DNA of 64,000 bases from Candidatus Cloacimonadota bacterium (lineage in GTDB: Bacteria; Cloacimonadota; Cloacimonadia; Cloacimonadales; TCS61). How positions within the stretch are numbered: position 1 is the stretch's first letter; every line of letters starts with the position of its first letter. Below are positions 1 to 64,000 of this stretch, piece by piece. A program made the position numbers and the translations under genes. The notes under the pieces were generated by a model. It was not told the DNA's origin, made no database searches, and saw nothing but the letters and a program-made list of their open reading frames with translations. The stretch covers positions 13,871 to 77,870 of the forward strand of contig JAUVLU010000003.1 of assembly GCA_030600585.1 (NCBI GenBank), given 5' to 3'.

Positions 1-1746
1 TATTTTTCCAGTTTCGCTTGTCCAACACCGATGATTTTCAGAAAGCTTTTTTCTGATTTAGGAAAGAATGCCGACATTTCGATTAATGCTTTATCTGCAA
101 AAATTATGTAAGGTGGAAGATTTGAAGCATTTGCAATGTCTTTTCGTTTTGTGCGAAGTGTCTCAAATAATGTGTGGTCAAATTCAAAATCGACTTCTTT
201 CATTTTTTTGAATTTAATCTTTTCTTCTATCAATAAACCGGTTACAGAAAGCTTGTTTTGCAGAACTTCACAACCTTTATCATTGATTTTCAGACTACCG
301 TATTGTGTATCTTTATTGATCAGATTTTGTCGAATAAATTGTCGTGAAAGATGGAACCATTGTTTTTTGGAAAGATCATTTCCGATGTTGTAAGTCGATA
401 AAAGATGATGATCTCGATCCATAACTTTCTGTGATTTTGAGCCTCGTAAAACATCAATAATATGACCTGCTCCAAAATATTCTCCGGTTCGTTTCATACA
501 TGATAAAAATTTCTGTGCTTGAATTGTTATATCAATTAAATCCTTTTTATCTTCTCCGCAATTATCACAAATCCCGCAATTTTCAATCGAGTATTCCTCT
601 CCGAAATAGTTTAATAACGGAATTCTCCGACATGTATTCGTTTCGCAGTAATTAACTAAAGCTTCGAGATGAAAATATGCAATGCGTTTCTCATCACCCT
701 CTTTTTGATTGATAAAAAATTTGATCTTACTGATATCACCGTAACCAAAAAGCAGCAAACAGTGTGAATTCAAGCCGTCTCGTCCTGCTCTGCCGATTTC
801 CTGATAATAACCTTCAAGATTCTTGGGAAGATCGAAATGAACCACGAAACGAATATTCGGCTTATTTATTCCCATTCCAAAAGCAATTGTAGCCACGATT
901 ATTTGTACATCGTCTTTAATGAAAAGTTCCTGATTTACTTTCCTGTCATTATCGGAAAGACCGGCATGATACGGTTTTACGGAAAAGCCTTTTTCATCCA
1001 AAATTTCATAAAGTTCATCGACCTGTCTTCGTGAAAAACAATAAATAATTCCCGATTGATCAGGAAATTTTTCCAAGAATTCCAGAGTTTGAGAAACTGG
1101 TGCTGTTTTTGGAATGATCTGTAAAAACAGGTTTTCTCTATTAAAACTCGAAATGAATTCATTTGATTTCTCAAATTCCAAATTGTCTTTAATGTCCTGC
1201 TGAACTCTCGGAGTTGCTGTTGCAGTCAAAGCTACACAAAACAGCTTTTGGGAAAAGTTTCCTTACTTCGATCATTTGTCTGTATTCAGGACGAAAATCG
1301 TGTCCCCATTCGGAAATGCAATGTGCTTCATCGATGGTGATACAATCGACTGTAACTTTTGAGAGAATAGTGAGAAATTTCTGTGTCATCATTGCTTCCG
1401 GAGCGAGATAAACCAGTTTTATTTTATTTTCCAAAATAAGATTTATGTTATGCTGATATTCATCGTAAGATAATGAACTATTCAGAAAAACTGCTTTGAT
1501 TCCCATTTCATGAAGTTGCTCAACCTGATCCTTCATCAATGAAATAAGAGGAGAAATAACGATCGTCAAACCTTCAAAGATGAGAGCCGGAAGTTGATAA
1601 CAAAGCGATTTTCCACTACCGGTCGGCATAATTATCAGAGTATCTTTTTTGGATAGAATATTTTGGATGATTTCTTGTTGTAACAGTCGAAATTCATTAA
1701 ATCCGAATGTATCTTTGAGAATGGATTTTATTTGTGATTCTTGCAT
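1..1746 (-). pseudogene. recQ: ATP-dependent DNA helicase RecQ, split by a +1 frameshift near 1238-1241; runs off the window start
   Basis: ORF 1189-1746 has MPTGSGKSLCYQ and DEAHCISEWGHDFRPEY. A second frame resumes VALTATATPRVQ...IIYCFSRR...YHAG...VATIAFGMGINKPNIR...QEIGRAGRDG, then the Zn-binding, RQC and HRDC regions, open to position 1. Confidence 0.93.
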
Positions 1747-2009
1747 TTATCACCTACTTTTTATCAACGAATTTAACAACGAACTATAACTAACAAAGAA
1801 ATCCCTTGTAGTAAGCCTAAGGCTTATAAATTTCCTTTGTTAGAAAAGATGAAAGACAGGTGTTCGTTTTCCTGCGGAAAGCCGACACTTACGAAAGGGA
1901 AACGTAGAAACGCAAGAAGAATTCTTCCACATTTTCTTATGTTCTCCCTTTTCACATAAAAGGGAGACAGCAGAGGGATTCTCTTCTAATATTCAATTTA
2001 AATCTTCAA

Positions 2010-3284
2010 TTAAACAATTCTCCCAATCAAATCATATTCCCAACCATCGATGATTTCAACTTCAACTATATCACCAATTCCGGCTTTACCTTCCGTAATG
2101 AAAACCACTCCATCAATTTCAGGTGAATCGAAATAGCTTCTTCCTTCAAAAAGAAAACCTTCTTCACTACTATTCCTATCAATAATAACTTTTATCTTTT
2201 CCCCGACTAATCCTGCAAGGAATTCTTCAGAAATATCCTGCTGGATCTGCATGAGTTCATCTTTTCTTTGCTCTGCAATCTCTTCCGGGACCTGCGGTTC
2301 CAAATCATAAGCGGGCGTATTTTCTTCTCTGGAATATGCAAAAGCACCGAGACGTTCAAATTTCATTTCCTTCACAAAATTCTTTAGTTCATCAAATTTT
2401 TGTTCTGTTTCACCCGGATATCCCGTGATAAGAGTTGTCCGAATAACAGCATCGGGGATTTTCGTGCGGATATCTGTAATTATTTCTAATATTCTCTCTT
2501 TAGTTACTTTCCTGTTCATGCTTTCAAGAATTTCATTATTAATGTGCTGAATGGGAATTTCGAAATATTTGCAAACTTTAGGAAGTCTGGCTATCATATC
2601 GATCATCTCAGATGTAATATGCGCAGGATGAAGATACAAAATCCTTATCCAGATCAGATCTTTTATTGCATTTAATTTTTGTAATAATTCAGGAAGTTTC
2701 TGTTCTCCATAAATATCAACCCCGTATCGTGCAGTATCCTGAGCTGTAAGAATAAGCTCCCTCGCACCGGATGCAACCAGAGATTCCGCACTAATTACTA
2801 ATTCTTCGATCGGTACACTTTCCAGTTGGCCTCTAATTGCCGGAATAGCACAATATGAACAATAGTTATTGCAACCGTCACTTACACGCAGATAGGCAAA
2901 ATGAGGAGGTGTAAGCAGCTTCCGCTTTTCAGTGGAACTTACTCTGAATATTCCCTTGAATGCGTTGAAATCTTTTAATTGGATCACCTCATCGATCTCA
3001 GGGAATGAATTCTTGATATCTTCGAAATATCGTTTTACCAAACATCCGGTAACTATCAATTTCTTACATTTCCCTGATGTTTTGAATTCTGCAGCTTCAA
3101 GAATTGTTGAAATTGATTCTTCTTTTGCATCTATAATGAAACCGCAAGTATTTACAATGATGACTTCAGCTTCCTGTAGATCTTCAGTTAATTTATAACC
3201 CGCTGATTCTGTGATATATGCAAACACTTCACTATCAACCAGATTCTTAGAACATCCCAAACTTATTATCGAATACTTTTTCAT
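2010..3284 (-). CDS. rimO: Ribosomal protein S12 methylthiotransferase
   Basis: SLGCSKNLVDSE, NTCGFI, radical SAM motif CNNYCSYC, C-terminal TRAM region with DSPEIDG. Confidence 0.93.
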   Translation of the reverse strand: MKKYSIISLGCSKNLVDSEVFAYITESAGYKLTEDLQEAEVIIVNTCGFIIDAKEESISTILEAAEFKTSGKCKKLIVTGCLVKRYFEDIKNSFPEIDEVIQLKDFNAFKGIFRVSSTEKRKLLTPPHFAYLRVSDGCNNYCSYCAIPAIRGQLESVPIEELVISAESLVASGARELILTAQDTARYGVDIYGEQKLPELLQKLNAIKDLIWIRILYLHPAHITSEMIDMIARLPKVCKYFEIPIQHINNEILESMNRKVTKERILEIITDIRTKIPDAVIRTTLITGYPGETEQKFDELKNFVKEMKFERLGAFAYSREENTPAYDLEPQVPEEIAEQRKDELMQIQQDISEEFLAGLVGEKIKVIIDRNSSEEGFLFEGRSYFDSPEIDGVVFITEGKAGIGDIVEVEIIDGWEYDLIGRIV

Positions 3285-3377
3285 TTTTTCTCTTTAACCA
3301 TTGCAGGTTTAATTTTTTAGATTGAACCTGAATATTTTGATCGCATCAAAATGATACGACCTGCATAATCTATTAAT

Positions 3378-3476
3378 AATCCCCTCTTGAGAGGGGTACG
3401 GCTTTTATGCGTCGGCTTCGCAATAATTGCGAAACGATCGCTTTTCTCTCATCTTTACTGAGCCGTGGGGGGTGTT
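3378..3476. repeat. Family B double-hairpin repeat carrying a ~56-nt nested insertion
   Basis: AATCCCCTCTTGAGAGGGGTACGGCTT[...]AGCCGTGGGGGGTGTT versus the empty copy at 57862. Confidence 0.8.
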
Positions 3477-3551
3477 CTTTTAACATTCCCACAAATTTAC
3501 AATACGATTCATTCATATTCGTGCTAATTTGTGTTAATTCGTGGTTTCAAA

Positions 3552-4796
3552 TTAATCCAATAAATGAGTGATCACACCGGAACGTAGTTTCGGCTCGAAC
3601 CAGGTAGATTTTGGCGGCATTACTTCATTAGCATCAGCAATTGCCATAAGCTGTTCTATAGAAGTCGGGAATAAACTGAAAGCAACTGCTTCACCTTCAT
3701 CAACACGTTTCGACAGTTCTTCCAAACCACGGATTCCGCCTACAAAATCAATTCTTTTATCCTTTCTCGGATCACCAATCCCTAAAATAGGATTTAGCAG
3801 GTTATCCTGAAGAATTGCAACATCGAGAGATTTAACCGGATCACCTTCGTTAAATGTACCTTTTTTTGCAGTCAGATTGTACCATGTACCATCGAGATAC
3901 ATTCCAAAATTATGCAGCTTCTGCGGATGATAACCCTCTGTTGTTGAATGAATTCTAACATCGAAATTTTCTGCAACTTTTTCCAGGAATACTTCAACAG
4001 AATTTCCATGCATATCTTTCACAACTCTATTGTAATCCATTATATAAAGCTGATCATGCGGGAAGATAACCGAAAGGAAATAATTATATTCTTCCTCACC
4101 GGTATGATCAGGATTTGCTTCTCTACGCTTCTGCCCTACTTTTGTACCGGAAGCAGAGCGGTGATGCCCGTCTGCAACGTAAAGGAAATCAATCTCGGTA
4201 AATATTTTCTGAATCTTTTCGATATCATTTTGTTGATCGATCTTCCAGAAAATGTGTTTGATCCCGTCTTCAGTTTCAATATCATAAAGTGGATTTTCTT
4301 TAATGATTTCTTCAACTATTTCATTAATATCTTTGCGAGCGCGATATGTAAGAAAAACCGGACCTGTATTGGCATTCAAAGTATCAACATGCTTGATCCT
4401 GTCTGCTTCTTTAACCGCTCTTGTATGCTCATGCTTCTTTATAATACCGTTTTCGTAATCTTCTATGGAAGCTCCCGCAACCAACCCGATCTCGTCAACG
4501 TTTCCCATGATAAGACGGTAGAGATAAAAACAGGGTTTCTCATCTTGAATAAGCACACCTTCACTTAACATTTTATAAAGATTTTCTCTGCCTTTTTGAT
4601 AAACTTTATCACTGTAAAGATCGATATCTTCGGGAAGATCTACTTCCGGTTTTACAACATGAAGAAAGCTGTTTGGTTTATCTCTGACTTCTTCTCTAGC
4701 TTCTGCTGAATTTAATACATCGTATGGAGGAGACGCTACATCTAAAATTTTATCTGCCGCAGGTCTAACTCCTTGAAAAGGTTGGATCTTTGCCAT
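3552..4796 (-). CDS. DUF1015 family protein
   Basis: SPPYDV, IKKHEHT, YVADGHHR, MPPKSTWFEPKLRSG are typical DUF1015 motifs. Confidence 0.88.
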   Translation of the reverse strand: MAKIQPFQGVRPAADKILDVASPPYDVLNSAEAREEVRDKPNSFLHVVKPEVDLPEDIDLYSDKVYQKGRENLYKMLSEGVLIQDEKPCFYLYRLIMGNVDEIGLVAGASIEDYENGIIKKHEHTRAVKEADRIKHVDTLNANTGPVFLTYRARKDINEIVEEIIKENPLYDIETEDGIKHIFWKIDQQNDIEKIQKIFTEIDFLYVADGHHRSASGTKVGQKRREANPDHTGEEEYNYFLSVIFPHDQLYIMDYNRVVKDMHGNSVEVFLEKVAENFDVRIHSTTEGYHPQKLHNFGMYLDGTWYNLTAKKGTFNEGDPVKSLDVAILQDNLLNPILGIGDPRKDKRIDFVGGIRGLEELSKRVDEGEAVAFSLFPTSIEQLMAIADANEVMPPKSTWFEPKLRSGVITHLLD

Positions 4797-5506
4797 TCTT
4801 TTTTCTCCTTATAGTAACTCAATTCCGATGTTGAGCTTGTTTTTTCGAGATCGGAATCTCGATTTACATAATCATTATTTATCCAACTGTGTTGCCATGT
4901 TTTAGTTTTATCAATAAGTTTTGCTTTAATTGGGTTATCTAGCAAGTAATGTAATTGATACTCAAAATCTTTGTCATCACGGATAAAATGATCATAGCTC
5001 TCATTATGCCAAAATTGTCCCTTTCTTTCTAATAATCTGTTACACTCATTAGCAGTAAATCTTTTCAATGAATACATAATATTTGCTAATGAATGAACAA
5101 TATTATTGTTTTTACTCAATGGTTTAATCATCATATGAACGTGATTCGGCATAATGCAATAAGCGAATAGCTCATACATTTTATTATCCATAAAATGAAG
5201 ACTTTCTTTCACTTTTGCTGCAATGGAATCTGAAGATAACCACATAGGTGACTGTGAATATTTTTCCAGAAATGTATCGAAAGATTCAAAATACTTTCTT
5301 TCAAATTCATTTTTGTAATCTTGTAACTTTTCCCCTTTTAATATCAATATATTCCTTTCAAAATCTTCTTTTTTTTCTTTAAGACTCTCTTTTGTTCTTT
5401 TAGGTAAAGAAAAAGCTAAGCGAAAAGTTATCGCAAAAATCCCACATTCTGGTTGATAATGCGGTAAGTTTCGTTTATAAAATTCTCTATACTTTAAATT
5501 ATCCAT
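4742..5506 (-). mobile_element. REP-associated tyrosine transposase (RAYT, Y1 HUH family); the C-terminal ~40 codons read through a REP-like repeat into the DUF1015 start
   Basis: RNLPHY, ITFRL, YCIMPNHVH (HUH), FWHNESYDHFIR, catalytic-type Tyr in YLLDNP; flanked by palindromic repeats on both sides. Confidence 0.88.
4814..4867. repeat. REP-like doublet, family A, copy 1
   Basis: GTAACTCAATTCCGATGTTGAGCTT...TTCGAGATCGGAATCTCGATTTAC: two related hairpins in inverted orientation, each starting with GTAA. Confidence 0.88.
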
Positions 5507-5522
5507 ATTTATCTTTTCTTTC

Positions 5523-5600
5523 CTCGAGATCGGAATCTCGATTTACGTAACTCAATTCCGATGTTGAGCTTATTTCTTCGAGATCGGAGTCTCGATTTAC
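5523..5600. repeat. REP-like family A, 1.5 units, between ileS and RAYT
   Basis: CTCGAGATCGGAATCTCGATTTAC followed by GTAACTCAATTCCGATGTTGAGCTT...CGAGATCGGAGTCTCGATTTAC. Confidence 0.88.
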
Positions 5601-8600
5601 GTTTTCTCAACCGTCATGAACACTTCATTACCATTGATATCCCATTTGATCATATCTTCATGTTTATCTTTGCAGCAATTGAAGGAATCGGATAATGTCT
5701 CTGCTTTTATATATTCAGCAAATTTTGTGAAAACAGACTTGATATTGTCGTTTCCAACATAGAATACTTTTATGCGATCCATGATCTCCATTCCTTTATC
5801 TTTACGTGTATTCTGGATCTTAGCAACCAGCTCACGAGCTAATCCTTCTTCAATTAATTCTTCATTCAGAGTTGTATCAAGAGCAACGAACATATCTTTA
5901 TTATATGATTCAAATACAAACCCTTCTTTATCTTTTAAGGAAATAATAAGGTCTTCTTCTGTAAGTTTGAATGTGCTTCCATCCATTTCAAGAAAATACT
6001 CCTTTCCCTTATGAAGAGTGTCAACAATGTGGTTTGCATCCATTTGTTCTAAAGCTGAAACAATATGTTGTACATGTTTACCATATTTTGGACCCATCAC
6101 TTTAAAATTCGCTTTGAATTCATAAGTAATAAAGTTATCTTTATTAACAATATATTTGATCTCTTTTACATTGATCTCTTCTTTTATCAGATTCTCCATT
6201 CTGGCAATAAGCGGTTTGTATTTTTTTGGAACATAAAGCGCACCAAGAGTCTGCCGAACCTTTATCTGGCAGGTATTCCGCGCAGCTCTTCCCAAAGATA
6301 CAAGTTTAATAACAGAATCCATCTCCTCTTCCAATTTGGAATGGATCGCGTCTTTGTTTACACTGGGGAAATCATCTAAATGAACACTTTCTTTGCCGGT
6401 AAGATTCGTGTAGATATCCTCTGAAAGATAGGGCGCAAAAGGAGCCATCAGTTTGCAAACTTCTACCAATACATGATACAATGTAAGATAAGCTTCTTTC
6501 TTATTTTCGGAAAGTTCCATCTCCCAATATCTTCTGCGGCAGCGGCGTACATACCAGTTGCTTAGATCATCTATCACAAAATCCTGAATAGCACGAACAC
6601 TCTTGGTAGGATTATATTTATCATTATTATTAATAACAACTCCAATTAAATTATTCAATTTTGAGATGATCCATTTATCAATTTCGATAGTCTTATTCTC
6701 ATTAAATTTATATTTTGAAGCATCAAAATTATCAATATTGGCATAAGTTACATAGAATGAATAAACATTCTTCAATGTACCAAAAAATTTATTAACTATC
6801 TCGATAACTCCCTGCTCATCAAATTTGGTCGGGATCCAGGGTGGGCTCACAGCCATCAAATACCATCGTATTGCATCTGCTCCATAATCTTCCATTAACC
6901 GCATAGGATCGACAGAATTGCCTTTGCTCTTACTCATCTTCTGTCCATTTTTATCAAGGATAAGATCATTAACCAGAACGTTCTTATATGAAGTTTCTCC
7001 GGTAAGCATTGTAGAAATTGCCAATAGTGAATAAAACCATCCACGTGTCTGATCGATACCTTCGCTGATAAAATCTGCCGGGAAAAGTTCCTCGAAGAAT
7101 CTATCTTTATTCTCAAACGGATAATGCCATTGTGCAAACGGCATAGCACCGCTATCGAACCAGCAGTCGATAACTTCAGGTGTTCTTTTCATCTTACCAC
7201 CGCATTCACATTTGAATTCAATCTCATCCACATACGGACGGTGCAATTCTATATCTTCGGGAACATTGGAGCCATCTCGCATTTTTCCTTTCTCGCGTAA
7301 TTCTTTTATAGAACCGGCACTTTCCAATTTACCGCATTTCTCACAAATCCAAACATTCAGAGGAGTTCCCCAGAATCTATCTCGTGAAATAGCCCAATCA
7401 ACATTATTTTCCAACCATTCACCAAATCGTTTCTCACCCACAAAATCGGGAAACCAGTTTATTTTCTTATTATTTTCGATCATCTGCTGTTTGTATTCAT
7501 TTGTTTTGATGTACCAGCTTGAACGCGCATAATAGATGAGCGGACTATCGCAACGCCAGCAGAAAGGATAACTGTGAGTTATCTGCTTTCTTTTATAAAG
7601 AAGTTTACGATCTTTCAAATTCCTGATGATGTCTTTATCGGCATCTTTTACAAATATACCAGCCCAATCGGTGATCTGCTCAGTAAACTTACCAGCACCA
7701 TCCACAGGTTGAATTATCGGCAGTCCGTATTTTTTACCAAGATCGTTGTCATCCTGTCCAAAAGCAGGAGCAGTATGAACAACACCGGTTCCATCGTCCA
7801 TTGTAACATAATCTGCCAAACCAACATAAAAGGCTTTTTCTTTAGGTTTTATAAATGGGAAAAGCTGCTCGTACCCGGTGTGCTCAAGTTCGCTTCCCGT
7901 ATATTCTTCGATTATTTCATATTCTTCATCAATAACTTCCAATCTTGCTTTTGCTAAAATGAAGTATTCATCTTCAAGTTTGATCTTAACATATTTGGCA
8001 TCAGGGTGCATAACTAAAGCAACATTTGAGATCAGAGTCCAGGGTGTTGTAGTCCAGGCAAGAAAATATGTATTTTCTTCATCTTTCAATTTAAACTTAA
8101 TAAACACTGATGGATCTTCTATATCTTTGTAACCCTGCGCTACTTCATGGCTGGAAAGCGGAGTTCCACAACTTGGGCAATACGGCACGATCTTATGCCC
8201 TTTATAGATCAATCCTTTCTTAAAGAAATCATTCAAAATCCACCATACAGTCTCGATATAATCATTTTCAAGTGTTATGTACGGATCATCAAGATCGATC
8301 CAATATCCCATCTCTTTGGTCATCTCACGCCACTCTTTTTCATAGGTAAAAACTGAGTTTCGGCATTTTGTATTGAACTTCTCAAGTCCGTACTCTTCAA
8401 CTTCCTTTTTATCCTTAAGTTTAAGCTGTTTTTCTACTTCGATCTCTACCGGAAGTCCGTGAGTATCCCAACCGGCTTTTCTTTTAACCTGAAATCCTTT
8501 CATGGTTTTATACCGGCATACAGAATCCTTTAAAGTTCTGGCGATAACATGATGAATACCCGGCATTCCATTTGCTGTTGGCGGACCTTCAAAAAATATG

Positions 8601-8722
8601 TATTTTTCTGCATTATTTCTGTTTGTTTCGCTTTTTAATGCTGTATTATTTTTTTTCCAGTACTCTCGTACTCTCTTTTCCAGAGCTGATGTCTTTTCTT
8701 TTATATCAACTTTATTATACAT
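5597..8722 (-). CDS. ileS: Isoleucyl-tRNA synthetase (type 2 / eukaryote-like)
   Basis: FFEGPPTANGMPGIHH (HIGH-like), GWDTHGLPVE, WTTTPWTL, DWAISRDRFWGTP, KMSKS. Confidence 0.96.
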   Translation of the reverse strand: MYNKVDIKEKTSALEKRVREYWKKNNTALKSETNRNNAEKYIFFEGPPTANGMPGIHHVIARTLKDSVCRYKTMKGFQVKRKAGWDTHGLPVEIEVEKQLKLKDKKEVEEYGLEKFNTKCRNSVFTYEKEWREMTKEMGYWIDLDDPYITLENDYIETVWWILNDFFKKGLIYKGHKIVPYCPSCGTPLSSHEVAQGYKDIEDPSVFIKFKLKDEENTYFLAWTTTPWTLISNVALVMHPDAKYVKIKLEDEYFILAKARLEVIDEEYEIIEEYTGSELEHTGYEQLFPFIKPKEKAFYVGLADYVTMDDGTGVVHTAPAFGQDDNDLGKKYGLPIIQPVDGAGKFTEQITDWAGIFVKDADKDIIRNLKDRKLLYKRKQITHSYPFCWRCDSPLIYYARSSWYIKTNEYKQQMIENNKKINWFPDFVGEKRFGEWLENNVDWAISRDRFWGTPLNVWICEKCGKLESAGSIKELREKGKMRDGSNVPEDIELHRPYVDEIEFKCECGGKMKRTPEVIDCWFDSGAMPFAQWHYPFENKDRFFEELFPADFISEGIDQTRGWFYSLLAISTMLTGETSYKNVLVNDLILDKNGQKMSKSKGNSVDPMRLMEDYGADAIRWYLMAVSPPWIPTKFDEQGVIEIVNKFFGTLKNVYSFYVTYANIDNFDASKYKFNENKTIEIDKWIISKLNNLIGVVINNNDKYNPTKSVRAIQDFVIDDLSNWYVRRCRRRYWEMELSENKKEAYLTLYHVLVEVCKLMAPFAPYLSEDIYTNLTGKESVHLDDFPSVNKDAIHSKLEEEMDSVIKLVSLGRAARNTCQIKVRQTLGALYVPKKYKPLIARMENLIKEEINVKEIKYIVNKDNFITYEFKANFKVMGPKYGKHVQHIVSALEQMDANHIVDTLHKGKEYFLEMDGSTFKLTEEDLIISLKDKEGFVFESYNKDMFVALDTTLNEELIEEGLARELVAKIQNTRKDKGMEIMDRIKVFYVGNDNIKSVFTKFAEYIKAETLSDSFNCCKDKHEDMIKWDINGNEVFMTVEKT

Positions 8723-8741
8723 TTATTCTCCTAATATTTTT

Positions 8742-8811
8742 GTAAATCAACACTTGTACGCTGTAGCGTATTCCGATGTTGAGTTTTTTCGAGATCGGAG
8801 TCTCGAGTTAC
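8742..8811. repeat. REP-like family A, copy 3, with a 20-nt insertion
   Basis: GTAAATCAA[CACTTGTACGCTGTAGCGTA]TTCCGATGTTGAGTT...CGAGATCGGAGTCTCGAGTTAC. Confidence 0.82.
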
Positions 8812-9059
8812 GATTCTTCGTCTTCAAATAACTCGCTATATTGTTCTTTAAGTTCAGGAATATCCTTCACATAATTCTTCCATGCTTCCATCACTTTTTC
8901 CATATCCGCACATTTAGGACATAATACAAGTGTATTCTCCGGTGTAGTTCCAATATAACCCCGGTCATAACAATTATTACAATTCTTCTTCTTTCTGTTA
9001 TGAACCGCAAATTCCTTAGCTTTGTCCAGATGTTTCTCATCAAGCTTAAACATACTCAC
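8808..9059 (-). CDS. Small putative Zn-binding protein of unknown function
   Basis: 83 aa with CNNC and CPKC; GAGG RBS-like sequence upstream; co-directional with ileS. Confidence 0.7.
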   Translation of the reverse strand: MSMFKLDEKHLDKAKEFAVHNRKKKNCNNCYDRGYIGTTPENTLVLCPKCADMEKVMEAWKNYVKDIPELKEQYSELFEDEES

Positions 9060-9149
9060 CTCAATTTTTTTTCAAAAATTTTATTATATCTAAATATGTC
9101 AATAATATATGAATAAGAAAAAATCGGGGAGGTATTAATAATAAATTCA

Positions 9150-9640
9150 ATCCATTCCCAGCCGTAAACGACTGGGCTATTTTTTTGAATGCGACAATGC
9201 CATTGTCGCCTTTTTTTCTGGTTTGCATTCATTTATCATCCATAAATAACCTATGCGTTTTTAACCTGTGGAATCCTTATTTATTCCACCGGGTCACGCA
9301 TAGGGATAATGACAACCCACACATCACCATGGCGTTTACGCCGAGTGTTGGAAACCATTAACAAAAACATTCGGATGTCCTGCGGACAATCAGAAGTTTT
9401 GGCAACCAACTTATCCCAAGACACCTTTGGTGCTTAGGACAAGTTTCAAGTTGTTCCAACAAAAATATGAGATCCCCAGTCAAGCTGAGGATTACAATGT
9501 AGGGTCAATTTTCCAAATTGACCGATAAAACTAACTGCCACACTGAGTAGGAGCAAAGTGGACTATCGAATTGTTGAGTTTACATCTTGTTTACTTTCAC
9601 TATCCTTCGATACTTGGCTAACGCCAAACTCAGGATGACA
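9150..9640. repeat. Dense cluster of unrelated palindromic elements
   Basis: Hairpins: CCCAGCCG-TAAA-CGACTGGG (9157-9176), GCGACAATG-C-CATTGTCGC (9191-9209), CCTATGCGT...ACGCATAGG (9250-9304), CCTTCGA...CTCAGGATGACA (9604-9640). Confidence 0.75.
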
Positions 9641-9650
9641 AAGTTTATTA

Positions 9651-10970
9651 TCATCTCTCCAGAATTATTACATTCTCAATATGGAAGGTATGAGGAAACA
9701 TATCAAAAGGCTGCATCTCTTTTGGTATAAAACCTTTTTCAATCATTATTTTCACATCTCTAACCTGCGTCATCGGGTCACAACTAATATAAATTATTTT
9801 CTTTATTTCAGGTGAAATGTTATCAATTATTCTTTGTTCAAGTCCTTTTCGCGGCGGATCAAAAATAATTGTATCAGCCTTATTGTTCTTAAATACTTTC
9901 GGCAAAGTTGTTTCTACATAACCTGCAACAAATTCACAGTTATCAATTTTATTAAGCTCCGCATTTTCTTTTGCGTCCTGCACAGCTTTTTTATTGCTTT
10001 CAATACCAATTATCTTCGCTGCTTTATCTGATAGAAAAAGTCCGATAGAACCAACACCGCAATATGCATCGATAACATGTGATCCTTCTGAAATAGATTG
10101 TTTAACAAATTCATACATTTTCTCAGCTTGCTTTGTATTTACCTGGAAAAAAGATTTATAACTAAGTTTGAACTTGATCTTCCCTATCTGTTCATAGATA
10201 AAATCACGTCCAAATAATATCTTCTCATCATCACCCAGAATAACGTTTGTTTTATCTGGATTAATATTTTGGATTATTCCAACAATATTCGGATAAGCTT
10301 CTAATAATATTCTCTCAAGTTGTTTAGAGAATGGTATTTTGCGGTTTCTTGTTACCAGAATAACGATGATCTCATTTGTTCCAATAGCATAACGTATGCC
10401 AATATGACGCGCATTCCCCGCATGATTTCTCTCATTGTAAACCTGCATTTTCGAGGCTTCTATATAGGATATTACTTTATCACAAATATCATCGAATAGT
10501 TGTGGTTGAAGACTACACTTTTTATGCGGTATTACATTATGCGATCTGCTCTCGAACATGCCGGTAATTGGCTTTCCATCTCTTTTTGCAATTGGGAAAA
10601 AACTTTTGTTGCGATATGGTTCTTTACCGGAAGCAATAATTTTATTGATCTTCTCTATCTCAACATTCTTGAAGATATCTTCAACTATTTCTTGCTTAAA
10701 TTTTAGTTGGTCATCGTAGGAAATGCAGAGCCAGTCACAGCCACCGCACTTTCCAAAAACTTCACAATCCGGCTGAATTCTTTGAGATGAGCTTTTAATG
10801 ATCTTTTCAATTTTTGCAAAACTTACCTGTCGTCTTGTGCTTATAACCAGCACATCAAGGACATCTCCGGGAACTGCATTAGAAACAAAAACCGGCTGTG
10901 AATTTTCAAAACCAAGTCCAAGCCCTTTATAAACCAGTTTTTCAATTTTAAGTTCTTTAATTATTCTCAT
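9651..10970 (-). CDS. rlmD: 23S rRNA (uracil-C5)-methyltransferase, RlmD/RumA family
   Basis: N-terminal TRAM, Fe-S motif CEVFGKCGGCDW, SFFQVN, DAYCGVG, DPPRKG, YISCDP, FDMFPHTFHIE. Confidence 0.92.
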   Translation of the reverse strand: MRIIKELKIEKLVYKGLGLGFENSQPVFVSNAVPGDVLDVLVISTRRQVSFAKIEKIIKSSSQRIQPDCEVFGKCGGCDWLCISYDDQLKFKQEIVEDIFKNVEIEKINKIIASGKEPYRNKSFFPIAKRDGKPITGMFESRSHNVIPHKKCSLQPQLFDDICDKVISYIEASKMQVYNERNHAGNARHIGIRYAIGTNEIIVILVTRNRKIPFSKQLERILLEAYPNIVGIIQNINPDKTNVILGDDEKILFGRDFIYEQIGKIKFKLSYKSFFQVNTKQAEKMYEFVKQSISEGSHVIDAYCGVGSIGLFLSDKAAKIIGIESNKKAVQDAKENAELNKIDNCEFVAGYVETTLPKVFKNNKADTIIFDPPRKGLEQRIIDNISPEIKKIIYISCDPMTQVRDVKIMIEKGFIPKEMQPFDMFPHTFHIENVIILER

Positions 10971-11683
10971 TTTATTCTTTTCTTAATTTTATAATATTTC
11001 AATTTCCAAACTACGACTATTGCTTCACGAACAATTTTCTTTGACATTTTAGATTGTCCAACTCGTCTATCGGTAAAGACAATTGAGAGTTCTTTAATTC
11101 TGAATTTCTTAACCCATGTTCGGAAATTCATCTCGATTTGGAATGAATATCCATCGGACAGGATGTCGTTCAAATTGATGCTTTCAAGCACTTCTCTTCT
11201 AAAACATTTGAATCCGCCGGTTGGATCATTTATTGGCATTCCCGTGATCAACTTAGCATATTGCGCCGCAAAGAAACTGAGGATAAGCCGCCGCAACGGC
11301 CAGTTTACAACATTAATACCTTTTAAATATCTTGAACCGATAACAAGATCGTTATGCTCCATTTCATTTAAGATTCTGGGAATATCATCAGGATCGTGTG
11401 AAAAGTCAGCATCCATCTCGAAGATATAATCGTATCCTTTTTGTATTGCATATTTGAAACCGGCAACATAAGCTGAGCCAAGCCCCATTTTTCCTTCACG
11501 TGTAATTAGATGAATCCGTTTGTTTTTCTTTTGTTTATTCTTCACTATATTGGAAGTTCCATCCGGTGAGTTGTCATCAACTATCAAAACATCTATGCTC
11601 TTATCCTGTTTGAGAGCTGCGTCAATAATTGCTGAAGCATTTTCAGCTTCATTATATGTGGGAATTATAACTAATGTTTTCAT
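10967..11683 (-). CDS. Polyprenol monophosphomannose synthase-like GT2 glycosyltransferase
   Basis: IIPTYNE, VDDNSPDGT, GLGSAY, MDADFSHDP, GYSFQIEM. Confidence 0.9.
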   Translation of the reverse strand: MKTLVIIPTYNEAENASAIIDAALKQDKSIDVLIVDDNSPDGTSNIVKNKQKKNKRIHLITREGKMGLGSAYVAGFKYAIQKGYDYIFEMDADFSHDPDDIPRILNEMEHNDLVIGSRYLKGINVVNWPLRRLILSFFAAQYAKLITGMPINDPTGGFKCFRREVLESINLNDILSDGYSFQIEMNFRTWVKKFRIKELSIVFTDRRVGQSKMSKKIVREAIVVVWKLKYYKIKKRIK

Positions 11684-12435
11684 TTTCTATCCAGATTATT
11701 TTTTAGTAATTGTGATTCAGGTACTTTTGTTTTTGGTTTTGCTGGAGTTCCCTGCCAGATCTTTTCTGCAGGAATATCTTTGGTTACAAGGCTTCCACCT
11801 GCTACCACTCCATCTTCGTTTATCGTTTTTCCGGGCAGTATAGTAGAATTTACACCAATGCGGCTGCCTTTTTTCATTATGATCCCTTTGAAATGATTAA
11901 AACGTTCTTTATCACGACCCATAAAATTATCATTGCTGGTAGCAACTGCCGGAGCTACAAAACAATAATCTTCTATCTCCGAATATGCCGTGATATAGCA
12001 ATTGGTCTCAAATTTACAGCGATTTCCAATATTCACAAAATTTTCTATAGTTACATTTCTGCCGATAATATTCAGATTTCCAATTGTAACATTTTCACGA
12101 ATTGTTGCCAGATCTGCGATCAGACAATTGTTTCCAATATCCGCTTGAACATAAATAATTACGTTCGCACCGATCTGACATTCATCACCAATCTTTGCAG
12201 GTTTCAAATTGGAATCCACTTTAAAAATACTGCGTGGTGAGCTGAGTGGTTGTTTTCCAATAATTGTATTATCATCAATACGTACATTATCGCCAATATC
12301 GCTTCCTTCGTGGATAACCACATTATGACCGATCATGCAATTTGTTCCAATTTTTACATTATCCAATATCACACAATTAAAACCGATCATGGTTCCCTTT
12401 TCTATTTGTGCTGATTCAGCTATATGCCGGTTCAT
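11680..12435 (-). CDS. Hexapeptide-repeat N-acetyltransferase (sugar-nucleotide type)
   Basis: Multiple [IV]GxNxxIG hexapeptide repeats; TSNDNF...GSRIGVNSTILPG...GTPAK tail. Confidence 0.85.
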   Translation of the reverse strand: MNRHIAESAQIEKGTMIGFNCVILDNVKIGTNCMIGHNVVIHEGSDIGDNVRIDDNTIIGKQPLSSPRSIFKVDSNLKPAKIGDECQIGANVIIYVQADIGNNCLIADLATIRENVTIGNLNIIGRNVTIENFVNIGNRCKFETNCYITAYSEIEDYCFVAPAVATSNDNFMGRDKERFNHFKGIIMKKGSRIGVNSTILPGKTINEDGVVAGGSLVTKDIPAEKIWQGTPAKPKTKVPESQLLKNNLDRK

Positions 12436-12511
12436 CAGTACCCCCAGTTTATATTGAAATCACATTTAAGATCGAAGCTTGTGAAGTAAAGTTTTTTTGT
12501 AATTAATTAAA

Positions 12512-12539
12512 AAAAGCCTGCAAAATTTTACAGGCTTTT
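12512..12539 (-). terminator. Rho-independent terminator after the GDH at 12563
   Basis: AAAAGCCTG-10nt-CAGGCTTTT hairpin giving a U tract on the minus strand. Confidence 0.75.
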
Positions 12540-12562
12540 ACATATTATATTCAGTTTCTAAT

Positions 12563-13897
12563 TTACACTATACCATGATCGAGCATTGCATTAGCAACTT
12601 TCATGAATCCGGCAATATTAGCACCTTTTACGTAATCTACAAAATCACCTTCGGTTCCGTATCTCACGCACTGTTCGTGAATATCTTTCATAATTTGGTG
12701 AAGCTTTTTATCAACTTCTGCACGTGTCCAATTGAAACGAAGACTGTTTTGAGACATTTCAAGTCCGCTTGTAGCAACGCCACCGGCATTAGCAGCTTTA
12801 CCCGGAGCATAAAGAATCTTAGCCTCTTGGAAAACTTCTACGGCTTCAGGTGTACATGGCATGTTCGCACCTTCAGAAACACAAGTACAGCCATTAGCAA
12901 TAAGCAGTTTTGCATCTTCTTCATCAAGTTCATTCTGAGTTGCGCAAGGAAGAGCAATGTCACATTTAATCTCCCAAGGATGTTTTCCTTCAAAGAAAGG
13001 AACATCAAATTCGTCAGCATAATCTTTTACTACGTCACGGTTTGAAGCTCTCATTTCTAACAAGAAATCAATTTTCTCACCTTTTATTCCATTTTTATCA
13101 TAAATGTAACCATCAGGACCGGAGATTGTAACAACTTTTCCACCTAATTCATCTACTTTTTGAACTACACCCCAGGCAACATTACCAAAACCTGAAACAG
13201 TTACGATCTTATCAGTGAAATTATCATCTTTAGTCTTTAACATTTCTTCTGCGAAATAAACATTTCCAAATCCGGTAGCTTCCGGTCTAATAAGACTTCC
13301 ACCCCAATTGATTCCTTTACCGGTAAGAACACCTGTAAATTCATTACGGAGTTTTTTATACATTCCAAAAAGGTAACCGATTTCACGACCGCCGACTCCA
13401 ATATCGCCTGCAGGAACATCTGTGTTAGGTCCAATATGACGATAAAGCTCAGCCATAAAATTCTGACAGAATCTCATAATTTCATTATTAGATTTTCCCT
13501 TAGGATCAAAATCTGATCCACCTTTACCACCACCCATTGGCAGAGTAGTAAGACTATTTTTAAAAATTTGCTCAAATCCCAAGAATTTAAGTATGCTAAG
13601 TGTTACACTTGGGTGAAAACGAAGACCACCTTTATAAGGTCCGATTGCACTATTGAATTCAATACGATAACCACGGTTAACATGAACTTCATCTTTGTCA
13701 TCTGTCCATGGAACTCTGAACATAATAGTTCTTTCCGGCTCAACTATCCTATCCATAATCTTGGCTTCTTTGAACTTGGGATTTGCTTCATAAATTTCCC
13801 ATACCGAATCGACAACTTCCGTAACAGCCTGAAGAAATTCAGGTTGTGCAGGATTTTTTACTGCAACTTGTTCGATGAACTTTTGCTTATCCATCAT
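12563..13897 (-). CDS. gdhB: Glutamate dehydrogenase, probably NAD-specific
   Basis: [26 protein letters not shown]; dinucleotide-binding region GFGNVAWG...SGPDG as in the NAD-GDH of Clostridium symbiosum. Confidence 0.88.
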   Translation of the reverse strand: MMDKQKFIEQVAVKNPAQPEFLQAVTEVVDSVWEIYEANPKFKEAKIMDRIVEPERTIMFRVPWTDDKDEVHVNRGYRIEFNSAIGPYKGGLRFHPSVTLSILKFLGFEQIFKNSLTTLPMGGGKGGSDFDPKGKSNNEIMRFCQNFMAELYRHIGPNTDVPAGDIGVGGREIGYLFGMYKKLRNEFTGVLTGKGINWGGSLIRPEATGFGNVYFAEEMLKTKDDNFTDKIVTVSGFGNVAWGVVQKVDELGGKVVTISGPDGYIYDKNGIKGEKIDFLLEMRASNRDVVKDYADEFDVPFFEGKHPWEIKCDIALPCATQNELDEEDAKLLIANGCTCVSEGANMPCTPEAVEVFQEAKILYAPGKAANAGGVATSGLEMSQNSLRFNWTRAEVDKKLHQIMKDIHEQCVRYGTEGDFVDYVKGANIAGFMKVANAMLDHGIV

Positions 13898-14017
13898 ATC
13901 CTCCGATTTTTTTATTGATTATGAGGACAAAAAGAAATTAGATTTTTTATTGTCAATCTTTGTAAAATATTTTTTTATTCTATTGTATTGTTTTACTCAG
14001 TAGGAAGTTATGGAAGC

Positions 14018-14045
14018 AAAAAAGCCTCCGATTAATCGAAGGCTT
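14018..14045 (-). terminator. Rho-independent terminator after the GDH at 14067
   Basis: AAAAAAGCC...GGCTT hairpin giving a U tract on the minus strand. Confidence 0.65.
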
Positions 14046-14066
14046 ACTTTCATTCATAAGATGTGT

Positions 14067-15422
<1,356 letters not shown>

Positions 15423-15504
15423 TCATCGACTATTTCTAATAATGTCGTAAAAATTTTAAACAATTCTATATGTCAAGCAATTCTATATATTTCTTTTATT
15501 CATA

Positions 15505-18480
15505 TTATTTTGATATCTTCGAAATCACTGCAATTCCCTTTTTGCCATCTATTTGTATATTAATCGGTTTTTGCAATTCAACATGAATTGCAAATTTCCC
15601 ACAATATTTTACAGGTAAAGATTTAAGCCATTGCCAATCTATAAAATCGGAATCTGATGAATGTGATATCGTAAAATATCCCACATTCATTGCGACTAAA
15701 TTATGAAAGAAGTGACTTCCCTGCGAGGCTTCAACAGTAAAATTTTCCTGACTTGCTTCTACAATTATTTTTGCTTTACTGATCTGTGCCCAACGTACTG
15801 GAACACCAAGAAATCTATCACTTGTTCCCCATCTTCCAGGTCCTAAAAGAATATATTCTCTATTATTTTTTTCAAGGTAATTATTTATCTTCTCTATTTC
15901 AGAAACAATTTCAAGAGTTTGAATATTATCAAATGTTTCAGGGTCAATGAACACGATATCTTTAATATTCTTGATCACTCCGTTACCCATTGCCATGGAA
16001 GTTGACAGCATCATATCTTCCCGTTTAATTTTATCCAATTTTATATTGATATTCTCTTTATTTACAGAAAGAGGTCGTATCTGCAACAAATAGAATGTTG
16101 GTAAATTATTGGTTTGATTACCATCAAGATTTATTGCAAATTCAATTTCAACAGGAACTCCACTGGCAATTTCTCCAATTTCCAGAATCCGTAATAAAAT
16201 ATCAGAAAGAGGAAATTTATTGTAATAAATGATATTTCGATAAGTAAACATGCGAGGACCTCGAACATAAGTGCCGTCGATGAATTGGAATCTTTCATAA
16301 TCCCAGACTGAAGTGATTTCTTTAAATACACTTTCTTTATGTGAAGTTCTGATCTTTCTCTTTTTTAAGAATTTATCTTCACAATTAATATCTTTTTCCT
16401 CATCTATAGAAAGATCTACTGCATAAAAATCTCTCTGATTATTTTCAACAATTCCTACTGGCTCAAGTAGATTAACTCTTGGATATTTAGGGCAATAACG
16501 AAAAGCTCGTTCACCATCTACAACTGCTTTTCCCAAACCGGCTGCTAATGCAACAATACCATCATCATGAAACATATCTTTTGGTGGATAGAAATTGTAT
16601 GATTGAGCTGCACCTGCAAAATGAGGATAAAAAAAATTCTCTGCATCTTTTGAACCTACGACTTCCTGAATTACTACCGCTATTTTTTCTTCTTCAATCT
16701 TATAATTAATACCTTCTATATATTTTCTGGCACTTCTTAAAAACGGTGAAGCCAATACTAGCTTAACAGCATCACAAAGTTGCCTTAGACGAATATCATC
16801 GTCGGAATTATTATTAGGAAGCATAAATGTTTTGTAAATTCCAGCAAAAGGTTGAGATTGAGAATCTTCCAACAAACCTGAAGATCTTATAGCCAATGGA
16901 ACTTTCACATTTTGGATTAGTGTTTTAAGTTTTGAAACTAAATCACAAGTTAATTTCCCATTAAGAAATAAATTATTAATTTCTTCATCACTTTTTTTTC
17001 TGAATTTACTTGAGATAACTTTGTTTTTTTCAATGAATAAATCAAATTCATTAGTGCCAATAATTGCAGTTTTGGGTAATTTTACATTAACATTATCAAA
17101 TTCTTCTCCAAAATCTATAGTTACCAAAAGAGCATTTAGAAATGCTAATCCCCTTCCCTTTCCGCCCATTGAACCATCTGCAAGTTGAATTATCTTATCT
17201 TCTTCGGTGAAGATCGTTGGATCGAATTTGACTACTTTCCCGCGGTTTTGCTGCTGTCTTACTTTCTTGATTGTTGTTAATAAATATTGTCTAATTTCTT
17301 CTGTAGAGCTAAAATCGGCATCAGTTTTGTCCTTAAGCTTTTTTGCAATCCCTAACTCACTGTGAGCCATCAACCACGATGAAAATTGATTTTTCTCAAA
17401 ATGATATAATATTGATTCTTCAGGAATTTTTTCTAACGTTTTTTCTAAATGATATAATGTTCTTGCTCTCGCTAACTCATTACCTTTTGCATCCCGAAAA
17501 ACAAACTCTCCAAATCCCAAATTGGTCTTGATAAATTCTTTGAGATCACGATAAAGGGAAGTTGAATATTTATATAGAAATTCTGCTTTTATCTTCTTTG
17601 CCAAATGAACATTATTTTCATCAGCTGATTGCAGCATCATAGGCATAGACGGATTTTCTTTTCTGATTATTTTCATCAGCTTTATTCCGCCCTCAATGTC
17701 AAAAGTATCATTAACTTTTAAATTTGCATTAGAAATTACACTAAGAATATTTTTCTTATACTTATTGTAGATTGAAATTGCGTCCTCATAATTATGAGCC
17801 ATCAACAGCTTTGGACGTGCACGCATTTTTAATCTTTTATTAATAACTTCTGCTTCAGAATCTATCAATTCCTGTGTTAACTGCATTTCTACAGAATACA
17901 TAAGAGGAAGAAAGGTTGAATAATAATCGATTGAACTTTCTATCAGAAGGATGATTCGAACATCACCTATTTTCGTATCGTTTTCAACATTTAAAAAATC
18001 TTCCATCAATTTGATCATTGCAACAAATAATTTTGAATCTCCATTCCAAATAAAAACTTCATTGAATGGCAGCAATATTTCAGGTTTTTGTTCAATAAGC
18101 TCAATATAAGATTTTTTATTCAGCAATAAAAGAACCGGTAGATCTGCATCAAACTCTCTTATCTTATTGCACCATTTGCCCGGAGTTTCAGTTCCAACCC
18201 GCATCATAATAATAACAGCATCAAACTTCTTTTCTGCTAAAACAGAATCTATGTCATCAGTGAATGAAATTGTGGTTATACGCGGAGCCATCATCAAGTT
18301 CAGTTGTTTGTATTCGCCATATATCTGCTCCGAAAGCCTGCTGTCCTGCTCTAAAACATAAGCATCAAATATACTTGATATAAGCAGGATCTCTTTGATC
18401 TCTTTCTGCATTAAATGATGAAAGATATCTTCACCAAATTTGAATTTATTGTAATATTTGTTTAGATCTTCTAATTTCAC
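15505..18480 (-). CDS. Receiver-like domains + PEP/pyruvate-binding (PPDK N-terminal, ATP-grasp) domain + His-swivel-like domain, copy 1
   Basis: GGKGRGL, AIRSSGLLED, PFAGIY, YLLQIRP, GPGRWG, SQGSHFFHNL; no C-terminal PEP-binding barrel. Confidence 0.82.
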   Translation of the reverse strand: MKLEDLNKYYNKFKFGEDIFHHLMQKEIKEILLISSIFDAYVLEQDSRLSEQIYGEYKQLNLMMAPRITTISFTDDIDSVLAEKKFDAVIIMMRVGTETPGKWCNKIREFDADLPVLLLLNKKSYIELIEQKPEILLPFNEVFIWNGDSKLFVAMIKLMEDFLNVENDTKIGDVRIILLIESSIDYYSTFLPLMYSVEMQLTQELIDSEAEVINKRLKMRARPKLLMAHNYEDAISIYNKYKKNILSVISNANLKVNDTFDIEGGIKLMKIIRKENPSMPMMLQSADENNVHLAKKIKAEFLYKYSTSLYRDLKEFIKTNLGFGEFVFRDAKGNELARARTLYHLEKTLEKIPEESILYHFEKNQFSSWLMAHSELGIAKKLKDKTDADFSSTEEIRQYLLTTIKKVRQQQNRGKVVKFDPTIFTEEDKIIQLADGSMGGKGRGLAFLNALLVTIDFGEEFDNVNVKLPKTAIIGTNEFDLFIEKNKVISSKFRKKSDEEINNLFLNGKLTCDLVSKLKTLIQNVKVPLAIRSSGLLEDSQSQPFAGIYKTFMLPNNNSDDDIRLRQLCDAVKLVLASPFLRSARKYIEGINYKIEEEKIAVVIQEVVGSKDAENFFYPHFAGAAQSYNFYPPKDMFHDDGIVALAAGLGKAVVDGERAFRYCPKYPRVNLLEPVGIVENNQRDFYAVDLSIDEEKDINCEDKFLKKRKIRTSHKESVFKEITSVWDYERFQFIDGTYVRGPRMFTYRNIIYYNKFPLSDILLRILEIGEIASGVPVEIEFAINLDGNQTNNLPTFYLLQIRPLSVNKENINIKLDKIKREDMMLSTSMAMGNGVIKNIKDIVFIDPETFDNIQTLEIVSEIEKINNYLEKNNREYILLGPGRWGTSDRFLGVPVRWAQISKAKIIVEASQENFTVEASQGSHFFHNLVAMNVGYFTISHSSDSDFIDWQWLKSLPVKYCGKFAIHVELQKPINIQIDGKKGIAVISKISK

Positions 18481-18497
18481 TGTTGCTCCACTTGAAA

Positions 18498-21464
18498 TTA
18501 ATTTTTATAAATAAAGGATACCCCATTTCTTCCATCCATTTTAATTACAGTCGGATCATCTGTTTGAATATGGATAAAATGTTTCGTTTTCTCTTCAATT
18601 GGTTGATTTTTTAACCATTCCCAATCAATAAAATCAGTATCTGAATTAAATGGAACAGTAAAGTATCCTGCGTTCATAGAGATAAGATTATGGAAGAAGT
18701 GTGTTCCTTGTGAAGCATCTACAATAAAATCTTTCATTCCTGTTTCAACGATTATTTTAGCTTTATTAATATCATGCCACTGAACCGGAATACCTAAAAA
18801 CCTGTCGCGTGATCCCCATCTTCCGGGACCAATTAATATATATTGTCGGTTCAGATCCTTCATTTTCTGGTTCAGATATGCAATTTCTTTTTGCATTTCA
18901 ATTGTTTTTAATTTATTAAATTTATCCGGATCGATAAATATAATATCATTAATATTAGAGATAATTCCATTACCCATTCCACTTGATGTATAAAGAAATA
19001 ATTGTTTCATATCAAGGCTGTCTGAGTCGATATATATATCATCTGTATTTATTGTTAGCGGTCTGATTTGAAGTACATAGAAAGTAGGTTTAATACCATT
19101 TTTCAGGTCTTTGTTAAGGTTTACAGCAAATTCAATCTCGATCGGAACTCCCATTGCATTTTCTCCAATTTCAAGAATATCCTCACAAACATTAGCAAGT
19201 GGGAAATAATTATTTTTAATAATATCAGCAAATGTTACGATCTTTGGTCCTTTCGCATCAGGTCCATCAACTAATCTGTCATTTTCAATATCCCAGGTTG
19301 AAATTAGATGATCCAGAGTTTTATGTTTCACTACATTCCTTATTTTTAATTTTGATATATCTCCTTTGTCATAATCAGTGACACAAAATTCCTGGTTTTT
19401 TATATCAATAGCATAGAGTTCTTTCTGTGATTCTCCTAATAACTCATTTTGAGAAAGAAGTTCCATCTTAGGATATTTTGGAGAAAAACGAAATGTTCTA
19501 TCACCTTCAACTATTGCTATTCCTAAACCAGCTGCCAAAGATACAATTCCATCGCTGTTCTTTAAATAAGACGTTGGATAAAAGTTGTATGACTGTCCTA
19601 CTCCCGAAAAATGCGGATAATAATAACCATCGAATTCGTTACCAACACATTCCTGAATTATCACAGCCATTTTCTCTTCTTCAAGTTTGTAATTTATGCT
19701 TTCCAGATAATTTCTTGCTGTTTGTAAAAATACTGAAGAGAATACTAACTTTATTGCATTACATATTTGTTTTAAGCGGATATTATCATCCTTATTATTA
19801 TTTGGAAGCATGAACGTTTCATAAATTCCAGCAAAAGGTTGTGATTGTGAATCTTCTAATAGTCCGGATGAACGGACAGCAATAGGGTAATCTACTTTTT
19901 CTATATATTGGCTAAGTATGTTAATTAATTCAGAAGAAAGTTCACAACTTACAAAAAACTTCTTTATCTCTGAATCATTTTTCCCAATCAACCACGAATC
20001 AATTTTATTATTTTCAAGAAATTGGTCATATTCACTAGTTCCAATAATAAAAGTTTTAGGAATTTTTATACTTACTTCTTTATATTTACTCTCAATATCC
20101 ATTGAAACAAAAAGGGAATTCAAAAATGCTAGTCCACGTCCTTTCCCGCCTAATGAGCCTTCAGCAAGTCTAATGATCCCTTCTTCAATATTTAAAGAGT
20201 TTATATCAAATTGAAGGATTTTACCTCGCGTTCGGGCATGTTTAACCTCTTTAAATATATCTATTATAGTCTTTCTGAATTTTTTTAAATCATCACCATT
20301 TTTAATATTAAGAGCTTTCAATCGTTTAGAAAATAGAAATTCGCTATGAGCGATCAACCAGGAAGAAAAATGATTGTGTTTACTATGGAAGATCAAAGAT
20401 TCATCTGATATAGTTATTAATTTTTCACCAAATGATTCCAGTGAATTTGCTCTATCAAGTTCATTACCGTTTTTATCCCTGAAGACGAAATCGCCAAAAC
20501 CTAAATTCCCCAAAATAAATTTCTGCAGATCATGTAGAAGAGTTTTAGAGTTTTTATTCAGGAAGCTAACGCCTAAATCTAAAGCATCCTTTTCATTTTC
20601 CAATTCGGAAGATTGTAGTAATATTGGACAATCAACATTGTGCATCTGCATATGCCGAATAAGTTTGATACCTGCTTTAGGGTGTATCTTTCCTTGATAA
20701 TTATATCTGATATCAGAAATTATTGCAATCACATATTCTTTATATTGTTCATAGGTACTTATAGCTTCTTCAAATGTGTGACACAGCAATACCTTGGGAC
20801 GACCACGCATACGAGATCTTTTATTGATATCATTTAGTTCTTCACTTATAAGCCGTTGTGTTTGTTTTAGGATCTCGGAGTAAAGTAGAGGATGGAACAT
20901 AGAATAATAATGAATGGAATCCTCTACCAATAATATAACCCTTACGTTTCCGATCTTAGTATCATTTTCTACATTCCATAAATCTTCTACATATTTGATC
21001 ATCGCAAGAAATATTTTGCTGTCACCATTCCAACTGAAAACATTATCAATATATTTCATTTCTTCACTTTCTTTATCTATCAGGCCGATATCATTAGAAA
21101 CATTAAGAAGAAGTAATATTGGTAGATCAGGAAATTTTTTCTTTATCTTTTTACTCAATTTAAATGGACTTATTTCACCGATTCGCATCATGGTTATAAC
21201 AAGATCAAAATCTCTATTTTTAAGAAGTTCAAGTGCCTGAGCACCTGTTGGCACACTTGTTATTCGTGGAGAAGTACTTAAATTAAGCTGCATATATTCA
21301 CCATGAATCTGTTCCGAAAGTCTTCCATCCTGTTCAAAAATATAAGCATCATAAAATGTAGAAACCAGCAATATTTCATTTACTTTTTTCTTCATCATTT
21401 CATGAAAATTATCTTCACCGAATTTAAACTTATTATAATAATAATTTAGTTCTTTAAGATCCAT
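18498..21464 (-). CDS. Receiver-like domains + PPDK N-terminal domain + His-swivel-like domain, copy 2 (paralogue)
   Basis: GGKGRGL, AVRSSGLLED, YVLQIRP, GPGRWG, SQGTHFFHNL; co-linear with copy 1 over its full length. Confidence 0.82.
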   Translation of the reverse strand: MDLKELNYYYNKFKFGEDNFHEMMKKKVNEILLVSTFYDAYIFEQDGRLSEQIHGEYMQLNLSTSPRITSVPTGAQALELLKNRDFDLVITMMRIGEISPFKLSKKIKKKFPDLPILLLLNVSNDIGLIDKESEEMKYIDNVFSWNGDSKIFLAMIKYVEDLWNVENDTKIGNVRVILLVEDSIHYYSMFHPLLYSEILKQTQRLISEELNDINKRSRMRGRPKVLLCHTFEEAISTYEQYKEYVIAIISDIRYNYQGKIHPKAGIKLIRHMQMHNVDCPILLQSSELENEKDALDLGVSFLNKNSKTLLHDLQKFILGNLGFGDFVFRDKNGNELDRANSLESFGEKLITISDESLIFHSKHNHFSSWLIAHSEFLFSKRLKALNIKNGDDLKKFRKTIIDIFKEVKHARTRGKILQFDINSLNIEEGIIRLAEGSLGGKGRGLAFLNSLFVSMDIESKYKEVSIKIPKTFIIGTSEYDQFLENNKIDSWLIGKNDSEIKKFFVSCELSSELINILSQYIEKVDYPIAVRSSGLLEDSQSQPFAGIYETFMLPNNNKDDNIRLKQICNAIKLVFSSVFLQTARNYLESINYKLEEEKMAVIIQECVGNEFDGYYYPHFSGVGQSYNFYPTSYLKNSDGIVSLAAGLGIAIVEGDRTFRFSPKYPKMELLSQNELLGESQKELYAIDIKNQEFCVTDYDKGDISKLKIRNVVKHKTLDHLISTWDIENDRLVDGPDAKGPKIVTFADIIKNNYFPLANVCEDILEIGENAMGVPIEIEFAVNLNKDLKNGIKPTFYVLQIRPLTINTDDIYIDSDSLDMKQLFLYTSSGMGNGIISNINDIIFIDPDKFNKLKTIEMQKEIAYLNQKMKDLNRQYILIGPGRWGSRDRFLGIPVQWHDINKAKIIVETGMKDFIVDASQGTHFFHNLISMNAGYFTVPFNSDTDFIDWEWLKNQPIEEKTKHFIHIQTDDPTVIKMDGRNGVSFIYKN

Positions 21465-21708
21465 ATAACCTCTAATTAATTTTTGATAAAAAATTTTTAT
21501 ATTTAAGTTCAGTCAAGTCATTATTAAGATAAATATTTAAAGTTTGTAAATATTTTCATTATTTATTAAAGAAATCGAATTTATTAATATTCTGTTATTG
21601 GATTACTATTACCTTTCACGCATCCTCCGAAAATTTTAGAAACAAAAATACTAACATATTGAAATAAAAGAAAATATTGTTGAAATATCTAAAATAAATA
21701 TTTTTCTA

Positions 21709-21856
21709 AGAAGCCCACGAATTTATTCGTGGGAACCAAAAACACACAGAAAAAGATAACGGTTTTAACCGTTTATAAAATATGATAGAAACCATTAAAA
21801 TGGTTAATATAAGCAGTTTTGGGTAATTATTACCACGAATAAATTCGTGGGCTTCT
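21709..21856. repeat. 148-bp element with perfect 24-bp terminal inverted repeats, each internally palindromic
   Basis: AGAAGCCCACGAATTTATTCGTGG at 21709-21732 and its reverse complement at 21833-21856. Confidence 0.85.
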
Positions 21857-21986
21857 AATAATTTGTTTTATTATTTTCAAAAACAAAACAACGAAAGTAA
21901 TTTTTTTCGGGGGATGTGTGACTACCACCTTTTTCTTGACATCATTTTTCAATTTTTAACATTAAATTTTTAAAAAGAGGATAAAT

Positions 21987-23552
21987 ATGAAAAAAATAGT
22001 TGTAGTTTTATTATTAGTATTATCATTTTATGTTTCAGCATCTGAAATAGATTGGAATACGCCGGAAATAACTTCTCAGAATTATTTTTCCTTTTTGGAA
22101 GAAAGGTTCGATGATAATTCGTACTTGCAGATCAAAAATGAAGAAGTTGTAAACTTCACGCAAACCGATCTTGCAGTATCATCGTGGTCTAACTTCAGGA
22201 AAGCACTTTCAAACTTTTTTTCCAACGAGGAGTTTCCTTCACACTTTCTACAACTTCATACTCCCGATACACTTACCATGAAACCAACAAGCTCATATAT
22301 TCATCACAACTATATTCCATTAAGATCAGGTTTTTATTTTAATCTGCTTACCGGAGCTGATTATTACACAAATATACACGAAAAGAATTCCTACTCCTTT
22401 GTTTATTATGGAACTAAACTATTTGCGAATATTGATAATACTATTTTTATTGATGGATACTGGTGGACCGGACATTTCACAGGCGATGAAGACCTGTTTA
22501 AAACCTCTCCCATATTTGACAGTTGGTCACAAAATTCTGATGATTACTCACAAACATCTATCGACAATGTTAGCGGTAAGATCGTTTATATGAAAAACTT
22601 TGGTTCACTTACTATAGGAAGAGGAACACACATTATCGGAAATAACATTGGCGGCAGCGTGATATTGAATGATGCCTGTAACGACTATGGTTATTTTAGC
22701 GGGAAACTGGATTTCAACAAATTCTCCATTTCTCTAATGCATGGAACTCTCTTGCCGGACAGCACAACGGTAGATGCTTTTGGAAATCATGAATATAAAA
22801 GCTACGAAGATAAGTATATCACAGTGAAGAAACTGGACTGGAAACCAAATAATGCAATTCATTTTTTTGCAGGAGAAGAGGTTATTTATGGCGGCAGAAG
22901 TATTGATCCGAGTTATCTTCTTCCGCAAACTTTCCTGCGAGCTACCGAGCATAATCTGCGTGATAGAGATAATGTCCTCATTTTTGCTGGAATGAATCTG
23001 AAACCTTTACCCAAAAACACTTTCTATGTAAATTTTATTTTCGATGAACTTTCTAAAAGTAAAATTTTTACAGATTGGTGGGGAAATAAATATGCAGTTC
23101 AGTTAGGGAACTCCTATTTGATCGATAAGGCAAAAAATGCTCGCATTACTTTGGAAGCTACTGCCGTTCGACCCTGGATGTACACTCACAAGATTTTACA
23201 TAATAAATATTCTCACGATAAAATAGGATTAGGATTTCCGGAAGGAAGCAATCTAATTCAAGTTGCCGCAGAATTCAATTATAATTTATTTAATTCTCTA
23301 ACTATAAATATTCATAGTTCCTATACTAAACAAGGTAGTTTGGGAAATGATTTCAGTATAAATTATGAAACCCGACCCGATGATACTGCAAGCTGGTTAG
23401 AAGGTGATATAACTGAAAATACAGGAATACGAACAGCTCTGAAATGGCAGCCATTAACCCATCATAGAATATTAGCCGGTCATTCTGCTGTTAAAACTGA
23501 CGATGAAGAAATCGAGCATCAATTCAGCATAAGTTATCAGGCATCATATTAA
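21987..23552 (+). CDS. Secreted outer-membrane beta-barrel protein, Wzi (capsule assembly)-like
   Basis: Signal peptide, alternating aromatic beta-strands, E(R)HNLRDRDNVL and RPWMYTH-type motifs, C-terminal Tyr. Confidence 0.6.
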   Translation: MKKIVVVLLLVLSFYVSASEIDWNTPEITSQNYFSFLEERFDDNSYLQIKNEEVVNFTQTDLAVSSWSNFRKALSNFFSNEEFPSHFLQLHTPDTLTMKPTSSYIHHNYIPLRSGFYFNLLTGADYYTNIHEKNSYSFVYYGTKLFANIDNTIFIDGYWWTGHFTGDEDLFKTSPIFDSWSQNSDDYSQTSIDNVSGKIVYMKNFGSLTIGRGTHIIGNNIGGSVILNDACNDYGYFSGKLDFNKFSISLMHGTLLPDSTTVDAFGNHEYKSYEDKYITVKKLDWKPNNAIHFFAGEEVIYGGRSIDPSYLLPQTFLRATEHNLRDRDNVLIFAGMNLKPLPKNTFYVNFIFDELSKSKIFTDWWGNKYAVQLGNSYLIDKAKNARITLEATAVRPWMYTHKILHNKYSHDKIGLGFPEGSNLIQVAAEFNYNLFNSLTINIHSSYTKQGSLGNDFSINYETRPDDTASWLEGDITENTGIRTALKWQPLTHHRILAGHSAVKTDDEEIEHQFSISYQASY

Positions 23553-23553
23553 T

Positions 23554-24585
23554 ATGGATCCATTTGTTTTAACTTTTTCTTTGTTTCTCATCATTCTTGG
23601 AATGGGAATATTACGTTCTTGGAAAACGACTGAATTTAAAGAGCTGAATTATTCAATTGTCATCGCATGTAGAAATGAAGAGAAACACCTTCCAAAATTA
23701 TTTAACTCTTTGAGAAACCTCGATTATCCAAATGAGAAGTTCGAGATCATAATCGTTGATGATGCTTCGAGTGATAATTCATCAAATTTGATCAAAGCCT
23801 TTTGTAAAAAACAATCGAATGCAAGTTCCTTCCATTTAAAAGAAAAAAGTAAAGAGTATCTTGGAAAGAAAGCCGCTCTCAAACTTGCGACTAAAAATGC
23901 AAAATTTGAAATCCTGCTTTTCACAGATGCAGATTGCTTCCCACAAAGAGATTGGATAAGTTCCTATAATAAATATTTCACAAACAAAACAGGATTTGTA
24001 GCCGGAAGCTATAAAGAAAGTAATGTAGGCGGCTTTAGAAGATTCCGCAATCAAATGTCATCTGCGATCTTTGCCAGCACGATAGGATTGGGATTCCCAT
24101 TTAGTGCTGCCGGTGGAAATATGGCGGTGCGAAAAGAATCTTTTGATGAGGTGGATGGTTATGAGAAGATCAAGCAGAATATTGCAGGAGACGATAAACA
24201 ACTCTTGAATTTGATCAAAAGAACTTCATGGAAAATAAAGTATAATCCGGAAGTACTTGTTTCAACGGAAGTGGATATTCTTAATTCACACCATAGAAAT
24301 AAAAGGAAGTACGGTAAATTTGGAATATCTTCACCACTTTTTCAACTTTTTTCAATCCTGATCTTTTGTTTCTATTTATATCTTCCTTATAAAATATTTT
24401 TTATGAAAGAATGGCAGTGTTTTCTCAGCTGTTATCTTGGTGCAATCCTATTTTGGTTTGCAAATATTTTTAAACATAAATATAATTTTACTCCCATCGA
24501 TTTATTTTTCATTGTCATTTATCCGTACTATTTAATATTTTACTCAATATTGGGATTATCAGGGAATTGGAAATGGAAAAATTAA
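23554..24585 (+). CDS. GT2 family glycosyltransferase, membrane anchored
   Basis: IVIACRNEE, IVDDASSD, GKKAAL, FTDADC, GDDKQL; C-terminal TM helices. Confidence 0.87.
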   Translation: MDPFVLTFSLFLIILGMGILRSWKTTEFKELNYSIVIACRNEEKHLPKLFNSLRNLDYPNEKFEIIIVDDASSDNSSNLIKAFCKKQSNASSFHLKEKSKEYLGKKAALKLATKNAKFEILLFTDADCFPQRDWISSYNKYFTNKTGFVAGSYKESNVGGFRRFRNQMSSAIFASTIGLGFPFSAAGGNMAVRKESFDEVDGYEKIKQNIAGDDKQLLNLIKRTSWKIKYNPEVLVSTEVDILNSHHRNKRKYGKFGISSPLFQLFSILIFCFYLYLPYKIFFMKEWQCFLSCYLGAILFWFANIFKHKYNFTPIDLFFIVIYPYYLIFYSILGLSGNWKWKN

Positions 24586-25463
24586 TTAGAAATCGTTATT
24601 TTTATTTTATTAAGATCATCATAACTACAGTAATATTGTATTTTATTTTCAGGAAAATTGATTTTCAGGTTCTTTTTCATTCCTTCAGGCAAATCAGAGT
24701 TTCGATAATAGCCGTTATGTTAATTACGACAGCGATTAAGATTTTTATCGAATATAAGAACTGGGGACATTATCTCACGATTAACCCCGAATATAAACCT
24801 AAACCGTCGGAGATTTTTAAATCTCACATGATAGGTCATTCTCTTAGTCTTTTGATCCCGGGTGGTTTAGGTGCGGCAGGGAAAGTTTTTTTCATTGAAA
24901 ATTCTAAATCTCACACATTTATGTCTTTAGGGGTGGAAAAGTTTTTTCAAATTTGGATCAACCTGCTTTTTGCCAGCTTTGCTGCTATCTTCTATTTTAG
25001 GAAAATCAACATATCAATCCCGATTGCAGTTTTTATTTTAGTTATTTTCCTGCCTCTCTTCATCTACTGGATCAAGCATCTTTACCGCGTTAAAAGTATT
25101 GAAAAGTATTTCATGGAATATATAAGAATATTACCTTACATCAGCTTGATGCAGATCACTTACATGTTTCTAACCATTTTTCAATATTTTATTCTGGTTA
25201 ATGCCTTTTTGCGTTTTCACATCTTTTCAGCAATCATCTCCATACCGCTCATTCTCTCCTCCAATCTTATTCCCATCACTTATGCAGGGTTGGGATTACG
25301 CGAGAAATTTGCAATTGAAGTGTTTTCGAAATATACAATTTCTGCTGAGATTTCAGTAACCGTAACTTTGACGATATTTCTGTTTAATTCTGTGTTGCCG
25401 GCAATTGTAGGATTAGTTTTATTTCTTAGGAAAAAGAAATCAGAAAAACTGAAAACTAAATAG
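24567..25463 (+). CDS. Lysylphosphatidylglycerol synthase TM-domain (flippase-like) membrane protein
   Basis: Multi-TM; PGGLG, IPITYAGLGLRE motifs. Confidence 0.75.
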   Translation: MEMEKLIRNRYFYFIKIIITTVILYFIFRKIDFQVLFHSFRQIRVSIIAVMLITTAIKIFIEYKNWGHYLTINPEYKPKPSEIFKSHMIGHSLSLLIPGGLGAAGKVFFIENSKSHTFMSLGVEKFFQIWINLLFASFAAIFYFRKINISIPIAVFILVIFLPLFIYWIKHLYRVKSIEKYFMEYIRILPYISLMQITYMFLTIFQYFILVNAFLRFHIFSAIISIPLILSSNLIPITYAGLGLREKFAIEVFSKYTISAEISVTVTLTIFLFNSVLPAIVGLVLFLRKKKSEKLKTK

Positions 25464-25765
25464 TTTATTTCTCCCTCTCCTCACAGGTATGAGTCGGCTT
25501 GCGAAGCAAACGATCTCAAGAGAGCTGGGGTGAGGTGATTCATATTGCAAATCTTACGGATGGTTAACGATATTTCCTTTATTTTATCTTCGACATATAT
25601 AAAATCTAAGAAAACCCCTCTGCGAACAAAGTTCGCTTCTCCCCTTGCAAAGGGGAGCAAATCGACGTATCTTTTATCATTCGTAAGGTTTATTTCTCCC
25701 TCTCCTCGCAGGTATGGGTTGGCTTGCGAAGCAAACGATCTAAAGAGGGCTGGGGTTGAGGTGAT
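25464..25765. repeat. Two ~76-bp direct repeats (25464-25539, 25689-25765) filling the gap between convergent genes
   Basis: TTTATTTCTCCCTCTCCTC...GCTTGCGAAGCAAACGATCT...GGGGTGAGGTGAT twice, 5 mismatches and 1 indel; CTCCCC-TTGCAA-AGGGGAG hairpin between them. Confidence 0.88.
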
Positions 25766-26787
25766 CATACTTTTCTTTCTTCCAATTTGATCTTCACACC
25801 TTCCAGACAATTTCTGCAGATCGGTATCTGTTTTCTATCTTCAAGTATTTGATTCCTAATTTTCATAATCTTGTTGTTTTTCCAAAGTTGGTTTAATCCT
25901 GTATCCATCACATTTCCGACTTTGTATTCTCCATCCTTATCAAAACAGCAGATCGCAACTTCTCCATCCCAATTAACAACTGCATTGGTCCAGATGCGGC
26001 GGCAGCGATTTTTTATCCCGAATTTCAATTCGAAATTATCTCCATTAACTTTATATCTTCTGTATTTTGTGTTTTCCGGTAAAAATTTATGAACATCTTC
26101 TTTTGAATATATCTGAACACTTTTCAGTTCAAGATTATCAACTTCATATTCTTTTGAAAGTTGTTTTATCTTTTCAATTTCGTGCTCGTTATGTTTCATT
26201 ACTAAAAACTGCCAACGTAAAAGCGGGTTTGATTTATTCAATTTTTTCTTAGCTGCCACGATTTTTTTCACGCCTTCTAATACTTTATCCAATTTACCAT
26301 TAATTCGATATTTATTATATGTTTCCTGTGTTGTACCGTCCAACGAAACTATCATTGAATCCAAACCTGAATTTATGATTTCTTCTGCCTTGTAATCTAT
26401 ATTCCCATTAGTAGAGACAAGTGTGAACAAACCTTTATCGGAAGCATACTTCACCATCTTAGAAAAATCTTTATTCAAATAAGGCTCACCCTGATTCCAA
26501 AGCACAACCATGAATGCAGTTTTTTCTATATTATCAATGATCTTTTTAAAAACTTTTAAATCCATATAACCCTTTTTTCTTTTTAAAGTTCCATTACCGG
26601 AAGGGCAAAGAGGACATTGCAAATTGCAAATATTAGTAGGCTCTATCATTACAACCGGTGGAGATCCCCAATATATTGCGTTTTTAGTTATAAGTGAAAT
26701 ATAATAAGAAATATATACTTTAACCGCATTAAATAATCTTCTGAATCTAAAACTTTTCTTTAAAAATCTAATATTTTCATTCAACAT
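25765..26787 (-). CDS. Radical SAM / SPASM domain protein
   Basis: IEPTNICNLQCPLC; C-terminal SPASM/twitch cysteines (C...W...VAICC...CRNC). Confidence 0.9.
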   Translation of the reverse strand: MLNENIRFLKKSFRFRRLFNAVKVYISYYISLITKNAIYWGSPPVVMIEPTNICNLQCPLCPSGNGTLKRKKGYMDLKVFKKIIDNIEKTAFMVVLWNQGEPYLNKDFSKMVKYASDKGLFTLVSTNGNIDYKAEEIINSGLDSMIVSLDGTTQETYNKYRINGKLDKVLEGVKKIVAAKKKLNKSNPLLRWQFLVMKHNEHEIEKIKQLSKEYEVDNLELKSVQIYSKEDVHKFLPENTKYRRYKVNGDNFELKFGIKNRCRRIWTNAVVNWDGEVAICCFDKDGEYKVGNVMDTGLNQLWKNNKIMKIRNQILEDRKQIPICRNCLEGVKIKLEERKV

Positions 26788-26864
26788 AATTATTTCCTTG
26801 AAAGACTTTTGTTAAAGGGGTATTTCGTTGTCAAATGTTAATATTTCTCTCAAATGTAGCGGTT

Positions 26865-26985
26865 TCGTAAAAAGCCCGATGTTGTCATTCTGAGCAGAGT
26901 CGAAGAATCTCGTAACATGTTTGTTTGCTATATCTTTCGTCTCCGCTCAAGATGACAGTTTTAGATTCTATTTGACTTTTTACGA
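26865..26985. repeat. Nested inverted-repeat element
   Basis: Outer TCGTAAAAAG/CTTTTTACGA; inner TGTCATTCTGAGC...CGAAGAAT / ATCTTTCG...GCTCAAGATGACA; the inner arm matches 9604-9640. Confidence 0.75.
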
Positions 26986-27150
26986 GTTCGTTAAATGTAA
27001 TGTCACGATTTTTCACATTTTGGAAAGTTATCTTCCGACTATATAAACCTTACGGATGGTTAATGAAATCTCTTTCACTTCCTCTTCTACCTCCGTAATG
27101 GTTGGAATGTTTTCAATCATTATATTTATTACTTCAACCATTAGTTGGCA

Positions 27151-27275
27151 GAAAGAATTCCAGTATCGTTTTCAACAAGTTGAAAGCCGATACATTATTG
27201 CGAAGGGTTACAACCGTGAGACAAGAAAGAGAATTCCAGCATCGTTTGTTACTCAAGCCGATGCATTATTCGCAA
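27151..27275. repeat. Two tandem imperfect hairpin units, ~78-bp period
   Basis: GAATTCCAG-(T/C)ATCGTTT-loop-AAGCCGAT(A/G)C-ATTATT at 27156-27199 and 27231-27270. Confidence 0.75.
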
Positions 27276-27365
27276 GGTTTTTTACCTTCCGAATCCTCAT
27301 ACACAAGATAAAATGAAAGAAAGGCTTCGGAAGGAAATTAGCAACATACTCTTCCTTAAAAAAAC

Positions 27366-27391
27366 AAAAAACCCCGCATTTCTGCGGGGTT
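27366..27391 (-). terminator. Rho-independent terminator after the porin-like gene
   Basis: AAAAACCCCGCA-TTTC-TGCGGGGTTT. Confidence 0.85.
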
Positions 27392-27411
27392 TAATACTAA
27401 TTCAATTTAGA

Positions 27412-28374
27412 TTAAAATCCGAAACCGAATACAAGATCAAGAGAATCATCATCCATATCTGATTCCATCAAGTATTCAAGTTTAATTCTTACATTTTCTA
27501 CTGGTGTCATATTAAGACCGAAGAACATATCATTCTCATCATTCCAGTTTCCTTCAGCACCAACTTTTGTAGCATAGCCAAAGTAAGGCTTGATGTTTCC
27601 AACAACTGGAGCATCAAAACCTGGAGCATAATTAAGAATAGCATAATAACCTAAGTCATCTGTATCATCAATGCCATCATCTCTTGTAGCAACTTGAAGA
27701 GCTATTGCAACCATTTCTGCTGCTGTATAATCTAAACCAAAAGCCCAGTCCATTGTTGAATCAATATCTACATCCCCGCTTAGCATTATTTGAGTTTTAT
27801 TAAGAGTACTCATTTTAAGGGCAAAATTAACATCGGCACCAGCAACATTATAACCAAGTTTAAAACCGGCATTCATTGCACTGTAATCAAATTCATTTGG
27901 AATTCCTAATGAATCAACATTTGTTGCCCAATAATTATACTCATTTGCTAAATAAACTTGCCAGTTAACCTTTGCAACATCACCTTTGAATTTAAACATC
28001 CACTCTGTATTACGAATATGGCTTCCCCACCAGTGTCCACGAATATAGTTAAGATTAGCAAATCCAGATGGATTAGAGATTCTACCAAAAGGAACTTCAT
28101 CTTTACCAAAAAGGAAAGTAACGGGACCAATTGGAATAGTTTTAAAAGCATGAGCTAAGTTAAAAGTAACATCATGATAACCATGTCCTGTAGAAAGGTC
28201 AAGATGGAAGCCATAATCTGCTCCCCACCAGCCAAGACTCATATAATCTGCTCTAAATCCAGCATCATCCTCTGGTGTATCAGCTCCAATAAGTGGAAAT
28301 CTCATCCACGCATCGTGTGCAAATAATGTTGATACAAACACTAATACTAACATAAACAATACAATTTTTTTCAT
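27412..28374 (-). CDS. Outer-membrane porin-like beta-barrel protein
   Basis: Start at 28374 (MKKIVLF...TLFA signal peptide) after GGGAG RBS; beta-strand pattern; terminal LVFGFGF. Confidence 0.7.
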   Translation of the reverse strand: MKKIVLFMLVLVFVSTLFAHDAWMRFPLIGADTPEDDAGFRADYMSLGWWGADYGFHLDLSTGHGYHDVTFNLAHAFKTIPIGPVTFLFGKDEVPFGRISNPSGFANLNYIRGHWWGSHIRNTEWMFKFKGDVAKVNWQVYLANEYNYWATNVDSLGIPNEFDYSAMNAGFKLGYNVAGADVNFALKMSTLNKTQIMLSGDVDIDSTMDWAFGLDYTAAEMVAIALQVATRDDGIDDTDDLGYYAILNYAPGFDAPVVGNIKPYFGYATKVGAEGNWNDENDMFFGLNMTPVENVRIKLEYLMESDMDDDSLDLVFGFGF

Positions 28375-28653
28375 TTTTTTCTCCCTAGATTTTTTTAACA
28401 CACACAATAGTTAAACTTAATTAACTTACTTAATTACGATAGTAACACTCGTTTTCTAATTATCACATTCTATTCTAATATTAATGAACTCGCCTAAATG
28501 AATTTTAATCAAGATTTGTGTCAAGAAATATTTATCACATATTTGCTATCTGTTTATATAACTGTAAGTTATAATTTTATGCAGCATTTCATCATCCTGT
28601 TTACCATGCTTTTATCTACTTATATTCCAATAAGTTGACTATTAACAAATTTT

Positions 28654-29955
28654 TCACTTTTTATTCATCTTCCTTACAATTGGCAGAAAAACGATCTCAA
28701 GCGGCTTGGTCATTACATTCCCGTTACTATCCTTTGCCTGTATTGTAAATTTGTAGGAAGAATAATTATTTAATCGATGTTGCGGACTTAAAATATAATG
28801 CTTTGAGTTCTTATTAAGAATAACAATATCCTCAATATTTCCGGTTTCAACTTCGATCAATTTTGTTTCGATATCATCTTCCAGTATGATCTCAGAAAAT
28901 AATATTGAAATTTCCGGAAGGAAAGAATTTACAGAAGATCCTGTGCGTGGATTTGAAGAAATTACTTCCGGTGGAATTGTATCCTGCAATGAAATTCCAT
29001 CAAATATAAGTGAATCTTCTGAAGTCATGTTGTTTTTTAGATCTAAAATATCACTAATTTGAATTTTATATTTAAGCGTATCTAAATCTGCCGTAAGGAG
29101 CGACAATTCATCATTATGGAGATACCAAGCAATTATATCCACTTTAGTTTCTAATGAGTCAGCCGTTATAATGGATATTTTGGAAAAAGATGAAATGGGT
29201 TCGGAAAATTTTATATCGATATTATTATTGCAGATCACATTTGTAGATTTAAGTTGCGGTTTCACCGTATCCGCATAAGCAAGAGAAATATCCATTGTTG
29301 CAGAGCCGGCTGGATCTATTGATTTTTGGAAATAAGGTTCACTTTCGTTATCATATCTTTGGTTTTTGTTTTTATCGATATAGGCACGAACAATGTGTTC
29401 TACATTATTGAGATCTTCAATTAAGTATGTTTCCCCTTTGACTATTAGAGAAAATATCTCAGTTGAATCTGCTGTTAAAATCGTCATTTGAATGGGTTTA
29501 TTCTTATCTTCTATTTCCTCATAAAAAATATTTCCTGAAATACGATTCTCGTTTAGTTTGCCACTTGCAAAAATAAATGTGCTGCTTTCAATAAGGAAAT
29601 TACCATGTTCACCTTTTATTTTATCGGAAAAAGTAAAATAATAGTTCGTATTTTTCTCGAGTTCTTCAAGAATTTTTATTGTTAAAATATTTCCATCCCA
29701 AGTGTATTTCTTTTTTAAAATTGGCGGATAGATATAAATACCGGATAAAATTGTATTTCGCTCTATAGGTTTAGAAAAAATAACTTCAATATTAGAATCA
29801 GAAATATCACTGTATTCATCGGGTATCACAGAAACTATTTCCGGCTGGATCGTATCTTTTTTACCGCCTGTAGGATTTTTTTTATGCCCGCAGGATGCAG
29901 ATCCAAATATGAGAATGAATAAAAAAAAAGTAATAATTAACTTTGCGATTTTCAT
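28654..29955 (-). CDS. Lipoprotein with Ig-like (Big_5-type) domains
   Basis: Lipobox-like ASC; GGKKDTIQPEIV...FSKPI; repeated DTxxP..FSE units. Confidence 0.72.
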   Translation of the reverse strand: MKIAKLIITFFLFILIFGSASCGHKKNPTGGKKDTIQPEIVSVIPDEYSDISDSNIEVIFSKPIERNTILSGIYIYPPILKKKYTWDGNILTIKILEELEKNTNYYFTFSDKIKGEHGNFLIESSTFIFASGKLNENRISGNIFYEEIEDKNKPIQMTILTADSTEIFSLIVKGETYLIEDLNNVEHIVRAYIDKNKNQRYDNESEPYFQKSIDPAGSATMDISLAYADTVKPQLKSTNVICNNNIDIKFSEPISSFSKISIITADSLETKVDIIAWYLHNDELSLLTADLDTLKYKIQISDILDLKNNMTSEDSLIFDGISLQDTIPPEVISSNPRTGSSVNSFLPEISILFSEIILEDDIETKLIEVETGNIEDIVILNKNSKHYILSPQHRLNNYSSYKFTIQAKDSNGNVMTKPLEIVFLPIVRKMNKK

Positions 29956-30678
29956 TTATTTTTTATCATGATGTTTAAATTCCCCATTTTTCAAGAAGAA
30001 TACAGTTTGTTTTATGACATCATCATTATATTTGATTGTAAGATGAGTGCTGGGAACAACGATGAAATCTTTCATTTCAGTAAGTTTTGTATTATCAACG
30101 GCAACTCTGCCGTCATCTTCACCTGGAATCATCTTAGAAAAATACGGGTTTGAACTTTTATTCCCAGCGATAATTCCAACTTCAGGAATTATGGGTTTAA
30201 GTTCCGATAAAACATTGGAATCTGTTGTTAATTCCTGTCCCACATCACCAACTATTAGTTTATAAAATTTACTTTCCTGAAAATAATCGGCAACTTCTGA
30301 TCCTTGATTTGGTGGACTTAACATAACAACGCGGCTTCCTGCTGGAAGAGTGTGATCTTGTAAATAATATCTTACAATTAGTCCACCCATCGAGTGTGTA
30401 ACAAAATGAATTTTATCAAATCCTATTTTTTTGTATTTTTCTACAATTTCCGATAATTCCTTTTCAGCCAAAGATTCAATAGTTTCTCCAATTGATGAAT
30501 AACCAATATTCTTAGTAATATAACCTTCATCTTTCAACGCACTTTCCACTTTTAACATAGAAAGCTTAACATCACCAAGTCCATGTAATAAGATCACACT
30601 TTCGTTAATTGATTCTGCATTTAATTTCAGTGATAAAATACACAAAGTGAGAAATATAGTAGTAAATAGTTTAAGCAC
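29956..30678 (-). CDS. Secreted alpha/beta hydrolase (esterase/lipase)
   Basis: LLHGL, FVTHSMGGL nucleophile elbow, SPPNQGS, DDGRV, H; GTG start overlapping the recR stop. Confidence 0.85.
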   Translation of the reverse strand: MLKLFTTIFLTLCILSLKLNAESINESVILLHGLGDVKLSMLKVESALKDEGYITKNIGYSSIGETIESLAEKELSEIVEKYKKIGFDKIHFVTHSMGGLIVRYYLQDHTLPAGSRVVMLSPPNQGSEVADYFQESKFYKLIVGDVGQELTTDSNVLSELKPIIPEVGIIAGNKSSNPYFSKMIPGEDDGRVAVDNTKLTEMKDFIVVPSTHLTIKYNDDVIKQTVFFLKNGEFKHHDKK

Positions 30679-31277
30679 TATTCTGTTACCAAATATCTTC
30701 TTTTAAATGCGTTACTCAAAGTTAGCGAGCTGGTGTACTCGATGTCTCCGCCAAATGGAAGTCCTGTAGAAAGGCGTGTGATCTTAATATCTTTATCTTC
30801 AAATTGTAATGCCATAAAATTGATAGTGCTCTCACCTTCTGCCGAAGGATTTAATGCTAAAATTATTTCTTGTATCTCACCGGAATTTATGATCTTTTCT
30901 AATTTTGGGAAATTAATTTCATCCGGTCCAATTCCGTCGAGTGGAGAAAGCAATTTATTCAAAACAAAATATCTGCCTTTGAATTCATGAAGGTTCTCTA
31001 TCAAATAGGCATCTTGAGTATTTTCTACAACACAGATCACATTGGATATTCGAGTTGTATCTTCGCAAAATCTACAGGGATCTGTTTCTGAAAGCATATT
31101 ACAAATTGAACAATTCTTATAACTCTGAACAGCAATTTTGATTGAATCACTTAAATTTAATGCTTCTGCCTTTTCTATGCTTATCAGATGTAGTGCCAGA
31201 CGTTGTGCTGTTTTAGAACCAATTCCCGGAAGTTTCTTTAAATTATTTACTAGATCTTCTAAAAAACCATTAAACAT
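30678..31277 (-). CDS. recR: Recombination mediator RecR
   Basis: LPGIGSKTAQRLA, CSIC...CRFC, Toprim region, STGLPFGGDIEY. Confidence 0.95.
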   Translation of the reverse strand: MFNGFLEDLVNNLKKLPGIGSKTAQRLALHLISIEKAEALNLSDSIKIAVQSYKNCSICNMLSETDPCRFCEDTTRISNVICVVENTQDAYLIENLHEFKGRYFVLNKLLSPLDGIGPDEINFPKLEKIINSGEIQEIILALNPSAEGESTINFMALQFEDKDIKITRLSTGLPFGGDIEYTSSLTLSNAFKRRYLVTE

Positions 31278-31425
31278 AATAATTCGCCTTTATCTATAAA
31301 TTCAAATTCTCTATCATTCTAAACTATTGCAGGTCGTATCATTCTGATGCGACCAGAACATTATAGTTCAATCTTCTCCGATAAATCGGAGAACCTGCGA
31401 ACCGACCATAACATTATGATTCAAT

Positions 31426-31752
31426 CTAAAACATTCCCGGTATTTTCATACCACCGGTCAGCTTTCCCATCTCTTCTTCGCTGGATTTTGCAATTTTATC
31501 TTGAGCTTCGTTAACAGCAGCTATTATTAGGTCTTCCAGCATCTCAATATCATCGGGGTCCACAACTTCTTTATCGATATTCAAAGAAACAAGCTGGTTT
31601 TTACCGTTCATTTCTACTTTGATCATTCCACCGCCGGAAGTTCCTTCTACAATTTTATTAGCAAGCTCTTCCTGAGCTTTCATCATCTCATCCTGCATTT
31701 TTTTGGCTTGCTTCATCAAATCTTTCATTCCTTTCTTTCCACCTGGGAACAT
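31426..31752 (-). CDS. ybaB: YbaB/EbfC nucleoid-associated protein
   Basis: QAKKMQ...GTSGGGM...DIEMLEDLI; adjacent to recR. Confidence 0.93.
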   Translation of the reverse strand: MFPGGKKGMKDLMKQAKKMQDEMMKAQEELANKIVEGTSGGGMIKVEMNGKNQLVSLNIDKEVVDPDDIEMLEDLIIAAVNEAQDKIAKSSEEEMGKLTGGMKIPGMF

Positions 31753-31817
31753 ATCTAATCCTCCATGTTATATTTAATTTTATCAACTAATTTATTGCTA
31801 CTTTTAAAGTCAAATTA

Positions 31818-32651
31818 TTAATCAGTATCCAATTCTAAAACCAGTTGATATATTCTATTTTTTTGTTCACCTGTTTCTTCTGAAACATGTTGTACTGCTG
31901 TTTTTTTTGTTTCTCCATTTTTTATTAATTTAATAAGTTTATCTTTTAGTTCACTATCGCTAATAATTTTTCTTTTAAATCCTTCAACAATGATAACAAA
32001 TTCACCCTTTGCTGTTATTTGTTCAGGTACATCAATAATTTTTTTTAACGTTGTACGATAATAAGTTTCATATATTTTAGAAATTTCTCTAACAACGGTA
32101 ATTTTGCGGTCTCCCAGATGATCGAATAAATATTGGAAGAATTTTTGCAGTTTATGCGGAGCTTCGTAAAAGATCAGAGTATTTTCATAATTTTTAATAT
32201 TTTCAAATAATATATCTCGTGTTTTGTTTTTTTCCGGCAGGAAGCCAATGAACTGAAATCTTTCACAATTTAATCCTGATGCAACGAGAGCAGGAATGAA
32301 AGCAGTTGCACCCGGTAGTACTTCAATTCGGATATCATAATTGATAGCTTCCTTTATAATTATTCCTGAAGGATCGGATATTCCCGGAGTTCCTGCATCG
32401 GAGATAATTGCGATATCTTCACCATTCTGCAATTTACAGATCAATTGATCTACTCGTTTACGTTCATTGAATTTGTGATAACTTATCATTGGCGTATCAA
32501 TATTATAATGATTTAATAATTTTTTTGAATTCCGTGTATCTTCTGCACCTATCACTGTTACTTTTTTTAGAACATCAACGGCTCTAAATGTAATATCTGC
32601 AAGATTCCCGATTGGTGTTGGCACTATAAATAGAATTCCTGTTTTCTTCAT
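31818..32651 (-). CDS. rsmI: 16S rRNA (cytidine1402-2'-O)-methyltransferase
   Basis: VPTPIGNLADIT, AEDTR, SDAGTPGISDP, FYEAPH, REISK. Confidence 0.94.
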   Translation of the reverse strand: MKKTGILFIVPTPIGNLADITFRAVDVLKKVTVIGAEDTRNSKKLLNHYNIDTPMISYHKFNERKRVDQLICKLQNGEDIAIISDAGTPGISDPSGIIIKEAINYDIRIEVLPGATAFIPALVASGLNCERFQFIGFLPEKNKTRDILFENIKNYENTLIFYEAPHKLQKFFQYLFDHLGDRKITVVREISKIYETYYRTTLKKIIDVPEQITAKGEFVIIVEGFKRKIISDSELKDKLIKLIKNGETKKTAVQHVSEETGEQKNRIYQLVLELDTD

Positions 32652-32673
32652 TTAATTTTCTACTTTAATAAAG

Positions 32674-32702
32674 AAAGGAAGCCCCATTTATCAGGGGCTT
32701 CC
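32674..32702 (-). terminator. Terminator after the BMP lipoprotein gene
   Basis: AAAGGAAGCCCC-ATTTATCA-GGGGCTTCC. Confidence 0.7.
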
Positions 32703-32731
32703 AAATTTAATAACAGTTGCAATTTACTAAA

Positions 32732-33748
32732 TTACTTTATCCATTCAGTATATGCATCCGGTGTACTTGGAACAACGATCTCACCGGAAATGATCTTAGC
32801 TTTAAGTTCTTCAACTTCTTCCAAAATCTCAGCGGGAACAAGTTTATCTGATGTAGGAGCGATTCCAACTCCACCTTCTTTTAAACCGTAAACAACAGTC
32901 GTTCCACCAGGGAATTCATCTTTAACTAATAGATCAGCAACATTATAAATTGCATTATCAACTCTTTTCATTGCTGATGTAATAACATGTTCTGGAGCTA
33001 GAGAATTTTGATCTCTATCAACACCAATGGCATATTTATCTTGCTCTTTTGCAGCTTCAATAACACCATCGCCAACACCACCTGCAGCATGATAAACTAT
33101 ATCGGCATCTTTTCCATACATTTGATTTGCAATAGCTTTACCTTTCGCAGCATCTGTAAACGAATCGGCATATTGTGCAAAGATCTCAGCATCAGGATTT
33201 GCTAATTTTACACCGGCTTTGAAACCATATTCAAATTTTTCGATAAGTGGGAATTTCATTCCGCCAACAAAACCAACTTTATTGGTTTTTGTCATTTTAC
33301 CTGCAATGTAGCCAACCAGGAATGATGGTTCTTGCTCTTTAAAAACAACACCAACTACATTTACCGGAGTCTCATCGCCATATGCATAGTCAATGATAGC
33401 ATATTTTTGATCTGGATTTGCCAGAGCTTTTTCTTTAATTGTGTCACCCATTTTAAAACCAATACCCCAAATCACATCATTTCCGGCATCAAGCAAAGTT
33501 TCCATATTAGGTGCATAATCCGCATCCTGAGTTGACTCAAGATAACTAACTGCAATTCCAAAATCTTCTTCAGATTTTTTTAATCCTTCCCATGCAGATT
33601 GATTAAATGATTGATCGTTAATTCCACCAACATCAGTTACCATCGCAATTTTAAGACCTGATTCTTTTTTTGCCTGTCCACAACTAACAACAGACATTAC
33701 GAATAGTGCAAGAACAAAAATCGTAATAATTCGTTTTAACATTTGCAT
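32732..33748 (-). CDS. BMP family (nucleoside) ABC transporter substrate-binding lipoprotein
   Basis: Lipobox VVSC, DVGGINDQSFNQ, AAGGVG, GVDRDQ; start moved to the ATG after the GAAAGGAG RBS. Confidence 0.9.
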   Translation of the reverse strand: MQMLKRIITIFVLALFVMSVVSCGQAKKESGLKIAMVTDVGGINDQSFNQSAWEGLKKSEEDFGIAVSYLESTQDADYAPNMETLLDAGNDVIWGIGFKMGDTIKEKALANPDQKYAIIDYAYGDETPVNVVGVVFKEQEPSFLVGYIAGKMTKTNKVGFVGGMKFPLIEKFEYGFKAGVKLANPDAEIFAQYADSFTDAAKGKAIANQMYGKDADIVYHAAGGVGDGVIEAAKEQDKYAIGVDRDQNSLAPEHVITSAMKRVDNAIYNVADLLVKDEFPGGTTVVYGLKEGGVGIAPTSDKLVPAEILEEVEELKAKIISGEIVVPSTPDAYTEWIK

Positions 33749-33841
33749 CTCCTTTCCTATTTTTTTAAAGCTACTTATCAGCAGCATTTTTTTCACTATC
33801 CAAAACACTTTTATTACGCTTTTAATGTCAAGTGATAAACA

Positions 33842-34792
33842 TTAATTTTTATGTTCCTTCTCATATGGGATACCGTCAGCCGATGGTGCAGCAGATTTTC
33901 CAACGAATCCTATAAGCACAACAATTGTTATCACATAAGGCAACATACTTATCAACTGAGAAGATATTTCAAAATCAAATTGTCCCAGGAATACTGCTAA
34001 ACCCTGAGATCCTCCAAAGAGAAGACACGCCAGTAAAGCTCCCTGCGGTTTCCATTTCCCGAATATCATAGCTGCAAGTGCAATAAAACCATGACCTGAT
34101 ATTAAAGTAGGTCTAAAATTTGATACAATTGCCAAACTCATTGCAGCTCCACCGAAACCGGCAAAAACACCTGACATAATTACAGCAAAATAACGGATTT
34201 TCATAACGTTTATTCCCAGAGTATCGGCTGCTGTAGGATGTTCTCCCACAGATATTAATCTTAAACCGTATTTTGTTTTATACAGAAAGAACCAGAACAA
34301 GAAAACCATGATTAATGCCAGATAAACCGTTGCATATTGATTATCAAAAATTATATTCAATAACGACCCTTCCGGAAAAATCCCGTTTAATGGTCTTGGC
34401 ATTTTATTATCAAGTGAAATGGATTTTGTCATTGTAGCACCCTCGAAGAATATACGGCTGAGGAATAAGGCAATACCCGGACCCAGAAAATTAATGGCAA
34501 TCCCGGAAACAATCTGATTTGCACCGAATGTAACACATGCAAATGCATGAAGAAGTCCAAATAAACCACCTGCAACTCCTGCACCAATAAAAGCGAGCCA
34601 TGGGTTTCCTATAAAGTACCCTAAAGCTGCTCCAATAAAAGCGCCAATAACCATCATTCCTTCCAAACCGATATTGATCACACCTGAATTTTCTGAGATT
34701 ACTCCACCGAGCGAGGTAAATACAAGGGGGGTTGAATACATTAAAGTTGTGGCAATTATCATAGCAAGATTAGTTAATATTGTATCTATCAT
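33842..34792 (-). CDS. Nucleoside ABC transporter permease
   Basis: SENSGVINIGLEG, GEHPTAADTLG, GFIALAAMIFG. Confidence 0.9.
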   Translation of the reverse strand: MIDTILTNLAMIIATTLMYSTPLVFTSLGGVISENSGVINIGLEGMMVIGAFIGAALGYFIGNPWLAFIGAGVAGGLFGLLHAFACVTFGANQIVSGIAINFLGPGIALFLSRIFFEGATMTKSISLDNKMPRPLNGIFPEGSLLNIIFDNQYATVYLALIMVFLFWFFLYKTKYGLRLISVGEHPTAADTLGINVMKIRYFAVIMSGVFAGFGGAAMSLAIVSNFRPTLISGHGFIALAAMIFGKWKPQGALLACLLFGGSQGLAVFLGQFDFEISSQLISMLPYVITIVVLIGFVGKSAAPSADGIPYEKEHKN

Positions 34793-35931
34793 TTTGTACC
34801 CCCTTTTTTATTTTTTCTTGATAATATTAATTTAATTAATCTTGGGATCGAGATGAAAAAAACTATGGAACCAATTACAATACTTACAACTTCAGAAGGT
34901 GCTTGCATAAATGGTTGAATTTTTGCGCCTCCATACTTCAGTGCCCCAAATAATAATCCTGCCAATATGCATCCCAATGCATTACTGTTAGCTATCAAGG
35001 CAACGGCAATACCATCGAAACCATAACCTTCCATTGCTGCAATAAGTGTTACCTTGTGAGATACTCCAACAACCTGCAAAGCTCCTGCCAGACCTGCCAG
35101 TGCACCAGCTATAAACATTGAGATGATCATATTCTTATTTACATTTATCCCACCATACTCTGCTGCAAATCTATTAAATCCAACTGCGCGTAATCTATAG
35201 CCAAGAGCAGTCTTATTTAAAACGAACCAAACTAATACAGCCATTATAATTGCAATTATAAAACCCCAATTCGCCGGTGTTCTCAATAAATCCTTCCAGA
35301 ATGGATGCTGTAATAACCATTCACGACCGGCAGCAGATTGTTTCCATGTTTTTAAGATCATCATATTTGCGGTTGGCTGGATAGAGTAGGAAGTTTCTCC
35401 TCCGGGTTTCTGGAATCCTTCTGTATAGATAAGGAAATTTTGGAAATACAGCGCTACCCAGTTAAGCATAATTGTCGATATTACTTCATGAACTCCAAAT
35501 TTTGCTTTGAAATATCCGGCAAGTCCACCCCATATCCCTGCGGCAAGAACCGCTGAAATTATCACTACAGGAATATGTATTAACAAAGGTAAATGTAGGA
35601 AATAGCCGGTAGCTGTAGCAACAACAGAACCGATAATGAATTGTCCTTCAGCCCCGATATTGAATAAACCTGTTTTAAAAGCAAATGCTATGGAAAGTCC
35701 GGTTAAGATCAAAGGAGTAGCACGGATGATCGTATAAGAGATATAACTTGGTTTAGAGAAGATACCACGCAATATTATTCCATAAGCCTGAAATGGATTA
35801 AATCCGGCAGCTGTAAGAAATATTGCACCAACCACAAGACCGAGGAAAATTGATATTAAGGTGAATCCAACTGTTTTTTCAGTGGCAAAGATGTAGATTG
35901 TTTTTCTCAATTCTTTCCAATTTAGTTTCAT
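34789..35931 (-). CDS. Nucleoside ABC transporter permease
   Basis: FNIGAEGQ, HEVISTIMLN, GYGFDGIAVAL. Confidence 0.9.
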   Translation of the reverse strand: MKLNWKELRKTIYIFATEKTVGFTLISIFLGLVVGAIFLTAAGFNPFQAYGIILRGIFSKPSYISYTIIRATPLILTGLSIAFAFKTGLFNIGAEGQFIIGSVVATATGYFLHLPLLIHIPVVIISAVLAAGIWGGLAGYFKAKFGVHEVISTIMLNWVALYFQNFLIYTEGFQKPGGETSYSIQPTANMMILKTWKQSAAGREWLLQHPFWKDLLRTPANWGFIIAIIMAVLVWFVLNKTALGYRLRAVGFNRFAAEYGGINVNKNMIISMFIAGALAGLAGALQVVGVSHKVTLIAAMEGYGFDGIAVALIANSNALGCILAGLLFGALKYGGAKIQPFMQAPSEVVSIVIGSIVFFISIPRLIKLILSRKNKKGGTK

Positions 35932-37469
35932 TTATTGCCCCCGCCTGCCATCATCAGTCCCAACTTTTCAACTTCAGCATCTTTTGCATCCACAATTCCA
36001 ACAATTTTTCCTTCGTAGATCACGGCAATTCTATCCGATACATTCATAACTTCATCCAGTTCAAAAGAAATCAATAAAACTGCTTTCTCATTATCCCGTT
36101 GTTCAATTAATGATTTATGAACAAATTCAATTGCGCCTACATCAAGACCTCTTGTTGGTTGAGCTGCTATAAGTAGATCAGGATCATTTGTTATTTCTCT
36201 CGCTACGATCACCTTCTGCTGATTACCACCGGAAAGAGTTCTTGCCATCTTAGATGCCTTTTTGGGACGAATATCAAATTTATCGATCAACTCATTTGCA
36301 TAAACATTTATGTTATTATATTGAAGAATTCCCTTTTTTGAGAATGGCTTTTTATAGTAATTCTCTAAAATTGTATTTTCCGAAATATCAAAATCTAAAA
36401 CCAAACCTCGTTTCTGCCTATCTTCAGGAATATGAGCTATTTTATTGTTTATTATTTGGAAAGGTGTCTTGTTTGTAATATCATTTCCATTGATCTTAAT
36501 TTCACCGGATTCAATTTTTCTAAGACCTGTTATTGCTTCCAGTAATTCGGTTTGTCCATTCCCATCGATTCCGGCTAACCCAAGTATTTCACCTTTTTTA
36601 ACAGAAAGGTTAAGTTTATCAACTGTAATAATATTACGATTATCCTTAACTACAAGATCTTTGATCGAGAATATTTCATCACCAGCTTTTTTGTCTTTTT
36701 TATCAACTACAAAACTTACTTCCCTTCCAACCATTTTTGAAGCTAATTCTTCTTCGGTTGTCTCGGAAACCACAACTGTATCAATATGTTTACCACGTCT
36801 TATGATCATACAAAAATCAGCAGCTTCTTTTATTTCTTTTAATTTATGACTGATAAGAATAATTGATTTTCCTTCTTTTGTAAGATTCTTTATTATCTGT
36901 ATCAATTCGATGATCTCTTGTGGTGTGAGAACGGCTGTCGGCTCATCCAGAATCAAAATTTCGGCACCACGATATAATGCTTTTAAAATTTCTACTCTTT
37001 GCTGCATGCTAACAGATATATCTTCGATCTTAGCATTAGGATCTACATAAAGCCCATAGCGTTCGGAAATTTCCTTAACATCCTTTAGTGCTTTCTTCAT
37101 ATTTAGAACACTCATTTTTGAAATTGGTTCTCTGCCTAAAATAATATTTTGAGCTACTGTGAAAGGTTTTATAAGCATAAAATGTTGATGAACCATTCCA
37201 ATCCCGTGTTCTATGGCAATGTTGGGATTTGTGATATTTACTTTTTCCCCGTTTATAAATATTTCACCTGAGGTAGAATAATACAAGCCGTATAATATGT
37301 TCATCAAGGTAGATTTTCCGGCTCCATTTTCGCCAAGCAGTGCATGAACTTTTCCTTTGAAGATATCGAGATTTACAGAATCTAATGCTACAAAATCACC
37401 AAATTTTTTGGTGATGTTCTTCATTTCGATCACCTTTGTGAGTGATCGTGTTGCATTTTTATATCCCAT
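35928..37469 (-). CDS. Nucleoside/sugar ABC transporter ATP-binding protein (two ABC domains)
   Basis: GENGAGKST, LDEPT, LSGGNQQK, QPTRGLD; start at the ATG after GGGAG. Confidence 0.92.
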   Translation of the reverse strand: MGYKNATRSLTKVIEMKNITKKFGDFVALDSVNLDIFKGKVHALLGENGAGKSTLMNILYGLYYSTSGEIFINGEKVNITNPNIAIEHGIGMVHQHFMLIKPFTVAQNIILGREPISKMSVLNMKKALKDVKEISERYGLYVDPNAKIEDISVSMQQRVEILKALYRGAEILILDEPTAVLTPQEIIELIQIIKNLTKEGKSIILISHKLKEIKEAADFCMIIRRGKHIDTVVVSETTEEELASKMVGREVSFVVDKKDKKAGDEIFSIKDLVVKDNRNIITVDKLNLSVKKGEILGLAGIDGNGQTELLEAITGLRKIESGEIKINGNDITNKTPFQIINNKIAHIPEDRQKRGLVLDFDISENTILENYYKKPFSKKGILQYNNINVYANELIDKFDIRPKKASKMARTLSGGNQQKVIVAREITNDPDLLIAAQPTRGLDVGAIEFVHKSLIEQRDNEKAVLLISFELDEVMNVSDRIAVIYEGKIVGIVDAKDAEVEKLGLMMAGGGNK

Positions 37470-37552
37470 ATAACACTCCCTGTATATAATGTGATATTCA
37501 TTTGATTTTACAAATCGATGTGTCAAGAACTAAAAAATGTGAAGCAGATTTT

Positions 37553-37587
37553 AAAAAAAAATGGCTCAAAATATTTTGAGCCATTTG
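37553..37587 (-). terminator. Terminator after kbl
   Basis: A-run, AAATGGCTCAAAA-T-ATTTTGAGCCATTT. Confidence 0.75.
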
Positions 37588-37660
37588 TAATATCAGGATA
37601 AATCCTAAGTAATATTTTTTATCCTAATAACCAATTTTTCTAAAAAAATTAAATGAAGTA

Positions 37661-38887
37661 TTACATCTCCTTATAATTTTTAAGGATTTCCAATACTTTA
37701 TCAATATCAGCTTCAGTATGATCTGCATTTACCTGGAATCTGATCTCTTCATCTCCTTTTGGAACTACCGGAAAATTGAGACCTGTTCCCAAAACACCAT
37801 TCTTTGTAAGATAATTAACCAGTTTTGTGGTTTCCGCTGTATCGCGAACCATCAGTGGAACAACCGGATGCGGTCCCTCGATCGTTTCAAATCCTAAAGA
37901 AGTTAATCCGTCTTCAAATTTTTTGGTCATAGCTGCAAGGTGTTCCAATCTTTTAACTCCGACTTCGCTATCAATAATTTCTAAAACTTTTAGAGTAGCT
38001 ACAGCTTCGGAACAAGTTATCGGATTGGAATAAATATACATTGGCGCAGACTCACGCAGATAATCTAATACAGTTTTGGAAGCTACTACATAACCACCAT
38101 TCACACCAAAAGCTTTTCCTAAAGTTCCAATAAGAATATCTACTTTCGCACCTGTGAATTCTTCGGTTCCTCTACCGGTTTTTCCAAAAGCTCCAACACC
38201 GTGAGAATCATCGGCGATCGTGATAACTCCTTCCTCGAATTTATCATCGAATTTAGCACATATTTCCGTAAGTTCATTTAATGGAGAATAATCTCCCCGC
38301 ATACTAAATATACCATCTGTAATGACCAAACAGCGCTTTCCTTTCCCAACAGCTTCATTTAGCTTTGCTTCCAGATCGTTCATATCATTGTGTTTAAAGA
38401 TCATCTTTGCAGCCGGACGTGAAAGCCGCATTGCCTGAATAATACAATTATGATTCAGCGCATCGGAAACGACAACTGTTTCTTTTGTTGTGAGCGGATA
38501 AATTACTCCGAGACTTGTAACATAAGCAGAACTGAATATCATTCCGGCTTCGCGCTGGTGAAATTCTGCAAGTTTCTTTTCCAGAGCTATATGTGGAGTA
38601 TGAGTTCCACTAATAAATCGAACGGCTCCTGGTCCCACACCGAATTTTTGAGCTGCTGCTTCTTCAGCTTCGATAACTTCGGGATTCATCGACATTCCAA
38701 GATAGGAATTTGCATTCATTTTAATGAATTCCTGCTCTCCGTATCCTACTAAATTGTAACGTGGTCCAAATTCACCTTTCGCTTCTTTTATTTCACTAAT
38801 AACCAGTTCCGCACCTTTATCTCTTCCGGTAGTACGTAATTCTTCGAGATTTTTATTAAGTGCGGCATTTAATCTTTTGAGTGCCAT
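37661..38887 (-). CDS. kbl: Glycine C-acetyltransferase (2-amino-3-ketobutyrate CoA ligase)
   Basis: ANSYLG, VRFISGT, SDALNH, DGIFSM, ADDSH, GTLGKA (PLP Lys); linked to an SDR-type threonine dehydrogenase. Confidence 0.85.
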   Translation of the reverse strand: MALKRLNAALNKNLEELRTTGRDKGAELVISEIKEAKGEFGPRYNLVGYGEQEFIKMNANSYLGMSMNPEVIEAEEAAAQKFGVGPGAVRFISGTHTPHIALEKKLAEFHQREAGMIFSSAYVTSLGVIYPLTTKETVVVSDALNHNCIIQAMRLSRPAAKMIFKHNDMNDLEAKLNEAVGKGKRCLVITDGIFSMRGDYSPLNELTEICAKFDDKFEEGVITIADDSHGVGAFGKTGRGTEEFTGAKVDILIGTLGKAFGVNGGYVVASKTVLDYLRESAPMYIYSNPITCSEAVATLKVLEIIDSEVGVKRLEHLAAMTKKFEDGLTSLGFETIEGPHPVVPLMVRDTAETTKLVNYLTKNGVLGTGLNFPVVPKGDEEIRFQVNADHTEADIDKVLEILKNYKEM

Positions 38888-38905
38888 AATTTCCTCTCTT
38901 ATTAT

Positions 38906-39280
38906 TTATTTTTCTATTATAACTATAGCTGTTGCTATTTGTTTTATATGAGATAATGAAACTTGAATATTATTAAGATCATTATCCAACATTATTTGTT
39001 TTGCTTTTCCACGCAAATAAACCTTTGGTCTTCCTTTTTCATCATTCAAAATTTCAATATCTGTAAATTGTAAACCTTCGCTCCAACCGGTTCCGATAGC
39101 TTTTAAAAATGCTTCTTTAGCTGCGAAGCGAGCTGCAAAGCTTTCGGCGTAGTTCTTCTTAGATTCACAATATTCGATCTCGTTCAAAGTAAATATTTTT
39201 TCTTTAAACTTATTATTACCATCGATTTGATGTTTAATCCTTTTTACTTCGATGTTATCGATACCGATACCGTAGATCAT
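38906..39280 (-). CDS. acpS: Holo-ACP synthase
   Basis: GIGID, AARFAAKEA, GRP, VSLSH. Confidence 0.94.
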   Translation of the reverse strand: MIYGIGIDNIEVKRIKHQIDGNNKFKEKIFTLNEIEYCESKKNYAESFAARFAAKEAFLKAIGTGWSEGLQFTDIEILNDEKGRPKVYLRGKAKQIMLDNDLNNIQVSLSHIKQIATAIVIIEK

Positions 39281-39323
39281 TTTTTTACTATGAAATTACT
39301 TAAGATACAAAGGAAATATTTCA

Positions 39324-40055
39324 TTATTCTACTAGAACATCTCCATGCCAATGCTGATCTTGAGATATATGAAAAACAACTCTGTAGATATTACTAACAT
39401 TTGCAGGTGGTTGAAATGTTTTATAGTGATCATTTCCTGCTTGAAATAATTCTTTGTTACACAATACATTGATAATATCATGGTCATTGTTTATAATAAC
39501 AATTGTAACATAATGTTCTTCTTCAAGAGTAAATGGAATGTTACAATACAAATCGGCAGGATTCGGAAAGCCCGGACCGAATGTTGTTCCTACAATTCCT
39601 TCTCCAAAATTCCAGTCATCATCATCAATGTTACCACCATCAACGAGTTCACCTTGAATATCTGTCTCAGTAATTTCTTCAAAATTTAGTAGATCTTCCT
39701 CAAAGATCGGACAAGGTGAAAAGAAAACGGTTATTTCATCTCGGCTTGTTTTCTCGTCATAGTGTCCTACAGCTTTTACTGTGTGATTCTCATAACTTAA
39801 TGTAGCCGTATTCCAAGTGTATTCAAATGGTTCTATATTATCTTCAAAGACCTCTTCCCCATCGATATAAAAAACAATTTTATCAAGGTCATCGATTTTT
39901 GTTGCAGTTGCAGAAATCAATATTTCATTTTCCCAGATAAAATCTTCTACAGATGGAGTTATTGTGATTACAACATCTCCTGGATTCATAATGTTTTCAC
40001 AAGAAAGTATGAATATACAACTTATAAGAATAAAAATCCATTTTATAAATCTCAT
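39324..40055 (-). CDS. Lipoprotein with an Ig-like domain
   Basis: Lipobox ILSC; VFYIDG...PFEYTWNT; GFPNP-type C-terminal domain. Confidence 0.65.
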   Translation of the reverse strand: MRFIKWIFILISCIFILSCENIMNPGDVVITITPSVEDFIWENEILISATATKIDDLDKIVFYIDGEEVFEDNIEPFEYTWNTATLSYENHTVKAVGHYDEKTSRDEITVFFSPCPIFEEDLLNFEEITETDIQGELVDGGNIDDDDWNFGEGIVGTTFGPGFPNPADLYCNIPFTLEEEHYVTIVIINNDHDIINVLCNKELFQAGNDHYKTFQPPANVSNIYRVVFHISQDQHWHGDVLVE

Positions 40056-40069
40056 AATTCCTCCTCGAA

Positions 40070-41020
40070 TTATTTAAGTTTTTTACTTAGCACATTCAGC
40101 ATATCTTCCGTCATTTTAGGAAGATCATAATCGTAATTCCAGCCCCACTCTTTTTGGGCAGCAGAATCATCCATTTTATTAGGCCAGCTTTCTGCAATAG
40201 CCTGCCGCACTTCATCTATATCATAATTCAATTCAAATTCGGGAATATGCTTACGAATTTCCGCAGCTAATATTTCCGGATCGAAACTCATTGTTGTAAC
40301 ATTAAAAGCGTTTCTATGAATAAGTTTGGAAGGATCTGCTTCCATAATGTCAACAGCCGCTTTTAAAGCATCCGGCATATACATCATGTCGAGGAAAGTT
40401 CCGGCTTTAAGGAAACAGGTATATTGTTTCTTTTTTATTGCTTCATAATATATATCTACTGCATAATCGGTTGTACCGCCGCCGGGCAGAGTTTCATTAG
40501 AAATAATACCCGGATATCTCACTCCACGTGTATCGACATTAAATCTTTTGTAATAATAATCGCAAAGTAATTCTCCGGCAACTTTTGTTACGCCATACAT
40601 TGTGTTGGGTCGTTGAATTGTATCTTGAGGTGTATCGTCCGGTGGTGTGGAAGGACCGAAAGCACCGATTGAACTTGGAGTAAATACAGCACAATTATAT
40701 TCACGTGCAACTTCCAGAACATTATACAAACCATTGATATTCACATCCCAAGCTAAATTTGGTTTTGCTTCTGCAACTGCCGAAAGTATGGCTGCTAAAT
40801 GGTAAATAGTATCGATATCGTATTTCTTCACGACATCCGCAACTTGATGTGCTTCAGTGCAATTCACGATTTCGAAAGGACCTGATTCGAGCAGTTTTCC
40901 AGTGGGTTTAGTTCTGTTGCCGCCGGCTACTACGTTGTCATTTCCATAAAGCTCTCTTAACAGCATTGTTAATTCTGAACCAATCTGACCGACTGAACCT
41001 GTTACTAATATTTTTTTCAT
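40070..41020 (-). CDS. tdh: L-threonine 3-dehydrogenase (NAD-dependent epimerase/SDR type)
   Basis: VTGSVGQIG, HLAAILSA, PSSIGAFG, YGVTK, PGGGTTDY; upstream of kbl. Confidence 0.85.
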   Translation of the reverse strand: MKKILVTGSVGQIGSELTMLLRELYGNDNVVAGGNRTKPTGKLLESGPFEIVNCTEAHQVADVVKKYDIDTIYHLAAILSAVAEAKPNLAWDVNINGLYNVLEVAREYNCAVFTPSSIGAFGPSTPPDDTPQDTIQRPNTMYGVTKVAGELLCDYYYKRFNVDTRGVRYPGIISNETLPGGGTTDYAVDIYYEAIKKKQYTCFLKAGTFLDMMYMPDALKAAVDIMEADPSKLIHRNAFNVTTMSFDPEILAAEIRKHIPEFELNYDIDEVRQAIAESWPNKMDDSAAQKEWGWNYDYDLPKMTEDMLNVLSKKLK

Positions 41021-41219
41021 AATATCTCCAAAGCAATTTTTTTGGAAAAAATGTTTTTAGGCTTTATTTTGTCAATTAGAAATTGGACTTACACATAATT
41101 GTAGGATTGAAACAATTTTTACATACATAAATTATAAAAGAAATGATAAGAATTTGATAATTGGAGCCGTTGCCAAACCATAATATCAAAACAAATTTTC
41201 CACCTTACTTTTCCATTTG

Positions 41220-42413
41220 CTAATCAGAAAAAGAATACTGTTCAGCATTTCTAAAACTCACACCCCATTCAACTACATAAAACCCTTCTCGTTTGAAATC
41301 AGGTATCTCGGGTTCAGATAAAATTATAGAGTCATCTTGCTGCCCTTCTAACGCATATATCAAACGCAAGAGATTATCAGGTTTTATCGAAAATTCCAGT
41401 TCAACCATTTTACTAAGCTGTTCATTATATTGAGGATAGATTGCATAACATGGATGATCTGTTAATAATGGAATCCAGTAATCTGTGAAATCAATTATTT
41501 CCTGCCCCTCAAAACCTGTCTCAGTTAGATTCTGAATGAAGAAATTTTCCAAATCTTTCTGTGCAACAATCCAACCTTCTTCATATTGACAAAGATCTGG
41601 ATTTTGACTCTCATAAAATAGAAAGGAGAATTCATTGTTAATTTTTCCAGAGGATTCAATGCTGAGATTTTTCCATCCTCCTTTATAATTCGGTATCGAA
41701 GCAGTAACCTCTCCTCCGTGTGGAAAAATAATATTCACATCGAGATCCATTTGCTCTTCCGGATAAATGTAGATGTTTGGTTTTTCTTCATAACTTACAC
41801 CTATTACAATATAATCATCATAAAAACTATCAATATTGAATTCCTCAAAATATTCCGGGTCAAAAAAATCAGCTTCACATACTTGGTAATTTCCGAAAGC
41901 GATATCGATATCAAAATAACCGTTTGAAGATGTTGTAATGCTATCTACAACAACACTATCCTGCAAAATGTAGAATTCATAATTTGTAAATGGAATATGA
42001 GAAGTAGTATAAATAGTGCCGCAAACTTCACCAGGAATCACAGGAGTAAAACCACCGCTGGCATTGATCATTAATGTATCAAGGTAATTTCCCTGAGCAA
42101 ATTGAGTATAATAATCTGCTTTCTTTGCCCAAACAATGTAACTGCGTGAAATTTCTTCTTCTCCTTGATCAGGAATTACAGGATAAATAATATTCACAAA
42201 TTTATCTAGTGTTATTTGAGAATCATCAGGTAAATTTAAAATATATGTTTGAGAATCATCAGTCTCATCCAACACTTCTTCATAGATCAGGTTATCTGTG
42301 TAATACACATGTAGCCAAGCATATTTAGCATCTTCCGGATCTATAGTACGAGTGTCACATCCAAAAAGAGAAAATAAAACTGCAATAATTAAGATATTTT
42401 TCCACATAATCAT
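41220..42413 (-). CDS. Lipoprotein of unknown function with a C-terminal KPxIYxYP-type domain
   Basis: Lipobox LFGC; EKPNIYIYP...LFYE...DFTDYW...VVEWG. Confidence 0.65.
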   Translation of the reverse strand: MIMWKNILIIAVLFSLFGCDTRTIDPEDAKYAWLHVYYTDNLIYEEVLDETDDSQTYILNLPDDSQITLDKFVNIIYPVIPDQGEEEISRSYIVWAKKADYYTQFAQGNYLDTLMINASGGFTPVIPGEVCGTIYTTSHIPFTNYEFYILQDSVVVDSITTSSNGYFDIDIAFGNYQVCEADFFDPEYFEEFNIDSFYDDYIVIGVSYEEKPNIYIYPEEQMDLDVNIIFPHGGEVTASIPNYKGGWKNLSIESSGKINNEFSFLFYESQNPDLCQYEEGWIVAQKDLENFFIQNLTETGFEGQEIIDFTDYWIPLLTDHPCYAIYPQYNEQLSKMVELEFSIKPDNLLRLIYALEGQQDDSIILSEPEIPDFKREGFYVVEWGVSFRNAEQYSFSD

Positions 42414-42642
42414 CCTCCAAAATTTTGCTTAATCTAAATATACATTAATTTCGTATATAGAGTCATTGGAAGTCAAGAAAAAAGAAATTTTCAACTAAAG
42501 AATATTTTTCTTGTATAATAAACCTGCCTAAAATTTATGACTTTAATAATTAATAAATTAAATTATTAATCTATAAATATTTATTTTTCAATTTGTTAAA
42601 CTTCAAATGAATTATTGATATTAAGAAGAAAAAGAGGTAGAA

Positions 42643-44703
42643 ATGGATATTAAAAAATTTAGAAATATCGGGATCAGCGCTCACATAGATTCCGGCAAAA
42701 CAACATTAGCAGAGCGGATATTATATTATTGTAACAAAATATATCGGATTGGTGAAGTTCGTGGAAAAAACGGCGTGGGAGCAACTATGGATTCCATGGA
42801 GCTTGAAAAAGAACGAGGGATCACGATTGCATCTGCTGCCACAAATGTAAGATGGAAAGGATATAACCTTAACGTTATCGATACTCCCGGACATGTTGAT
42901 TTTACTATCGAAGTTGAAAATGCACTTCGTGTTTTGGACGGTGCAGTACTCGTTCTCTGCGGAGTCAGCGGAGTTCAGTCTCAGTCGATTACAGTCGATA
43001 GGCAATTAAAAAGATATAAAGTTCCCCACATCGCATTTATAAATAAATTGGATAGAGTTGGAGCCGATCCGGAAAAAGTTAAGGATCAACTGTGTGAAAA
43101 ACTTGATCATAATGCAGTTTTAATGCAGATTCCAATTGGACTGGAAGAGAACTTTGAAGGTATTATCGACCTTATTTCCCGAAAGGCAAGACACTTTACA
43201 GGACCAAAAGGAGAACAGGTAAAAGAAACTGAGATCCCTGCCGAATATATAGATAAAACTGAAGAAATGCGAGAAGAGATGATCGATGCTGTTTCTATGT
43301 TTAGCGATGATCTGGCAGAAGCATTTTTAGATGGAAATGAAACTGAAGAAATGATCATTGAAGCTGTAAGAAAAGCTACGATCGCCATGGAAATGACACC
43401 TGTTTTTATGGGCTCTGCATTTAAGAATAAAGGTGTTCAATTACTTCTCGATGCGGTTATCCGCTATCTTCCCGATCCAACAGAAGGTGTAAATATTGCA
43501 CATGATAAAGATGATAATATGAGAGATCTAAAACTTGTATCCGATCCTGAACTTCCGACTGTTGCATTGGCATTCAAATTGGAAAATCAACAATATGGTC
43601 AACTTACATATTTGCGTATCTACCAGGGTACATTATCTAAAGGATCTGATCTGAGAAATGCCAGAACCGGAAATAAAATAAAAGTGGGCAGACTTGTAAA
43701 AATGCACGCCGATAATATGGAAGATATCAAAAGTGCGAAGGCAGGTGATATTGTAGCTTTGTTTGGAATTGACTGTGCCTTGGGGGATACTTTTAATGGT
43801 GGAAACAACAACTATACAATGCGCGAATCCTATGTTCCAAAACCCATTATCTCTCTTGCCATCGGCATCAAAGATAGTAATGATCAGGATCAACTTTCCA
43901 AAGCACTATCAAGATTCACTAAAGAAGATCCAACCTTTAAAGCTAATGTCGATGAAGAAACCAATGAAACAATTGTTCATGGTATGGGTGAACTTCATTT
44001 GAATGTTTATATCGAAAGGATCAGAAGAGAATATGGCGTTGATCTGGAAGCTTGTGCACCTCAGGTTTCATATCGAGAAACCATTACCAAGGCAATTGAA
44101 TTTGATTATATTCATAAAAAGCAATCCGGCGGACGTGGTCAATTTGCACGTGTTAAAGGGATTTTAACGCATTCGGGAAAAGATGAAAATATTTTCAGAG
44201 ATAAGGTGCGTGGTGGTAATATTCCAAGTCAATTTATTCCTGGTTGTGAAAAAGGATTTTTCTCTGTACTACAAAAAGGAGAGCTTGCCGGATTTCCGGT
44301 TGTTGGCGTAAAAATGACTTTGGATGATGGTGATTTTCATACTGTTGATTCCTCACAGCTTGCCTTTGAAGTTGCAACAAGAAATGCATTTAAAAAGAAT
44401 TACCGAAGAGCTAAACCCATTATTCTGGAGCCTGTAATGAAAGTTTCTGTGGAAACTCCTTCGGAATTCCGCGGGAATATCATGGCAATAATCAACCAGA
44501 ATAGAGGTCTCGTCTCAGATACGGTCATCGATGATAATTTTACGCGAATAGATTCGGAAATGCCGCTCTCAGAAACCTTCGGACTTGCTACACAATTCAG
44601 ATCTGTAACTCAGGGTAAAGCAGATTTCACAATGGAATTCAGTGAATATAAAGCAGTTCCGAAAAGTATTGAAGAAGAAGTTTTGAAGGCACGAGAGAAA
44701 TAG
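42643..44703 (+). CDS. fusA: Elongation factor G, stand-alone copy
   Basis: [44 protein letters not shown]; no rpsL/rpsG/tuf neighbours. Confidence 0.94.
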
Positions 44704-44834
44704 AGTAAGAAAGAATTTGAAATTTGAAATGAGGAATTATAAATTTATAATTCCTTAGTCTTTATTATACAATTCTTATAAATAAATGTATTTATTTATA
44801 ACAAAACAAAAATCTATTAATCTTATCGAATCTC

Positions 44835-44870
44835 TTGACAAAAATTTATGACTGGTCATTTTTGACCAGT
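44835..44870 (+). promoter_or_regulatory. TTGACA -35 element and an operator-like palindrome in front of the nuclease cluster
   Basis: TTGACA at 44835-44840; perfect ACTGGTCA-TTTT-TGACCAGT at 44851-44870; GGAGGAG RBS at 44878. Confidence 0.6.
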
Positions 44871-44886
44871 ATTGATTGGAGGAGTT

Positions 44887-45225
44887 ATGGAATATGATCC
44901 ATGGAAATTTATAAAATTAGCTGAAAGTAATCTTGGGAAGCAACTATGGAATTTCCTGAATGAACATGACAATTTAATTAGAATGGAAACTGCTACCGAT
45001 TTAAAAAAACCTGCAGTAAGAGCTTTAACAAACCAATTATTAAGCAGATTTGGTGAGCAAGTAAAAGAAATGAGGGTGAAACAAATGATAGGACACATGG
45101 TGAAACATATAATGAAAGAAAGAGAATATGAAGTAGATCAGCGAGATGTTTTGGTAAACGACGGATTATTTAATAAAGCATCTCGTTATCGTAAAAATGA
45201 TGAACCCAAAGGAGTGATTCAATGA
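44887..45225 (+). CDS. Small hypothetical protein (112 aa), first gene of the nuclease cluster
   Basis: Strong RBS; LWNFL...RMETA...RVKQMIGHMV...ASRY; ATGA overlap with the next gene. Confidence 0.8.
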   Translation: MEYDPWKFIKLAESNLGKQLWNFLNEHDNLIRMETATDLKKPAVRALTNQLLSRFGEQVKEMRVKQMIGHMVKHIMKEREYEVDQRDVLVNDGLFNKASRYRKNDEPKGVIQ

Positions 45226-47228
45226 ATAAAATAGGATTTGCAACTAATAGTAAATTAATAAAACAATTTATTAAAAAATGGTGTTTGAAAAATTATAAAC
45301 CGTTTGTTGAATTAAAATCTTTGCATAATATTGATTTTAACCAGTTTCGATACCTTATTATTGATCCGCTTATTACTACTAAAACTGAATGGAAAAAATT
45401 TATTTCCCGTTACAAAAGACAGGGTTACTTAGTTCCTTTGTTAATAGTGTATGAATATCTCGAAAAATTTATTGATTTTGATGCAGAGATTCCACGTAAT
45501 ATAGATGTAGTGTGGTGCAGATTTCCTTATGACGAATTTGATTTTATAGAGGAAAGATTATCCGCTCTAGGGGATAGTTGGAAAATCTATTCCACTAAAG
45601 TAAAAAGACATATGGCAGAATATAAAAAAGAAAGACTTCAAATTTGTGAAGATGGAGTATTCAAACAAAATAAGAAACCTTACAAACATATTCTTCCCGA
45701 GAACTTGGAAAAATTAAATATTATTGAAACTTTCAGAAAGGAATTTTGGGATTATTCATTTATGAATGAAGATATTAAATTGCATACAGGTTTTCATCAT
45801 TTGAATTCGTCTCAAGCATTGTGTTTTAATCTTTTCTATCCACTAATTAATGAATTTGTAATTTCATATCAATATAGGAATTATGATTTTATAAAATGCT
45901 TTTTAAATATTATCTTGAAGGACTTTTATTACCACTATAAGGGGATGACAGATATAAATTTCTTAAACCCTGCTCAATTAAATTTTGAAAAAATACTGGA
46001 TAAAAAAGAACAAACTAATTTTGATTTTTATCTTGAATATAAAAATAATATAAAAATTCTTTTTGAGATCAAGTATACAGAAGAATCATTTGGAACTGCA
46101 AAAAACTCTAAATCGCATGAAGATAAATTTAACAAAATTTATAAGCCAAGACTTATTAATAAAATCCAACCAGAGTATTGTAGTTTTAATGAAAATTTTA
46201 GGAAGAATTATCAAATAATTAGAAACCTATCATACATCGATGATAAAACGTATGTTGTGTTTTTATATCCTAATAAAAATGAAAACATCAAAAACAAAAA
46301 TAAAACAATTATTGAGGATATTATTTTACCAAAGTATCGAAATCACATAAAGATACTTTATCTTGAAGATATGGTTGAACATCTTTTGAATGGAAAATAC
46401 TCTTCTGCAAAAATCCATACTCATTATCAGATGTTTAAAGAAAAATATCTATTAGATGAAGATGTGGACTACAATTATTTTAACAACTTAGATGAAGCTT
46501 TATATTTTCCGGAAATCGTTACTACTTTAGATTTAAGCCATCAATACAGAACTAAATTCCCAATGGAAATATTCACACTTAAGAATTTACAAAAATTAGA
46601 TCTCTCTGGAAATGAGTTTGAGAATATTCCTAATGAAATATGGAATTATGAAGATTTAGTAGAACTTTCTTTAAATATATCAAAAATTCCAAAAGAGATA
46701 AATAATTTAAAGAGATTAAAACTACTTGAGATTTTCGGCAAAGATTTGAAAAAAATTCCAGACGAAATTTCGGAACTAGCATTATTAGAGACTCTTATTA
46801 TAAGTAATTGTGAAATATGTAAATTACCGGAAAGTATCGAAAATCTTACTTCATTAAGGTGCATTAGATTGATGAACTTACCTGATCTTGATTTGATTGA
46901 TACACTTAAGAAATTATCATTACTCAAATATCTTGAGGTTCTTGATTTATCTGGAAATGAACTTTATGATTTACCACCTGAAATCTCATTACTTCAAAAA
47001 TTAAATGAATTAGATCTTAGTTTGAATAATTTTTCCAAAATACCTGAAGCAATTTTCAAGTTAATTGAATTAACCGATCTGAGCCTTGAAAGCAATAAGC
47101 TCGAATCTATAGAAAAACAAATTACAAAATTAATAAACCTCACTTGTTTAGATCTTAGAAGTAATAACATTATTAATTTACCTAAGGAAATTCATACATT
47201 ACCATATCTTAAACATTTGATTTTGTAA
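45222..47228 (+). CDS. PD-(D/E)xK nuclease (PGN_0703-like) fused to C-terminal leucine-rich repeats, with an uncharacterised N-terminal alpha/beta domain
   Basis: HHLNSSQALCFNLF, TNFD, EIKYTE, YQIIRN; ~10 LxxLxLxxNxxxxIPxxI repeats from ~46520. Confidence 0.8.
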   Translation: MNKIGFATNSKLIKQFIKKWCLKNYKPFVELKSLHNIDFNQFRYLIIDPLITTKTEWKKFISRYKRQGYLVPLLIVYEYLEKFIDFDAEIPRNIDVVWCRFPYDEFDFIEERLSALGDSWKIYSTKVKRHMAEYKKERLQICEDGVFKQNKKPYKHILPENLEKLNIIETFRKEFWDYSFMNEDIKLHTGFHHLNSSQALCFNLFYPLINEFVISYQYRNYDFIKCFLNIILKDFYYHYKGMTDINFLNPAQLNFEKILDKKEQTNFDFYLEYKNNIKILFEIKYTEESFGTAKNSKSHEDKFNKIYKPRLINKIQPEYCSFNENFRKNYQIIRNLSYIDDKTYVVFLYPNKNENIKNKNKTIIEDIILPKYRNHIKILYLEDMVEHLLNGKYSSAKIHTHYQMFKEKYLLDEDVDYNYFNNLDEALYFPEIVTTLDLSHQYRTKFPMEIFTLKNLQKLDLSGNEFENIPNEIWNYEDLVELSLNISKIPKEINNLKRLKLLEIFGKDLKKIPDEISELALLETLIISNCEICKLPESIENLTSLRCIRLMNLPDLDLIDTLKKLSLLKYLEVLDLSGNELYDLPPEISLLQKLNELDLSLNNFSKIPEAIFKLIELTDLSLESNKLESIEKQITKLINLTCLDLRSNNIINLPKEIHTLPYLKHLIL

Positions 47229-47279
47229 AGTTGATATTGTAATGTTTAAAAAATTTAAACTTAATGGGGAGAGAATAAG

Positions 47280-48008
47280 ATGACTAAAAAAAACATTATT
47301 GATGAATTGATGAAAGAGTTAGGTGATATAAATAATTTGTATAATGCTAAATGCATTGCAAGAAGAGGTAAGACTAATGATACTAAAGATTTCTACACTG
47401 AAGTAATTGCACATGAATTATTAAGAAACCTAACGAAATTTGAAAACATAAAACCAATTACAAGAACAAAACCTTACTGCAGAGAAAATCACTTTAACAT
47501 TGAATTTAACTATAATGAAAGCAATAGAGATGAAGAAATTTTTGCAAAAAGAATTACCGGATTAAATATCGATGAAATCGGAGTGATTTTAGATTATCAA
47601 ATACCCTTAAAAAATTCAAGGGATGACAAAGGTGTTGGAAAAATTGATTTGATTTCTTATAATAAGAAAAATAATAATCTGCATTTAATCGAGTTAAAAT
47701 ACAACAATAATGATGAAACATTACTTAGAGCTGTTCTTGAAGCATACACTTATTATAAAAGAGCAGATAAAGATAAACTCATGAATGACTATTTGAGTAG
47801 TAAATTTATATTATCAAAAGTGTTATTAAAATCAAATCTAAGTGATATAAATGTTATTCCAACTGTATTAGTAGTGCCTGTATGTAATCCATCTCAAGAA
47901 TTAACTGAAATGGAATTTGGAAAAAGACCAAAACTAAAAACACTATCCTTAGCATTAGGAATTGAATTTTTTACATTAGATTTAAGTATTCTTAGAGTTG
48001 AAATCTAA
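47280..48008 (+). CDS. Putative PD-(D/E)xK nuclease
   Basis: DYQIPLK...GKIDLI...LIELK...LLRAVLEAYTY (E/Q...D...ExK arrangement). Confidence 0.7.
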   Translation: MTKKNIIDELMKELGDINNLYNAKCIARRGKTNDTKDFYTEVIAHELLRNLTKFENIKPITRTKPYCRENHFNIEFNYNESNRDEEIFAKRITGLNIDEIGVILDYQIPLKNSRDDKGVGKIDLISYNKKNNNLHLIELKYNNNDETLLRAVLEAYTYYKRADKDKLMNDYLSSKFILSKVLLKSNLSDINVIPTVLVVPVCNPSQELTEMEFGKRPKLKTLSLALGIEFFTLDLSILRVEI

Positions 48009-48027
48009 ATTTGAAAAGGAGGAAGAA

Positions 48028-48816
48028 ATGTTTCATTTATATAAAAAAGCTAATTATTCAGGAAAGCTTAAGACTCAATTAATTGAATTAGGAATAAAGT
48101 ATGCAAAGAACCATAATATTACAAATTACAAAAAGCATAAAAGTGCTCTTATTTTTGATATTAAGGATAATATCATAACATCGTCATATAAGCCCATAAA
48201 GAGTAGTAATGATTGGGAAAAAAGATTAGAAAAACCTCATACCCATTTTCCAAATTCAAATGTTAAAGAATTAAGCTCTTCAAATAGTTCAGATGCACTT
48301 CTAATGAATATTTTTTGCCATCCAGAATTGAATAAATGGAAATCGATCAAAAAATTATTTAATCAAGTAGAAATTAAACCCAATTTTGGTTACAAACCAG
48401 GAGTTGAAAAAGATGGTGGGAAACCGGATGATACTGAAATTGATATGAAATTAAAAAATATGTATATTGAAGCGAAATTGACTGAATCTGATTTTACTAA
48501 AAAAGATAAAAGTATTGTAGAATCTTACGATAAGTTTGAGGAAGTCTTTGAAAAAAATTATTTAGAGCAAGATTCCAATAAATATTATAAATATCAGTTA
48601 ATTAGAAATATTTTAGCAGCTTATCAAGATGGTGTAAACTTTATCCTTTTATGTGATGCAAGAAGACCAGATTTAATTAGGGATTTTTATTTAACTGTAA
48701 GATGTGTTAAAAATGTTTCATTGAGATCGAGATGTAACATAATTTTTTGGCAGGAAGTATGTAAATGTGTTGGAGGGAATTTAAAACCATTTTTAATAGA
48801 AAAATATGGTTTATAA
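48028..48816 (+). CDS. Putative PD-(D/E)xK nuclease, related to the nuclease domain of 45222-47228
   Basis: SSDALLMNIF, TEID, EAKLTE, YQLIRN; ATG at 48028 after AAGGAGG. Confidence 0.75.
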   Translation: MFHLYKKANYSGKLKTQLIELGIKYAKNHNITNYKKHKSALIFDIKDNIITSSYKPIKSSNDWEKRLEKPHTHFPNSNVKELSSSNSSDALLMNIFCHPELNKWKSIKKLFNQVEIKPNFGYKPGVEKDGGKPDDTEIDMKLKNMYIEAKLTESDFTKKDKSIVESYDKFEEVFEKNYLEQDSNKYYKYQLIRNILAAYQDGVNFILLCDARRPDLIRDFYLTVRCVKNVSLRSRCNIIFWQEVCKCVGGNLKPFLIEKYGL

Positions 48817-48831
48817 ATTATCAAAATAATT

Positions 48832-50616
48832 CTACTCCCACTCAATAGTTCCCGGTGGTTTGGTGGTTATATCATAAAGCAGATTTCCCGCATCGTCAAT
48901 ATTTCTAATCAAATTTGAAAGTCTTAGAAATTCTGTAAAATCCATTTCATACACACTGGCACTCATTGCATCGAATGAACAAACAGGTCTCATTACATAA
49001 CACAACTTGTTATCAGTGTTTCTTAATGGCAATTGAACAACCGGCATCTGCCAGATCTCTTTTATATCATCAGTTCTTTTCCGTAAAACCGCATCAACAT
49101 TTCTCAATTCATCAAGGTTGTGTTTTTCTAAAAATAGTTTTTCCAGATGCAAATCATCAACAGGATTCAAAGAAAATATAAGCCTGTTTACCGTTTTTAA
49201 TTTATTTATTACTTTAGAGGAACATTCATTTATCACTTTCCAATCTGCTTCGATATCTTTTTTGAACCATATAATCGCCGGATGATGATAAGTGCGAAAA
49301 TCACCCTGAACGCCTACACTTTTTATTGGAAGAATTTTGCCTTCCATTTTGAATTCACTCAGGATTTTATTCATAAATTTTTCTTCTTTTGTATAATCAA
49401 TTTGTGATTTTGTTTTATCCGAGCAAATAACTCTGATTGCCAGTCCCGGACCCGGGAATGGATGACGATGAACAAGTTTGTGCGGAAGCCCGAGTTCTTC
49501 TCCGAGTTTGCGGACTTCATCTTTATAAAGCTCTTTAATCGGCTCGATGATCTTTCCTTCCGAAATCAGTTTTTCAATTTCATCAACCCGATTGTGATGA
49601 GTTTTTATCAGAGCTGCTTTATCCGTTGAACCACTTTCTATTGTATCAGGATAAATAGTTCCCTGCACCAAAATAAATTCTTCTTCTTTTGAAAGTTTTT
49701 CCAGTTCCTCATTGGCAATATCAACAAATAATTTACCAATAATTTTCCGCTTTTCTTCAGGTTCGACAATTCCTTCCAGTTCTTTTAAATATAAGTCTTC
49801 CGCTTCGATTATTTTGATATTTTTAAAATTCAATTCTCGGAAATGTTCCATTATTTCTTTAGATTCATCCTTGCGCATAAAACCGGTATCGATGTGAATG
49901 GAATATACATTTTCGTTCCCAACAGCTTGAATGCAAAGCTCAAGAGCAACCAACGAATCCACCCCACCGGAAAGCAGCAGAACCAGCTTCCTGCCTTTTA
50001 CTTCGTTTCGAATTTCATCTGTTAATTGTTGTTTAAAGTTCTTCACTTTCCAATTACGTTCTTGAGTGCATAATTCTACGAAATTATCCAGCATTTTCAT
50101 TCCGTTCTCGGTATGCGTAACTTCAGGATGAAATTGGAATCCGAAATACTTATCAGACTCATAAGCAACGATCTTTACGGAATTAGTAGAAGCGGTTATT
50201 CGGAAGCTTTGCGGCAAAGAACAAACGTGATCTCCGTGACTCATCCAGACTTTTTGCTCTGTATTTAATTTTCTAAAAAGAACGGAATTTTTATTATCGC
50301 AGGTTATGGAAGTAAAACCATATTCTTTGTTTTCCCCACTTTCTATCTTACCGCCTACCATTTTTGCCAGAAGTTGATGTCCGTAACATATCCCTAAAAT
50401 AGGAATTTCATTTGTTGCTATATCAAATTTAATTCGATATGCATCATCTGCGTTTACTGATTGCGGACCTCCCGAGAAAATTATTCCTACAACGTCATTG
50501 TCTTTTCCGAAATTCTCCGGATTTATTATCTCACTATAAACACCCAGATCACGGATTCTGCGCGCGATGAGATGAGTGTATTGTCCACCGAAATCAATTA
50601 TTATTATTTTTTCCAT
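48832..50616 (-). CDS. guaA: GMP synthase (glutamine-hydrolysing)
   Basis: IDFGGQY, GICYGHQL, QFHPEV, SGGVDS, IKTHHN, RHPFPGPGL, KPPGTIEWE. Confidence 0.95.
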   Translation of the reverse strand: MEKIIIIDFGGQYTHLIARRIRDLGVYSEIINPENFGKDNDVVGIIFSGGPQSVNADDAYRIKFDIATNEIPILGICYGHQLLAKMVGGKIESGENKEYGFTSITCDNKNSVLFRKLNTEQKVWMSHGDHVCSLPQSFRITASTNSVKIVAYESDKYFGFQFHPEVTHTENGMKMLDNFVELCTQERNWKVKNFKQQLTDEIRNEVKGRKLVLLLSGGVDSLVALELCIQAVGNENVYSIHIDTGFMRKDESKEIMEHFRELNFKNIKIIEAEDLYLKELEGIVEPEEKRKIIGKLFVDIANEELEKLSKEEEFILVQGTIYPDTIESGSTDKAALIKTHHNRVDEIEKLISEGKIIEPIKELYKDEVRKLGEELGLPHKLVHRHPFPGPGLAIRVICSDKTKSQIDYTKEEKFMNKILSEFKMEGKILPIKSVGVQGDFRTYHHPAIIWFKKDIEADWKVINECSSKVINKLKTVNRLIFSLNPVDDLHLEKLFLEKHNLDELRNVDAVLRKRTDDIKEIWQMPVVQLPLRNTDNKLCYVMRPVCSFDAMSASVYEMDFTEFLRLSNLIRNIDDAGNLLYDITTKPPGTIEWE

Positions 50617-50631
50617 TTTCTTCCTTTTTTT

Positions 50632-50756
50632 CACCGCGAAGACGCGAAGCTAAAATTTTGCATTATTTTTTTTCTTTATTCTTCATAATTTTTCTTTTCC
50701 TTTCCGTCCTTTGCGCCTTTTTAACACGGCGTAGTGTAACGAAGACGGTTGCGGTT
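50632..50756. repeat. GxxExxY-type inverted-arm element with a 30-nt insertion in the right arm
   Basis: CACCGCGAAGACGCGAAG-spacer-CTTTGCGCCTT[50720-50749]TGCGGTT; spacer nearly identical to the copy at 54436. Confidence 0.85.
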
Positions 50757-50783
50757 TATTCTTTTTCCTCTTTTCAATTATCA

Positions 50784-51389
50784 TCATTTTTGTTCTTTCC
50801 TTTCCGCTCTTTGCGTCTTTGCGGTGAAAACTTCTTTCAAGCATTCACTATAAAATCTATGCTCAACTTTCAATCCTGTTTGTTCTACTTCTTCTATCGT
50901 TTCGCAATCCGAAATATTAACTTCTTTTTTTCCGATCACACTTCCCGTGTCGAGTCCTTTATCTACAAAATGAACAGTGATTATAGTTCTTTCCAGCTTA
51001 TTTTCAAAAGCCCATTCATAACCGTGTAAACCCTGATGAAAAGAAGTATCCGCAGGATGGATATTGATAATCATTTTTTGGAATTCTTTTATGATCTTCG
51101 GTGAAAGAATCTTCATATAACCTGCCAAAATAATGAAATCCGGATTTTGTTGTTTCAACCAATCCAAAAGCATTGTATTGTAGGTTTTTCTCTTCTTTCC
51201 TCTTGATTCAATGATTTTAGTTTTGATCCCAAAACTTTTTGTTTTTTGTAGTCCTTCAGCATCCGGTTTATTAGAAAATACTGATTGAATCGTGCAAATA
51301 TCTTTCAATATGCCGGACTGAACGTTTCTGACAATTGCTAGCATATTACTGCCACGACTACTGATCATAATAATAATTTTTTTTTTCAT
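50784..51389 (-). CDS. purN: Phosphoribosylglycinamide formyltransferase
   Basis: SSRGSN, LAGYMKIL, INIHP, HFV..GLDTG; last ~14 codons come from a repeat arm. Confidence 0.92.
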   Translation of the reverse strand: MKKKIIIMISSRGSNMLAIVRNVQSGILKDICTIQSVFSNKPDAEGLQKTKSFGIKTKIIESRGKKRKTYNTMLLDWLKQQNPDFIILAGYMKILSPKIIKEFQKMIINIHPADTSFHQGLHGYEWAFENKLERTIITVHFVDKGLDTGSVIGKKEVNISDCETIEEVEQTGLKVEHRFYSECLKEVFTAKTQRAERKEQK

Positions 51390-51398
51390 ATTTTTTCT

Positions 51399-51540
51399 CA
51401 CCGCTAAGACGCTAAGAACGCCAAGTAATCTCCTCTTGAGACGCTGTACTGAGCTTGTCGAAGTAGGAGTCCGACTTTAGTCGGGAGGTGTGTTTTTTCT
51501 TCATCATTGGAAATTCCGTGTTCGATATTGGATATTCGCT
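51399..51540. repeat. Composite repeat: GxxExxY-type arm + family B double hairpin (with 24-nt insert) + GAAATTCCG..TTCGATATT unit
   Basis: Same order of units as at 57833-57930. Confidence 0.78.
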
Positions 51541-51545
51541 TTCTC

Positions 51546-52643
51546 TCATCTTAACTCATCTAACCAACCGGCTGTTTTGTTCAGATTCCTCTTAAATATT
51601 CTACCTTCATTGCGAGCATCTTTTGCCTGATGATATTTGAAGTATATTTCATTGTTAATGATTCCTAAAATTTCAATCTTACCGGTCTTATGAGATATCA
51701 CATACCGGAATCGTTTACTGTGTCCGTTCATCATAGCTTTTGCTTTTTCAACAATCTGATAACCTTTATATAACGGTATTTGAAAGTATTGTTTAACTCT
51801 TTTTACGGGACGACATTGAAAAACATAATACGGATTAACTCCTATTTTTACCAATTTATTTTGCAGTTCTGCTAAAACATCGGGTTTATCATTGATATCT
51901 TTCATTAAAACCGTTTGATTGTTCAAAATAATCCCTGATAATAATAATTTTTTAACTGCTGCCTGAAGTTCTTTTGTCATTTCTTTCGGATGATCGATTT
52001 GCAGAACAAAGTATATTTGCTTTCTTTTTGAATATTTTTTTAGAACAGAAAGCAATTCGCTGTCTTCTAAAATTCTTTGCGGTAAAAAAACAGGAACTTT
52101 AGTACCGAACCTGATAAAATCAAGATGTTCGATTTTTGTAAATCCGTTCAAAAAATTTTCTATTACTTTTGTTGAAAGCATTAACGGATCACCACCGGTT
52201 ACCAGAACATTATTGATTTCCTTATGATCATTAATATACTTTTTGGCTTTTTCGAGATTATGAAATATTTCTTTTGAAGATACACCGACCATTCTTTTTC
52301 GAAAACAAAATCTGCAGTAACTTGCACATCTGTGGGTTGATAATATCAAAGCAGTTTGAGAATACTTATGCTGAAGCCCTATGAATTTTGTATTACCTTT
52401 TTCATCGCTTGTATCATAAGAACCGGTTAAATCTAATTCATTAACGGAAGGAACTATCATTTTTCTGATTGGATCTTTAGGGTCTTCAAAATCTATCAAA
52501 GACAAATAATGTTTAGAAATACTCATAGGATGTCTTTTAACAACTTTTTTCAGAAGTTTTTTTTCTTTTGAATTTAAATCCAGATAATTTTGTAATTCTT
52601 CTATGGTGGTTACATTAAATTTTAATTCACTTTTCCAATTCAT
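51546..52643 (-). CDS. KamA-family radical SAM aminomutase-like protein
   Basis: HKY, CASYCRFC, VTGGDPL, NQTVL, PYYVFQC, GKIE (PLP Lys position). Confidence 0.87.
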   Translation of the reverse strand: MNWKSELKFNVTTIEELQNYLDLNSKEKKLLKKVVKRHPMSISKHYLSLIDFEDPKDPIRKMIVPSVNELDLTGSYDTSDEKGNTKFIGLQHKYSQTALILSTHRCASYCRFCFRKRMVGVSSKEIFHNLEKAKKYINDHKEINNVLVTGGDPLMLSTKVIENFLNGFTKIEHLDFIRFGTKVPVFLPQRILEDSELLSVLKKYSKRKQIYFVLQIDHPKEMTKELQAAVKKLLLSGIILNNQTVLMKDINDKPDVLAELQNKLVKIGVNPYYVFQCRPVKRVKQYFQIPLYKGYQIVEKAKAMMNGHSKRFRYVISHKTGKIEILGIINNEIYFKYHQAKDARNEGRIFKRNLNKTAGWLDELR

Positions 52644-52645
52644 AA

Positions 52646-53932
52646 TTAAATCCTGAAATTTCTTTTCCCAATATTTTTTCTGTAAAACATATTGTCAAAA
52701 TAAAAAAGTTTTACTTTCTTATAAGCATTTTCGATGGCTTTTTCTAAAGTATTTCCGCAAGCTACAATGTTCAGAACCCGTCCGCCGTTCGTCAGGAATT
52801 TATCTCTTTCTTTTTTTGTTCCTGCGTGGAAAACAAGTTCTTTCGCTTCTTCCAACCCGCAGATAGGAATTCCTTTTTTATACGCTTTGGGATATCCACC
52901 GGAAGCAAGAACAATATCCACGAAAAAACCGTCATTGAATTCCATTTTGAAATCTTTCAATGTTCCATCAAAGCAGGAAAGAACAAGTTGCAGCAGATCA
53001 CTTTTTAATGCCGGTAAAACCACTTCTGTTTCAGGGTCTCCAAGGCGGACATTGTATTCAAGAAGTTTTGGACCTTCTTTGGTTATCATCAAACCAAAAT
53101 ATACAACACCTTTAAAATTGAATCCCTCAGCTTTTATACCATTCATCGTTGGTTTAATTATATCATTTTCGATTCGTTTTTTAAGTTCCTCCGTATAAAA
53201 TGGAACAGGACAGAAAGCTCCCATTCCACCGGTATTTGGTCCTTTATCACCATCCAATAATTGTTTGTGATCTTGTGATGGCAGTAATAATTTATAATCA
53301 TTCCCGTCGGTAAATGCAAGTATGGAAAGCTCGGAACCTTCCAGTTTTTCCTCGATCAGATAGGATGCTTCTACCCCATATTTTTGGCGTATATCTTCTA
53401 AAGCAGCAAATGCTTCTTCTTGCGTTGAACAAACAAAAACACCTTTTCCTGCTGCAAGTCCGTCGTATTTTATAACACAGTCTCCGTTCATTTTTACTAT
53501 CGTGTCATTTATTGCAATGTTATCCTGAGTCCCGATTTTTTCGGGAAAGTATTCACTTTGACAGATTCCGCCAAATTCCCGATAATCCCCGGTAACCACA
53601 CCATATTTTTTCATAAATCTTTTAGCATAGATTTTTGACCCTTCCAACTTAGCTCCGGCTTTATCGGGTCCAAAAACTTTTACTGGAGTATCTGCAAAGT
53701 AATCAACAATACCTTCTGCAAGCGGATCTTCCGGACCTACAACGATAAGTTCAATTGTTCTATGCTTGCATAAATTTAATATAGCCTCAAAATCATTTAC
53801 ATCAATATTTACATTGTTTTTTGTTCCGCCGTTCCCGGGCAGAACAAATACTTTTTGAGCACTTTTGCTTTGTGATAATTTCCAGGCAATAGCGTGTTCC
53901 CTGCCACCTGAACCGATTACTGCAATATTCAT
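52646..53932 (-). CDS. purD: Phosphoribosylamine-glycine ligase
   Basis: GSGGREHA, VGPE, KYDGLAAGKGV, QDHK, NTGGMGA, EYNVRLGDPE, TNGGRVL. Confidence 0.95.
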   Translation of the reverse strand: MNIAVIGSGGREHAIAWKLSQSKSAQKVFVLPGNGGTKNNVNIDVNDFEAILNLCKHRTIELIVVGPEDPLAEGIVDYFADTPVKVFGPDKAGAKLEGSKIYAKRFMKKYGVVTGDYREFGGICQSEYFPEKIGTQDNIAINDTIVKMNGDCVIKYDGLAAGKGVFVCSTQEEAFAALEDIRQKYGVEASYLIEEKLEGSELSILAFTDGNDYKLLLPSQDHKQLLDGDKGPNTGGMGAFCPVPFYTEELKKRIENDIIKPTMNGIKAEGFNFKGVVYFGLMITKEGPKLLEYNVRLGDPETEVVLPALKSDLLQLVLSCFDGTLKDFKMEFNDGFFVDIVLASGGYPKAYKKGIPICGLEEAKELVFHAGTKKERDKFLTNGGRVLNIVACGNTLEKAIENAYKKVKLFYFDNMFYRKNIGKRNFRI

Positions 53933-53947
53933 ATTTCTCCTTTTATT

Positions 53948-53974
53948 CACCGCAAAGACGCTAAGAACGCTAAG
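53948..53974. repeat. GxxExxY-type repeat arm
   Basis: CACCGCAAAGACGCTAAGAACGCTAAG between the GxxExxY stop and the purD RBS. Confidence 0.85.
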
Positions 53975-53978
53975 TTTT

Positions 53979-54365
53979 TTACAAATTATTTACTTTTCTT
54001 TTTATACCATTCTTGATTAAAGTAACATTAAAATTAATAAGATAACCAAGTCTTTTATCTGATAATTTAAGATATGATATTAATTGAGCGTCGTGGATTG
54101 GTAATAATTTTTCTACTGCTTTTAATTCAATTATGATTTCATTTTCAACTAATAAATCTAAACGATAGCCAACATCTAGTTTCTTTCCTTTGTAAAACAC
54201 AGGTAATGCTTTTTGCTGTTCAACTTTCAAACCTCGTAATATCAACTCCATAACTAAACAAACTTCATAAGCAGATTCAAGCAAACCGGGACCTAATGCT
54301 TTATGAACACAGTATGCTGCATCAACAATTTGCTTTCCTATTGCTTCAAGTTTTTCTCTGTTCAT
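53979..54365 (-). CDS. GxxExxY family protein (PD-(D/E)xK-like)
   Basis: GPGLLESAYE, RLDLLV...IELK, QLISYLK, GYLINF. Confidence 0.92.
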   Translation of the reverse strand: MNREKLEAIGKQIVDAAYCVHKALGPGLLESAYEVCLVMELILRGLKVEQQKALPVFYKGKKLDVGYRLDLLVENEIIIELKAVEKLLPIHDAQLISYLKLSDKRLGYLINFNVTLIKNGIKRKVNNL

Positions 54366-54386
54366 TACTTATTTCCTTTTTTTATT

Positions 54387-54537
54387 CACCGCAAAGACGC
54401 GAAGAACGCTAAGTTTCCCTTAATTTCTTTTTATTCACCGCTAAGTTCGCGAAGACGCGAAGCTAAGATTTTGCATTATTTTTTTTCTTTATTCTTCATA
54501 ATTTTTCTTTTCCTTTCCGTTCTTTGCGCCTTTGCGG
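54387..54537. repeat. Two tandem left arms plus a complete inverted-arm element
   Basis: Arms at 54387-54413, 54436-54462 and 54522-54537. Confidence 0.85.
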
Positions 54538-55923
54538 TTAATTTTTCCTTATCTCCTCATCTGCTTTGATCAATGTTTCTTTTATTTCTGCTATCTCATT
54601 TATAAACACATCTTTCAGCCTTCTGATACCCAAACTACGCAGAGCAGCAAGAGCAGCCGAGCTTACATCTATAACTGTGGAAGCAGGTGTTTTGGAGGGC
54701 ATTATAAGCGATGAATTGATGTTTACCATCATATCGATCTTATCTTTGAATGGAGGACAATTTATAACTGGAATTGCCAAGTTTGCAGCAAGTGCTCCAC
54801 CGAGTCCGTTCGATCTTCCGGCAACCGCAATCACGCATCCGGGTTCTAAAGAATTATTGTAAACTTCGGCAATCTCGGGAATTCGTTCTCCATTTTTATG
54901 AGCAGAAACCACTCGCATATTCACGAAAATACTGTATTTATCCAAAATTGCTTTGATCTTCTTACAATGCTCCATATCAGCAGGCGAACCCATAATTATC
55001 GAAACAAAACCGTCCTTGATGAGTTCTGCTTTTAAAAGATTATAATAAATTCTGTCCCGGACATCACAATCACAAATTTCAAATTCCTTTCCTACTATTT
55101 TCTCATAAATATTCACGTATTTATTGGAAGCTTCCGCTATCACATCTTCGGGAAGAACATTCGGAACAACGCCGTTTTTTTTATTATTCAGAAGCCATTG
55201 GCGAATAAATTCTTTATCCATCGAATCTATTTTCAACGGATTTTTTTCATAATCTTCCTTGCTCCAGAATCTGGATGAATCGGGAGTATGAATCTCATCG
55301 ATCAGAATAAGTTCTCCATTACAAAGTCCAAATTCATATTTTGTATCCACCAGAATAATGCCTTTTTTGGAAAGTTCTTTTGTCCCAAGTTCAAAAAGCT
55401 CCAGAGAAATTTCTTTCATTTTCTGATAAATTCCTTTAGAAGTCCAACCCTCTTTAACGATATTTTCAGGAGTAATTTCCCTATCGGATTCTTCTTTTGT
55501 GGTGGGAGTTACGATCGGATTGGAAAACTTGGCATTCTGGTTAAGTCCATCTGAAACATCCACACCGCTGAAATTACGTTTTCCTTTTTTATAGCCGCGC
55601 CACATCGAACCCGTCAAATATCCTCGAACGATCATTTCCACCTTGATAGGCTCAGCTTCCTTAACTAAACTAATGTTCGAATCTACCGCTTTAATAAAAT
55701 GATTTTCGATTATATTGCGTGTTTTTTCAAACCAGTAATTTGTGATTCCATTCAGAACTGCTCCTTTATTGGGAATCAAATTATTCAAAACGCTGTCAAA
55801 ACTTGAGACTCTGTCCGATACGACGATCATCCTGATCTTATCATCGATCCTGAAACTTTCTCTTACTTTTCCGCTGTGTATTTTTTTTAACTGCGGAGTG
55901 TAAATTTTGTCTAAATACTTCAT
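54538..55923 (-). CDS. purC-purE: Bifunctional SAICAR synthetase / class II AIR carboxylase fusion
   Basis: SGKVRE, SDRVSSFD, VRGYLTGS, DTKYEFG, DEIHTPDSSRFW; then IIMGSPAD, SAHK, AVAGRSNGLG, in one frame. Confidence 0.92.
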   Translation of the reverse strand: MKYLDKIYTPQLKKIHSGKVRESFRIDDKIRMIVVSDRVSSFDSVLNNLIPNKGAVLNGITNYWFEKTRNIIENHFIKAVDSNISLVKEAEPIKVEMIVRGYLTGSMWRGYKKGKRNFSGVDVSDGLNQNAKFSNPIVTPTTKEESDREITPENIVKEGWTSKGIYQKMKEISLELFELGTKELSKKGIILVDTKYEFGLCNGELILIDEIHTPDSSRFWSKEDYEKNPLKIDSMDKEFIRQWLLNNKKNGVVPNVLPEDVIAEASNKYVNIYEKIVGKEFEICDCDVRDRIYYNLLKAELIKDGFVSIIMGSPADMEHCKKIKAILDKYSIFVNMRVVSAHKNGERIPEIAEVYNNSLEPGCVIAVAGRSNGLGGALAANLAIPVINCPPFKDKIDMMVNINSSLIMPSKTPASTVIDVSSAALAALRSLGIRRLKDVFINEIAEIKETLIKADEEIRKN

Positions 55924-55941
55924 TCTATCTCCCTTTTTATT

Positions 55942-56065
55942 CACCGCAAAGACGCTAAGGACGCAAAAATTTTAAATAAAATATCTCCATTACTTTGTCT
56001 CTACGATATAATTTTAATAATCATTTTTTTTACTTTTTACTTTCCGCTCTTTGCGCCTTTGCGGT
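55942..56065. repeat. GxxExxY-type inverted-arm element with a different spacer
   Basis: CACCGCAAAGACGCTAAGGACGC...CTCTTTGCGCCTTTGCGGT between purH and purC-purE. Confidence 0.85.
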
Positions 56066-56069
56066 AACA

Positions 56070-57683
56070 TCAATGCTTAAAATGTCTGATACCAGTAAAG
56101 ACCATCGCCACACCGAGTTCATTACATTTCTTAATAACCGCTTTATCTTTTATGGAACCTCCAGGCTGGATAATATTCCTTATTCCCGCTTCTGCCGCCA
56201 GTTCCACATTATCTGCAAACGGAAAGAATGCATCAGAAATTAGAACAGCTTTCCCGAGTTCATCTTTGAAATATCGATCTAAATCTTCCGAGTTCCCATC
56301 AAATTCATTGTTTAGATTTTCTCTGGCTTTTTCGATTGCAAGTTTCGTAGAAATTAATCTGTTCGGTTGCCCAGCTCCCATTCCCAGAAGTTGGAAATTT
56401 CCGTTTTTCATTTCGCGAACTATGGTAATCGAATTCGATTTCACCTGCCGCATTGCTTTAATGCCAAATTCTATCAAACCCTTTTTAAAATCAATATCAA
56501 TTTGCTTTTCTGTTACATTTTTCAATTTATCATAAAGTTTATTGTCACAATCCTGCAACAAAAGCGAACCCGAAACATATTTGATTTCAAATTTCTGTTT
56601 GGAATCCTGCGGATCAAAGCAGATAACACGCAGGTTTTTGTGAAACTGCAGATATTCCAATGCTTCTTCCGAATATTCGGGAGCGATGATCACTTCCACA
56701 AATTTTCTCAATCTTTTATTTTCATTATTCAGATTCAGGAATTCCACCGTATTCAAATCAACAGGTTCATTGAAAGCAATGATCGAACCGAAAGCAGAGA
56801 TAGGATCTCCGTTCCAGGCATCTTCAAAAACTTTTCGTTGGTTATTTCCTTCTGCCAATCCGCACGGATTGTTATGTTTGATGATCGCACAACCAAATCG
56901 TTTCAAGTTTTTTACGGAATCGACTGCACTTTGAATATCCCCGATATTATTGTAGGAAAGCTCTTTCCCGTGCAGAATCTTCATATCGGCAAGCGAATTT
57001 TCTGCTCCGATTTCTTTATAAAAATATCCTTCCTGATGTGAATTTTCGCCGTAACGCAATTTCTTTCCGTCAGAAAAAGCCAGTCGTAATGATCGTTCTC
57101 CTGCTTGTTCGTCCATTGTTGTGGAAATTAGAGCATCGTAATCTGCAGTATGATTGAACGCTTTTCTCATTAACTTGAATCTTGTATTAAAAGAAATGTT
57201 TCCATCATTTTCATTAAGTTCTAAAATCATATTTTTGTAGTCATTAACATCAGTGACGGTTGCTACATACTTGAAATTCTTGGCAGCAGCACGTATCATC
57301 GTGGGACCGCCAATGTCGATATTTTCTATCAGGGTCTCAAAATCAGCTCCTGATTCTTTAACTTTTTCAAAAGGATACAGGTTGCAAACAACCATATCTA
57401 TTGGTTTAATTCCCAGTTTTTCAGTTTCCTGCTTATCTTTTTCCCGATCAAAAAGTAGCGCTGATTCGATATTGAATGAGATCGTTTTCATCCTTCCACC
57501 GAATGCTTCCGGATTCCCGGTAACTTTTTGGATGTCGGTAACTTGAATTCCAGCAGCTTCCAACACTTTTTTTGTGCCACCTGTGGAAATAATTTCACAA
57601 TCGAATTCCTGCAAAGCTTTAGCCAGATCTACAATTCCAGTTTTATCGGAAACGCTGATCAAAGCTCGTTTAATTTTTATCAT
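56070..57683 (-). CDS. purH: Bifunctional AICAR transformylase / IMP cyclohydrolase
   Basis: RALISVSDK, STGGT, IDIGGPTMIRAAAKN, YGENSHQ, KHNNPCG, SDAFFPF, QPGGS. Confidence 0.96.
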   Translation of the reverse strand: MIKIKRALISVSDKTGIVDLAKALQEFDCEIISTGGTKKVLEAAGIQVTDIQKVTGNPEAFGGRMKTISFNIESALLFDREKDKQETEKLGIKPIDMVVCNLYPFEKVKESGADFETLIENIDIGGPTMIRAAAKNFKYVATVTDVNDYKNMILELNENDGNISFNTRFKLMRKAFNHTADYDALISTTMDEQAGERSLRLAFSDGKKLRYGENSHQEGYFYKEIGAENSLADMKILHGKELSYNNIGDIQSAVDSVKNLKRFGCAIIKHNNPCGLAEGNNQRKVFEDAWNGDPISAFGSIIAFNEPVDLNTVEFLNLNNENKRLRKFVEVIIAPEYSEEALEYLQFHKNLRVICFDPQDSKQKFEIKYVSGSLLLQDCDNKLYDKLKNVTEKQIDIDFKKGLIEFGIKAMRQVKSNSITIVREMKNGNFQLLGMGAGQPNRLISTKLAIEKARENLNNEFDGNSEDLDRYFKDELGKAVLISDAFFPFADNVELAAEAGIRNIIQPGGSIKDKAVIKKCNELGVAMVFTGIRHFKH

Positions 57684-57701
57684 TACTACCTCTTTCATAT
57701 T

Positions 57702-57930
57702 CACCGCTAAGTTCGCAAAGACGCAAGGAAAAACATTGGAACCACCTGTCTACGTTAAAACTACGCCAAGGCAGGCGAATTTGCACGAATATACACTAAT
57801 TTTTTGCAACGAACAAAACTAACAAAGAATTAACCACAGAGTTCACGGAGAGCACGGAGTAAATCTCCTCTTGAGAGGAGTACGGCTTCAGCCGGGAGGT
57901 GTGTTTCATTTGAAATTCCGCATTCGATAT
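57702..57930. repeat. Array of five different short repeat types in one intergenic region
   Basis: CACCGC arm (57702), ACCAC[31-nt insert]GAATTTGCACGAAT, CAACGAAC..AACTAACAAAGAA (also at ~1778), ACCACAGAG arm (57833), family B (57862-57906). Confidence 0.78.
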
Positions 57931-57945
57931 TTTCCATAATTACCC

Positions 57946-59682
57946 TTAAACTTTGTTCCTAAAATTAATCACATAAAACATCATCAATTCTTCCAATCTG
58001 GATTCAAACACTTCAAAATTCTCAGGTTCTTTATAATCTTCTATCATCTTTTCTGCCTGATCAAGATTCGATTTGAAGATTTCATTAATATTTTCAGTTT
58101 TTCCTAATTCAAATTTTTTCATATTCAATAATGTATCTAAATTAAGATTCAACGGAGTTTGGAAATCTTTCTCATCCAAATGATTCCAATTGCCGGTCTG
58201 TAAATCCAGTTTATAATACGGAAGAAAAAGATGACCATTTTTTACGATGAATTTCAATACATTGATAATATATTCAAATTCCTCGATAGAAATCGCATAA
58301 TGCAAATTAACTCTGACCCAACCGGGTTTCATTCCGGAATATTTATCAATTCCTACCAAACATTGATAATACTTGGAAAGCTCTTCGCTGATACCGAGAA
58401 GTGTATGACCATACGGACCTGCACAAGAACAGCCCGCACGAGTTTGAATTCCAAAAAGATCATTCATAAGTTTAGTTACTAATTTTGGGTGCAGTATTCT
58501 ATCTTTATGCTTAATATTAAAGGGAATAATACCTATCTTCTTATGAATATCCGCAGGACCATAAAAAATTATTTTATCCTCATTTTTGAAGCTATCATAG
58601 AATCTTTTTAGAAAATATTGTTCGATTTTCTCGATATTATTTACCCCTATTTTTTCTTTCAACTGGAAAATCAGGGAAACTTTAATGTTTTGCAGAATTC
58701 CGGGAGTTCCGGGTTTTTCACGGGTTTCGATATCTTTAACAAATTGTTCTCTTTTCTTTGTTACATAATCTACCGTTCCGCCGGCAGCGATAGATGGTGG
58801 AAGATCTTTTGGATATATTTTTTCGTTGATAATAAGAATTCCGGAAGTTCCCGGACCACCTAAGAATTTATGTGGAGAAAGAAAAATAGCGTCAAAATAG
58901 CTTTCTTTATCTTTGTTCATATTTATCTCGATATATGGCGCACAGGCAGCGAAATCGAAACAGGCAATTGCATTGTGCTTATGAAGAATTCTTGCAACTT
59001 CATACACCGGTGTTTTAATACCGGAAACATTCGATGCTGCAGAAAAGGAACCGATTTTAAAACGGTTATCATACTTTGTATCCGACACAATTTTTTCCAG
59101 TTCGATAAGATCGAGTTCACCCTCTGCGTTCAATGGAATTTCAATAATTTCACAAAGCGTCTGCCGCCACATTATTTCATTGGAATGATGTTCATAAGGT
59201 CCCACAAAAACGATGGGCTTCCTACCTTGGATATGAGCTTTTAATTCTGAATTACATTTTGTTCTTCCCGGGTAGCGAACTATACAACTATCAATAAACT
59301 CATTGATCCTTTTCTTTGTGGCAGGAGGCCAATAAACTCCCAGAATCTGCTGAAGTCGTGTGATACCACCTGTTGTGCCGGATTCCGTAAAAATTATTTT
59401 TCCCGTATCTCCTGCATTAACATTTCTTTTTATGATCCTTTCAGCTTCGTGCAAAAGTTCAGTCATTGTTTTACCGGTAAAATCATCTTCGGTGTGAGTA
59501 TTGGCATAATACTGCATAATGTGCATCAGATAATTCTCTATCGAATATAAGCACCTTCCGCTGGCAGTGTAATCCGCATAAACAAGTGGTTTCTCTCCGA
59601 AAGGTGTTTTGAACATTTTATTGCGTCCGATAATATCAGCTCGGAGCCATTCAAGATTTTTGATTAATTCTTCAGGTTTCAT
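57946..59682 (-). CDS. Class V PLP-dependent aminotransferase (cysteine desulfurase-like)
   Basis: YADYTASGR, YANTH, GPYEHHSN, DFAA, SPHKFLGGPG, GGTV, RAGCSCAGPY. Confidence 0.88.
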   Translation of the reverse strand: MKPEELIKNLEWLRADIIGRNKMFKTPFGEKPLVYADYTASGRCLYSIENYLMHIMQYYANTHTEDDFTGKTMTELLHEAERIIKRNVNAGDTGKIIFTESGTTGGITRLQQILGVYWPPATKKRINEFIDSCIVRYPGRTKCNSELKAHIQGRKPIVFVGPYEHHSNEIMWRQTLCEIIEIPLNAEGELDLIELEKIVSDTKYDNRFKIGSFSAASNVSGIKTPVYEVARILHKHNAIACFDFAACAPYIEINMNKDKESYFDAIFLSPHKFLGGPGTSGILIINEKIYPKDLPPSIAAGGTVDYVTKKREQFVKDIETREKPGTPGILQNIKVSLIFQLKEKIGVNNIEKIEQYFLKRFYDSFKNEDKIIFYGPADIHKKIGIIPFNIKHKDRILHPKLVTKLMNDLFGIQTRAGCSCAGPYGHTLLGISEELSKYYQCLVGIDKYSGMKPGWVRVNLHYAISIEEFEYIINVLKFIVKNGHLFLPYYKLDLQTGNWNHLDEKDFQTPLNLNLDTLLNMKKFELGKTENINEIFKSNLDQAEKMIEDYKEPENFEVFESRLEELMMFYVINFRNKV

Positions 59683-59699
59683 ATAATATCCTTTATCAT

Positions 59700-62075
59700 T
59701 CATAAAAAAGGTGTCGATCCAAAAATATCTTGTCTTAATTGAAACCATTCCACCTCAATTTCTAACAATTCTAAATCTTCACGAAGTTTATTAATCTTAC
59801 TTTCAATATTTTTATTACAGTTATTATCTAAAGAAGAAAAAATTATTTTATTGGGTCTGATTATTTCTGCAACTTTCTTCATTGATGTAAAATCCTTATT
59901 TTTAAAGCCTTTAATAGATTGTTTAATTTCTCCAATAATTAATTTACCATCTTGGATACATATAATGTCTAAGTCTGTAAAGTGTTCTTTTTCACCAAAC
60001 TTAAATACATCTTGAGATGTCTCATATATGAAAGAAGTGTTACATTCTTCAAATAATTGTCCTAAAGTCAATATGACAGGAGTCAAACCCTGTTGAGAAT
60101 ACCCAAATCTAACAAGACTATTTAATTTATAAAACCATTTTTCTTCAGGTGCGATATTGAATCCGCTACGACATCCTTTGCATATTATATCTTGTTGGAT
60201 TTCATCAATATGATACCATTCACTTAAACCACAGCTAGGACATTGTGGTTGTAAACCTATCTGTAAGATGTTTTGCTTAATCAACTCCGATAATGTTTTT
60301 TTAAGATTTTCAATAAAATGCTTATTTTTATATCCAAGTTTTTTGTTTTTTATATTCGAGTTAAAAGCACTACATTCCTTTCTAGCTTCTTTTTTAAATA
60401 TCGACCAAGTAATTTCTTTATTTAAATTAACAATATCTTTAGATCGATTTAAGACATATTCAGTTAACCAAGTTAAATCCTCTTCACTCTTTAGAAAATT
60501 AATACCTTTTTTAGACAAAGCATTTTTAATTTCTTCTTTTTTTCTATCATCCTTTTTAGGATTTACATTTGATAGAATATCAAACATATGTCTCCAATAT
60601 CTAATTTCAATATACTGTTTTGCAATAAATAAATTACCAAAAAGGTTAATAAAACCAGACATATATTTTCCAGTGTTAGAAGGTTTAATATAAGATAGCC
60701 TTCTATGATTCAAATTGTATCTTGCATCTGCTTTTATAAAAGCTTTGTTTTCATCTGTTAATAAAATCCGAAATATTTCTGAGTCACTTATCAAATTTAT
60801 TTTAAGATTCTGAACATCATGAGCTAATAATACAGAGGGGAAGCCATTCGAACATATTCTTGATGAACCATTAAATATTCTATACGCTAACATATTATGT
60901 TTCGGTAATCTCCACCATAAAGTTCTTCCCTGAAAATTAGGATAACGTTCAGGATGATGTTGAATAAATATATCAGCAACCCAACTTTCGCCTATCATGA
61001 AACTTTTTTCAATATCTGGTGGATTTATTATTATTTGATTTTGATCGCCTGTAACTTGAAATGAGTCCATTTCATTTGTTATCGAAACAAAATTACTTCT
61101 CTGTTGAAATTCTGGAGTTTTAATTTCATTATAAGTTTCCGTAATATTTGATAGAACATTTTTTGTAAGCCTATCGGATATAACTTTCAGTTCATCTTTT
61201 GAAAGACTAAAACTAATGAATCTAATTCGGTGGTTACTTCTACTACTATTCCAACAAATCGTTTTAAGCCATTTTTTTAAAACTTCTCCAAACTCAATAT
61301 CGTTTGATAAATCAACTGAAAGCCAGATATTATTGAAATACTTTTTTTGCCATTCTGGATATGATAAGCTAATATTCCAATTATAAACAATATCTTCTGG
61401 AGAATCACCCACGATGATGGTAAATGGACTTTCAACTCCACTATATTTAACTTCCCGAAATTTATATGGTATTGAACATATCTGAATTGGATAAGCAAAA
61501 TTATTATAAATACTTAAATCTTTTAAAGCAGATATAAGTTCTTCCTTTTTTTTAATATTAAATATTTTTTTATTATTATCATCTAATTTATGAATATCTT
61601 TTAGATTAATTGGATATGAACCGAAATTGATATTTATAAATTGTTTTATAAATGTATCTAAATCTTTATCTTTATCAAAAAGAACAAGTGTGGAGCTGAA
61701 TAATTTATTTATATTCTCAATAGTTGGATGTATCGATAATCCTTTGTAAATAGAATGAATATTGTTGTGTAATGGATTTTTTATTTCTAATGATATTGGA
61801 TTGATAAAAAAATCAATTTTTTTTACTAATTCTTTATCAAGTTGTATAAAAGAAATAATTATATCTGGATCGATGTTACATAATAAATTCCACCAGTTCT
61901 TTTTAATTTTTTTACCATCTGTAAATATGATTGGATTATATCTACCTCCCCATTTATGAATGTTGTATTCTATAACCAATTGAATTTGCATTATCGCATC
62001 TTTTTTAGGATTGATTAAAAATGCAATCCTTATTGGACGTTTATCAATATAAATTGAATATGGTTCTTGTTTCAT
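59700..62075 (-). CDS. Large AT-rich hypothetical protein with a C-terminal Zn ribbon and PD-(D/E)xK-like nuclease domain
   Basis: CPSC...CKGC; TDLD...GEIK; N-terminal RPIRIAFLI...WGGRYNPII. Confidence 0.7.
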   Translation of the reverse strand: MKQEPYSIYIDKRPIRIAFLINPKKDAIMQIQLVIEYNIHKWGGRYNPIIFTDGKKIKKNWWNLLCNIDPDIIISFIQLDKELVKKIDFFINPISLEIKNPLHNNIHSIYKGLSIHPTIENINKLFSSTLVLFDKDKDLDTFIKQFININFGSYPINLKDIHKLDDNNKKIFNIKKKEELISALKDLSIYNNFAYPIQICSIPYKFREVKYSGVESPFTIIVGDSPEDIVYNWNISLSYPEWQKKYFNNIWLSVDLSNDIEFGEVLKKWLKTICWNSSRSNHRIRFISFSLSKDELKVISDRLTKNVLSNITETYNEIKTPEFQQRSNFVSITNEMDSFQVTGDQNQIIINPPDIEKSFMIGESWVADIFIQHHPERYPNFQGRTLWWRLPKHNMLAYRIFNGSSRICSNGFPSVLLAHDVQNLKINLISDSEIFRILLTDENKAFIKADARYNLNHRRLSYIKPSNTGKYMSGFINLFGNLFIAKQYIEIRYWRHMFDILSNVNPKKDDRKKEEIKNALSKKGINFLKSEEDLTWLTEYVLNRSKDIVNLNKEITWSIFKKEARKECSAFNSNIKNKKLGYKNKHFIENLKKTLSELIKQNILQIGLQPQCPSCGLSEWYHIDEIQQDIICKGCRSGFNIAPEEKWFYKLNSLVRFGYSQQGLTPVILTLGQLFEECNTSFIYETSQDVFKFGEKEHFTDLDIICIQDGKLIIGEIKQSIKGFKNKDFTSMKKVAEIIRPNKIIFSSLDNNCNKNIESKINKLREDLELLEIEVEWFQLRQDIFGSTPFL

Positions 62076-62097
62076 AATTTTACCTTTGAAAATAAAG

Positions 62098-63222
62098 TCA
62101 CAAACTCCTCACCCACTCCTCAAAAACAGGATTAATGACTTCATAACTTCCGCTGATTTTTTGGATTAAATTTTTCTTCATCAAAGATTTAATTGTAGAT
62201 GTTAATGATGATGTTTCGGGTAAATTGAATTTTTTGCGATATTCTCCCGAAAACAGTTTTTCATCTTTCAAATTTGAGATCGCAATCAGAGTTCTTCTTT
62301 GATTCAAACTCAATTGATCATAAATGTTTTGGAAGATCAACGACTGTCCTGCCACTATTCGTTGTAACCATTTTGATTTGAATACAGGACATTCCTGATC
62401 TTCTCCTTCCATAATCATATCCCAAACAAATGATGCAAAATGTTGGGTGAAATGCGGATGACAACGAGATTCCGATAAAATTTCCGCTATCGTTCTATCA
62501 CTAATAATCTGACCTGTTTTTTTGAATTGTCGTTTGATATATTTTGTCAGGTCTTTCTCTGATATCGGATCGACATTCATTTTGAAGCCGTATTCATAAA
62601 AAGGCGAATTCGTATCAGAGAAAGTATATTCCATTAAAGATTGCTGACTTCCCAAAAAAATGTATGAAACATTTTTATGAAATTGAAAATTTGAACGCAT
62701 CCAGTTTATTATAAAGGGTTTTATTCGATAAACTTCCTGAAATTCATCAAACGCAATACAAATATTCTTATTTCCTGCAATTTTTTCCGGTACGTTCAAG
62801 ATTGTTTCTAAGTCAGATTGATTCTCAATGTTTTGTGTTTCAAATGATAAAGTTGAATTTCCAAGAGCATCGATTGAAAATTTCGGATAAAGTCCTTTGA
62901 AATATTCAGCAACTTTTTTAGTTAGTTTTTCGATACCTATTTTCCAATTGAATAGATTTTTTACTAAAACTTGTGAATATTTTCTCGCAAAATCATCGGG
63001 GTTAAGAACATTATAAAGATCAAAATAGATGGTAATTATGTCTTTTTCTTTTAATGTCTCAAATGCTTTTAATATCAGCGATGTTTTACCAAATCTTCTG
63101 GGAGAATACATCCAGAAAGATTGTCCGTTTATCATTGCTCGATGGATCCTTTTTATTTCTTCTTCTCTATTACAGAAATTTTCACCTGTTACAACTTCTC
63201 CGTATTTGAATGGATTTTCCAT
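62098..63222 (-). CDS. AAA+ ATPase (archaeal-ATPase-like) with a C-terminal winged helix
   Basis: NPFKYG...FCNREEE, SPRRFGKTS (Walker A), IAFDEFQ (Walker B), GSQQSLM. Confidence 0.87.
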   Translation of the reverse strand: MENPFKYGEVVTGENFCNREEEIKRIHRAMINGQSFWMYSPRRFGKTSLILKAFETLKEKDIITIYFDLYNVLNPDDFARKYSQVLVKNLFNWKIGIEKLTKKVAEYFKGLYPKFSIDALGNSTLSFETQNIENQSDLETILNVPEKIAGNKNICIAFDEFQEVYRIKPFIINWMRSNFQFHKNVSYIFLGSQQSLMEYTFSDTNSPFYEYGFKMNVDPISEKDLTKYIKRQFKKTGQIISDRTIAEILSESRCHPHFTQHFASFVWDMIMEGEDQECPVFKSKWLQRIVAGQSLIFQNIYDQLSLNQRRTLIAISNLKDEKLFSGEYRKKFNLPETSSLTSTIKSLMKKNLIQKISGSYEVINPVFEEWVRSL

Positions 63223-63430
63223 AAAACCTCTTCTCAGGTCGCTGTTTTACGACACGCTCTTCTGCGACCTATTTAACTCACTATATTACGCAACGTAATT
63301 TTACGACCTAACAATTTATGTCAAACTATTTTTAGATTCGAAAATTCAAATCGCAATTTTTGCGACTCGCAATCCAACGACCTGAATATTACGCAATTTT
63401 ACGTAACGCACTTTTGCGTAATTTTTATTT

Positions 63431-64000
63431 TCACTCTGTGTTCTCCGTGCGCTCTGTGGTTATATATTCCACAATATTCCTAAATATCTTCAACCCTTCC
63501 CCATCTTCTGAAATCTCAGGATTTTGTCGTTTAAGTTGTCCCCAATTGGGATGGTTATACAAACTAAGAAATGCTTCCGGATGCGGCATCATACCAAGGA
63601 TCTGTCCTGTTGGATCGGTAAGTGCGGCGCAATCCAGATCTGCCCCATTTGGATTTTGAGGATACTCAGACGTGATATTCCCATCAGCATCACAATAACT
63701 GAAAACATTCAGATTATTATCCAGAATATTCGTTTTAATCTCTTCATCTTTGATAATCAGTTTTCCTTCACCATGCCGTACAGGACAAGGCATGATATCA
63801 ATATCTTTTAAAAATGGAGTTTCGCAATTCGGATTCTTTTTAAGATGAACCCAGCGATCCTCGTATTTTGCAGAATTATTTCTGGTAAGAGTAACTTCCT
63901 GTTCAAATTTACCATTTGTATTTGGCAAAAGACCCATTTTTACCAGAAATTGAAAACCGTTACAAATACCCAAAATAAATTTCCCATCATCCAAAAATTT
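63431..64000 (-). CDS. purQ: FGAM synthase glutaminase subunit, 3' part (start outside window)
   Basis: GICNGFQ, RHGEG, NPNG, GMMPHPE; tail TTERTENTE encoded by a repeat arm. Confidence 0.92.
   Translation of the reverse strand, partial: KFLDDGKFILGICNGFQFLVKMGLLPNTNGKFEQEVTLTRNNSAKYEDRWVHLKKNPNCETPFLKDIDIMPCPVRHGEGKLIIKDEEIKTNILDNNLNVFSYCDADGNITSEYPQNPNGADLDCAALTDPTGQILGMMPHPEAFLSLYNHPNWGQLKRQNPEISEDGEGLKIFRNIVEYITTERTENTE

Follow-up and report, generated by a model that had tools for sequence, protein, structure and literature searches.

Within the 64,000-nucleotide stretch of a Candidatus Cloacimonadota contig that was analysed (hereafter the window), a 4-kb cassette of four genes, all read from the forward strand, lies between convergent genes encoding an EF-G-like protein and guaA. 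The first gene (gene A; 44887..45225) encodes a 112-residue protein of an unannotated family; the second (45222..47228) encodes the fusion protein considered here, and the remaining two encode further PD-(D/E)XK-type proteins. The third gene (47280..48008 in the list of open reading frames) specifies 242 residues with a PD-(D/E)XK-like motif, GKIDLIS...LHLIELK, for which Pfam returned only a sub-threshold match to DUF234; its product is 64% identical to that of an A-linked reading frame in a Cloacimonadota MAG (locus L025), and matches at the level of motifs a 279-residue product encoded in the same position in locus L001. The fourth gene (47998..48816) encodes a stand-alone REase-ARP nuclease of 272 residues (PF22558, 4e-36), a distant paralogue that is 26% identical to the nuclease domain of the fusion and that contains a D...E-A-K signature; a scan of the genome found exactly two REase-ARP copies, these being the fusion and the 272-residue protein. 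While genes resembling the third and fourth recur together with gene A in L025, another locus (L004) has gene A and the fusion but lacks any additional nuclease gene. No methyltransferase was found among the four cassette genes using Pfam, PADLOC and NCBIfam, and a search of the four proteins against PADLOC-DB 2.0 returned no family at E<=1.

The cassette has a GC content of 26.3%, as compared to 35% in its flanks, and among 232 genomes of the phylum only one carries the fusion, while all 13 genomes of the same genus lack it. The EF-G and guaA genes are directly adjacent in two same-genus genomes (G186 and G185), and in relatives the same slot is occupied by HEPN-MNT genes (a HEPN-MNT pair in L001), PadR/HAAS genes or an IS200-type transposase. 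Taken together, the low GC content, the rarity within the phylum, the uninterrupted arrangement in G186 and G185 and the varied contents of the slot mark an accessory island, and the cassette is a horizontally acquired islet. No convincing target-site duplication or terminal repeats were found around the 4-kb insertion. A phage origin was also considered and set aside: in IMG/VR, the REase-ARP protein produced one weak match and gene A four, and the matches in PHROG involved the leucine-rich repeats (LRRs) only.

As a preliminary description of this DNA had indicated, the second gene is an uninterrupted reading frame, extending from an ATG to a TAA codon and encoding 668 residues. The list of reading frames, Pfam and an AlphaFold model together divide the protein into three parts that cover residues 1 to 668: an N-terminal segment, termed module B (residues 1-119; 45222..45578); a REase-ARP nuclease domain (residues 121-412; 45582..46457); and an LRR domain (residues 418-668; 46473..47225), which follows the nuclease after a linker of approximately 5 residues. 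No NTPase domain was found in the protein using Pfam, NCBIfam or PADLOC, and STAND, NACHT, NB-ARC or any other P-loop domains were absent in Pfam and NCBIfam.

The central region, previously described as a PGN_0703-like nuclease, matches the REase-ARP family (PF22558) over residues 130-410 and profile positions 3-270 of 270, with a score of 136.4 bits against a cut-off of 27 (1.8e-39), as well as PDDEXK_13 (6.6e-07), and its relatives are labelled by NCBI as ‘PGN_0703 family putative restriction endonuclease’; that assignment was thus upheld. Alignment identifies D268 (46023-46025), E282 (46065-46067) and K284 (46071-46073) as catalytic candidates, accompanied by conserved positions at E256 and at Y330-Q331-x-x-R334-N335. 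The 40 aligned sequences show no variation at E256, E282, K284, Q331 and R334, and at least 90% of them have D268. In the AlphaFold model, for which the confidence (pLDDT) across the nuclease lies mostly between 80 and 96 with a dip to 66-68 at residues 231-250, D268 and E282/K284 fall on neighbouring strands (the strands here being 250-255, 269-273 and 278-283), in an order compatible with a PD-(D/E)XK core. A search of the PDB by phmmer gave no match to the nuclease domain, and Foldseek analysis of the full model returned LRR proteins only, with no structural neighbour of the nuclease. Judged from the alignment, the putative D-ExK site of the nuclease is intact, and the domain is predicted to cut DNA.

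The LRR domain matches the Pfam families LRR_14 (91.6 bits against a cut-off of 40; 5.5e-26) and LRR_8 (67.6 bits against 27; 7.8e-19), with LRR_4 also above its cut-off. Counting by hand and by script gave a canonical N-cap (FNNLDEALYFPEIV), ten full repeats and a last strand of 9 residues, with strands located at residues 433, 456, 479, 499, 522, 545, 571, 594, 617, 640 and 663; the first strand begins at nucleotide 46518, in agreement with an earlier estimate of about ten repeats from around position 46520. Most units are 23 residues in length, the exceptions being unit 3 (20 residues) and unit 6 (26 residues), and the final unit consists of a strand alone, without a C-cap; the protein terminates in ...LPYLKHLIL. 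The repeats are modelled with a pLDDT of 83-98, and the best Foldseek matches are to the Leptospira protein LIC11098 (4u08_A; E 4.6e-14), followed by SHOC2 and LRRC8/LRRC8A. As modelled, the tandem repeats are a bacterial-type LRR solenoid that matches solved LRR folds.

The preliminary description regarded the N-terminal segment as an alpha/beta region resembling a degenerate receiver domain. The motifs cited in that description are all present within residues 3-103 (KIGFAT at 3-8, YLIID at 44-48, PLLIVY at 72-77 and RFPYD at 99-103); no sequence or profile test, however, connects module B to receivers. Six members of the module B family gave no match to Response_reg or to any other Pfam family at E<=10; comparison by hhalign with nine receiver domains of the same genome gave a probability of 0.1% and an E value of 0.4; and a sequence profile search of the PDB with module B returned nothing at E<=10. 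Furthermore, the aspartate of YLIID, the candidate phospho-acceptor, is replaced by asparagine in P0149, P0150 and P0151 (three of six aligned sequences), and no conserved lysine is found near the C-terminal strands. The AlphaFold model of the full protein is unreliable at residues 1-51 and 63-120, with a pLDDT below 50 and only three informative alignment rows.

The homologues of module B are free-standing proteins of 115-128 residues. An exhaustive phmmer search recovered only P0148-P0151 (E 4e-49 to 6e-07), to which a profile search added P0153 and P0154. Conserved positions in module B include G5, C21, I-x-x-P-L, W57-x-K-F, I-V-Y and P-x(4)-V-x-W, and the invariant residues of the alignment comprise G, C, I, P, L, W, K, F, I, Y, P, V and W. 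In locus L012 the homologue of module B is a gene of its own, positioned between gene A and a REase-ARP gene of 274 residues, the start of which corresponds exactly to residue 123 of the fusion; this arrangement of A, B and REase-ARP as three consecutive genes supports a modular origin for the fusion. Homologues of module B also directly follow gene A in L013-L015. By these comparisons module B is a real, separately evolving unit of approximately 119 residues, drawn from a small family of rare free-standing proteins. A resemblance of module B to the N-terminal region (approximately 170 residues) of Clostridium PGN_0703 proteins was examined and rejected, as the only BLASTP match (E 0.006) lay at the domain boundary. 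Those Clostridium N-terminal regions display P-loop-like patterns when inspected by eye.

The abrupt end of the reading frame at KHLIL, while literally as first reported, is a conserved and natural one, and the accompanying suggestions of a clipped LRR tail or a junction created by chimeric assembly were not borne out. A search for the same architecture elsewhere recovered nuclease-LRR relatives in independent assemblies (the sources being ERZ26661670, SRR22302362, SRR21487742, JGI 3300042087, GCA_023145095 and ERZ10759774/ERR6290773), and at least five other samples yielded contigs with the same nuclease-LRR junction. Four independent metagenome relatives, displaying 82-87% and 46% identity, retain the junction, the repeat layout and the C-terminal end: P0002, P0003, P0004 and P0005 (the last being the one at 46%) each terminate on the final LRR strand seen in the fusion, and in each of them repeats 3 and 6 are irregular as they are here. 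Junction, layout and stop are common to five distinct proteins. Ratios of dN/dS are 0.29-0.48 for module B, 0.13-0.20 for the nuclease and 0.20-0.28 for the LRRs, with similar dS in all modules (0.25-0.63), which indicates that purifying selection acts on every module of the fusion. While the source is a draft assembly of 89 contigs, and while the homologue in L006 lacks the N-terminal portion of its module B, it is exceedingly improbable that the gene is an assembly chimera, or a pseudogene in decay with a truncated LRR tail, given the recurrence of junction and stop in independent assemblies, the selection and uniform dS across modules, the uniform GC content over 45-49 kb and the high model confidence over the nuclease-LRR junction. 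The related proposal of a recent fusion was sustained in one respect and not in another: only a few Cloacimonadota-like sequences have the architecture, yet it arose before they diverged to 46% identity. The reading frame is a genuine, functional and horizontally acquired gene, with three modules that are each found separately elsewhere.

Gene A is located upstream of every homologue of the nuclease-LRR fusion, where its products are 65-84% identical, and in the cassette its stop codon overlaps the start of the fusion by 4 nucleotides (ATGA). Although the list of reading frames places its start at a TTG codon (44872), its homologues begin at the ATG at 44887. The protein is characterized by the motifs W.FL, IRMETA, KQMIGHM and ATRY, and matches nothing in Pfam, NCBIfam, PADLOC or PHROG. 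An AlphaFold model (pLDDT 92) consists of five helices and a beta-hairpin; its fold has no significant match in the PDB or BFVD, where the weak top matches are to winged-helix and helix-turn-helix proteins. From those weak, recurring matches and the helices-plus-hairpin topology, and from nothing else, gene A is suggested to encode a probable winged-helix-like regulator, with DNA binding predicted. Reading of the upstream sequence and a listing of hairpins identified a putative control region (44836..44870, forward strand), in which a TTGACA box precedes a perfect inverted repeat, ACTGGTCA-tttt-TGACCAGT (44851-44870); gene A's ribosome-binding site, GGAGG, lies just beyond the repeat. L001, L004 and L006 retain the TTGACA box and a GGTCA-N-TGACC core ahead of their A genes, and the palindrome is a candidate operator.

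Members of the A family elsewhere directly precede genes encoding Dsr1 (E=0), HamB of Hachiman (E=0), GajA with GajB of Gabija (1e-241 and 2e-215) and Ppl, and also a locus with a type III methyltransferase; the downstream proteins compared were chosen by hand rather than sampled at random. Gabija, Hachiman and DSR1 function without A, so that its presence beside them is circumstantial. The REase-ARP genes keep comparable company, adjoining BREX PglZ/BrxL genes, KAP and ABC ATPases, and type I restriction-modification genes. The defence-type surroundings of both families were counted in favour of a role in defence, on the principle of guilt by association.

As a member of the REase-ARP family, the fusion shares in its central 290 residues the family's E, D, ExK and YQxxRN positions, but departs from the family's usual form. 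Of 80 metagenome members that were sampled, nearly all stand alone as proteins of approximately 270-330 residues, and none contains repeats; other variants of the family bear HNH_3/NUMOD4 or unrelated N-terminal regions, and LRRs occur in only five sequences. Because the 80 other loci lack LRRs, gene A and module B, the family's own function is independent of those parts, a consideration that counts against the reading proposed below. In L112 and L114 the neighbour is a PHP/DNA-polymerase-III-alpha-like gene, which is absent from this cassette. Literature searches returned nothing on PGN_0703/REase-ARP or LRR-nuclease defence proteins, nor a meaning for ‘ARP’ in the Pfam name, and as far as they show the family is without experimental characterization.

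These observations lead us to lean towards an NTPase-independent nuclease directed against phage or other mobile elements, in which the LRRs would bind a protein and gate the nuclease, and gene A would regulate the cassette. In such a mechanism: (i) the LRR horseshoe would bind a protein ligand, either a phage protein or a partner from the host or the cassette; (ii) binding would control the nuclease, through relief of autoinhibition or ligand-driven dimerization; (iii) DNA would be cut once the nuclease had been licensed; and (iv) the product of gene A would act at the upstream palindrome to control how the cassette is transcribed. We infer the nuclease activity, the ligand of the LRRs, the direction of regulation and the role of gene A. 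The preliminary description's reading of a sensor-effector protein without an NTPase is well founded as regards a nuclease and LRRs in a single polypeptide, the lack of an NTPase and the defence-like neighbours, while its sensory role for the LRRs is one that the repeats may play. On this evidence the fusion is probably a rare kind of self-contained phage sensor-nuclease. A more ambitious version, in which an NTPase-free LRR immune receptor binds a phage protein directly and licenses the fused nuclease, as a minimal prokaryotic equivalent of pathogen sensing by LRRs, and in which A is a widespread, hitherto unrecognized regulator or co-sensor common to this cassette, Gabija, Hachiman, DSR1 and Ppl, is possible but doubtful.

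The repeats themselves are compatible with a different purpose, as the putative sensing surface displays no sign of an arms race: pairwise differences amount to 27% on the concave face and 19% at other non-scaffold positions, a trend only for diversifying selection (Fisher p=0.13, on counts of variable columns). A rigidly maintained layout, with repeat number and two irregular repeats kept down to 46% identity, could reflect a fixed partner no less than a phage ligand. The LRRs might then be a docking adaptor for a multi-nuclease complex, joining the fusion to the other cassette proteins (A and the 242- and 272-residue nucleases) or to a host protein, with specificity derived, like that of type IV or type II restriction, from features of the DNA rather than from sensing of a protein. 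The three co-oriented nuclease-type genes, with overlapping or closely spaced reading frames, and the recurrence of the two downstream types with A in L025 accord with that arrangement, as does an analogy with the Ccr4 deadenylase, in which an LRR domain tethers a nuclease to its partners. The pairing of A and the fusion by themselves in L004, however, implies that the fusion does not depend on the downstream nucleases as partners, and the lack of a methyltransferase in the cassette also counts against this alternative; we regard docking as unlikely.

An unlikely explanation is that of a selfish addiction or toxin-antitoxin-like module that stabilizes the islet, with the nuclease as toxin and either A or module B as antidote or repressor. 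The translational coupling of A and the fusion at the ATGA overlap, the greater conservation of A than of the nuclease-LRR protein in L004 (65% versus 46%) and the HEPN-MNT pair in the same hotspot of L001 would accord with it, but A accompanies unrelated effectors elsewhere (SIR2/Dsr1, OLD/GajA, the HamB helicase and Ppl), which is regulator-like and atypical of a specific antitoxin, and a conserved palindrome lies upstream of A. Toxin-antitoxin and abortive-infection functions can coexist. That the protein is an LRR effector or toxin, secreted or on the cell surface and bearing a nuclease, in the manner of LRR-containing secreted effectors or polymorphic toxins, is very improbable: the nearest solved structures are indeed Leptospira LRR proteins, and NCBIfam models of XopAC/XopAE/XopL and a Leptospira LRR adhesin are partially matched, but only by the repeats, at 72-90 bits against cut-offs of 450-1000. 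Moreover, the N-terminus (MNKIGFATNSKLIKQFIKKW) has by eye no hydrophobic signal segment, Pfam identifies no secretion-tail domain, there is no immunity-type gene pattern, and the genomic context is that of a defence-type islet.

Among known systems, the preferred sensor-nuclease recalls in its logic Avs and other antiviral STAND proteins and bNACHT proteins, which likewise combine an effector nuclease and a repeat sensor in one polypeptide encoded in a defence island, and whose repeat domain, like the LRRs of the fusion, is expected to recognize a protein. Those proteins contain a STAND/NACHT NTPase, whereas the fusion does not, has its LRRs directly after the nuclease and matches no PADLOC Avs model, and Avs sensors are typically TPR-like repeats rather than LRRs. 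A catalytic effector joined to a phage-protein-binding repeat domain, without a nucleotide switch, is found in DSR2; DSR2 and DSR1 would resemble the fusion in principle, as a SIR2 effector with a long repeat sensor and no NTPase, and one Dsr1 gene is preceded by an A-family gene. Their SIR2 NADase and helical repeats, in contrast to the PD-(D/E)XK domain and LRRs of the fusion, have no sequence homology to it. LRRs are appended to catalytic domains for substrate or partner recognition in the IpaH/SspH E3 ligases, where the IpaH LRR is autoinhibitory, and in Ccr4; their catalytic domains, organisms and roles differ from those of the fusion, and the analogy is a mechanistic one only. Gene A, in turn, is comparable to the WYL-type regulators BrxR and CapW, being similarly small, directly upstream of many unrelated defence systems and associated with a conserved palindrome, but in Pfam it has neither a WYL nor a recognized helix-turn-helix domain. 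Type II restriction-modification would be expected to include a cognate methyltransferase, and none is found in the cassette, which is flanked by the EF-G-like and guaA genes.

Plants and animals rely on LRRs as their main module for recognizing pathogens, but to our knowledge LRRs have rarely been implicated in prokaryotic defence. Were the fusion merely a partner-docking nuclease, it would be a routine addition to the restriction-like repertoire. If the sensor-nuclease reading is correct, recognition by LRRs can drive an effector without a STAND NTPase or an oligomerization switch, and the 668-residue fusion would provide a small and easily mutated model of a repeat sensor that gates a nuclease. 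The surrounding comparisons further mark REase-ARP nucleases as regular inhabitants of defence islands, and the A family as a marker found at the 5' end of numerous known defence systems in different phyla, which may serve as bait for new ones.

The uninterrupted reading frame of 668 codons at 45222..47228 on the forward strand contains every one of the motifs quoted from it in the preliminary description, and the 'PGN_0703-like' label given there to its nuclease was well chosen, the NCBI name for nuclease-only relatives being 'PGN_0703 family putative restriction endonuclease'. The Pfam family PF22558 'REase-ARP' covers residues 130-410 (1.8e-39; 136 bits versus a cut-off of 27), with PDDEXK_13 as a weaker match, and several Pfam leucine-rich-repeat (LRR) models exceed their cut-offs over residues ~430-668; membership of REase-ARP and possession of an LRR domain are both confirmed. 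Searches of Pfam, NCBIfam, PADLOC and PHROGs found no NTPase, receiver or further domain. The fusion belongs neither to the STAND/NLR or type II R-M families nor to any PADLOC system, nor, by sequence similarity and conserved residues, to the receivers. Its NCBIfam matches to Xop effectors and a Leptospira adhesin involve the repeats only, and fall far below the cut-offs.

Within the REase-ARP nuclease domain (residues 121-412; 45582-46457, forward strand), E256, E282, K284, Q331 and R334 do not vary across an alignment of 40 sequences, and conservation of D268 reaches at least 90%, which constitutes the D...ExK signature of PD-(D/E)XK enzymes. The AlphaFold model of this domain (pLDDT mostly 80-96, but 66-68 at residues 231-250) displays the predicted strands bearing D268 and E282/K284 adjacent in sequence order. 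A linker of five residues then leads to the LRR domain (residues 418-668; 46473-47225, forward strand), in which a typical bacterial LRR N-cap (FNNLDEALYFPEIV) is followed by eleven LxxLxL strands, ten of them full units. The units are mostly 23 residues in length (unit 3 has 20 and unit 6 has 26), and the final one consists of the strand LPYLKHLIL alone, after which comes the stop codon. This domain is modelled confidently (pLDDT 83-98), and its Foldseek matches comprise Leptospira LRR proteins (4u08, E 4.6e-14), SHOC2 and LRRC8.

Earlier suspicions that the nuclease-LRR junction might be an assembly chimera, and that the LRR tail might be clipped, were both dispelled by comparison with four homologues from independent assemblies of different samples, which share the same architecture (P0002, 82% identical and also 668 aa; P0003, 81%; P0004, 87%, partial; P0005, 46%, 560 aa), and by the observation that the same last strand ends all five proteins. 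The 46%-identical homologue has an unchanged number of units and keeps the same two irregular ones, and the 51-nt spacer between the fusion and the next gene contains no more LRR coding. By pairwise Nei-Gojobori estimation, dN/dS lies at 0.13-0.20 in the nuclease, 0.20-0.28 in the LRR and 0.29-0.48 in the N-terminal module B, with dS alike across the modules (0.25-0.63), the pattern expected of a single co-evolving functional gene.

Module B (residues 1-119; 45222-45578, forward strand) is homologous to free-standing proteins: when 1.84 billion representatives were searched exhaustively with residues 1-128 (phmmer), only four others were returned (E 4e-49 to 6e-07), all free-standing and 115-123 aa in length, and a profile search added two further relatives. 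One homologue, P0150, is encoded between an A-family gene and a gene for a 274-aa REase-ARP protein (locus L012), where the REase-ARP start lies 11 nt past the stop of B and corresponds to the exact alignment point of fusion residue 123. Judging from that gene order and start, the N-terminal segment arose when neighbouring genes of a pre-existing A-B-REase operon were fused. The module appears to be evolutionarily dispensable; it is wholly missing from the L004 homologue, and the L006 homologue (L006:4158-6469) lacks its first ~50 residues. The C-terminal tail of gene A also differs in L006, and a deletion spanning the A/B boundary is suggested there.

The description of this segment as receiver-like is unsupported: at E<=10, six B-family sequences yielded no match to Response_reg or to any other Pfam entry, PDB sequences searched with a profile returned nothing meaningful, and hhalign gave a probability of 0.1% for the B family when it was compared with nine aligned receiver domains of the same genome. 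Across the six aligned sequences the Asp of YLIID is replaced by Asn in three, no Lys or Thr pattern is conserved, and neither is RFPYD. The periodic spacing of hydrophobic residues hints at a small beta-alpha-beta domain, and AlphaFold is unreliable in this region (pLDDT <50).

The fusion belongs to a cassette of four co-oriented genes flanked by convergent EF-G-like and guaA genes, and the 4-kb stretch that holds it has a GC content of 26.3%, versus ~35% in the flanks. Gene A (44887-45225, forward strand) overlaps the start of the fusion in an ATGA; within 47280-48816 on the same strand are encoded a 242-aa protein with a D...ELK motif and a 272-aa protein that is a second REase-ARP (4e-36) and a distant paralogue (26% identity). 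The EF-G-like and guaA genes are directly adjacent, as an empty site, in two genomes of the same genus (G186 and G185), and are separated by one small ORF alone in G190. The fusion was found in one of 232 species-representative genomes of the phylum, namely this one, and in none of 13 congeners. The low GC, empty sites, variable slot contents and rarity together establish the cassette as an accessory, horizontally mobile islet within a variable hotspot.

Across the genus, this slot (44703-48832, compared with L130, L131, L134, L001 and L006) is a variable hotspot, and in relatives it holds PadR with a HAAS/Sensor membrane protein, an IS200-type Y1 transposase, or a HEPN-MNT pair. The D...ELK and stand-alone REase-ARP genes (47280-48816) are found again alongside A-family genes in a different Cloacimonadota MAG (L025:4585-7389), where the 242-like ORF is 64% identical and apparently truncated at its N-terminus; this latter half of the cassette may constitute a separate module. 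The flanking EF-G-like gene (42643-44703) has two further EF-G/TetM-like paralogues in the genome, on C88 and C48 (42% and 34% identical), a pattern common to all congeners.

Gene A lies upstream of every nuclease-LRR homologue as a constant partner, and in L004 is better conserved than the fusion itself (65% versus 46% identity). Pfam, NCBIfam, PADLOC and PHROGs gave it no family assignment, and its confident model (five helices plus a beta-hairpin, at pLDDT 92) resembles no known structure significantly, winged-helix/HTH proteins recurring among the weak best matches. On the 5' side of the gene, four nuclease-LRR loci (this one, L001, L004 and L006) conserve a TTGACA box together with the inverted repeat GGTCA-N-TGACC; within 44836-44870, the perfect inverted repeat ACTGGTCA-tttt-TGACCAGT, between that box and the ribosome-binding site, is a candidate operator. 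Among 185,579 species genomes scanned, 84 relatives of A were found and 80 kept (loci L018-L097), in Alphaproteobacteria, Desulfobacterota, Cloacimonadota, Verrucomicrobiota and others; the proteins are ~105 aa in length, or ~190-210 aa in Proteobacteria, and Candidatus Cloacimonadota MAGs are the closest named records for their neighbours.

Among ten proteins encoded just downstream of A, hand-picked and not random, PADLOC recognised Dsr1 and Hachiman HamB (both E=0), Gabija GajA (1e-241) and GajB (2e-215), as well as Ppl, a type III methyltransferase and a HamA/Avs-like fragment. The A-family genes lie on the same strand as, and directly 5' of, Dsr1, HamB, GajA/GajB, Ppl and a type III R-M in several phyla (L007, L031, L035, L053, L026 and L048), and in this respect gene A behaves like those defence-island regulators that co-localise with many systems. 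No argument for the fusion being a defence effector is stronger than this company kept by A, circumstantial as it is.

A metagenome scan identified 394 REase-ARP relatives; the best 80 of these 394 loci encode almost exclusively stand-alone proteins of 266-330 aa, and in no case does an LRR, A or B occur close by. Among the genes found alongside are BREX PglZ-BrxL, a KAP NTPase and ABC-type ATPases; in L012 the A-B-REase set abuts type I/IIG R-M, and viral contigs contain hardly any members of the family. Based on these neighbours and that near-absence, REase-ARP is a defence-island family of putative nucleases, and the LRR fusion, with five known sequences, a rare offshoot.

At L149:411-6853 a stand-alone REase-ARP gene directly follows BREX PglZ and BrxL, overlapping the start of a 343-aa unknown gene; such nucleases may be an accessory of BREX in some genomes. 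An operon elsewhere in the phylum (L112:1073-6686; G002:C54) encodes an A-family protein of 234 aa whose tail is weakly PAS-like, a 623-aa AAA ATPase, a 684-aa PHP/DNA-polymerase-III-alpha-finger protein and a 320-aa REase-ARP protein, and adjoins a large helicase/R-M-like cluster; at L114:2694-4423 a PolIII-finger-only protein precedes REase-ARP. Possibly, as a guess, this PolIII-alpha-like neighbour is the 'ARP' association of the Pfam name.

The modules, catalytic residues, selection, conservation, insertion and genomic context of the fusion are established by the observations above. The model that we consider somewhat probable is that of a defence nuclease acting without an NTPase, for which ligand, activation and target are inferred: the LRR, rigidly joined to the nuclease, would bind a protein and thereby control cleavage, and gene A would regulate transcription of the cassette. 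That the LRR might act as a docking adaptor inside a multi-nuclease complex is unlikely, but was given weight because the concave face changes only slightly more than other non-scaffold positions (27% versus 19%; Fisher p=0.13 on variable-column counts, non-significant) and the repeat layout is frozen among homologues, observations that temper the proposed sensor role of the LRR and that a fixed partner fits equally well. Less likely are the remaining alternatives: that the cassette is an addiction module is improbable, that the fusion is a secreted effector is very improbable, and that it is an artefact, against its recurrence in independent assemblies, is hardly credible.

In its working, the proposed nuclease most resembles defences such as DSR2, in which a single chain unites effector and repeat sensor, and is also like LRR-gated enzymes, with no homology to either; the open-access literature searched describes no bacterial LRR-nuclease defence protein. 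An LRR-gated nuclease without an NTPase would be testable and of general interest, as would the A-family leader gene, whose family may regulate defence islands in general and be of use as bait.

What the first reader, a model, noticed from the sequence alone, without database searches (positions are those of the whole stretch)
50616..57730. GxxExxY gene inside the pur operon, with a cognate repeat arm fused to the RBS of six genes
Seen: on the coding strand, guaA, purN, purD, the GxxExxY gene, purC-purE and purH are each directly preceded by ...CTT(A/T/C)GCG..TTTGCGGTGAA-type arms running into A-rich RBS sequence and ATG (arms at 50632, 51399, 53948, 54387, 55942, 57702). Opposite arms start at or within 5 nt of the purC-purE and purH stops. 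Arms are built from ~9-nt CGC(A/T/G)AAGA units. Established: GxxExxY proteins are small PD-(D/E)xK-like proteins of unknown function. Inference: a REP/RAYT-like selfish system with a non-HUH nuclease as master gene, or domesticated mRNA processing or translation signals that segment the operon.
Basis: partly seen in the sequence, partly recalled or inferred. Interest (0 to 1): 0.7.

Follow-up and report, generated by a model that had tools for sequence, protein, structure and literature searches.

The report
Mobile nuclease cassettes riddle pur operon
The repeats in front of six purine-synthesis genes are the ends and gene-less leftovers of small selfish DNA cassettes carrying a Cas4-like "GxxExxY" nuclease gene; they sit between operon genes without breaking them, and here one is missing from one gene junction and present at another.

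Summary
On the coding (minus) strand, guaA, purN, purD, the GxxExxY gene, purC-purE and purH are each preceded by a phased ~9-nt array (CTTNGCG units ending GCGGTGAA) that stops 5-15 nt before the Shine-Dalgarno sequence. Complementary arrays (TTAACCGCAAAG...) start at the purCE and purH stops.

The arms are not ancestral operon signals. A same-family genome with no GxxExxY gene has a compact, overlapping pur operon with no arms. Same-genus genomes show each junction as empty, gene-less hairpin, or GxxExxY cassette.

In 61 cassettes each protein clade has its own arm unit (CGC.AAG, CAC.GAG, CAC.AAG, CGAACAAAAC, CAGGAT). Arm counts track GxxExxY presence across 62 genomes.

A relative with about 96% nucleotide identity carries the cassette at purN|guaA. 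This genome has a clean deletion there, bounded by direct arms. It carries a circularly permuted copy at purCE|purD, whose protein nests among purN|guaA copies.

Best reading: a REP/RAYT- or Ssn-like partnership run by a RecB/Cas4-fold nuclease, riding on operon transcription. Binding and cutting of the arms are inferred, not shown. I found no paper describing this for GxxExxY.

The parts
53979..54365 (-). GxxExxY gene (128 aa), a RecB/Cas4-fold PD-(D/E)xK nuclease of subtype A
   Evidence: TIGR04256 at 8e-45 and PF13366 at 3e-43. E30, D70, E80-x-K82 and Q94xxxY98 are invariant in 66 homologues. AlphaFold2 pLDDT 95.5. Best fold match is Cas4 SSO0001, 4ic1, prob 0.97, E 0.018.
54385..54413 (-). 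Right arm (CTTAGCGTTCTTCGCGTCTTTGCGGTGAA) directly upstream of the GxxExxY 5' UTR and SD
   Evidence: It is a direct repeat of the arm at 53946-53974.
54414..54433 (-). 20-nt spacer TAAAAAGAAATTAAGGGAAA between two right arms
   Evidence: In L092 the homologous spacer lies downstream of the gene, which gives the circular permutation.
54434..54542 (-). Gene-less hairpin element: left arm 54542-54513 (its TAA is the purCE stop), an A-rich loop with a 7-codon mini-ORF, and right arm 54467-54434
   Evidence: I4. RNA fold -23.4 kcal/mol, z -2.9. 97.7% identical over 86 nt to the copy at 50635-50720, and these are the only two copies in the genome.
53946..53974 (-). Right arm between the GxxExxY stop and the purD SD
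55940..56067 (-). Gene-less hairpin between purH and purCE: left arm 56067-56039, right arm 55967-55940
   Evidence: I15. Sense RNA fold -36.9 kcal/mol, z -5.5. Relatives G002, G006, G008, G009, G011, G012 and G021 carry a GxxExxY gene at this junction.
57700..57728 (-). Family-A right arm upstream of the purH SD
   Evidence: (D3)
57806..57859 (-). Stacked solo right arms of family B (CTCCGTGCTCTCCGTGAACTCTGTGGTTAA, 57859-57830) and family C (TTCTTTGTTAGTTTTGTTCGTTGC, 57829-57806)
   Evidence: Read. The families were defined from relatives. Most of this segment is absent from the close relative L116.
51397..51425 (-). Family-A right arm upstream of purN
   Evidence: D1
50800..50828 (-). Left arm translated as the C-terminal tail of PurN (...FTAKTQRAERKEQK*)
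   Evidence: I2. The same purN-arm fusion is present in G024 and L092.
50628..50758 (-). Gene-less hairpin at purN|guaA. Relative to L092 this is the site from which UTR-GxxExxY-arm-spacer-arm is missing. It carries a nested 30-nt insert at 50748-50719.
   Evidence: MAFFT alignment with L092 and blastn blocks
48832..57683 (-). Host operon purH, purCE, purD, KamA-family rSAM, purN, guaA, whose junctions are colonised
   Evidence: Junction table across 23 loci.

Best explanation
The arms are the two ends, and the gene-less remnants, of small selfish cassettes of the form [left array - SD - GxxExxY nuclease gene - right array - SD].

These cassettes settle in the sense orientation in the junctions between co-transcribed genes and have no recognisable promoter of their own. 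Their sequence keeps the operon readable. The left array begins TTAACC and often supplies the stop codon or a short harmless tail for the upstream gene. Its purine-rich 3' end is the SD of the nuclease gene. The right array is followed by an SD for the downstream host gene.

Deletions that remove the gene must keep that SD. That is why solo right arms pile up directly in front of host ribosome-binding sites.

Shown here:
- The arms are insertions that are absent from compact relatives.
- The same junction can be empty, hold a gene-less hairpin, or hold a full cassette.
- Every protein clade has its own arm unit.
- Arm numbers follow gene presence.
- In this lineage the cassette is absent from purN|guaA, with a clean deletion between direct right arms. 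It is present, circularly permuted, at purCE|purD.

Inferred:
- The RecB/Cas4-fold nuclease recognises the phased 7-nt units of its own arms, probably as single-stranded or hairpin DNA.
- It nicks or cuts there.
- The break is repaired from another arm-bearing copy (arm-guided gene conversion, that is homing into cognate hairpins) or by annealing between direct arms (loss of the gene, possibly as a circle).

The confidence of 0.65 is for the cassette-and-relic reading as a whole. For the inferred step that the nuclease itself reads and cuts its arms I would give about 0.4.
For: Arms are real and non-random: 8 matches against 0.06 expected. The two-unit pattern occurs in 34 of 62 family genomes, and the reversed control pattern occurs in none.

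Empty state:
- G014 has no GxxExxY gene, overlapping pur stop/start codons and no arms.
- Same-genus G009 has 27-nt and 38-nt junctions without arms.
- Junction lengths fall into three groups: empty at about 60 nt or less, gene-less at about 80-280 nt with arms, and full cassettes at about 430-800 nt.

Cognate relation:
- In 61 cassettes each clade has its own unit.
- The four combinations of C-R-C-N-R-A-G all occur, each with a separate clade.
- Mantel r = 0.27, p = 0.001.
- A strong inverted repeat flanks 31 of 60 cassettes against 33 of 590 control genes.

Co-occurrence:
- Spearman 0.61.
- Genomes with a subtype-A gene have a median of 9.5 arms against 0 without one (p = 2e-5).
- 14 of 15 GxxExxY-free genomes have no arms.

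Movement:
- L092 is 95.7-96.7% nt identical in purD-kamA and guaA and has the cassette at purN|guaA.
- G000 equals L092 minus UTR-gene-arm-spacer-arm, with the breakpoints in direct right arms.
- The G000 purCE|purD copy matches L092 in permuted block order.
- Its protein nests (support 90/98) in a clade whose other six members all sit at purN|guaA. Same-genus purCE|purD copies are only 76% identical.

Nuclease competence: invariant E, D, ExK and QxxxY, and 63-70% identity across phyla.

Orientation: cassettes are co-oriented with the downstream gene 28:1.
Against: - No biochemical or read-level evidence exists. Arm-protein covariation is also expected from simple co-inheritance of a linked unit.
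- Genomes G056 (26 arms) and G063 (35 arms) have many family-A arms but no subtype-A gene at 72% identity or more. MAG incompleteness could contribute to this.
- Four-helix-bundle genes, which are not nucleases, sit in the same kind of phased-arm bracket. The bracket therefore does not need a nuclease.
- No target-site duplication or shared insertion motif was found.
- The cross-genome correlation is not corrected for phylogeny.
- The GxxExxY copies of G000 and L092 differ by 11% in nucleotides while the flanks differ by 4%. The relocation is therefore not a fresh event between these two genomes.
- The window comes from a metagenome-assembled genome. An assembly error at the 86-nt repeat cannot be formally excluded without reads.
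Confidence: 0.65

Rival explanations
1. The arms are host-serving RNA elements. Intercistronic hairpins would be cut (for example by RNase III) or would stabilise mRNA segments and set translation of each pur cistron. The GxxExxY gene would be a loop resident, or itself an RNA-processing factor, as in 23S rRNA intervening sequences.
For: - The orientation is strictly sense.
- The two arms differ in a strand-specific way: CGGAAAG 20:1 and CTT[ACG]GCG 50:2 on the coding strand against its complement.
- The hairpins are predicted to be stable as sense RNA: -36.9 kcal/mol, z -5.5, 12 kcal/mol better than antisense for the purH|purCE element.
- The arms end just upstream of the SD sequences.
Against: - Close relatives express the same operon from compact junctions without any arm.
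- Three unrelated arm families occupy the same junction within one genus.
- The second hairpin folds equally well on either strand.
- Family-A arms also lie in non-operon repeat mosaics.
- There is no Rfam family and no terminator-like site on the coding strand at the arms.
Confidence: 0.12
2. The arms are generic hairpin repeats (REP/MITE-like) spread by host recombination or by another enzyme. The small genes (GxxExxY, four-helix-bundle) are passengers that persist in hairpin loops and do not act on the arms.
For: - Non-nuclease four-helix-bundle genes have the same bracket.
- Some genomes have many arms without the cognate gene.
- The genome holds many other small palindromic repeat families in mosaics and eight Y1-transposase-like genes.
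Against: - The Y1-transposase genes are not flanked by these units: counts are at background level.
- The unit sequence changes in concert in all 4-8 units of both arms whenever the protein clade changes.
- 14 of 15 genomes without GxxExxY have no family-A arm.
- The nuclease motifs are invariant and the protein is 63-70% identical across phyla. That is hard to reconcile with an idle passenger.
Confidence: 0.15
3. The nuclease and its repeats form a host-level system that works like Ssn/NTS in Neisseria. A site-specific single-strand nuclease would cut repeat-bearing ssDNA and so modulate transformation, recombination or repair. The movement seen here would be a by-product.
For: - A published precedent exists for small nucleases flanked by the hairpin repeats they cut as ssDNA (PMC11893778).
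- The RecB/Cas4 fold includes enzymes that cut ssDNA sequence-specifically (plus my own knowledge of Cas4).
- Conservation across phyla is very high.
Against: - There are only about 26-45 arms per genome here and several mutually exclusive arm families per genome. This gives a poor genome-wide tag.
- The genes are patchy even within a genus (0-9 per genome).
- The cassettes sit in operon junctions rather than around particular gene classes.
Confidence: 0.08

Closest known systems
REP/REPIN repeats with their RAYT transposase (Bertels and Rainey 2011, PMC3116915; Di Nocera et al. 2013, PMC3733652)
   Same: - A single small enzyme gene is bracketed by inverted copies of a short repeat.
- That repeat is far more numerous elsewhere as gene-less hairpin doublets in extragenic space.
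- Each enzyme clade has its own repeat family.
- The repeats lie mostly between co-directional genes.
   Different: - The enzyme is a PD-(D/E)xK RecB/Cas4-fold nuclease, not an HUH tyrosine transposase.
- The arms are arrays of 2-4 phased 7-nt units with a variable centre, not a 20-40-nt palindrome with a GTAG or CGTC tag.
- There are several copies and several families per genome.
- The cassettes carry translation signals and live inside operons.
Ssn family of GIY-YIG site-specific ssDNA nucleases with NTS/SRM repeats (Chenal et al. 2025, PMC11893778)
   Same: - A nuclease gene of about 100-130 aa is flanked on both sides by the hairpin repeats that are dispersed in the genome.
- Specificity differs between homologues.
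- This is the nearest demonstrated mechanism for 'a small nuclease cuts its own flanking repeat'.
   Different: - The fold is unrelated (GIY-YIG against PD-(D/E)xK).
- The repeats are single hairpins, not phased unit arrays.
- Activity is demonstrated there and only inferred here.
23S rRNA intervening sequences with an internal ORF (four-helix-bundle 'IVS protein', PF05635)
   Same: - A small ORF is enclosed by a long-range stem inside a host transcript.
- In this genome the PF05635 genes have the same phased-arm bracket at operon junctions.
   Different: - The host is an mRNA operon, not rRNA.
- The cargo is a nuclease.
- No evidence of RNA excision is available.
Free-standing homing endonuclease genes between conserved genes (my own knowledge: phage T4 seg/mob genes; the PD-(D/E)xK homing enzyme I-Ssp6803I)
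   Same: - A promoterless nuclease gene is wedged between conserved co-transcribed genes.
- It shows presence/absence polymorphism between close relatives.
- Spread would be by repair of a break from a gene-bearing copy.
   Different: - Homing endonucleases recognise the empty host allele and have no terminal repeat arrays or gene-less derivatives.
- Here the likely target is the element's own arm.
Integron gene cassettes (attC hairpins, circular intermediates)
   Same: - Cassettes are promoterless and sense-oriented.
- The recombination sites are imperfect hairpins.
- The circular permutation seen here is what excision as a circle and re-entry at another site would give.
   Different: - Arms lie on both sides of the ORF.
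- No integrase is nearby.
- The cassettes are scattered through a housekeeping operon rather than arrayed at an attI site.

Membership tests
GxxExxY / PDDEXK_3 (TIGR04256, PF13366) | Profile score above the curated cut-off | tested here: met
   151.9 bits against a cut-off of 35, and 147.2 bits against a cut-off of 22
GxxExxY / PDDEXK_3 (TIGR04256, PF13366) | PD-(D/E)xK catalytic residues kept | tested here: met
   G27xxE30xxY33, D70, E80-x-K82 and Q94xxxY98 are invariant in 66 sequences
RecB/Cas4 nuclease fold | Structural match to Cas4 or lambda exonuclease cores | tested here: inconclusive
   Best Foldseek hit is Cas4 SSO0001 (4ic1): prob 0.97 but E 0.018 and TM 0.41. Lambda exonuclease and AdnAB follow. 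There is no sequence-level PDB hit.
Cas4 proper | Fe-S cluster cysteines and cas neighbourhood | tested here: not met
   Only one invariant Cys, C36. The neighbours are pur genes.
REP/REPIN-RAYT | The master gene is an HUH Y1 transposase | tested here: not met
   The master gene is PF13366. The genome's 8 Y1_Tnp-like genes are not flanked by these units.
REP/REPIN-RAYT | The gene is bracketed by inverted copies of its own repeat, and clade-specific repeat families exist | tested here: met
REP/REPIN-RAYT | Gene-less repeat doublets outnumber the gene and track its presence across genomes | tested here: met
   26-45 family-A arms against one subtype-A gene in G000. Spearman 0.61 and Mann-Whitney p = 2e-5, with the exceptions G056 and G063.
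REP/REPIN-RAYT | GTAG or CGTC tag on a 20-40-nt palindrome | tested here: not met
   The arms end TTAACC / GGTGAA and are phased 7-nt unit arrays. The tag definition is from PMC3733652.
Ssn/NTS | GIY-YIG (cd10448) nuclease | tested here: not met
   The only Pfam and NCBIfam hits are PF13366 and TIGR04256
Ssn/NTS | Site-specific cleavage of the flanking repeat as ssDNA | not testable with these tools
   Needs purified protein and oligonucleotide substrates
MITE with an autonomous IS | Terminal inverted repeats with gene-less deletion derivatives | tested here: met
   The gene-less hairpins keep the arms and the cassette's SD and start region. G000 against L092 shows the deletion.
MITE with an autonomous IS | Target-site duplication and a DDE or other known transposase | tested here: not met
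   Comparison of empty (G009) and filled (G013, G008, G007) purCE|purD junctions shows no direct duplication. There is no transposase domain.
Integron cassette | A single attC at the 3' end, an adjacent integrase and attI | tested here: not met
   Arms lie on both sides of the gene. No recombinase is among the operon ORFs.
23S rRNA IVS-type element | Excision of the stem-enclosed insert from the host RNA | not testable with these tools
Only fold predictions are available.

The most novel reading that the evidence does not exclude
GxxExxY proteins are the mobility and maintenance nucleases of a large, undescribed class of operon-riding cassettes.

A minimal RecB/Cas4-fold enzyme would read arrays of phased 7-nt units through a simple code. 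Positions 2 and 5 of C-R-C-N-R-A-G switch between clades. The enzyme would cut near the first unit, where nested inserts recur after CCGCAA. The cassette would then move between cognate hairpins by arm-guided gene conversion or through a circular intermediate, as the permuted copy here suggests.

The four-helix-bundle 'IVS proteins' would be a parallel, non-nuclease reader class.
Probability: 0.3. Interest if true: 0.8.

Novelty: new variant of a known kind. Interest (0 to 1): 0.65.

Why it matters
GxxExxY/PDDEXK_3 is a very large protein family. More than 8000 candidates were found in one search, with 63-70% identity across phyla. The 2012 PD-(D/E)xK survey lists its function as unknown, and I found no paper linking it to repeats.

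If the nuclease reads its own phased arms, three things follow:
- A whole layer of 'junk' hairpins in Cloacimonadota, Bacteroidota and other phyla is explained.
- A third, independent nuclease fold joins the 'small enzyme plus its own repeat' lifestyle known from RAYT and Ssn.
- It may offer programmable, short-motif ssDNA or hairpin nucleases.

For genome annotation, it explains spurious C-terminal tails (PurN here), the stacked repeats in front of ribosome-binding sites, and contig breaks at operon junctions.

This window adds something that earlier notes of this scan said was missing: a species-level presence/absence polymorphism with breakpoints in the arms, plus a relocated, permuted copy.

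Tried and rejected
- Exact-sequence look-ups of the window's GxxExxY and PurD found nothing, and records of the window's own genome may be left out of that collection.
- There was no sequence-level PDB relative and no Rfam family in 48500-60000.
- There was no terminator-like site at the arms on the coding strand, and promoter-like matches were at the chance level. I therefore dropped a terminator or attenuator reading.
- RAYT-type mobilisation was dropped because the Y1-transposase genes lack these units in their flanks.
- A generic inverted-repeat scan of relatives' purD loci was uninformative because the arms are too imperfect for it.
- A strict 15-mer pattern undercounted arms in relatives, so I replaced it with a two-unit pattern.
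- I looked for a target-site duplication by comparing empty and filled purCE|purD junctions and found none.
- I looked for a G-U signature that would favour one RNA strand. The mismatches are A·A or G·G and so say nothing either way (reading; folds).
- Literature searches for GxxExxY, PDDEXK_3 and PF13366 gave only incidental mentions.

Full report
**What is there**

The window is part of a 2.58-Mb, 34% G+C metagenome-assembled genome. Earlier notes of this scan place it in Cloacimonadota, and the database names of the closest homologues agree.

On the minus strand lie purH, a purC-purE fusion, a 128-aa GxxExxY gene, purD, a KamA-family radical SAM gene, purN and guaA.

Each array ends in GCGGTGA(A/G) and is followed within 5-15 nt by an A-rich Shine-Dalgarno sequence and the start codon.

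The core 15-mer occurs 8 times in 64 kb, all within this operon, against 0.06 expected.

Complementary purine-rich arrays (TTAACCGCAAAGGCGCAAAGAACGGAAAGG) start with the TAA of purCE and 3 nt after the purH stop. A third is translated as the last 14 residues of PurN.

**The arms are insertions, not ancestral operon signals**

- G014 is a 99%-complete genome of the same family with no GxxExxY gene. Its purH-purCE-purD-purN-guaA operon has overlapping or near-abutting stops and starts and no arm.
- Within the same genus, G009 has purCE|purD and purD|purN junctions of 27 and 38 nt without arms. G006 retains only a stub of a right arm of another family at purCE|purD.
- Over 23 pur loci, junction lengths fall into three groups: empty at about 60 nt or less with no arm units; roughly 80-280 nt with arms but no gene; and roughly 430-800 nt with arms plus a GxxExxY gene.
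- Most same-genus genomes carry one or two GxxExxY genes in this operon, but at different junctions.

**Gene and arms are one unit with clade-specific arms**

I extracted 61 GxxExxY genes with their flanks from 30-odd genomes.

| Protein subtype | Left unit | Right unit |
|---|---|---|
| A (the window's) | CGCAAAG / CGGAAAG | CTTNGCG |
| B | CAC(A/G)GAG | CTCNGTG |
| E (period 8) | CACNAAG | CTTNGTG |
| one divergent clade | CGCAGAG | not determined |
| C | CGAACAAAAC | GTTNGTTTT |
| D | CAGGAT-type | not determined |

Several further clades each have their own unit.

All four combinations of C-R-C-N-R-A-G exist, each tied to a different protein clade. Within a cassette all units of both arms carry the same combination. 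The modal spacing is 9 nt (70 of 121 spacings in the 7-12 nt range that was tallied), then 8 and 10.

Statistics:
- Protein identity and arm 6-mer similarity are correlated: Mantel r = 0.27, p = 0.001. Mean Jaccard rises from 0.03 below 45% identity to 0.19 above 80%.
- A strong inverted repeat brackets 31 of 60 cassettes against 33 of 590 control genes.

The same subtype with the same arms occurs at different pur junctions in different genomes. Three subtypes (A, B, C) occupy the same purCE|purD junction within one genus.

**Co-occurrence across genomes**

- A two-unit family-A pattern is present in 34 of 62 genomes of the family, with 0-35 copies. The reversed control pattern is present in none.
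- Arm number correlates with the number of GxxExxY genes (Spearman 0.61).
- Genomes with a subtype-A gene (72% identity or more; 10 genomes) have a median of 9.5 arms against 0 for the other 52 (Mann-Whitney p = 2e-5).
- 14 of 15 genomes without any GxxExxY gene have no arm.

The test is not corrected for phylogeny. G056 and G063 have 26 and 35 arms but no close subtype-A gene.

**Evidence that a cassette changed place**

L092 is a 3.3-kb contig of another assembly. It is 95.7% nt identical to the window over purD-kamA and 96.7% over the start of guaA. It carries a subtype-A gene, 91% identical in protein, at purN|guaA.

Aligned with the window, the two are collinear through the purN-fused left arm and a gene-less hairpin. 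L092 then continues with UTR-GxxExxY-right arm-20-nt spacer-right arm before the guaA SD. The window jumps from the hairpin's right arm (...TCGCGGTGAA) straight to the guaA SD. The difference is thus a clean indel whose two ends lie in direct right arms.

At purCE|purD the window has the same hairpin. That copy is 95.8% identical to L092's and 97.7% identical to the window's own purN|guaA copy. These are the only two copies in the genome. It is followed by spacer, right arm, UTR, gene and right arm. The same blocks as in L092 therefore appear in circularly permuted order.

In a maximum-likelihood tree the window's protein nests (support 90/98) in a clade whose six other members all sit at purN|guaA (G024, G049, G055 and three metagenome contigs). 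The purCE|purD copies of same-genus G013 and G008 lie outside this clade at 76% identity.

The simplest history has two steps. A purN|guaA cassette was copied or moved to purCE|purD by recombination at right arms. The donor site then lost the gene by recombination between direct arms. A circular intermediate, or copying around a circle or tandem, would give exactly the observed permutation. That step is inference.

Caveats: the two gene copies differ by 11% in nucleotides against 4% for the flanks, and purN itself is only 82% identical. The event is therefore not fresh, and local imports have occurred. The arrangement also rests on a metagenome assembly that I could not check with reads.

**Why the arms look fused to ribosome-binding sites**

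- In canonical cassettes (G013, G008, G024) the left array starts at the stop codon of the upstream gene or is read as a short hydrophilic tail. Its AAAGGAAA end is the SD of the nuclease gene. The right array is followed by the SD of the downstream gene.
- Any deletion that removes the gene must keep that SD, so right arms survive next to host starts.
- Upstream of purH, three right arms of families B, C and A are stacked. A relative lacks about 100 nt of that stack.
- The cassettes are co-oriented with the downstream gene 28:1 and with the upstream gene 29:7.
- The two arms are not simple complements. On the coding strand CGGAAAG occurs 20 times and its complement once. CTT[ACG]GCG occurs 50 times and its complement twice.
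- Stems therefore carry regular A·A or G·G mismatches at the unit centre and in the 1-2-nt spacers. Together with the concerted unit changes, this makes 'arrays of a short recognised motif' a better description than 'a selected perfect hairpin'. The strand asymmetry could equally reflect coding and SD constraints or recognition of one strand.

**The protein**

- The family is extremely conserved: 63-70% identity between Cloacimonadota, Deltaproteobacteria, Chloroflexota, Planctomycetota and Bacteroidota.
- E30, D70, E80, K82, Q94 and Y98 are invariant. These are the E...D...ExK...QxxxY motifs that I know from RecB-family nucleases.
- The AlphaFold2 model is confident (pLDDT 95.5).
- Its best, though weak, structural neighbours are Cas4 SSO0001, lambda exonuclease and AdnAB.
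- The Fe-S cysteines of Cas4 are absent.

An active nuclease acting on DNA ends or single strands is therefore plausible. What it cuts is unknown.

**Rivals**

- A host RNA function is disfavoured, because relatives do without the arms and because families are swapped at one junction. It cannot be excluded that the arms are also processed in the mRNA. The purH|purCE element is predicted to fold at -36.9 kcal/mol as sense RNA.
- A passenger model gains weight from the eight four-helix-bundle (PF05635) genes of this genome. These sit in analogous phased-arm brackets of yet other sequence families.
- The passenger model also gains weight from genomes that are rich in arms but lack the gene.
- The Y1-transposase-like genes of the genome are not associated with these units.

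**Comparison with what is known**

The arrangement works like REP/REPIN-RAYT and like the Ssn GIY-YIG nucleases, which cut the hairpin repeats flanking their own genes as ssDNA. It fails the defining enzyme feature of both.

It also shares features with free-standing homing endonuclease genes, MITEs, integron cassettes and ORF-bearing rRNA intervening sequences, without being a member of any of them.

Full-text searches for GxxExxY, PDDEXK_3 and PF13366 returned only incidental mentions and the 2012 survey that lists the family as of unknown function.

Earlier notes of this scan describe the same architecture in many other genomes. They record as the main gap that no element had been seen to move between close strains. 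I treated those notes as leads only. The polymorphism and permuted copy found here bear on that gap but do not close it.

**Verdict**

The REP/RAYT-like interpretation is supported at the level of association, covariation and turnover at the arms. Recognition and cleavage by the nuclease remain to be shown. I class it as a new variant of a known kind.

Noticed in passing
G000 contigs C19:9864-10172, C19:10854-11168, C26:15978-16292, C84:23906-24196, C38:37784-38053, C78:1640-1936: Eight four-helix-bundle ('23S rRNA IVS protein', PF05635) genes sit in the same kind of bracket. A purine-rich phased array lies upstream and its complement lies downstream, just before the next gene's SD. The unit families are different (for example AGGAATT with period 7, TTCAACCAA with period 9, and an array of about 11 nt).
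   Followed up: partly
window 50719-50748; L116 3790-3820; G000 C56:8509: A 30-nt nested insert (CCGTCTTCGTTACACTACGCCGTGTTAAAA) sits inside family-A left arms, always right after CCGCAA. It occurs at three different loci in two genomes, and L092 lacks it at the same hairpin. A second insert (ATTTATGCGCAGTGGCGTA) occupies nearly the same position in about 7 other arms. This could mark a break or insertion hot spot.
   Followed up: partly
window 51430-51533 and 57861-57936: Another composite repeat (GAATATCCAATATCGAACACGGAATTTCCAATGA... ACACACCTCCCGRCTRAAGYCG... CTCAAGAGGAG) precedes right arms at two junctions. It recurs at pur junctions of G012, G021, G024 and L117. The ACACCYCCC...hairpin part has 15 copies in the genome.
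   Followed up: partly
window 51546-52643: A KamA-family radical SAM gene lies between purD and purN in G000, G002, G012, G013, G020, G024 and L092. It is absent in G003, G006, G007, G009, G010, G011, G014 and G016. In L119 the gene caller fuses it to purD (781 aa).
   Followed up: no
window 50625-51391 versus L092 1802-2543: purN and its junction are only 82% nt identical between G000 and L092, while the flanking purD-kamA and guaA are 96-97% identical. This suggests a local recombinational import.
   Followed up: no
G011 (L035, L006; L100 5800-7680): Gene-less family-A hairpins of about 95 nt are tandemly amplified (at least three units) downstream of the GxxExxY gene and again between purCE and purD.
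   Followed up: no
G027:C1:786477-827837: About ten GxxExxY genes and fragments cluster within 41 kb. They include tandem near-identical copies separated by CGCAGAT-unit hairpins.
   Followed up: no
window 48832-50616: GuaA is 594 aa against profiles of about 510. The C-terminal domain matches in two stretches, which suggests an insertion of about 80 aa.
   Followed up: no
G000 C53:33331, C84:34562, C48:63517 and others: Family-A arms also occur outside operon junctions, inside mosaics of several other small palindromic repeats (GTCATCCTGAGC..., CCCCATCCCCAACCCTTCCCC...).
   Followed up: partly
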